Positions 1 to 20,464 of a stretch of 20,464 nt of DNA are shown here, in pieces. Origin of the DNA: a virus (taxonomy: Duplodnaviria > Heunggongvirae > Uroviricota > Caudoviricetes); the IMG/VR virus record IMGVR_UViG_2667527839_000003, positions 1 through 20,464 of that record; one strand, 5' to 3'. Both the position numbers and the translations under genes were made by a program. The first letter of the stretch is position 1. Each line of letters starts with the position of its first letter. Below the pieces are notes generated by a model, which made no database searches, had not been told where the DNA came from, and worked only from the letters and a program-made list of their open reading frames with translations.

Positions 1-561
1 ACCACCACCGGCCCCACCACCACCAACAATTTCAACAATAATAAATCTTGTGCCTTTTGTCGGAGTGTATGTACCTGAGCTTTTAAACACCTGACACCGT
101 ATAAGCATCCCGGAGCCATTTCCCAAACCAAGGTATGTGAGAATGTCAGCAATAGTATTTTTCCCAATAATGTCACGGCCAACAGAAGTTAAATCAGTCT
201 GAGCTGCTTTATCAGTTCCAGTGAAATACGGGAGTTTATTTGCACCAGTTGCTAGACCAGCCAATGCCGTCAGCGTGGCATCAAGCGCCTGGAAATCTTT
301 CCCAAAAGCGGTCCTCATTTTGGAGATAAACCCGTTCAGATCACCATCATCAAGAACGTCCAGCCCACTTTTGTTGGCCGTGTACTGTGCCAGTGCTGCC
401 GCAATAAAGCTGGCTTGCCGAATAGCTTTGTTGACCTGTGCGCTGGATGCTTTACCTGCCGTAAACCCTGAAAGCAGAGCCGGAAGTGCTTCCCAGTCAG
501 CTTGTGAGGTGACGTTAGCGTTCGGATCAAGCGCGAAAGGTTTAAAGTTGTTTATTGCCAT
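1..561 (-). CDS. Tail fiber protein, N-terminal 187 codons; gene continues beyond the window start
   Basis: ATG at 561..559 overlaps the TAA stop of the upstream gene (TAATG). The minus-strand frame is open to position 1. My translation begins MAINNFKPFALDPNANVTSQADWEALPALLSGFTAGKASS, which resembles conserved tail-fiber N-terminal anchor regions, and the gene sits last in the baseplate cluster. Not in the ORF track because it is truncated by the window edge. Confidence 0.65.
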   Translation of the reverse strand, partial: MAINNFKPFALDPNANVTSQADWEALPALLSGFTAGKASSAQVNKAIRQASFIAAALAQYTANKSGLDVLDDGDLNGFISKMRTAFGKDFQALDATLTALAGLATGANKLPYFTGTDKAAQTDLTSVGRDIIGKNTIADILTYLGLGNGSGMLIRCQVFKSSGTYTPTKGTRFIIVEIVGGGGAGGG

Positions 562-1241
562 TAGAGTATTGTCCCCCATGCTCCAACATCGAACCCGCCG
601 ATGTATTCGTTATCCATATCAAACCCAAAGAATTTAGAGCCCTCGGATGGTGCTTCTACCGAAGGCGTTTCAACATCACCGGCCCATACGCCAGCTGCTT
701 TAACGGTGAGATAGCCCTGTTTGATAGCGGCGATCAGTTCGAGAGACACATCAGAAATATCAGTTTCAGGGAAAACCCAGACCGAAATCGTCATGTCCTG
801 GTTGTCGACGATCTGCATCCTCAGGCCTGAGCCTGCGGTAGCAGCGTCAAGGATGGGAGGCAGAGAGTCGTTCCGACCGTCCCAGTTGTTGATAGCGATT
901 TTCGCTTTCAGAATGATGCGGTACGTCTCATCGCTTAGCGTCGTATAGCCAGAATCAGGATCATATGGCCCTTGCCAGATGCCCTGGTCATACCCAAGCC
1001 CGTCAGTGTCCCAGCTGAAATAAACTCCGCTAATTGGCTGGCTGACTATGCGACTGCGTCCGATCCACAGACCGAGGATGTCGAGCTGTACACCGACAGC
1101 AGTATCGATATCGAAGGCTGTTATAAGCCCTGACATAGTGCTGGACACATCAATCAGCGGGCGGGTGCTCAGATCTATATGGTCAAAAAAGAGTGGCTTG
1201 GTAGCGTGGTAGTTAGTGATCAGTTCGGTGTATTTGCTCAT
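561..1241 (-). CDS. Baseplate/tail protein in the Mu gp48 / P2 gpI position (DUF2612-like)
   Basis: 226-aa ORF directly downstream of the J-like gene and upstream of the tail fiber. Start overlaps the upstream stop. Assignment is by position and overall resemblance only. Confidence 0.6.
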   Translation of the reverse strand: MSKYTELITNYHATKPLFFDHIDLSTRPLIDVSSTMSGLITAFDIDTAVGVQLDILGLWIGRSRIVSQPISGVYFSWDTDGLGYDQGIWQGPYDPDSGYTTLSDETYRIILKAKIAINNWDGRNDSLPPILDAATAGSGLRMQIVDNQDMTISVWVFPETDISDVSLELIAAIKQGYLTVKAAGVWAGDVETPSVEAPSEGSKFFGFDMDNEYIGGFDVGAWGTIL

Positions 1242-2437
1242 GAGGTCACCGTGATACTGATATTCGCGGTGCTACAGGACGCCGAAGCATCATAGGCAAT
1301 ATCAATGTTTGATGCCGATACGCTGCCTGATGACTTACCGATCAGCAGGTCGGTAATATCGTAATAGCGGGCATTTCCGCCGCTCACCACGCCAAGGTTT
1401 GCCGGGGAATAAATACGGCTCAGCAGCACGTCGTCGCCAATTGTCAGGCCATTAATATAATCGGCAACAGCCTGTTTGATCTGCTCGCCGATTTGAGAGG
1501 TATACCAGGTAAAAACTTTCAGGGTAATGGCTACGAAAATCGGTACGTCGGTCGAGCGCGAAAAGTTAATGACGTGGGGATTACCGTAAGTATCTGGCAC
1601 CGTGACAGAAGTTTTCCCGTAAGTTGCTGTTCCCTGCCCTTTATTGCCCCTGATAGTCTGGGCGATTTCTGTCACATCACCGCCGTCAACAATCGCAGAA
1701 ATGGAATGAGGCGGCAGCCCGTTGCTATCTGTCGAGCCAGTGTCATTCTCGTACAGTTTGTGACGTGTCACGCCATTAACATTAGCAATAGCACCGTCGA
1801 CACCTTCAAACGGGGTGATTGACGGTAGCGCGACGCTCTGGCCCTGCCGGATGCGAAGCTCCGCGTCTGTCTCGGCCGGAGAACCAACCGTAGCCGCTGC
1901 TGGGTTGGTGACTGATACCCATCCGCGAGTCGGTGTGTTAATGGTGGTGATAGTCCCGGCCATCGCCGCAACCGAACCGCTATTCGCACATGTGGCCGTC
2001 ACCAGCACAGTACCATCAACGCCGATCGCTACACTTGCGGGAAAATTCCAGATAATGCCGTTTTTATCCCGTGCGGAGCCATTCGTGATAGTCGTGCCTG
2101 CCGTACCGGTTAACAGAAGGTCAGCAGTAGAGTTTGTCGCTACTTTTCGCGTGATCCCGTTAATTTTCACATTGCTGCTAAGCGCTGCGGCCTGCGCTGT
2201 CATCGGTGAAAACGAGTTGTAAATCTCGATAGCGGTGTTGTTAGCGTCATGCACGGCAAGAGCCACCAGCGCGACCATCTGCCCGTCTTTGCTGTCTGGT
2301 TCGAGGTAGGCATCACTACCGTAAATCTGCCTGAAATAGCTGGTCAGTGTATCTAGGATTGTCTGGTAATCAGGCGCACTAATCCCCTGGGCGGTTACCG
2401 TTGCCGATAGCCCCAGCGTGTCGAGGTTCAAAGCCAT
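1238..2437 (-). CDS. Baseplate J-like protein (baseplate wedge)
   Basis: 399-aa ORF, Thr/Gly/Ala-rich, in the Mu gp47 / P2 gpJ position between the small wedge protein and the gpI-like protein. The adjacent genes abut (stop 2438, start 2437). Confidence 0.7.
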   Translation of the reverse strand: MALNLDTLGLSATVTAQGISAPDYQTILDTLTSYFRQIYGSDAYLEPDSKDGQMVALVALAVHDANNTAIEIYNSFSPMTAQAAALSSNVKINGITRKVATNSTADLLLTGTAGTTITNGSARDKNGIIWNFPASVAIGVDGTVLVTATCANSGSVAAMAGTITTINTPTRGWVSVTNPAAATVGSPAETDAELRIRQGQSVALPSITPFEGVDGAIANVNGVTRHKLYENDTGSTDSNGLPPHSISAIVDGGDVTEIAQTIRGNKGQGTATYGKTSVTVPDTYGNPHVINFSRSTDVPIFVAITLKVFTWYTSQIGEQIKQAVADYINGLTIGDDVLLSRIYSPANLGVVSGGNARYYDITDLLIGKSSGSVSASNIDIAYDASASCSTANISITVTS

Positions 2438-2791
2438 TTATGCCTCGCTTGTTACAGTCGTCTGGCCGTAGATTGTGTCAATGGAGGAAGTGAAGGTGAC
2501 GCGACGGCTGGTGCCGTCATAATTGGTATCGAAGGAAAGAATCGACAGAACGCCCGGTGTATCCTGTATGCGTTCGCGTATAGCCAGGATGTAGACATCT
2601 GATCGCTGCTTCCCAAGCACCGACTGAACATACGGCGTGCCTTCCGTCAGATCGAGAAACCACTGACCGCGCCACAGCTCGAAGCGGGTTTTTACGGCCT
2701 GGGCGACACATTCCGGACTGTCGATAAGGAAAGTATCGTCACCCTGGCCGAAAGTGTAATCGCCTTCAGTATCTTCGCGACGGTATCGCAT
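2438..2791 (-). CDS. Small baseplate wedge protein (GPW / gp25-like position)
   Basis: 117-aa ORF between the spike and the J-like protein. Its ATG at 2791 shares one nucleotide with the upstream stop. Size and position match P2 gpW / Mu gp46. Confidence 0.55.
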   Translation of the reverse strand: MRYRREDTEGDYTFGQGDDTFLIDSPECVAQAVKTRFELWRGQWFLDLTEGTPYVQSVLGKQRSDVYILAIRERIQDTPGVLSILSFDTNYDGTSRRVTFTSSIDTIYGQTTVTSEA

Positions 2792-3531
2792 TATTGCGGC
2801 CCTCCGGTAGTTCCCCCGCCAGTCTGTACTCCGCCATGTTTATGCGTGGCGACACTGATACCAGAAGCTGTTACGTCATTCGTTACCGTCACCGGCCCAA
2901 GCATCGTCGCAGTACCGCCGCTTTCGCCCATTCCCTGAGACAAGTTGCCATTAATCGTTACGTTGCCGTTCAGCGTGATAGTCGGGGATGTGATTGTCGT
3001 TCCACCTTCAGCCGTAGCTGTAAGCTGGCCCGGTGTTTTAATGGTGATGTTATGTCCTGCGGCGACTTCTACAAACGCCGCACCATCATCGGTTCGCAGC
3101 TGCGCGGCGCTGGTACTGATACCGCTGATTTTCCGTGCTTGCGACTGCGGGCCAACGATGGCGAACGCATCAGATAAGTCATGCTGGCGCGGGTCGACGG
3201 TCTCCTGAACGCCGCCGCTCTGCCACCAAAAATCGATGCAACGGTCAGCAAAAATCAGGAGACACTCGTCGCCTTCTTTTACCGGAAAAGTCAGCGTGCA
3301 ACCGCCGCCGCGCGGAAAGATAACCGGCACATCCACCAGCGGTTTTAATTCGGTAGAGCCATCGCCAACAATACCGCGAAGCGCTACCTCTACCGTGCAG
3401 GTTACAGCGTCAGGATCGAACGACTGAATGATGCCAGGCATTGCTACGCGCATTTGGGTAGACACTGAATCGGCAATGGCCTGGGCGGTCTGCTGCTCGC
3501 CGCCGATCTGTGATTGAGTTGGAATTGGCAT
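2791..3531 (-). CDS. Baseplate central spike protein (P2 gpV / Mu gp45-like)
   Basis: 246 aa. N-terminal region (VDVPVIFPRGGGCTLTFPVKEGDECLLIF) looks like the gpV-type OB-fold domain; C-terminal third is Gly/Thr-rich with short repeats (TITSPTITLNGNVTINGNL, GGVQTGGGTTGG) typical of a spike beta-helix. GGGG Shine-Dalgarno-like sequence about 6 nt upstream of ATG 3531. Confidence 0.7.
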   Translation of the reverse strand: MPIPTQSQIGGEQQTAQAIADSVSTQMRVAMPGIIQSFDPDAVTCTVEVALRGIVGDGSTELKPLVDVPVIFPRGGGCTLTFPVKEGDECLLIFADRCIDFWWQSGGVQETVDPRQHDLSDAFAIVGPQSQARKISGISTSAAQLRTDDGAAFVEVAAGHNITIKTPGQLTATAEGGTTITSPTITLNGNVTINGNLSQGMGESGGTATMLGPVTVTNDVTASGISVATHKHGGVQTGGGTTGGPQ

Positions 3532-3542
3532 AAAAACCCCAT

Positions 3543-3566
3543 AAAAAAAGCCGCTGTATGCGGCTT
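3543..3566 (-). terminator. Rho-independent terminator downstream of the exported-protein pair
   Basis: Minus-strand RNA reads AAGCCGC-AUACA-GCGGCUU: a 7-bp stem (plus 3548-3554 pairing with 3560-3566) and 5-nt loop, running into a U-tract (plus A-run 3543-3549). It lies between the stop of the 128-aa gene (3585) and the spike gene RBS/ATG (3531). Confidence 0.6.
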
Positions 3567-3584
3567 ATCTAAAACATGTATATT

Positions 3585-3971
3585 TTAACCTATCTTATAA
3601 AGGTCAACTAATTTTAAAAAACCACCACTACCACAAGCTGTAAACCTAATAAAATAAGGCTCACCAATATTAATCATGCTATTAACTATATCGTTATCAT
3701 TTTTTGATAATTCTTCAAAGCCAGTAGGAATGACAAAAACTTTACTACCAACACCCTGGAATCTTATTAATTTTATAGTGGCTCCACTGTCAGAATACTG
3801 TGTTCCTTTTGCCACTGCCAAACCTTCATGAAGTTCACACCCCTCAAGATTGGCGTCGCTCAGTCCCTTCACTGACTGGCTACCCGTCAATTGATCATAA
3901 CTTATCTTAACTTCTGCATTCGAAATGAAAGATGTAAGCACCATCCCTAGCATAAGTAAAATTCGAATCAT
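3585..3971 (-). CDS. Exported small protein of unknown function (moron), AT-rich
   Basis: 128-aa ORF with an N-terminal Sec-type signal peptide (MIRILLMLGMVLTSFISNA then EVK). Two Cys in the mature part. Strong RBS (GAGGAAAAA before the ATG). About 37% GC by my hand count over 3601-3960, against 53-62% in flanking genes. Confidence 0.7.
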   Translation of the reverse strand: MIRILLMLGMVLTSFISNAEVKISYDQLTGSQSVKGLSDANLEGCELHEGLAVAKGTQYSDSGATIKLIRFQGVGSKVFVIPTGFEELSKNDNDIVNSMINIGEPYFIRFTACGSGGFLKLVDLYKIG

Positions 3972-3990
3972 TTTTTCCTCGATGTAGTAA

Positions 3991-4341
3991 TCAGTTAACT
4001 TTTATACAGTCGTAAGTAGCATACTGACGTGGAGCGTTCATGTTTGCTTGCAGCCACTGAGCGTTGAGAATGGCTTTGCCGTTACGCTTGATGTATTCGA
4101 GCCCTACCCACCGGCCAGGCTGGTCAGTAGCCATGCGCCATTCCATCTTAATGTTCTCGTAGTCTTCTTTTTGCTTAAGGAACGTTACCTTCTGACTTTC
4201 AGGCTTCGCACCGTTAATGCGTGCCCATCCATCATTTGTCGGGCTCGTGCCCAAGTGGAAAGGCCCACACTGGGAATCAGCATGAGCCACGCCCGCCAAG
4301 GCAAAAGAGCTGCAAGCAATCATCAGGATGAGTTTTTTCAT
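3991..4341 (-). CDS. Exported small protein of unknown function (moron)
   Basis: 116-aa ORF with N-terminal signal peptide (MKKLILMIACSSFALAGVAHA then DSQ; AXA-type cleavage site). Mature protein has Cys near each end (QCG near the N-terminus, YDC near the C-terminus). About 50% GC by hand count. ATG lies 3 nt after the stop of the upstream 353-aa gene with no obvious Shine-Dalgarno sequence. Confidence 0.7.
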   Translation of the reverse strand: MKKLILMIACSSFALAGVAHADSQCGPFHLGTSPTNDGWARINGAKPESQKVTFLKQKEDYENIKMEWRMATDQPGRWVGLEYIKRNGKAILNAQWLQANMNAPRQYATYDCIKVN

Positions 4342-4344
4342 TTT

Positions 4345-5406
4345 TTAAAACGTCCGGTTAAGTGATGCGTTACTCTGCAAATCGCGGCTGCCACGCGCGA
4401 AGCACATCAAATCCATGTACCACGCCTGACCTCTGGTGTCGCCAGTATAGTCGATAGCTTTGACGATATAAACGCCATCCGTCGCAATGCTGGCAGCCTG
4501 TGACGTCGTACCGATCAGCACACGGTTGCCGTTCTCTTCTGTTTCGGTGATACGCCCGGGCGACTGTGCGATTTCGCTATTGCCGAGCGCGACGCGGTAC
4601 ACCGAAGCCTGATCGAGCTGGATAAGACCATTAATACGGATGTTTGGGTTTATCAGGCACCGCACGTTTACGCCGCCGCCCATCGTTTGTTGCGGCATAC
4701 CGATCAGGCCAGTATCGGCATTCAACACAATGGCTTCGTGAATATATTTATCTTCAGGCACCATCTGGACCTGACCATCCACCAGTTGCCATGTTGCTTT
4801 ACACTGCGCAGCAATATTATCCATCACGTTGCGGGTGGATGAGTAAATCGCGCGGCCACGAGGAAACACGGTATCAGGAAAGTCACCGGTAATGCCCTGC
4901 GTCACGCCGAACGCGTTGAAATCCTGCATAGTCGCCCGGTGCAGGTCCGCAACGGTATAACCAGCGGCAAGCGTGGTGATGGTAGTCGCGTAGAGGAACG
5001 CTTCGTGGTTACTGATGGCCTGAATCAGCACCCAGGAATCGGTGATGTTGTCCTTCCCGGTGACGGTGAAGCGAATATCACCGTCAAATATCAGGCCGTA
5101 GTTCTGACCGTTCACCTGCCCTACCTGGTCTGGTGAAATCTCCCGGGCGACACCAACCTGGCTCGCATCAACATCCGGCGCAATACCGTCATACCCGGCA
5201 ATGATGCGAATTTTTGCAAACTCCTGCCCCAGTATCTTGTTCGTGGTATCGGTCGAAAGGTTGTAAATTTTCACGTTCGCCACTCGCGGCCAGCGTGTAT
5301 CTGCCCACTCGATCTGGAACGTGACCTTAAAATCAGACAGGGAAACGCCCTGCCCGTTCTGGTCCAACAGTTGCAGCTCAAAATGGCGCATCCAGTTAAG
5401 AGACAT
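4345..5406 (-). CDS. Baseplate hub-region protein (P2 gpD / Mu gp44 position)
   Basis: 353-aa ORF between the post-tape-measure proteins and the spike. Assignment is positional and by size; I see no diagnostic motif. Confidence 0.5.
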   Translation of the reverse strand: MSLNWMRHFELQLLDQNGQGVSLSDFKVTFQIEWADTRWPRVANVKIYNLSTDTTNKILGQEFAKIRIIAGYDGIAPDVDASQVGVAREISPDQVGQVNGQNYGLIFDGDIRFTVTGKDNITDSWVLIQAISNHEAFLYATTITTLAAGYTVADLHRATMQDFNAFGVTQGITGDFPDTVFPRGRAIYSSTRNVMDNIAAQCKATWQLVDGQVQMVPEDKYIHEAIVLNADTGLIGMPQQTMGGGVNVRCLINPNIRINGLIQLDQASVYRVALGNSEIAQSPGRITETEENGNRVLIGTTSQAASIATDGVYIVKAIDYTGDTRGQAWYMDLMCFARGSRDLQSNASLNRTF

Positions 5407-5408
5407 TT

Positions 5409-5714
5409 CTACTCCTGCACGAAAATGAGGTGGCTGTATATGCCGAGGTTGGTTTTGGTGGGCTCGTCCGGTGCGCCTACATCGCAGCCAACGAGCAGCG
5501 CCCCGTTAATACCTAGTTGAGGATATTGCTCAAGAAGATTTACACCGGTTACCAGCGGCACGCCAGAAAGAAGCGGTTCGCCACTGCTATCTTGTACATC
5601 CAGAATCCAGCCAGCAGAATCACGCCAAATGACTCTCAGCGTGTATGTTGTCTCTGCTAACTGAATGCGAAATAGCTGGTTATCCGGCGATAAAGGGATT
5701 TCAGTTACATTCAT
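5409..5714 (-). CDS. Small tail/baseplate assembly protein, unassigned
   Basis: 101-aa ORF tightly packed between the 208-aa and 353-aa genes (start overlaps upstream stop at 5711-5714) in the same operon frame context. Confidence 0.45.
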   Translation of the reverse strand: MNVTEIPLSPDNQLFRIQLAETTYTLRVIWRDSAGWILDVQDSSGEPLLSGVPLVTGVNLLEQYPQLGINGALLVGCDVGAPDEPTKTNLGIYSHLIFVQE

Positions 5715-6337
5715 TGGATACCTATAGAGTTACCAAGACTGGTTCCTTTTAGTCCATCAAACCACCCTGTTGACTTAATTACCGATTCATTTACTGGGGT
5801 GGTGGATTTAGTCCCGGAATTCTGCACCGCAGATGTACTAACCCCGTCCTGCATATCCGACTTATCTGCGACCTGCTTTTTAAATGTCTGCGACATGATC
5901 ACTTCACGCAGGGTAAGCGTGCAGTTCAGCACGTTCTCGCTGGTTTTATCGGTCGTCACCTCAATGGCACGCACCAGCATATTGGTGTACACCCTCTTCC
6001 CGGTAACCACATCGAACGGTACGCGCTCAAGCTGCATATCCAGCAGCTTTTGGTATGTCTCCTTTGGGCTAAGCCCAGCGCTAAGACCGATTGAAGATGT
6101 ATCAATGAAGTCCAGCAACGAACCGCCACCAGCGAAGCCGCATTCCATTGTGACTTCGCTGGGGCGCTTATACGCATGATCGGCGATGAAACCCGAGGCG
6201 CTATTCGTTGTTGGCTTCTCCACCGGGTGCTCAGTAATTTCGAGCGCATCAGAATGCTTTTCGGAAACGACCACGCTGGGGATCAGCAGGCCAATTCGCC
6301 GTGATTGCTGGCGAAAAATCGCTGATAAAATATCCAT
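5711..6337 (-). CDS. Tail protein immediately downstream of the tape measure gene, unassigned
   Basis: 208-aa ORF whose start (6337) coincides with the stop of the tape measure gene. Position corresponds to the post-TMP tail/baseplate assembly genes of Mu-like and P2-like tails. Confidence 0.45.
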   Translation of the reverse strand: MDILSAIFRQQSRRIGLLIPSVVVSEKHSDALEITEHPVEKPTTNSASGFIADHAYKRPSEVTMECGFAGGGSLLDFIDTSSIGLSAGLSPKETYQKLLDMQLERVPFDVVTGKRVYTNMLVRAIEVTTDKTSENVLNCTLTLREVIMSQTFKKQVADKSDMQDGVSTSAVQNSGTKSTTPVNESVIKSTGWFDGLKGTSLGNSIGIQ

Positions 6338-14885: not shown

Positions 14886-16118
14886 TTATCCTTTGCGGTT
14901 AGACCAGAAGTCGGCGTTTTGTTTGTTCAGGGAAGCGATGCTGGTCATGCCCATATTTGGACGTTGTGCATCGCCCGTGGTGCTGCGGGTGTTTCGCCCT
15001 TTGGCAATCTCTGACACGGCGTTAAACGCCATATCTACCGATTGCTTGGGCAATTTGCGGATATCCGCATCACCGACAACCTGGCGAACCAGTGTTTTGT
15101 CAGCGGCAGCCAGCACATCACGTTTGAACGCGGTCGGTTTCACCTTACGGCTCAGATCGATACCCGGGACGATAACCTCGGCACGATAGGCAGAGTCACC
15201 GGTAATCGTGGTTTCCTCTTCGTCGTCCTCGCCGTCGCCGGTCGGATCTTTTTTGTCTTTTTCGTCAGGCTTATTGTCGTTATCGCCCGTCGCAGTTCCT
15301 TCGAGCTTAGCCAGCAGGGCTTTGAGCAAGGTTTTGATATCGTCCTCGCCGTCGCCGGTTGGATCTCCGCCCATTTCCGGCTTTTTGTCCGGCAATGGTT
15401 GCTGCGGTGAAAGGTTAATGTTGAGGTTAACGCCGCTCGGCAGATCCCCTTCGTCACCCGTTACCGCCGCTGGCGCAGAGTCCAGCAGTTCGTTCATGGT
15501 GTCAGCATCACCCGTTTTGATGGCCGTGCGCATGCGGGTCCACCAGCTTTTCTTTTGATTTGCCATTGTGTCTCTGTCTCCAATTGCACAACGATTTCCG
15601 GCTCTGCCTTTAGGGACAAGAGCCACATGGTTTCCGGTAATATCGACCTGCTCGGCTTTACCTGGCTCGGTCTGCTCGTACTCCGCGTCATAGCCGCACG
15701 ACACTTCGCGCAGACCATCTTCGATAAGCTGAATGGCGCTTTCGTCTTTGACGATAAGGTCTGCCAGCATCAAATCAGACTGGTCACCAGTCCCGCGCCG
15801 AACGTTCTGAAGATGCCCGACCGCAAGCTCTTTCCAGTTCTCGGGATTTACCAGCCGCACATTCCCGTTTTCATCTTCAGGATGCAGGATCGTGATGCTC
15901 ATCCCTTCGAATGAGGCGAGCGTGGCCGGATGGAATACCTGCTCAGGAGAACGCGTTACGACTATCTCACCGAGCTTGTCGGGTTTGAGGTTTGGCAGAT
16001 CGGCAGCGCCGTAGAGCTGCTTACCCGTTCGACCTATCGGCACGTCTTTACACAACAGCGAGCCGTCAGCCAGCTGATAGCGGGTTTCCCCCAGCCGGGT
16101 ATTGAAAAAATATTTCAT
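14886..16118 (-). CDS. Prohead scaffold/protease-like protein with acidic repeat-containing C-terminal half
   Basis: 410-aa ORF following the F-like gene (DUF2213-like resemblance). Central region is highly acidic and low-complexity, with DPTGDGEDD present twice. Confidence 0.55.
   Translation of the reverse strand: MKYFFNTRLGETRYQLADGSLLCKDVPIGRTGKQLYGAADLPNLKPDKLGEIVVTRSPEQVFHPATLASFEGMSITILHPEDENGNVRLVNPENWKELAVGHLQNVRRGTGDQSDLMLADLIVKDESAIQLIEDGLREVSCGYDAEYEQTEPGKAEQVDITGNHVALVPKGRAGNRCAIGDRDTMANQKKSWWTRMRTAIKTGDADTMNELLDSAPAAVTGDEGDLPSGVNLNINLSPQQPLPDKKPEMGGDPTGDGEDDIKTLLKALLAKLEGTATGDNDNKPDEKDKKDPTGDGEDDEEETTITGDSAYRAEVIVPGIDLSRKVKPTAFKRDVLAAADKTLVRQVVGDADIRKLPKQSVDMAFNAVSEIAKGRNTRSTTGDAQRPNMGMTSIASLNKQNADFWSNRKG
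15223..15366. repeat. 27-bp direct repeat (26/27 identical) inside the scaffold-like gene
   Basis: tcgtcctcgccgtcgccggtCggatct at 15223-15249 and tcgtcctcgccgtcgccggtTggatct at 15340-15366, both in frame and encoding DPTGDGEDD. Confidence 0.8.
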
Positions 16119-16132
16119 GGTTTACCTGCGAT

Positions 16133-16906
16133 TCAGGCGAGATAAGAATGAGGGTTGGGGAAGACGATTTCTTTGTAACAGCGGCAGTTCGGCAGCTCAC
16201 CAGCGTGACCGGTCATACCGTCAAGCGTTGGAGGTCGGCCCCATTCGACAAACTTACCTTCCATCTCCCGATGAGAATGCCGGACGTCGCCATCTTCGGC
16301 TGTACGCCAGATATAACCATTCGAGCCGATTGACAGCGCACGCGCCTGATCCAATGCACCGGTTGCGCGCCCAAGCTCAGTCCGGGCGATAAGGTTCGCT
16401 CGTGAGCGTGACACGTCACCGGAAGCAGCTATCTCTTTCGCGAATGGCTCAGCGCGGCCACCAGTTACTACAGCCTCGATGGCCTTGTTCTGAATGTCAT
16501 ACACCCGATCGGCGGCCTCAAGAGGCAGAGATTTGATGTACTTAATTTGCTCGGCGACGATGGATTTCATCACCTGGCCTACCGGGGCGCGGTCGACCAT
16601 GTTGCGTAGTTCTGCGCTGATGTTCCGACTGTGCTGACGCCACTGCTTTTCATTCTGGCGCGCAATGTCGGCGGTGAAGCTCTCAGCAACCTTAGTCGCC
16701 CAGGGGGTGATGATTTCGCTGTAGCGCTCCAGCGCATCCATTATTTCGGTGACGCTATCGTTTGAACCATCGTAGCGACCATTTACGATATCCCCGACCG
16801 CCCGCGCTATCTGCCGTAGGCTCGTTCGATATCGGATCTCCGCCTGGCGGCTCTGGCGGTTTGTCGCCAAGTTCGCCGATGCCTGGCGGCGCTTCGTCTT
16901 CGGCAT
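16133..16906 (-). CDS. Head morphogenesis protein, Mu F-like / SPP1 gp7 family (start uncertain)
   Basis: C-terminal region has the family pattern (VRHSHREMEGKFVEW ... GELPNCRCY). The longest ORF overlaps the portal gene by about 150 nt; an in-frame ATG at 16741 would give a roughly 17-nt overlap. Confidence 0.75.
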   Translation of the reverse strand: MPKTKRRQASANLATNRQSRQAEIRYRTSLRQIARAVGDIVNGRYDGSNDSVTEIMDALERYSEIITPWATKVAESFTADIARQNEKQWRQHSRNISAELRNMVDRAPVGQVMKSIVAEQIKYIKSLPLEAADRVYDIQNKAIEAVVTGGRAEPFAKEIAASGDVSRSRANLIARTELGRATGALDQARALSIGSNGYIWRTAEDGDVRHSHREMEGKFVEWGRPPTLDGMTGHAGELPNCRCYKEIVFPNPHSYLA

Positions 16907-18224
16907 TCTCGATATCCTCGTCGGTAATGGATGCCCCGATGCCGGTGACGTCAGAGTTTTCGCGCAGGTCGGTCATCGCCGCCTTACGCGTCATCAATCC
17001 GTCGCCCAGCGCGGTACTGATCGCGTTGGTGGTGTTTACGGCTACCGTTGATCGGTCAACGTCTGACATTTGCCATAGCGGGTTAAACTCAAACGTGAAA
17101 TCGTCCGGCAGCGGCTTTCCGAGTTCCGAGCGGTGCATAATGTCCAGTATCCGGCGCATCGGCAGTCGTAAGCGGCGCTCCTGCAATGAGCTCACCCGGT
17201 CGTAATAGTTGGCGAGGTCTGCATCACCAGTAGAGAAGCCTTTCGGGGATTGACCGAACAGGCGTACCAGCGGGATACCAACGGCACCGCTGATCTGCTC
17301 AGCAAACTGCGAAAGAATGTCATCCAGACCACTAAAGCTGTACTGGTGGGTTTCGAACTTATCCCGCGAGTCCATGAGCGTCATACCTTCATTGCTCTGG
17401 AACTGGCGGATCAGGTCGATGTTCTTCAGCAACGCTTCGAACGCCGGGCCTCCAAGCGCGATAAGCTCGCGCAACTTCTCCACGCTATAGGTACGCAGAT
17501 GCGCTTTATAGACCAGCTGCGCCGCGCCGACAGTAGCGCTATCGAACGCAGTAAGCCGATCCCAGATACGCTCTACAACCGACATTCCCCATTCGTTTTC
17601 GGTCATCTTCTGCTGGAATGGCAGCGTGACGCCATCAAAGCGGATCAGGCGGCTGTGATGGATGCGCCAGGCCGGAATGCCCGTTGCGGTGGTCACCACG
17701 TCGTAAAACTCAGGCTTGCCGAGGTCCGGCCCCATCTCTTTAATGCGGCGTGTCAGCACCGGGTTAATCATCCAGCGGTCGAGCGGGAGAATGCCCTTAA
17801 ACTTGCCCTCGCCAATGGTTTCGAGTCGCAGCGGGGTCATTGGTGCTTGCCCCTCGATCATGATGAAGCCGACCGCGCCGCCGTAGAGGCGCGACCATTT
17901 CAGCACGTCGTTCAGCGCATCCCAGATCTGCAACTCATCCAGTTGCGCTTCGAGGGTGCCACGGTCTTTGGCGTCAATCTCCGAAGTGATGCGAATGCCC
18001 TTTCGGGTCATATCGTCCGGGATAGCGTCGACCGCTTCACCGATAACCCACGAACCGCGATATGACCATTCCACCAGCATGCGGTTGCGGCTGGTGGAGT
18101 TCGCCCGGTAGGTCGATGCTGAATGCTGGTTAGGCGTCTGCATCCCAACGCGGGCGACGAAGTTCTCGTAGCCGTCAGCGGTGGGCTGTGCCGTTCGCTG
18201 AGAGGATTGCTTGTTTCGTGCCAT
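16755..18224 (-). CDS. Portal protein
   Basis: 489-aa ORF immediately downstream of the terminase large subunit (its ATG shares a nucleotide with the terL TGA stop) and upstream of the F-like gene. Acidic C-terminal tail. Size and position are typical of a portal (DUF1073-like resemblance). Confidence 0.75.
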   Translation of the reverse strand: MARNKQSSQRTAQPTADGYENFVARVGMQTPNQHSASTYRANSTSRNRMLVEWSYRGSWVIGEAVDAIPDDMTRKGIRITSEIDAKDRGTLEAQLDELQIWDALNDVLKWSRLYGGAVGFIMIEGQAPMTPLRLETIGEGKFKGILPLDRWMINPVLTRRIKEMGPDLGKPEFYDVVTTATGIPAWRIHHSRLIRFDGVTLPFQQKMTENEWGMSVVERIWDRLTAFDSATVGAAQLVYKAHLRTYSVEKLRELIALGGPAFEALLKNIDLIRQFQSNEGMTLMDSRDKFETHQYSFSGLDDILSQFAEQISGAVGIPLVRLFGQSPKGFSTGDADLANYYDRVSSLQERRLRLPMRRILDIMHRSELGKPLPDDFTFEFNPLWQMSDVDRSTVAVNTTNAISTALGDGLMTRKAAMTDLRENSDVTGIGASITDEDIENAEDEAPPGIGELGDKPPEPPGGDPISNEPTADSAGGRGYRKWSLRWFKR

Positions 18225-19846
18225 CAGGCCTGTCTCCCTAGCAGCTCCCAGATGTTCAGAGCTGAATTCATTGGCGCGTAGCTGATCATCACCGAGTCGG
18301 CGAGGTTCGGCGACTTGGTGCCGTCAGGCTGTTTATCAACAACGATTTTCCCCACGCCGTTAATGGAGTAGGTCGGCTGCGACAGCTCGATGATGAGTTT
18401 GTCTTTGCTCGCCATAGCGCTGCTGATTGAGATGATTTCGTCCGGATTGTAGGCCATGCCCTCAACCACGGCGCGATAGGTGTTCTGGAAAAGCTTGCGT
18501 AGCCACCACCAGCTCTGGGCCTTGGCGTTGGCGAAGAAGTCCTTGTTCAGGCGTGCGGCCTGTCCGTTGTCCCCGCGCACCGCTTCATCGTCCGGATCAA
18601 ATACCGCGCCGCTACCACGAAACGGTGTGGCGAGTATTGACGGTCGGCGCGCAGCGTTACGCAGTTCGTTGATGGCGCGCGCATCGCCGCGAACGCCAGC
18701 ACCCAGGCCGTCCTCGTCGAAGCGAAACTCTTCGAGGTTGTCCTGTTCGCAAAAGCCGAAGACCTTCTCAACGGACTGGTAAATGTCGCTGCCCACGCCG
18801 GACCATTCACGCACGTTCTCCAGAAGGAAGCCGTGACGGGTCGAAAAGGCATTTTTGTCCCGGCCTTCGTCGGCGACGTCCATCGCGCCAAGTCGCTTGC
18901 CCGTTGGCTGAATACCAAGTTTGATATGCGCGTCGACGGCAGCCTGTACCCAGTCGGACGGGATCAGGACGCCTTCCGCAGATGCGCTGTAGTTCAGGTC
19001 AAGTTCCTGCGCCACCACCACCGGATTGTCGATTTTCTCGCACTCCCTGCGATACCACTCTTCATCCTTGCGCGGGTCATCCCGCCAGTGGAACGTGAAT
19101 ACTGGTATTTTTCCGCCGTGGCGCTTCTGCGCGAACGGGTTCGCCATGCCATTAACCGAGCTCAGGTCAATACGGCAGCGAGTGGTTTGCGACAGCGCCG
19201 CATCAATCAGCAGAGGACGCTGAAGGAATGCAGACTCATCAACCAGATAAAGCGTGGTACGGTCACCACGACCAATATTATCGCCAGCCTCACCTTTGAT
19301 AACGGCACCAGTTTCAGGAAACTCAACACGCATATATGGCGCGTGCTTCTTCTCGCTCCACGAACCGCGAAACTCGACGGGCAGCGTTTCCACGAACTTG
19401 CGCGCCTTCCAGAACAATGCTTTCGGGTCACCGGTGCTGTCGACGTATTCCTCTTTACGGGAGCCGAAACCGATAACCATTTCTTTGTTGAAGAGACAAA
19501 GCGAGCAGGCCAGTCCGATCGCGGTCCAACTGAGCCCCATTTCACGGGATTTTTCGGTAATACCATTCTCCCGATTGCCCCAGCGTTCCATAATCCAGTG
19601 GATCCACTCCTCCTGCTTAGGGAAGAGTAAAAACGGAATGGTCACCGGCAGGCCATAATCAATATTACGCGGGTCCGTTGTCATGCCCCAGTCGATGATG
19701 AACTGAGCCGGATTGGTTCGGTAAAACTGTTTTAGTGCAGGCAATATTTCAGGATTCTGGCGAATGCGTTGTAGGCGTTCCATCCGCCATTCAAAAACCA
19801 TCTGGTAATCAGGATGTTTAAAATCGAAGGGGAATGGTAACGGCAT
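18224..19846 (-). CDS. Terminase large subunit
   Basis: 540-aa ORF after the small subunit gene. Walker A-like segment ([14 protein letters not shown]) and Walker B-like segment ([10 protein letters not shown]) in the N-terminal ATPase part, with an acidic nuclease-like C-terminal half. Confidence 0.85.
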
Positions 19847-19848
19847 AC

Positions 19849-20403
19849 TTAGCCCATCATTTTTTTATACGCTTCTGCAGCCTGCTCCGGCGTTAAGTTG
19901 GTAATTTCTGTTCTGACTGGTCCTCCGTCAGCACCAGTCACTTCATTTTTGACATTGTCTTTAAACGCCTGAACAGAAACATGACGCCCGAGCAACTCAA
20001 GGTTTTTAACCTTATCAGGCCATTTGATTTTCTTCAGGAGAGCAGCACTATCTGCTGATGCCATCTCGACGACATCCATTCCTGATAGCGTTGTACGCCA
20101 CACCTTAGGCCAGTCTTTAATCGGCTTCAGTTCGCCATTGGCAAGCAGAATGTCAAGCACGTCCATCTGATCGATTTCAGTCAGCCGTCGCAATACATAG
20201 GCAGCGTCTATACCTACCTCTTCATTGCGTTCAGCCTTTAGCTCAGCAATGCGATCTGCTATGTCAGGTTTTGACAGGTTCTCGCTACCAGTGGCGCGAG
20301 CAGTTTTCTCGCTGTAACCCGCCCTGATAGCTGCCTGAGTGGCGTTTAAATCTTTCAGGTACTCACGGGCAAACAGCTCTTGTTTGTCTGTGAGCTTTGC
20401 CAT
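19849..20403 (-). CDS. Terminase small subunit
   Basis: 184-aa ORF. N-terminus ([40 protein letters not shown]) matches the helix-turn-helix DNA-binding region typical of terminase small subunits. GGAG RBS 6 nt before the ATG. Directly upstream of terL. Confidence 0.8.
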
Positions 20404-20428
20404 TATTGGCTCCGTTTATCCGTTAAAA

Positions 20429-20450
20429 GGGATATCAGTTAAGTTATCCC
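20429..20450 (-). promoter_or_regulatory. Inverted repeat upstream of the terminase small subunit gene (weak terminator-like or regulatory hairpin)
   Basis: GGGATA (20429-20434) and TATCCC (20445-20450) with a 10-nt spacer. On the minus strand it is followed by TTTT and then the terS RBS. Stem is short and A/T-containing. Confidence 0.3.
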
Positions 20451-20464
20451 GTGTAGGGTATAAG

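Follow-up and report, generated by a model that had tools for sequence, protein, structure and literature searches.

A predicted intrinsic terminator at the right-hand boundary of an accessory gene slot between the baseplate hub and spike genes of SEN34-like phages

Morons in the tail operons of lambdoid phages have been described as carrying their own promoter and terminator (PMC3594210). In HK97 gene 15 and the lambdoid morons (Juhala et al. 2000; PMC3594210), extra DNA of atypical GC content lies between tail genes. The cargo of HK97-type morons is a small envelope-targeted protein, a factor-independent terminator follows it, and essential tail genes are located downstream in the same late transcript (PMC3594210). 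How such terminators can be passed is known from processive antitermination in the lambda late operon, in which Q proteins make RNA polymerase resistant to terminator hairpins (tR′ and the terminators beyond it; PMC9388147).

The DNA analyzed here, a stretch of 20,464 bases that we call the window throughout, resembles both systems. As in the HK97-type morons, DNA of unusual base composition encoding small exported proteins interrupts the tail genes and is followed by a terminator-like hairpin, with essential genes beyond it. As in lambda, there is a single co-directional late block, preceded in complete relatives by a Q-like gene and a lysis cassette, and within it a predicted intrinsic terminator that would have to be overridden. 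We consider it likely that this hairpin is a functional Rho-independent terminator and that it forms the fixed right-hand boundary of an accessory slot between the hub and spike genes, insulating the prophage and being transparent in the lytic cycle. The phages that hold the slot are SEN34-like (Brunovirus-like) lambdoid myophages of the Enterobacterales. We found no description of a hub-spike slot in SEN34/Brunovirus phages in the literature searched.

Between 20403 and 561, every gene is encoded on the minus strand, and most abut or overlap (Table 1); from gpV to the wedge gene there is no intergenic space at all. The hub gene is the conserved left flank of the slot and is found upstream of it in nearly all relatives. 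On the other side, the first gene downstream of the terminator is gpV, annotated in RefSeq as "phage baseplate assembly protein V."

Table 1. Positions of the features of the window, in order along the minus strand
Feature	Position	Strand	Remarks
Small terminase gene	20403-19849	(-)	At the window end; large terminase, portal, and capsid genes next downstream
Tail sheath gene	9662-11152	(-)	Followed by the tube gene
Tape measure gene	8604-6337	(-)	
Dit-like protein gene	6337-5711	(-)	
Pam3-gp18-like plug gene	5714-5409	(-)	
Baseplate hub gene (353 aa)	4345..5406	(-)	phrog_196 "baseplate hub," 3.2e-84; weak PF22759 match
Gene for 116-aa signal-peptide protein	3991..4341	(-)	phrog_3443; start 3 nt after the hub stop
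Gene for 128-aa ORFan with signal peptide	3585..3971	(-)	Hypervariable cargo proper
Predicted Rho-independent terminator	3543..3566	(-)	Stem AAGCCGC/GCGGCUU, loop AUACA, 7-U run 3549-3543
gpV translation initiation region	3529..3542	(-)	AU-GGGG(SD)-UUUUU-AUG; assigned to the backbone; directly after the U-run
Spike gpV gene (246 aa)	2791..3531	(-)	PF18352 (central-spike N-terminal domain), 1.4e-41; PF18946 (GpV apex motif), 3.5e-08
gp25-like sheath initiator gene	2438-2791	(-)	
Baseplate J gene	1238-2437	(-)	
DUF2612 wedge gene	561-1241	(-)	

Two other features of the late block deserve mention. The window sheath has 496 aa, compared to 386 in Omnitron, 386 in AW1.7, and 383 in SEN34; the extra segment of about 115 aa (residues ~99 to 214) separates N- and C-terminal parts that are conserved. 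Immediately behind the major capsid gene, a stable GC hairpin, CGGCCCCGAAAGGGGCC (13398-13415, minus strand), folds at -16 kcal/mol (z = -3.4) without a U-run. The capsid gene stops at 13425 and the next gene starts at 13383; in SEN34 the gap there is only 8 nt. This hairpin looks like an mRNA-stabilizing or pausing element rather than a terminator.

An earlier note on this DNA had placed a stem and U-tract terminator inside the tail and baseplate operon, and the positions it gave are exactly those of the hairpin plus the U-run. Direct reading of the minus strand gives a 5′ arm (3566-3560), a 5-nt loop (3559-3555), and a 3′ arm (3554-3548), forming a 7-bp stem of five G-C and two A-U pairs. 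The first two of the seven consecutive U residues pair with the AA of the 5′ arm. Past the U-run come AU, the GGGG of the Shine-Dalgarno (SD) sequence at 3540-3537, UUUUU, and the gpV start AUG at 3531-3529. The note was also right in its placing of the hairpin directly after a pair of genes for exported proteins and a few nucleotides before the ribosome binding site of the spike gene: both small open reading frames (ORFs) encode typical Sec signal peptides (MKKLILMIACSSFALAGVAHA|D and MIRILLMLGMVLTSFISNA|E), 18 nt lie between the 128-aa stop codon (3587-3585) and the stem, and only 2 nt separate the U-run from the gpV SD. From the end of the stem to the gpV ATG there are 16 nt.

The hairpin has every sequence-level feature expected of an intrinsic terminator. 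Folding of the minus strand, which the note had suggested as a check, gave -11.3 kcal/mol for the 30-nt element at 3570-3541 (z = -4.66), and none of 200 shuffled sequences folded equally well; the core stem alone accounts for -8.3 kcal/mol. A strict scan of both strands, requiring at least five G-C pairs and at least seven T's among the eight positions after the GC core, found this hairpin as the sole match in the 20,464 bases. The mean for 200 dinucleotide shuffles was 0.05 matches, with any match at all in 5 of the 200. By a loose consensus, the whole window has 21 terminator-like sites against 20.3 in shuffles, which is the chance frequency. The element is one-directional, facing the late transcript; read on the plus strand, the stem is followed by AUCUAAAA, and no U-run is present there.

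Membership in a described RNA family was considered and set aside. The window had no Rfam match at the gathering score, and the subthreshold matches over the hairpin (Trp leader, STnc220, and isrK) scored 19 to 23 bits against thresholds of 41 to 60, reflecting a generic terminator shape. A 66-nt fold adds a weak A-U helix between the region of the 128-aa stop codon and the gpV start; we did not use it, as other cargos would not be expected to preserve it.

In related genomes, the hairpin is fixed at one site. Near-identical DNA is found in Escherichia coli AW1.7 (97%) and in Citrobacter phage Omnitron, while about 50 other E. coli prophages match the flanks only. Nine annotated relatives have different genes between the hub and gpV, including a Doc/Phd toxin-antitoxin pair (locus L006), an opposite-strand DUF4236 gene, lipoprotein-like genes of 240 and 371 aa, and several others. 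In all nine, a GC hairpin and T-run are at the same place, directly before the conserved TTTTTTTATGGRGTTTTTATG. We collected 160 further loci by means of the gpV protein, 80 from bacterial contigs with one genome per species, spanning Escherichia to Photorhabdus, Erwinia, and Yersinia, and 80 from IMG/VR, for a total of 170 gpV relatives, and sorted them by the distance from the hub stop to the gpV start.

Where the hub and gpV genes overlap (class A), a hairpin with a U-run was found in 0 of 27 loci. With a gap of 30 to 86 nt and no cargo (class B), it was present in 12 or 13 of 14. All 109 loci with a gap larger than 450 nt (class D) have it. Between these lies class C: 0 of 5 loci with a gap of about 360 nt, in which a gene of the 116-aa family alone abuts gpV, have a real hairpin, the single match in the scan being inside coding sequence, 47 nt from the ATG, and therefore discounted; among the others of this class (291 to 417 nt), three are clear (L073, L139, and L153) and L080 has a weak one. 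In every hairpin-bearing case, the stem ends 15 to 23 nt from the gpV ATG, and in essentially all copies a run of 5 to 9 U residues comes right after the stem. A scan of the sense strand of 118 loci (945 kb) found 113 terminators in the 250 nt before gpV and no more than 6 in any other 250-nt bin within 4 kb on either side.

Cargo-free relatives have kept the terminator even though they have diverged considerably; its loops differ among them, and its stems are the same. Since it persists in class B, insulation from cargo transcription is not the whole reason for keeping it; in those phages it may have a role in the backbone or may be the scar of cargo loss.

Individual relatives show some further variation. 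Klebsiella phage ST405-OXA48phi1.2 (L177, 2320-2500) is an exception: its cargo gene, for 222 aa, lies on the opposite strand, and gpV is not preceded by a canonical hairpin with a U-run. In SEN34 (L173/L174, 17161-17298), a small insert with a 45-aa ORF is located between gpV and the gp25-like gene. A few relatives have, some 750 nt past the start of gpV, a site resembling a terminator; this region may be a second, minor slot.

The stems themselves argue that what is conserved is an RNA structure. There are 69 distinct stem-loops, with highly variable loops. RNAalifold, run on an alignment of 36 diverse copies (alignment A1), returned the same 7-pair helix, and five of the seven pairs show changes on both sides. 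The outer pair changes from C-G to G-C, the variant in the window; the third changes from C-G to A-U or U-A, and the fourth from G-C to A-U. Altogether, 98.4% of the cells are paired, and 0 of 500 shuffles reached any of the five measures. When the partner was slid by 1 to 3 columns, pairing fell to 35 to 56%. The aligned sequences had already passed a hairpin filter, as did all 109 of the large-gap loci, so the resulting bias is small. These compensatory patterns indicate that the hairpin structure is under selection.

To which element, cargo or phage, does the terminator belong? Among 112 loci, we counted 58 unrelated clusters of sequence adjoining the hairpin. The slot ranges in length from 249 to about 2,800 nt, with the hub and gpV genes as flanks throughout, as in hotspots with conserved core flanks and alternative cargos. 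One hairpin, AACCCGCCRCCGAGCGGGTT, comes after at least six different cargos in the E. coli-type backbone; another, AAACCCGCCACCCGGCGGGTTT, comes after at least eight in the SEN34-type backbone. The gpV initiation region of the E. coli-type relatives, TTTTTTTATGGRGTTTTTATGCCAATTCC, is common to them irrespective of cargo. In about ten clusters, the neighboring ORF is on the opposite strand, and therefore the hairpin is not the terminator of that gene.

Breakpoints in the window agree with this. Aligned with L002, L003, and L006, the window loses similarity at 3995, where the 116-aa gene stops, and regains it at 3554/3555, the point at which the 3′ arm begins. Thus, the exchanged module (approximately 3555-3994) consists of the 128-aa gene, the 5′ arm, and the loop, and these alignments assign the 3′ arm, the U-run, and the SD to the phage backbone. 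The 5′ arm and loop travel with the 128-aa cargo, as seen in L052 and in L175, although the loop differs in L175. Pairs of loci with different cargos share more than 3 nt upstream of the stem in 27/877 and 13/761 cases, a count for which we used the ungapped breakpoint walk, applied solely to similarity upstream of the stem since it is blurred by indels in the loop and T-run.

The earlier note had taken the insert to be a self-contained moron of the promoter-gene-terminator type, and this view survives in part. It is extra DNA, given that 27 relatives have overlapping genes at this point, 14 have a gap of 30 to 86 nt, and others have different cargo, and its GC content is odd (31 to 41% over 3500-4000, compared to 52 to 58% in the flanks). 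Against it, we saw no evident promoter, and the backbone supplies the 3′ arm and U-run. The terminator is not straightforwardly part of the insert: homology resumes at the 3′ arm, the hairpin is common to at least six cargos, and it is present without any cargo.

Two side observations concern the slot as a whole. Identities to the hub and to the gpV of the window are uncoupled in L052, L073, L079, and L083 (for example, 89% versus 73% and 85% versus 59%), and hence the slot is also a mosaic joint between a tail-tube/hub module and a spike/baseplate/fiber module. In addition, a motif, CCTGAYATTTGATCAGT, containing a partial palindrome (CTGA...TCAG), is found about 8 to 25 nt upstream of the hairpin in loci with an opposite-strand cargo ORF of 116 to 121 aa (L003, L007, L023, L026, L054, L083, L094, L126, and L157, from Escherichia, Kosakonia, Serratia, and Izhakiella). 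Possibly this motif serves the divergent cargo gene as an operator or promoter.

The 128-aa protein had no match in Pfam, PHROG, NCBIfam, or PADLOC and has only four protein clusters among 5.8 billion proteins. Every copy of the family examined in context sits in the hub-spike slot, including two diverged relatives that were looked up (74% identity; L175, 3001-3390, and L176, 3001-3387). L175 keeps the GCCGC stem; in L176, on a different backbone, a CCCGC/GCGGG hairpin of the local backbone type follows the gene. The 116-aa protein, for its part, has phrog_3443 (function unknown) as its sole match, with none in PADLOC, Pfam, or NCBIfam. It recurs by the hub gene at 58 to 96% identity in L002, L003, L004, L006, L008, and SEN34, a distribution that makes its gene a semiconserved neighbor of the hub and not hypervariable cargo; it may be a regular exported accessory of the tail module. 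Elsewhere, the cargo includes the Doc/Phd pair in L006 and lipoprotein-like or exported proteins in several loci.

We also searched for promoters. There was no sigma-70-like match between the hairpin and gpV, nor in the 19 nt from the 116-aa stop to the 128-aa start. Sigma-70-like matches overall (15, compared to 13.9 in shuffles) were at chance frequency, and the sole promoter-like match upstream of the gene pair, at 4472-4444, is inside the hub gene. By sequence, then, a cargo promoter can be neither assigned nor excluded; that none was identified counts against the insulating role.

Upstream of gpV, conservation across the 58 cargo types is limited to the 3′ arm of the hairpin, the U-run, and the SD. 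With so many unrelated cargo clusters, no conserved gpV promoter lies upstream, and since nothing but half a hairpin, a U-run, and an SD is conserved, the spike, baseplate, and fiber genes would need readthrough. The note had argued that there is no room for a spike gene promoter and that the downstream genes must be reached by readthrough; the 2-nt spacing bears out the former, and the lack of any conserved promoter-sized sequence 5′ of gpV, in a block in which the late genes are co-directional, supports the latter. An out-of-frame AUG (3540-3542, minus strand) overlaps the gpV SD (AUGGGG); an ORF starting there would have 32 codons. This AUG belongs to a conserved TTTATGGRG motif, lacks an SD of its own, and is probably unused.

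For the terminator-resistant late transcription that the note had also raised, Q-like antiterminators offer the natural explanation, as judged from their place ahead of the late block in complete lambdoid relatives. The window ends at the small terminase gene, so that Q and the late promoter lie outside it. The AW1.7 prophage, 97% identical over the region and with the same cargo, has N, a cI-like repressor, cro, cII, and nin genes, then a Q-family pseudogene and a lambda-type holin gene, followed by one co-directional block to the fibers. This prophage (L010), the nearest relative from a complete genome with that cargo, is probably defective, with two IS66-family elements in the early region and an internal stop in Q (8895-13592 and 16394-16882). 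At the corresponding position, the E89 prophage carries a Q-family gene that is intact; in SEN34 (genus Brunovirus), the holin gene is preceded by a Q-like gene. In Omnitron, which shares the cargo and hairpin of the window, the ORF before the holin gene matches phrog_753, "anti-termination protein Q-like" (1.5e-57). No match to it was found by tblastn with the E89 and AW1.7 Q proteins or by BLASTP against the SEN34 Q protein; given the PHROG profile match, it belongs to a different Q-like family. Three relatives thus carry three different Q-like families (phrog_753, 943, and 127).

We imagine that the slot would work as follows. An ordinary polymerase arriving from the hub or cargo side, having started at a cargo promoter or at a spurious promoter active in the lysogen, would form the hairpin and release at the U-run, sparing the spike, baseplate, and fiber genes. 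During lytic growth, the late block, from terminase to fibers, would be read from the late promoter by a Q-modified, terminator-resistant polymerase that passes through the hairpin, and gpV would be translated from its own SD just beyond the U-run. The 5′ arm and loop would have come in with the 128-aa cargo and been completed by the 3′ arm, U-run, and SD of the backbone. Any benefit to the prophage would lie in this insulation. The same scheme has been put forward for morons in the tail operons of lambdoid phages (PMC3594210).

Other explanations have to be weighed against this one. The loose scan, with its chance-level count (21 versus 20.3), is what one would expect if the hairpin were merely an inverted repeat without function, but this idea is in effect refuted by the comparative sequence data: the hairpin is the sole strict match where 0.05 was expected, its position is fixed in 113 of 118 loci, and its covariation is significant, leaving chance a negligible probability. 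A more serious proposal, if still a rather unlikely one, is a leaky attenuator, a partial terminator that lowers baseplate and fiber transcription relative to the upstream tail genes independently of antitermination, in the manner of T-phi behind the T7 capsid gene. The short stem, with five G-C pairs and a core of -8.3 kcal/mol, may terminate incompletely, and retention of the hairpin in cargo-free relatives suggests a backbone role. The hairpin is also at the start of the V-W-J-I-fiber module, which in P2 is a separate late operon. However, there is no obvious copy number step at the hub/spike junction, 27 relatives do without gap or hairpin, and Q-type antiterminators, present in complete relatives, would largely cancel any attenuation. 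If other contractile tails are a guide, hub and spike alike should be trimers. We regard as very unlikely a role in RNA stability or processing, in which the hairpin would protect the 3′ end of the upstream message or a processed downstream 5′ end from exonucleases. Stable hairpins at gene ends are common in the operon, the -16 kcal/mol capsid gene hairpin without a U-run among them, and the conservation of structure with a loop free to vary would fit. A stabilizer does not need the conserved run of 5 to 9 U residues, though, which is the signature of termination, and the capsid gene hairpin shows what a stabilizer lacking a U-run looks like in the same genome.

The hairpin might instead matter as DNA, the GC stem and T-run being the site at which cassettes are swapped, by short-homology recombination between terminators or by some unknown hairpin-recognizing enzyme, so that conservation would reflect cassette traffic and not transcription. 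Similarity between loci with different cargos does break off within or at the hairpin (in the window, where the 3′ arm starts); sharing upstream of the stem is as rare as counted above; and several loci, L052 and L073 among them, have uncoupled hub and gpV identities. Still, no recombinase was found in the slot, in the annotated relatives or in the loci with the 128-aa family, and the stem varies with compensatory changes, as expected for function in RNA. The breakpoints would look no different if selection favored a working terminator after any insertion, and the walk used to place them is blurred by the indels mentioned. Exchange at the DNA level therefore seems to us distinctly unlikely. 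One can also envision a combined role, quite unlikely in our estimate, in which the hairpin is both a selected, permanent checkpoint of the backbone and a docking point for cargo exchange. As a checkpoint, it would be kept in cargo-free phages so that the host-range module of spike, baseplate, and fibers is expressed only by Q-modified polymerase; as a docking point, its GC stem and T-run would provide microhomology at which new accessory genes with similar terminators are captured. A terminator that bounds the slot, insulating the prophage and transparent to late transcription, remains our preferred reading.

For the window alone, the significance is small, since textbook morons already place a terminator behind an accessory gene within a late operon under Q control. 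Of modest use is the comparative finding that the terminator is fixed to the site of a hypervariable slot. The hub-terminator-spike junction is a hotspot with sharp limits and a wide distribution; it occurs in Escherichia, Salmonella, Klebsiella, Enterobacter, Serratia, Photorhabdus, Pantoea, Erwinia, and Yersinia and holds dozens of uncharacterized small exported proteins, lipoproteins, and toxin-antitoxin pairs. Its right-hand signature of stem, U-run, SD, and gpV could be used to mine candidate genes for superinfection exclusion or defense. The series from no gap, through an empty gap with a terminator, to cargo with a terminator is a natural test set for distinguishing an insulator from some other backbone function. 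Were the checkpoint and docking roles to prove true, terminators would be active organizers of phage mosaicism, and the slot, as a terminator-anchored cassette site, would bear a loose resemblance to the hairpin sites at which integron cassettes recombine, but without a dedicated recombinase.

How the slot differs from the systems it most resembles is instructive. Unlike the cargo of HK97-type morons, the 128-aa gene has no detectable promoter of its own, and the 3′ half of the terminator belongs to the backbone, is common to many cargos, and is present without cargo; it is a fixture of the site rather than a part of the insert. In contrast to lambda, Q, its binding site, and the late promoter lie beyond the window here, and the relatives have three different Q-like families, which would act on the slot terminator. 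The P2-like hotspots Z/fun and old/tin (PMC9122126; bioRxiv 10.1101/2024.10.15.618418) also have two core genes flanking alternating accessory genes; one P2 hotspot adjoins baseplate and tail genes, and the cargo includes toxin-antitoxin pairs, as does the slot with Doc/Phd. They belong to another phage family, however, whereas here the flanks are the hub and spike genes, the cargo of the window matches no known defense models, and the slot is inside an essential operon rather than between operons, so that a terminator compatible with readthrough is needed.

Two more distant systems share the logic of a terminator that is overridden when required. In Tn916, terminator T1 acts as an insulator that silences the integrated element, and the element's own processive antitermination, by canT, reads through when it is active (PMC11658703). 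Tn916 is a conjugative Gram-positive element with an RNA antiterminator, though, and its terminator is at the edge of the element, facing host promoters, and not in an internal slot. In T7, T-phi, after the capsid gene, is likewise an intrinsic terminator in the late region with essential tail genes downstream that are reached by readthrough. T-phi acts on T7 RNA polymerase with partial efficiency and at a clear copy number step, whereas no such step is seen here and a dedicated antiterminator is available to the slot phages, given the Q-like genes of complete relatives. The mechanism is thus an ordinary one, and a terminator at an accessory slot is an arrangement of a type already known.
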